10,110 nt of DNA from Chthonomonadales bacterium (lineage in GTDB: Bacteria; Armatimonadota; Chthonomonadetes; Chthonomonadales; Chthonomonadaceae). Both the position numbers and the translations under genes were made by a program. The stretch is from contig JBBQPO010000232.1 of NCBI GenBank assembly GCA_038217285.1, positions 1 to 10,110 on the forward strand, given 5' to 3'. The notes under the pieces are model-generated. The model saw only the letters and a list, made by a program, of their open reading frames with translations. It was not told where the DNA came from and did not search any database. Of the stretch, positions 1-10,110 are shown one piece after another (position 1 is the stretch's first letter; each line of letters opens with the position of its first letter).

Positions 1-90
1 GGTCAGCAGAAAAACGCCGACTAGCGCGAGTAGACAGGGAGTGACAAGAATAGGTTGGGGGGAATAAGGCAGCAGGCGCCGAATAGACAT
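1..90 (-). CDS. N-terminus of a probable secreted/membrane protein (partial, runs off the left edge)
   Basis: ATG at 90-88 is preceded by TAAAGGAGAA (110-101). Manual translation gives MSIRRLLPYSPQPILVTPCLLALVGVFLLT with no stop: a basic N-terminus followed by a hydrophobic stretch, like a signal peptide. Too short for the ORF track. Confidence 0.6.
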   Translation of the reverse strand, partial: MSIRRLLPYSPQPILVTPCLLALVGVFLLT

Positions 91-309
91 AGAGACCTTT
101 TTCTCCTTTACTGGTAGCGCGATGAGAAATTTGCCCTAACCCTTTTTAAGAGATCCAGCAAGGTCTTATCGGGCTACGGGCCTTATGATCTCTGCCGATG
201 CGTTCATCGGAACCGAGAGAGTTGCAAAGACGTATGCTCACCATCTTACCCTGTTTACGCTCGATTTTCGTTACAGGCGAGCTATCAGTACACTTTTGTG
301 ACGATCTTG

Positions 310-1440
310 TCAACCGTTGGTATCGCTCTCGTCAGCGACATCGGCAGGCGGCTCTGTTCGCAAGAGGCGCATCAGTTGCGTCATATAGTGGAGATTGTGC
401 AGGGTGGCTAGGCGATAGTAGAGCGTCTCCCCGCACTTGTGAAGGTGACGCAGGTAGCCGATAGAGTAGCGGGTGCAGGTGGGGCAGGGGCAGTTGGGAT
501 AGACCGGACGGTCGGTCTTGATATGCTTGTCGTCGTCTATATAGAGGTAACGGAACCAGGGACCGGACAGTCGGAAGTCGGATGCCGTTGGGTCGGAGGG
601 GAAGGTGTAGAGCCGACCGACACGAGCGTCGCGGGTAGGCAGGGCCGAGTCGAAAAGAGAGTAGCCCATCCGGAAGCAGTCGGTAATGCTGGCGGGATGT
701 CCCACCCCAAGCGCGTGCATAGGGAAAACCTCAGGAATGAAACTGCGGGTTGCGGCCAGCATATCGGCGAGTAGCTTCCCCTCGGCATCGAGGGGCCAGC
801 CTCCGTAACCGTAGCCATCGAAGCCGATCTCCAGCAGTCTCTCCGCGCACTCCCGGCGCAGGTCCAGGGAGCCGCCGCCCTGCACGACCCCGAAGATCAA
901 CGGGCGCGGGGCATCCGGAGCGCGTTTGTGCTGCTTGAGTTGCCGTGAAAACTCGTCTTTGCAGCGCTGCGCCCAGCGCACTGTGCGGTTTACGGAGAGC
1001 CGCTGCTCCTCGGGCGTGTCGTCTACATGGGTGCAGTCGTCCAGGCAAATCACGACGTCCGCGCCGTAGGCCAACTGCAGTTGGATGCTCTTCTCCGGCG
1101 TCAGTTGAAACTCGCGCTCCGCGCCTTCAGGCTTGAAGCGGATGCCGGAATCGCTGAGTTTGCCGAACTTCGGGTTCTGACGGATCAGGGAGTAGGCCTG
1201 GAAGCCACCGGAATCGGTGATAATTGGGTGGGGCCAACCGGCCATGCCGTGCAGCCCGCCCAGCGCCGCGATGGTGGAGGATCCAGGCTTCTGCATGAGA
1301 TGAAACACATTCATCACCACCGCATCGATCCCCACCGTCTCCAAATCGAGCGCATCGACCGAGCGCACCACTCCAAGCGTGGCGTCCGGCAGAAACGTCG
1401 GCAGCGGCACGGTCCCATGCATCAGGGTGAGGCTATTCAT
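310..1440 (-). CDS. tgt: tRNA-guanine transglycosylase (queuine tRNA-ribosyltransferase family), divergent subtype, 376 aa
   Basis: TGT motifs present: [33 protein letters not shown], zinc site CPCPTC...TLHNL. Start reassigned to ATG 1440 ([16 protein letters not shown]), which overlaps the rsmI TAG stop (ATGAATAG). The 1527 start only reads the rsmI tail in another frame. Confidence 0.9.
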
Positions 1441-2209
1441 CCGTTTCGTCGGTCTCTGGATCGCCGTTCTCGACGCTGTCTTCCTCCTCGTCGTCCTCGT
1501 CGTCCTCGACTGCTTCGAAGGATCCACCGGGCAGACCGGCGACCACGAGGATATATTCGCCTTTCAGCGACTTTCCGGCGACGGCGGCGAGCAACTCCGA
1601 CAAGGGGCCTCGTTCCATCTTCTCGAACTTTTTGGTCAGGTCGTTGGCAAGAGCCGCCGGGCGGTCACCGTAGACTTCCAGCGCGTCTCGCAGGCAGGAC
1701 TCGAGGCGATGGGGGCTTTCGTAGAAGATCAGCGTGTGGGGGGACCGGCGATCTACGCCGAAAAAGCGTTTACGGGGACCGGGTTTGCGGGGCGGAAATC
1801 CCCGAAAGGTGAAGGAATGGACGGCGAGACCCGAGAGCACCAGGGCCATGATGAGGCCGGTCGGGCCGGGAATCATGGTGAAGGGCAGTTGGGCGTCGAT
1901 GGCTTTGCGGACGATGCGATAGCCGGGATCGGCGATGCCGGGTGTGCCCGCGTCGGTGACGAGCGCGACCTTTTTTCCGGCTCGCAGCAGCTCCAGAATA
2001 CGCTCTCCGGCCCGATCCTCATTGTGTTCGTGAAAGGACATCAATGGTCGGGAGATCTCGAATCGCTTCAACATCATCCCAGTCTTGCGGGTGTCTTCGC
2101 TGGCAATCATATCCACTTCGCGCAGGGTTTCCAGCGCGCGCAGAGAGATGTCGCCGAGGTTTCCGATGGGCGTGGCGACGAGAAAAAGGGAGGGGCCGGT
2201 TTCATCCAT
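1433..2209 (-). CDS. rsmI: 16S rRNA (cytidine-1402-2'-O)-methyltransferase
   Basis: Hallmark motifs [65 protein letters not shown] directly follows the TAA of the upstream gene. Acidic C-terminal tail. Confidence 0.96.
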
Positions 2210-3808
2210 TTACGGGCCAGGCGCTCTGAGCGGTGCGACTGGCGTCGTGGTGCCCGGTGCAATGGTCGGCGCTGAGCCGGGAGGTGCGACCAACGGTTTC
2301 GCCAGCGGCCTTTTGGCGGCGTGGGTGCCGACGGCCACAACCGTTGGGAAGGCCTTATAGTGGGAGCGGAACGTCTCGCGCTTCACGACCTGCCCGTTGT
2401 CCTTGATCACCCGTGTCCAGGTGACGCTGATGCCGGGACTGCCACGCTCCTCGACAATGCGGCGTCCGGCAGCCAGATGCGGGTCCGGATGGGTCTCGAC
2501 CGGAGAGCCGAGGTTGACTTCTTTGCCCTTTATCAGTGTGACTTCGCGACCGGGGGTGCGTTTGCCCCAGAGGGTGAAGTTGAGCAGACCACCCCTGGTC
2601 GTGGCGCGAATATAGATCGGCGCGGGCGTATCGTTCTGAAACTGCATGTCGATAGAGCCGTAGGAGGCCGTGGCATCGCGGCCATGCCGCAGATAGCCGA
2701 CCGGCATGGAGTGGTTCTGGCGCTGTACGATTTTCAGGGAGGCCATCAGAGCAGCGTTGAAGAGGGTGCTGGAGACCTGGCAGATACCGCCCCCTTCGCC
2801 CATGACATGTTTGCCGTTGACATACTGCGGCGCCTGCTTGAAGCCAGCCGAGCTGACACGGGGCCCGACAGTTTTGTTATAGGAAAATATTTCACCGGCC
2901 CGCAGCAGGGTGCCGTCGATGCGCCGGGTGGCCAGAACGATATTGTCCCGGCGATTGCGAATGCCGGAATAGTAGGTACTGAACTCCGCGAGCCTGCCAT
3001 CGATCTGTTCCAGATCGGCGGCGGTCAACTCCGGCACGATGATTTTCGGCGTCAGAATCGCTTCAAGGGGTTCGACGGCGGTCGTAGTGTCGTGCGTGGG
3101 CATTGCCGGAGTGTTGTCCGGCGAAACTGCGGCAGGCGTCTGGACGGCCCCAGGCGTCGCCATCGCCGGGTTCAAAAATCGGATCCAGGTCTGAGCGACG
3201 GTCTGGGCGGATGCCTCTTTGTCGAGCGTGATGCCGTTCTTTTCGTGGCGCAGCCCGAATCCGCCGCCTTTGGTGGGCAGTATCTGGGCGCGCTTGGCGG
3301 GGCGATAGATCTCCTGGGCGATCTGGTTGGTCAGGTAAGTGCGAAGCTTCGCCTCATCTACCGACGCGACGGCGGCCACAGGCAGTGTTTTGCCGCCGAT
3401 CCAGTGGGAAACCTGGCCGAACGCTCCCTCATGTCCCATTTTGCCGGCGGCCTCCAGAGTCGCCTGGACATTGATGCCGAGGCCAAGTTTACCGGCGGTC
3501 GGCGTCCAGGATTTCGTGGTCCCGGTGTCGGCGGCGAAATGAAGATTGAGCGGCGTCGCCTGCTGCGTCTCGGCCCAGCGCTCGAGCGCAGTGCGCGCGT
3601 CTTGAAGGGATTTGCCGCCGAGGTCCAGCCTGCCGACATGCACACCGGGCGCGATCTGGTCGTCCGGCACATGGGCCAGGACGCCTATGGCGGCGGCGCT
3701 GAGGCCGGCGGCGAGCAGAGAGGTGATAAGCAAGATACGACGCACGGGCGAGCGTCTGGCAGGTTGGGATAGGGTGGATGTGACGGACACGTTAAAATTA
3801 GACCTCAC
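2210..3808 (-). CDS. VanW-domain protein (N-terminal membrane anchor, putative peptidoglycan-binding region, VanW domain, C-terminal G5-like domain); probable L,D-transpeptidase
   Basis: Hydrophobic anchor [21 protein letters not shown], then [14 protein letters not shown]. VanW motifs [29 protein letters not shown] and RQNHS...GRDAT. G5-like [18 protein letters not shown]...VVAVGT. GTG 3808 overlaps the cysE TGA; GTG 3790 is an alternative start. Confidence 0.88.
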
Positions 3809-4617
3809 TCATTATCATCGACGAACGGCGGACAGGCGTAATCGGCGTCGGACAGATTGTCATCGTCATGGACGCAGAAGGTTTTACGCGGTGATCGGGG
3901 AGCAGGGTCATGGGCATGATAGAGCCCTTCGTGCGTTTCAATACGTTGGATCAGATTCTCCAACTTCTCGCTGTGCTGTTCCAGCAGTTCAAGCCGCTGC
4001 CGCATTTCCCGAATTGTCGCGTCACGCGGATCCACACGGTTGATGATGTTATCCATGACCTGCGCGCCATGATCTTCCTCGAAGCGTTCGCCATTGCGCC
4101 GGACGATACGGCCCGGAATCCCGACGACGGTGCAGTTCGCCGGAATATCTTTATTGACGACCGCATTGGCCCCAATCTTGCAGTAATCACCGATGGTGAT
4201 CGGGCCGAGTATTTTTGCGCCCATGCCGACCAGCACCCCATTTCCGAGCGTGGGATGGCGTTTGGTGCGCTCGATGCTCGTTCCCCCCAGGGTGACTTGG
4301 TGGTAGAGCAGGACGTCGTCGCCGATGATGGCGGTCTCTCCGATGACGACGCCCATGCCGTGATCGATAAAGAAGCGGCGGCCTATCGTGGCACCGGGAT
4401 GGATCTCGATCCCGGTAAAAAAGCGGCTGATCTGGGAGATTCCCCGCGCGAGCAGGCGAAGCCTCCGCAGCCAGAGCCGGTTTGCCACCCGGTGCGCCCA
4501 GAGCGCATGCAGGCCGGGATAGGTGAGGGCTTCCAATCGGTTGCCGGCGGCGGGATCTTTGTCCAGGACAGTCTGTATATCTTCTTTAAGGAGCTGAAAC
4601 ACGGCGATGTATCCCAC
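3805..4617 (-). CDS. cysE: Serine O-acetyltransferase with C-terminal extension
   Basis: Motifs DPAA...[42 protein letters not shown]...KRHPTLG and hexapeptide repeats. The true start may be GTG 4602 (MFQLLKEDI). Confidence 0.95.
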
Positions 4618-4641
4618 AGGGTAGACTAATCAGGCTATCGG

Positions 4642-4647
4642 ATTATA
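4642..4647 (-). promoter_or_regulatory. Putative sigma70-type -10 box (TATAAT) for the cysE-vanW-rsmI-tgt operon
   Basis: Perfect TATAAT on the minus strand (plus-strand attata), 24 nt upstream of cysE GTG 4617, in otherwise GC-rich DNA. No canonical -35: GAACTT lies at 17-nt spacing. Confidence 0.55.
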
Positions 4648-4856
4648 CTTGCGTCAGGTAGCAGAAGTTCCAGGCAGGTTCGGGAATCTGTGCTAATACG
4701 ATACAAGTGTAGCATACAATCGTAACTCCGGCAAGGGTTGCTCTGGGAATTGTAGAGACTGTATATCTATGTGTATTGCACATGTTGTGCCAACTCCGGC
4801 AGGAGAACGCGCCGACGACGGCGTAATGGAAACCCAGCACCTGTAAAGGAGAACCG

Positions 4857-5531
4857 ATGTTTACGAATCACCTCACTTCGCCGGCTCATTCGGCCTGCAA
4901 ACTGGCCGTTCTGATCCCGCTGACTCTTGCGCTCTGGGCGGCTCCGCACCGGTCGCTTGCCCAGGGAGCGTCGGACGAGATGTCGCCATTTGGGCAGCGG
5001 CAAGACTCGCTGCATAGTCCGTTTACCGTTCGCCGGGGCGCAGCCGACAACTCGGCGCTCGGGCGTCAATTTCTGGGATTTTTCAACACCGGCGGCTACG
5101 TTCTGACCGGCAACGGGAAAAGCTCTGCACTGTTCGGATCCCCGAAGTTTTACAACAATGTCACCTTCTATTCGCATGCGAAGCGGGTGGGCGGCTTTGA
5201 GATTGCAGGGGGAGCGGAGACGATGCTGCTCAGTGACCACTTCGTCCCGTTTACCGGGGGCAACGAGTACGACCTGCTGGGGGGAAGCGCCAGTATCTCG
5301 ACGCCACGCGCGCTGCATCAGCCGCGCCTCTATGTAAGTGGGGGCCTCTTTTACGGACGTCTGCGCTCCGTAAACCAGGGGTTCGACCATTCGCAGTTCA
5401 TTCCGAGCGGCGCTATCGGCGTCGAGTACCCGCTCTCCGCCTACTTCAGTCTGGATGCCACCTATCGTGTCAGTCAGAATATCAAGGGCATCAATACCGA
5501 TGGGTTCAGTTTCAGCCTCCGCATCCACTAA
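4857..5531 (+). CDS. Probable outer-membrane beta-barrel protein
   Basis: Strong RBS AAAGGAG at 4845-4851. Signal-peptide-like KLAVLIPLTLALWAAPHRSLA-Q. Gly/aromatic-rich amphipathic strands (LYVSGGLFYG, SGAIGVEYPLSAYFSLDATYRV) and a terminal strand GFSFSLRIH. Confidence 0.65.
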   Translation: MFTNHLTSPAHSACKLAVLIPLTLALWAAPHRSLAQGASDEMSPFGQRQDSLHSPFTVRRGAADNSALGRQFLGFFNTGGYVLTGNGKSSALFGSPKFYNNVTFYSHAKRVGGFEIAGGAETMLLSDHFVPFTGGNEYDLLGGSASISTPRALHQPRLYVSGGLFYGRLRSVNQGFDHSQFIPSGAIGVEYPLSAYFSLDATYRVSQNIKGINTDGFSFSLRIH

Positions 5532-5559
5532 ACGGGGCAAGAAGGGGTGACGCGACGGC

Positions 5560-6357
5560 ATGCGCAAACGAGCGCTCTCGGGCCACAGGGCGCGACGTTT
5601 CTCACGGCGGCTGATGGTCTGGTCGGAGCGCCTGGCACTGGGCTCCGTTCTGCTCTGCTTGCTGGGAGTCGGAGGCATCCTCTGGGCCAGTGGCGGTGCG
5701 CGTGTGCTCGGCGCTGCCTTCGCGTTGGGCGGCCTCCTCGGTATCGGCTTTCATGTCCGCACGTTGTGGCAGACACGCGAAGCCCGCCTTCGCCTGCAGC
5801 GTGCTGCGGAACGCCGCCTCGAACTGCAAGCCGCCCGCCGGGACCGTGGGGTGAAGGAACGCCTGCGTCGCCAGACAGAGCAGGAGATCCGCGCCCGCGC
5901 CGCCGAGCGCCTGGAAGAGGCGCGGCGCGCTCAAAAGCAGGTGGCTGCCCGCACGACGCAGGAGCAGGCCAGTCAGCGCGTGGAGCGGGAACGCCGCGTC
6001 GAGCAGGAGGCGCTGCGCATCGCAGCCCTGTCGGACGCCGAGCTTCACCAGGAGATCCCTGGGCTACTGGCCCGACGCGGCTGGCAGCCTGAACCTGCGG
6101 ATAGCGAGTATACCGGTGATTTCCTGCTTCGATCTGAGGAAGGACTCGAGGTGTTGCGCTGCGTACCGGCAGGCAAAAAAGCCGGCAGTGTCGATGTGGC
6201 GGCCGTGGAGGCGTGGCGTGTACAGGCCAGAGCGGAACGCGCCTATCTCGTCGCCACCGCTGGCTTCCTACCCTCCGCCATAGATCGCCTCGGTGCGCTG
6301 CCCCTCACCCTCGTCGAACCCCATCTGCTCGCCCACTGGCAGGAACAGGCGGAGTAG
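5560..6357 (+). CDS. Membrane-anchored protein with coiled coil and C-terminal Mrr-like (PD-(D/E)xK) restriction-endonuclease-fold domain, probably inactive
   Basis: Two hydrophobic segments (aa ~25-65) and an R/E/Q/A-rich helical region (aa ~70-155). The C-terminal region has the Mrr-like pattern LL-x-RRGW, GDFLL, YLVATAGF-x-x-SA and LTLVE-x-x-LL. Confidence 0.65.
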   Translation: MRKRALSGHRARRFSRRLMVWSERLALGSVLLCLLGVGGILWASGGARVLGAAFALGGLLGIGFHVRTLWQTREARLRLQRAAERRLELQAARRDRGVKERLRRQTEQEIRARAAERLEEARRAQKQVAARTTQEQASQRVERERRVEQEALRIAALSDAELHQEIPGLLARRGWQPEPADSEYTGDFLLRSEEGLEVLRCVPAGKKAGSVDVAAVEAWRVQARAERAYLVATAGFLPSAIDRLGALPLTLVEPHLLAHWQEQAE

Positions 6358-6426
6358 GAATGAAGGAAGGGTATCCGTCGCAGGGTACGTATGGAGTCGA
6401 TCCGTTTTCGGGGAGGGCTGTTGCAG

Positions 6427-7467
6427 ATGCATAGTGTGATCGATTTGAGAAGTGATACGGTAACGCGCCCGACGACTGCCATGCGAGCCGAGATGGCGGC
6501 CGCGGAGGTGGGGGACGATGTCTACGAAGACGACCCGACTGTCAACGCCCTGCAGAAGGAGGCCGCTCTTCTGATGGGCAAAGAGGCGGGCCTTTTTGTG
6601 CCGTCCGGGACGATGGGCAACGCGCTGGCCCTGATGACTCATACGCAGCCGGGCGATGAGGTGCTGATGGACTCCGAAGCCCACTCCATGCTCTACGAGG
6701 TCGGGCTGCCCGCGACCCTGGCGCATGTGCTGACCCGGCAGTTCCGCAGTACGGCCGGTGTGCCGGATGTGGAGGAGATCGCTGGCTATATCCACGGCAG
6801 CAACCTCCATGCCCCCGGCACGTCGCTGATCGTTCTGGAGAATACGCACAACCGGGCGGGAGGAACGGTCATTCCTCTGGAGGTGCATCGGGCCGTGCAG
6901 GAACTGGCGAAGGCGCACGGATTAGCGGTGCATCTGGACGGGGCGCGGCTGTTCAATGCGGCCATCGCCACCGGCATTCCGGCGGCGGATTTTGCGGCCT
7001 GCACGGACAGTGTGACCTTCTGCCTCTCGAAAGGACTGGGCTGCCCGGTCGGATCGGTGTTGTGCGGCACCCACGTTTTCGTCGAACGGGCGCGGCGTTT
7101 CCGCAAAATGCTCGGCGGCGGAATGCGACAGGCAGGAATCCTGGCGGCAGCGGGCCGGTACGCGTTGCAGAATAATATCGAGCGACTTGCGGAGGATCAT
7201 CGACACGCGCGCCGCCTGGCGGAAGGCATGGCCGCCTTGCCGGGAATCACGGTGGAGACGCGTGATACGCCCACGAATATGGTCTATTTCCGGACGCGGA
7301 TCCCTGCCGCGCAGTTCGCCGACATGCTGGCCGGACACGATATACTGTGCGGGGTCACTGGGCCTAACCGCATCCGCATGGTCACGCATCTCGACATCGA
7401 TTCCGAAGACATCGACCGCGCCGTTACGATCCTGCAAAAGACAGCGACAGAAATAGTGAGGCCGTGA
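6427..7467 (+). CDS. ltaE: Low-specificity L-threonine aldolase (PLP-dependent)
   Basis: Motifs [57 protein letters not shown] (PLP lysine), [29 protein letters not shown] at ~6409-6416 favours ATG 6427 over ATG 6391. Confidence 0.95.
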
Positions 7468-7518
7468 CAGCCGTTCCGGCAATGAACGCTCTCGTCCACG
7501 CCTGCGTAGAGATCTAAT

Positions 7519-9633
7519 ATGACCTGGCTTATCGGACTTATCGGACTGGGAACGGTGGCGGCGGGGCTGGCGCTCTGGACCGTGATGGCGGCGTGGTGCG
7601 CGGAACGAGAGTTTCCGCCATCAGGAGCCTTTATAGAGGTGGACGGCACCCGGCTGCACTATGTGCGGCGTGGCAGCGGCCCGCCTGTCGTGATGCTGCA
7701 TGGCAGCGATGGGTCCCTGCTGGATTTTGCCGAGACGGTGCTGGAGACGCTGAGTGGAGAGTTCGAAGTCGTGGCATTCGATCGGCCTGGGCATGGCTAT
7801 AGCGAGGGGCCTTATAATGCGGTCGCGACCCCAGAAGTGCAGATGCGCCTGCTGCACACAGCGATCTGCCGGCTTGGCCTGACTCGCCCACTGCTTGTCG
7901 GCCATTCTTGGAGCGGTCTGTTGGTGTTGATGACCGCGCTGGAGTTTCCGGAGGAGGCAGCCGGTTTGGTTCTGCTCGCCCCCTGGGTCGCTCCGCCCGC
8001 TTCCCCACCTTTTCCTCTGCTCTACGCGCCTCGTATTCCGCTGCTTGGGGAGCTCTCGCTCTGGACCGCACACCGGTTGGTAAAAGGCGCGATCATTCGC
8101 TACTACCTCCGACAGGCGTTTCTCCCGGACCCCGTTCCGCAAGCATACGCGCGGCAGTCGGTGATGTGCTGGCTGCGCTGGCCGCGTCAGGTCCAGGTGT
8201 TCTCTCGGGAGAATACGGCGGACCGGCCTGCGATGCGCGACTACAGCCCGCGCTACGGTCGGATTACTGTTCCGGTCGTGATCGTGGCCGGAGAGGCCGA
8301 CCGTGTGACCCCGACCGCAGAGCACGCGGAATGGCTGCATCGTGTGCTTCCCGATTCGGAGCTTGTACTGCTCCCGAATACAGGGCATCAACTGCTTCAT
8401 ACCCGTCCGGAGGCTGTCTGCGCGGCGGTGCAGCGTTGCGCGGAGGAGGCTCGACGGCGCGGCCTGTTGTCGGAAGCGCCAGCGGCGTTAACGGAGGGAG
8501 CCGACTGTCATTCGTCGCTGCAACGGGCGCGGGAGTTGGTGCTTCGTTACGGCTGGAATGCGATGTCGTATCAGATACTGAATCCCGCTATGGAACACTG
8601 GTTTTCGGGGGACGGTGATGCGGTCGTCGGCTATGTGCGGCGGGGTCGATACCGGGTGGTGGCGGGCGCACCTGTCTGCACGCAGGAGAGACTGGCGGCG
8701 GTCGTTGCTGAGTTTGAGGCGGCGGCGACCGAAGCGAGCGAAAGGGTCTGCTATTTCGGGGCGGCCAGTCGGCTGAGAGCGGTGCTGCAGGCGCTGCCCG
8801 CGCATGCGGAACTGGTCATCGGCGCACAGCCTGTCTGGAACCCGCAGCAGTGGTCCGCGCTGCTGAAGAAGCACTCTTCCCTGCGGGCGCAGATCAACCG
8901 GGCGCGTAATAAAGGCGTCGAGGTGGCGGAGTGGGGCGCGGAACAGGGGGAGGGGCGCGCGGCCTTGCAAGCCTGTCTGTCAGAATGGCTGGCGACTCGT
9001 CCGTTTCCGACCCTGCGCTTTCTGACGGAGCCGGTCGATCTGGGGGAGATACGGGATCGGCGGCTTTTCGTGGCCTCCAGTGGGGATGCCGTGGTCGGAT
9101 TTCTGATCGCGACGCCGGTTCCGGACCGCAATGGCTGGCTGATCGAGCAGATCGTACGCGGTCGGGCCGCTCCGAACGGCATGGCGGAACTGCTGGTCGG
9201 CACGGCGATGCAGGCGCTCGCAGAGGGTGGTGCGGAGTATGTGACGCTCGGTCTGGCGCCGCTCTCGCAGCGTGCCGGAATGGAAACCGATACAGAGGAG
9301 TCGTGGCTGCGTCTGCTGTTGACGGGGGTGCGCGCGCATGGCAAGCGCTTCTACAACTTCGACGGTCTCGACGCCTTCAAAGCAAAGTTCCGGCCCGACA
9401 GTTGGGAACCGCTCTACGCGATCTCCAACGAACGACATTTTTCGCTTCCGGCGCTCTATGCGATAGCGGCCGCGTTCAGCGAAGGCCAGCCCATTGTCGC
9501 CATGCTCCGCGCCATCCGCGATGCAGCGCGTCAGGAGTTCACCTGGTACCGACATCGCCATGACGCGGAATGTGACACGCAGGAATTCGAAGTCGGAGCA
9601 AGGAACCTTGGCCTACGTCGGAAGCAAAAGTGA
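7519..9633 (+). CDS. Fusion of N-terminally anchored alpha/beta hydrolase and aminoacyl-phosphatidylglycerol-synthase-like (MprF C-terminal / DUF2156) transferase domain
   Basis: aa 1-27 hydrophobic. Hydrolase motifs LHGSDG, FDRPGHGYS, GHS130WSG, GEAD261, GH290. From aa ~334: VVAGAPV, LRAQINRA, APNGMAELL, TLGLAPL and FYNFDGLDAFKAKFRP-x-x-WEPLY, which match the MprF/LPG-synthase catalytic domain. Single uninterrupted ORF. Confidence 0.85.
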   Translation: MTWLIGLIGLGTVAAGLALWTVMAAWCAEREFPPSGAFIEVDGTRLHYVRRGSGPPVVMLHGSDGSLLDFAETVLETLSGEFEVVAFDRPGHGYSEGPYNAVATPEVQMRLLHTAICRLGLTRPLLVGHSWSGLLVLMTALEFPEEAAGLVLLAPWVAPPASPPFPLLYAPRIPLLGELSLWTAHRLVKGAIIRYYLRQAFLPDPVPQAYARQSVMCWLRWPRQVQVFSRENTADRPAMRDYSPRYGRITVPVVIVAGEADRVTPTAEHAEWLHRVLPDSELVLLPNTGHQLLHTRPEAVCAAVQRCAEEARRRGLLSEAPAALTEGADCHSSLQRARELVLRYGWNAMSYQILNPAMEHWFSGDGDAVVGYVRRGRYRVVAGAPVCTQERLAAVVAEFEAAATEASERVCYFGAASRLRAVLQALPAHAELVIGAQPVWNPQQWSALLKKHSSLRAQINRARNKGVEVAEWGAEQGEGRAALQACLSEWLATRPFPTLRFLTEPVDLGEIRDRRLFVASSGDAVVGFLIATPVPDRNGWLIEQIVRGRAAPNGMAELLVGTAMQALAEGGAEYVTLGLAPLSQRAGMETDTEESWLRLLLTGVRAHGKRFYNFDGLDAFKAKFRPDSWEPLYAISNERHFSLPALYAIAAAFSEGQPIVAMLRAIRDAARQEFTWYRHRHDAECDTQEFEVGARNLGLRRKQK

Positions 9634-9675
9634 GATCGCTACACCGTATATTGATATTGGAGAAGAAACGCTGTT

Positions 9676-10110
9676 ATGCAGGTTACGATGGTGTTCTGGA
9701 ATATTCACAAACGTCCTGAAGCTTTTGAAAGCCTCGTTCGTTTGGCCAGCGCGCATAGTGCGCACGTTCTGCTCGTTGCTGAAATGCCCCTGCCCGGGGA
9801 ACCCGGCTTGAGTGTTGATCCAGCAACTGTGTTACTTAACGCCTTAAATCGGCCTGGGCAGATAGATGGTTCACTGAGTTCACGAAAATTCCGTCTGATT
9901 CCTAACCTGGCATAGCCAGAACCAAACAGGGGGTGCTGCACCAATCGGCAATTTGCGTGCGATTCGCGCGCAAACCAACTTCTAAGAAACTAACGCACCA
10001 GCCACCGACCAAAATAACCACACAGATGCCGTGCAAATTTACTCTCGATTACCGACAGGAACGCAGTGGAAACGTGAGGCCACTCACAATCGCTACACTC
10101 TTTGGAAGGT
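9676..10110 (+). pseudogene. Endonuclease/exonuclease/phosphatase (EEP) family gene interrupted by an insertion; continues past the right edge
   Basis: RBS GGAG at ~9659-9662. N-terminus VTMVFWNI...VLLVAE matches the EEP WN and metal-binding E motifs. Premature TAG at 9913-9915 lies inside the insert. Deleting 9908-10019 gives ...RLIPNHTDAVQIYSRLPTGTQWKREATHNRYTLWK, open to the window end. Confidence 0.6.
9903..10019. mobile_element. Small (~110 bp) structured non-coding insertion bounded by TAACC direct repeats
   Basis: TAACC at 9903-9907 and 10015-10019. Internal hairpins CTGGC-ATA-GCCAG (9907-9919) and TTTGCGTGCG-ATT-CGCGCGCAAA (9952-9974). Precise removal of 112 bp restores the host reading frame. 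Confidence 0.55.

Follow-up and report, generated by a model that had tools for sequence, protein, structure and literature searches.

A family of serine alpha/beta hydrolases is physically linked to DUF2156 genes that lack a flippase, and this linkage is a new finding. The gene from which we describe it, found in a Chthonomonas-group bacterium of soil or sediment, encodes in a single uninterrupted frame a membrane helix at the N-terminus, then an alpha/beta hydrolase, a short linker and, last, the whole of an LPG_synthase_C/DUF2156 domain (Table 1; the window, i.e., the whole stretch of DNA analysed, is 10,110 nucleotides long). It is a different form of the known coupling of synthases and hydrolases; our literature searches found no published description of the fusion architecture, and the primary PesT and AhyD literature or its supplements may mention it. 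The explanation that we favour, at about an even chance, is that the product joins a tRNA-dependent aminoacyl-transferase for lipids to an esterase of its own, anchored by a single membrane pass and with both domains in the cytoplasm.

Results

Anatomy of the fused gene

The preliminary description, made from the letters of this locus alone, had seen in it one N-terminal hydrophobic helix and an intact Ser130-Asp261-His290 hydrolase fused in frame, via a short linker, to an MprF-C/DUF2156-like half, and had proposed Pfam searches, structure prediction and a survey of the architecture across genomes as checks. These readings were borne out: Pfam matches both domains within the one open frame, and the AlphaFold2 model (mean pLDDT 87.9, pTM 0.71) has a single N-terminal helix, then the hydrolase fold, a linker of low confidence (RGLLSEAPAALTEGADCHSS) and, in the C-terminal half, tandem GNAT folds.

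Table 1. Features of the fused gene and its product, with positions in the window
Feature	Positions	Strand	Basis or remark
Whole gene, TM-anchored alpha/beta hydrolase + DUF2156 fusion	7519..9633	+	704 aa; coordinates include the stop codon
N-terminal transmembrane/juxtamembrane helix, residues 2-31	7522..7611	+	AlphaFold2 helix; Kyte-Doolittle (KD) maximum 1.99 at residue 4
Alpha/beta hydrolase domain, residues 35-313	7621..8457	+	Pfam, PDB sequence matches, Foldseek
Ser130 codon TCT, nucleophile in GHSWSG	7906..7908	+	Invariant in homologue alignments
Helical lid/cap insertion, residues ~160-250	7996..8268	+	AlphaFold2 helices 166-172, 176-201, 208-217, 222-248
Asp261 codon GAC, triad acid	8299..8301	+	Invariant in homologue alignments
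His290 codon CAT, triad base	8386..8388	+	Invariant in homologue alignments; PDB alignment
Inter-domain linker, residues 314-330	8458..8508	+	Low model confidence; no hydrophobic segment
DUF2156/LPG_synthase_C tandem-GNAT aminoacyl-transferase domain, residues 331-655	8509..9483	+	Pfam, phmmer, Foldseek
Basic helix between the two GNAT folds, residues 453-465, SSLRAQINRARNK	8875..8913	+	AlphaFold2 helix 453-464
RFYNFDGLDAFKAKF motif, common to solved MprF synthase domains	9346..9390	+	Alignments; invariant columns in homologues
Long C-terminal helix, residues 658-696	9490..9606	+	AlphaFold2 model

The fusion is real, because both domains are present together in 74 among the 120 homologues listed, because 13 of 25 genomes of the host's family carry the fused gene (versus none of 16 in two sister families), and because contigs from two studies other than that of the probable source run cross the junction. 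The 3734-nt contig of run X2 spans positions 7656-9557 with 40 substitutions and no gaps; the contig of run X4 spans 7400-9563, with bases missing only at 7515-7536. The preliminary description had allowed for domains that are always separate in homologues and for a stop or misassembly in the linker, whereas these outside contigs pass through the junction without indels. No point was found in support of two genes merged through misassembly or a misread linker, and the probability of such an artefact is negligible: it is refuted by the bridging contigs, by the recurrence of the same single ORF in 13 genomes, a number of which have assemblies of one to five contigs, and by about eight representatives of clusters at 50% identity that share the fused form. 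Of the 16 fused loci in a genome-contig search, 14 are named, and all of these belong to Chthonomonadaceae or Chthonomonadales.

Promoter and terminator scans gave results at chance level. No conserved operon partners were found, the neighbours being different in each genus; the largest neighbour cluster, a CLC channel, occurs at 7 of 71 loci.

The hydrolase half

The first domain is matched by Abhydrolase_6 over residues 57-303 (83 bits), Abhydrolase_1 (79 bits) and Hydrolase_4 (62 bits), and has a serine alpha/beta hydrolase triad at the canonical positions; in the alignment with haloalkane dehalogenase, Ser130 falls on the position of the latter's nucleophile Asp. All three triad residues are invariant in 53/53 full-length fused homologues of 45-92% identity (drawn from 74 two-domain proteins after exclusion of partial and near-duplicate ones), and Ser-Asp-His is kept in 85/85 hydrolase domains of metagenome loci. 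The N-terminal helix is followed by a family motif, (R)RAExx(F/Y)PPxGxF, which the free hydrolases also possess. The lid contains a strongly hydrophobic stretch in many homologues (residues ~165-190): the top 19-residue hydrophobic window past residue 80 starts at 164-178, with KD 1.6-2.36, in 26 of 71 fused homologues, and the host protein itself stays below 1.67 there. The hydrolase has 1867 relatives at E <= 0.001. Pfam gave the host protein no match at E <= 0.01 to PF07859 (the ErdH family), to the VirJ family or to PF00756 ('Putative esterase'); the last is weakly matched by some homologues, at 28-33 bits against a cut-off of 22.

The DUF2156 half and the absence of a flippase

LPG_synthase_C (PF09924) is matched over residues 338-635 with 150.2 bits (cut-off 27.5), from position 1 to 297 of the 298 in the profile. 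In phmmer searches this half retrieves 5vrv, 7f47, 6lv0 and 4v36, and Foldseek on the AlphaFold2 model finds the tandem GNAT fold of the solved synthase domains (5vrv, 4v36 and 6lv0; target-normalised TM-score 0.82-0.84, E 8e-21 to 7e-19). The basic helix between the two GNAT folds retains S454, L455, R456, Q458, R461 and K465 in all 53 aligned sequences. By analogy it is a probable contact of the tRNA acceptor stem; a tRNA-binding role of a positively charged helix at this place is described in the accessible text of PMC7334510. The last ~25 residues are strain-specific, and related contigs diverge past position 9557.

With MprF and the aminoacyl-phosphatidylglycerol synthases, the protein thus shares a complete synthase domain, the tandem GNAT folds, the basic helix between them and the RFYNFxGLxxFKxKF motif, although its DUF2156 half is only 20-25% identical to the solved MprF domains (R. 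tropici 7DUW/6LV0, B. licheniformis 4V36, P. aeruginosa 4V34/4V35, and 5VRV). Unlike MprF, it has no multi-helix flippase, either in the protein or elsewhere in the genome; its membrane part consists of one helix and the hydrolase. The NCBIfam MprF equivalog NF033480, whose cut-off is 600 bits, gives 79 bits and aligns at positions 524-837 of 841 only. No flippase family was matched by Pfam in eight further ORFs of the window, and PF03706 had no match in the whole genome (6.2 Mb, 95.3% complete), where the fused gene is also the single match of PF09924. The statement of the preliminary description that neither protein nor window encodes a multi-TM flippase therefore extends to this genome.

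Topology

In most of the 71 fused homologues the helix is preceded by a tail of 0-4 uncharged residues, and Lys and Arg are more numerous after it than before it in 61/71 (2.99 versus 0.63 on average). In the host protein the segment after the helix has a single Arg and a net charge of -1. No hydrophobic stretch was found between its two domains. Among the free DUF2156 relatives, 41 of 44 have no hydrophobic 19-residue window (KD >= 1.6) near the N-terminus; a TM or signal segment is present in 2/16 adjacent and 3/20 fused DUF-linked hydrolases; and fusions of the reversed order have no TM segment between the domains, 15 of 18 having no TM-like segment at all. From the charge bias and the soluble relatives, both catalytic domains are predicted to face the cytoplasm, on the same side of the membrane as the preliminary description had it.

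These data make it very improbable that the helix is a signal anchor holding both domains outside, for a chemistry that proceeds without cytoplasmic aminoacyl-tRNA. The positive charges past the helix and the short uncharged tail speak against such an arrangement, as do the reversed fusions, the invariant basic helix and the identity of 49-59% between the DUF2156 half and proteins free of signal and TM segments; what can be said for it is the charge past the helix in the host protein itself, the signal-peptide-like N-termini of some members of the hydrolase family, and two precedents. The catalytic domain of the phospholipase PlaF is reported as periplasmic in the accessible part of PMC9132575, although the charge bias predicts the opposite orientation in 61/71 homologues, a prediction only. 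In M. tuberculosis, PhoA/LacZ fusions are reported to place the MprF-like domain of LysX2 (Rv1619) in the periplasm (PMC8974105, accessible text). LysX2 resembles our protein in having an MprF-like domain on an atypical membrane part without demonstrated flippase function; it differs in its four predicted TM segments, its extracytoplasmic catalytic domain and its lack of a hydrolase.

Linkage of the hydrolase family to DUF2156 genes

Using an alignment of free hydrolases alone, we retrieved 80 metagenome loci, and 42 of them contain DUF2156. In 18 loci a single ORF encodes DUF2156 and then the hydrolase, the reverse of the host order; in 22 the two are adjacent genes (21 with DUF2156 first, one in the other order); and in two they are fused in the host-type order. 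One reversed-order protein, encoded at positions 5461-7836 of its locus, has 791 aa. The opposite-order or adjacent DUF2156 genes, 40/80 loci, represent a second clade of flippase-less genes, and the recurrence of the hydrolase family with this second clade strengthens the functional link between the two halves. At least 1.3 kb of upstream DNA is available in only 14 of the 38 loci without DUF2156, so that 42 of 56 informative loci are linked. The same linkage was found in two genomes of one acidobacterial family; a search of 301 Acidobacteriota genomes with the reversed fusion gave three matches, with three candidates scored per genome. Thus the genetic linkage to a synthase known for aminoacyl-lipid hydrolases is found here as well, by fusion in the host and in 42/80 loci of the family, and the hydrolase family is a common partner of DUF2156 enzymes in uncultured bacteria.

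Other members of the family stand alone. Where no DUF2156 lies in the available DNA, 25 of 34 loci encode a stand-alone hydrolase of the TM type; since the TM-anchored members are mostly stand-alone, the ancestral substrate of the family may be an ordinary membrane lipid. An mprF neighbourhood like that of AhyD was sought in 301 genomes from the phylum to which a MAG labelled Bacillota belongs. Hydrolase homologues at E <= 1e-35 occur in 39 of them; nine matches that came without a locus and a single locus of an unpublished genome were set aside, and none of the 29 loci examined has DUF2156 within 1.5 kb. MprF was found in 0 of 22 flanking or long ORFs at these loci. Given the short flanks, both results are weak evidence.

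Free-standing relatives and the acceptor

One scan found at least 563 DUF2156 relatives. The closest relatives of the DUF2156 half are free-standing soluble proteins of many phyla, 49-59% identical to it, which do their work in the absence of this hydrolase. A match to the hydrolase profile occurs at 1 of 64 free-standing DUF2156 loci, and no close hydrolase homologue was found in five genomes with a free DUF2156 gene (best identity 27-34%). The fusion in the Chthonomonadaceae lineage is therefore a local acquisition, and the old writer/eraser pair implied by the preliminary description is contradicted by its nearest DUF2156 relatives.

The acceptor might also be something other than a lipid: the DUF2156 domain would then transfer amino acids to small molecules, to precursors of the cell wall or to intermediates of natural products, and the hydrolase would process the resulting compound, a chemistry that may be likened to that of VlmA or FemX. 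DUF2156 enzymes outside lipid metabolism exist, as work on azoxy natural products illustrates, the second-clade proteins combining DUF2156 and hydrolase appear soluble, and the accessible text of PMC8913301 indicates that substrate specificity is unreadable from sequence. We consider this quite improbable for a protein with a membrane anchor whose homologues often have a hydrophobic lid, whose neighbourhood contains no conserved biosynthetic genes (the CLC channel being the top cluster), and whose nearest solved relatives are all lipid synthases; moreover, in a relative from the same bacterial family DUF2156 is fused to a membrane fatty-acid desaturase.

Discussion

To our knowledge, nearly all work on lipid aminoacylation has concerned MprF. 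In the MprF scheme the aminoacyl lipid is made inside, flipped outwards and then trimmed outside by a separate hydrolase. AhyD, another separately encoded hydrolase, is an alpha/beta hydrolase, reportedly treated by Smith et al. in 2013; Smith et al. in 2015 reportedly dealt with seven types of aaPGS homologues and with PesT.

The precedent of synthase/hydrolase pairs named in the preliminary description is confirmed by the literature, cited here from the accessible parts of the papers. AhyD of Enterococcus, with MprF2/RakPGS, recycles Lys-PG to PG (PMC6103681, PMC13123819), and in Proteobacteria AcvB, VirJ and PA0919 accompany LpiA/MprF; AcvB/VirJ, encoded beside the synthase, have the alpha/beta hydrolase fold and catalytic triad that we see in the host hydrolase (PMC13135905). 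All of these are products of separate genes, whereas the host hydrolase is fused and predicted to be cytoplasmic: PA0919 and AcvB work extracytoplasmically, and PMC6103681 calls the location of AhyD undefined. The host hydrolase has no Pfam VirJ match and is set beside AhyD by description only. In Dikarya fungi, the flippase-less DUF2156 synthase ErdS is encoded beside ErdH, an alpha/beta hydrolase with a Ser-Asp-His triad, which takes the amino acid off again (PMC7334510); both share one compartment (PMC13219428), on the cytoplasmic side, as is proposed here. ErdH, however, belongs to PF07859, which the host protein does not match, the acceptor of ErdS is ergosterol, and the two genes are divergent neighbours rather than one ORF. 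Finally, in Corynebacterium glutamicum the putative esterase PesT is the operon partner of the DUF2156 alanyl-diacylglycerol synthase and alters its product; here too the genes are separate, the host protein lacks a PF00756 match, and the comparison is by description only.

In the explanation that we favour, the fused protein would be a single-pass membrane protein with its two catalytic domains on the cytoplasmic side. To judge by its family, the DUF2156 domain would transfer an amino acid from aminoacyl-tRNA to a hydroxyl of an inner-leaflet membrane lipid. By analogy with AhyD, AcvB/VirJ and ErdH, and from the linkage, we infer that the Ser130-Asp261-His290 hydrolase is an eraser, which most likely would re-cleave the aminoacyl ester for turnover, level control or proofreading. 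The membrane helix and the hydrophobic lid of the hydrolase might also keep the synthase at the bilayer; according to the accessible text of PMC8131360, a synthase domain that is soluble and on its own performs poorly in cells because nothing positions it at the membrane. Such a system would work without any flippase. As for the preliminary interpretation as a whole, the anatomy, triad, lack of a flippase, same-side placement, precedent and absence of a published description stood, and the old writer/eraser pair did not.

Several observations run counter to this explanation. Unless they were regulated, a synthase and an esterase that share one face of the membrane would waste aminoacyl-tRNA; the closest DUF2156 relatives work free-standing; the TM-anchored members of the hydrolase family are mostly stand-alone genes; the host protein lies outside PF07859, the VirJ family and PF00756; and the best-ranked structure match of the hydrolase, PlaF of P. 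aeruginosa (6I8W), is a phospholipase A1 with a catalytic domain reported outside the cytoplasm.

A PesT-like helper or transacylase fits the linkage data as well as an eraser does; the two roles are equally compatible with them. The hydrolase would in this case be needed for making the final product and not for destroying it, either as a phospholipase A of the PlaF kind, which would prepare a lysolipid or diacylglycerol as the acceptor, or as a transacylase that moves the aminoacyl group via Ser130 to a second acceptor, as proposed for PesT. Formation of Ala-PG requires both PesT and the synthase, with the mechanism left open in the accessible text of PMC6103681. The tight fusion in both domain orders would suit a hand-over of substrate, and the hydrophobic lid of many homologues and the weak PF00756 matches of some point the same way. 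PlaF likewise combines an N-terminal TM/juxtamembrane helix with a lidded alpha/beta hydrolase (triad S137/D258/H286 against S130/D261/H290 in the host), and 6i8w is the best-ranked alpha/beta hydrolase in Foldseek (E 2e-16, 324 columns, 22% identity); its TMt for the core fold is nevertheless 0.69, lower than the 0.79-0.85 of many esterases, and PlaF lacks a transferase domain and has ordinary glycerophospholipids as its substrates. A helper role seems to us rather unlikely, given that the free-standing DUF2156 relatives need no such helper and that the characterised hydrolase partners, in the accessible texts of PMC7334510, PMC6103681, PMC13123819 and PMC13135905, are all erasers except PesT.

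A broader proposal, which we offer as speculative and hold to be unlikely, is that the hydrolase family and the flippase-less DUF2156 proteins constitute an unrecognised, widespread module of the cytoplasmic face with cooperating active sites. The transferase would load the amino acid onto the lipid, and Ser130 would then relay or edit it. The range of such a module would include Armatimonadota, Acidobacteriota and many soil metagenome contigs. If this were true, it would imply an undescribed lipid class or the first cis-proofreading step in lipid aminoacylation, with the Chthonomonadales protein as the membrane-anchored single-polypeptide form of the module.

Against the background of the MprF scheme, the fused gene would represent a different solution, in which there is no flippase and one face of the membrane holds both the synthase and the serine hydrolase joined to it. 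Nor is it an isolated case, since our survey finds the hydrolase family joined to DUF2156 in at least two domain orders as well as in the form of a neighbouring gene. The hydrolase and DUF2156 relatives counted above are numerous and unannotated, and for them the linkage provides a testable functional assignment. The fused protein is also a compact single-protein system for the question raised by PesT, namely whether a partner hydrolase erases, edits or helps.

Results

Structure of the fused protein

The window protein P0001 belongs both to the serine alpha/beta hydrolases and to the DUF2156/LPG_synthase_C domain family, and the complete C-terminal match bears out the DUF2156 assignment of the preliminary description. 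The catalytic residues Ser130 (in GHSWSG), Asp261 and His290, described there as an intact triad, are invariant across 53 aligned sequences. The same holds for the HGS oxyanion region, for the basic inter-GNAT helix SLRAQxNRARNKG and for the motif RFYNFxGLxxFKxKF, which also occurs in MprF. The protein was modelled with AlphaFold2 from 53 homologues (mean pLDDT 87.9, pTM 0.71), and in Foldseek searches with this model the C-terminal half superposes on the solved MprF synthase domains 5vrv, 4v36 and 6lv0 with target-normalised TM of 0.82-0.84. Among the alpha/beta hydrolases matched by the N-terminal half, the top rank went to PlaF (6i8w), a membrane phospholipase A1 that likewise consists of a helix followed by a hydrolase, although many esterases are as near to the core fold.

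Identity with a bifunctional MprF was considered and rejected, as P0001 matches the NCBIfam MprF equivalog in its C-terminal third only (79 bits, cut-off 600), has a single membrane helix and lacks the flippase family PF03706. The earlier remark that the protein has no flippase can be extended to the window's genome (6.2 Mb, 95.3% complete), in which neither PF03706 nor a second DUF2156 was found, although for an incomplete assembly such a negative falls short of proof.

Coordinates of the features of P0001, of other window frames and of loci in relatives
Sequence	Feature	Position	Remark
Window	P0001 gene	7519-9633 (+)	single open frame, 704 codons
P0001	N-terminal helix	residues 2-31	AlphaFold2 model
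P0001	alpha/beta hydrolase	residues 57-303	Pfam: Abhydrolase_6 83 bits, Abhydrolase_1 79 bits, Hydrolase_4 62 bits
P0001	hydrolase lid		four helices, AlphaFold2 model
P0001	linker	residues 314-330	low confidence in AlphaFold2 model
P0001	LPG_synthase_C/DUF2156	residues 338-635	Pfam: 150 bits, cut-off 27.5; profile positions 1-297 of 298
P0001	C-terminal half		tandem-GNAT domain, AlphaFold2 model
P0001	long C-terminal helix	residues 658-696	AlphaFold2 model
Window	ORF, 224 aa	4857-5531 (+)	sub-threshold outer-membrane beta-barrel match only; recurs in same-genus locus L012 (26.8 bits)
Window	ORF, 265 aa	5560-6357 (+)	no Pfam match
Window	ORF	9494-9811	no Pfam family found
L106	ORF, 663 aa	1370-3358 (+)	contig G014:C1012
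L106	DUF2156	residues 36-330	137 bits
L106	membrane fatty-acid desaturase PF00487	residues 410-632	109 bits
L020	ArsR-CLC-(MscS)-DUF2156	7267-10312 (-)	
L025	ArsR-CLC-(MscS)-DUF2156	502-5250 (-)	
L019	ArsR-CLC-(MscS)-DUF2156	5140-8269	
L036	ArsR-CLC-(MscS)-DUF2156	4380-5996 (+)	
L114	hydrolase and DUF2156 genes	6268-8466 (-)	genome G070; in-frame, single stop plus one codon between
L129	upstream hydrolase paralogue	2631-3638 (+)	signal-peptide-like N-terminus
L132	upstream hydrolase paralogue	2600-3565 (+)	signal-peptide-like N-terminus
L199	ORF, 665 aa	451-2445 (+)	hydrolase is C-terminal half
L200	ORF, 684 aa	394-2445 (+)	hydrolase is C-terminal half

Reality and spread of the fusion

The in-frame fusion is real and conserved. 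Both domains lie in one protein in 74 of the 120 best homologues listed, at identities down to 44%, and a full-length, stop-free copy is present in 13 of 25 genomes of the same family. A stop or misassembly in the linker had been a concern; contigs of two other studies run across the junction and differ there by substitutions alone. The fused gene was found in none of 16 genomes from two sister families of the order. Fused loci made up 16 of the 80 kept from a species-representative genome collection, all 14 with a taxon name being from Chthonomonadaceae or Chthonomonadales (Armatimonadota), and since clustering at 50% identity leaves about eight representatives, the fused type is a narrow lineage-specific family.

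The ends of the gene vary in detail. P0002, the closest homologue, is annotated with 12 additional N-terminal residues (MNALVHACVEVD), corresponding to window 7483-7521; the upstream ATG frame matching this extension is out of frame and stops at a TAA immediately before the ATG at 7519, so the shorter start, common to most homologues, is likely. Contigs from three other sequencing runs (X2, X3 and X4) track the window to 9557-9563 and then diverge through its end at 10110; therefore the last ~25 codons are strain-specific. A 93%-identical homologue terminates in ...HRHDSEPTKP, and G+C falls to 0.58 downstream of the gene.

Linkage of the hydrolase family to DUF2156

Shorter relatives of the hydrolase half are numerous (1867 at E <= 0.001, the best 37-47% identical), and many have the membrane helix and a juxtamembrane motif, RRAExxFPPxGxFVxVEGxRLHYV. 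We scanned metagenome contigs using the free-hydrolase alignment only, and DUF2156 was present at 42 of the 80 loci kept: 18 carry a reversed fusion (DUF2156 first) in one ORF, 21 a DUF2156 gene with the hydrolase gene immediately after it, one an adjacent pair in the opposite order and two a P0001-type fusion; examples were confirmed by Pfam. Upstream sequence extends to at least 1.3 kb at only 14 of the 38 loci lacking DUF2156; with these counted as informative, linkage holds at 42 of 56. The linked DUF2156 domains form a second clade (150-190 bits vs about 610 for the P0001 type, own profile), and Ser-Asp-His is kept in all 85 hydrolase domains of the metagenome loci. Of 61 genomes sampled from the family to which a Pyrinomonadaceae MAG belongs, one has a 791-aa DUF2156-hydrolase ORF, and another a hydrolase gene, a single stop and an in-frame DUF2156 gene. 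At L114 the stop may reflect a gene split of recent date, a pair expressed by read-through, or an error in sequencing. That the two have been fused independently in each order, and also lie side by side, is strong evidence that the hydrolase family and the flippase-less DUF2156 enzymes act in one pathway.

Most membrane-anchored members of this family occur as stand-alone genes, and its original substrate may be ordinary lipids. Across 301 genomes sampled from the phylum to which a MAG labelled Bacillota belongs, DUF2156 was found within 1.5 kb at none of 29 hydrolase-homologue loci. Two genomes of this phylum supplied L199 and L200, where no Pfam family matched the N-terminal ~350 residues. 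At L129 and L132 a second hydrolase paralogue lies directly upstream of a DUF2156-hydrolase fusion, which, with its signal-peptide-like N-terminus, suggests that hydrolases of the family act on both membrane faces; two hydrolase copies also occur at L186 and L193.

Origin of the DUF2156 half

The DUF2156 half is closest (49-59% identity) to free-standing proteins of about 360-420 aa from Gemmatimonadota, Acidobacteriota, Kapaibacteria, Ignavibacteria, Chloroflexota, other Armatimonadota and further groups; in 41 of 44 no 19-residue window close to the N-terminus is hydrophobic (KD >= 1.6). They are independent of this hydrolase: its profile matched at one of 64 free loci (48 bits, 4.5 kb distant, in a greedy ORF set), and no hydrolase homologue above 34% identity was found in five genomes checked. 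In a FastTree phylogeny of 184 DUF2156 domains rooted on canonical MprF, 77 of 81 fused domains group together, in a clade that also takes in three free forms and whose sister clade comprises 96 free forms; the other four fused domains branch deeper. One genome (G018) holds a fused and a free copy, which are therefore paralogues.

Free-standing DUF2156 genes of relatives occur in the order ArsR - CLC chloride channel - (MscS) - DUF2156. The CLC channel is the commonest recurring neighbour (7 of 71 loci, two adjoining fused genes), and may indicate a connection with acid or osmotic stress. The L106 ORF, from the same family as the window's genome, is a further flippase-less DUF2156 joined to a lipid-acting membrane enzyme.

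Discussion

The positively charged flank of a membrane helix faces the cytoplasm (positive-inside rule). Among 71 fused homologues the N-tail is mostly 0-4 uncharged residues, and Lys+Arg average 0.63 before the helix and 2.99 after it, being higher after it in 61; the N-terminus is therefore predicted to be outside and both domains of P0001 inside, in agreement with the same-face placement proposed earlier. P0001 itself shows a weak bias, its helix being followed by one Arg and two Glu. An extracytoplasmic orientation has precedents in PlaF and LysX2, but it is very improbable given this charge bias and the free DUF2156 relatives and DUF-linked hydrolases, which mostly lack a membrane or signal segment. 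A TM-like N-terminus is found in 25 of 34 stand-alone hydrolases, as against 2 of 16 in the adjacent and 3 of 20 in the fused group, and no hydrophobic segment separates the two domains of the reversed fusions.

We propose that the DUF2156 domain would take aminoacyl-tRNA and esterify a membrane lipid, that the hydrolase would act on the aminoacylated product, and that the synthase would be held at the bilayer by the helix and by the lid, which in many homologues is strongly hydrophobic (KD up to 2.36). Such positioning fits the view, in PMC8131360, that the isolated synthase domain is inefficient in cells, being out of reach of the lipid. A non-lipid acceptor seems improbable; the amino acid and the acceptor lipid are not predictable from sequence, as the authors of PMC8913301 also argue.

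Cleavage of the aminoacyl ester by the hydrolase is the most economical reading, to which we give an even chance, because ErdH and AcvB/VirJ, all alpha/beta hydrolases with a catalytic triad, have their genes next to those of their synthases, the hydrolase AhyD is co-induced with mprF2, and ErdS and ErdH share a compartment. Against it, the closest DUF2156 relatives dispense with the hydrolase, its membrane-anchored relatives mostly lack a DUF2156 neighbour, and a same-face writer and eraser would waste charged tRNA unless regulated. A helper or transacylase role, in which the hydrolase would aid or pass on the product, is discussed for PesT and is conceivable though rather unlikely here.

In its predicted mode of action P0001 is most like the ErdS/ErdH and AhyD/MprF2 pairs, from which it differs as one polypeptide, flippase-less and predicted to face the cytoplasm wholly. 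As the preliminary description supposed, the architecture is not described in the full-text literature searched (DUF2156, LPG_synthase_C/PF09924, aaPGS + hydrolase); an earlier mention is possible, Smith et al. (2013, 2015) and supplements lying outside this coverage. Judged from gene and domain arrangements, the fusion is clearly one instance of a broader, previously undescribed coupling that ties a single hydrolase family to flippase-less aminoacyl-transferases.
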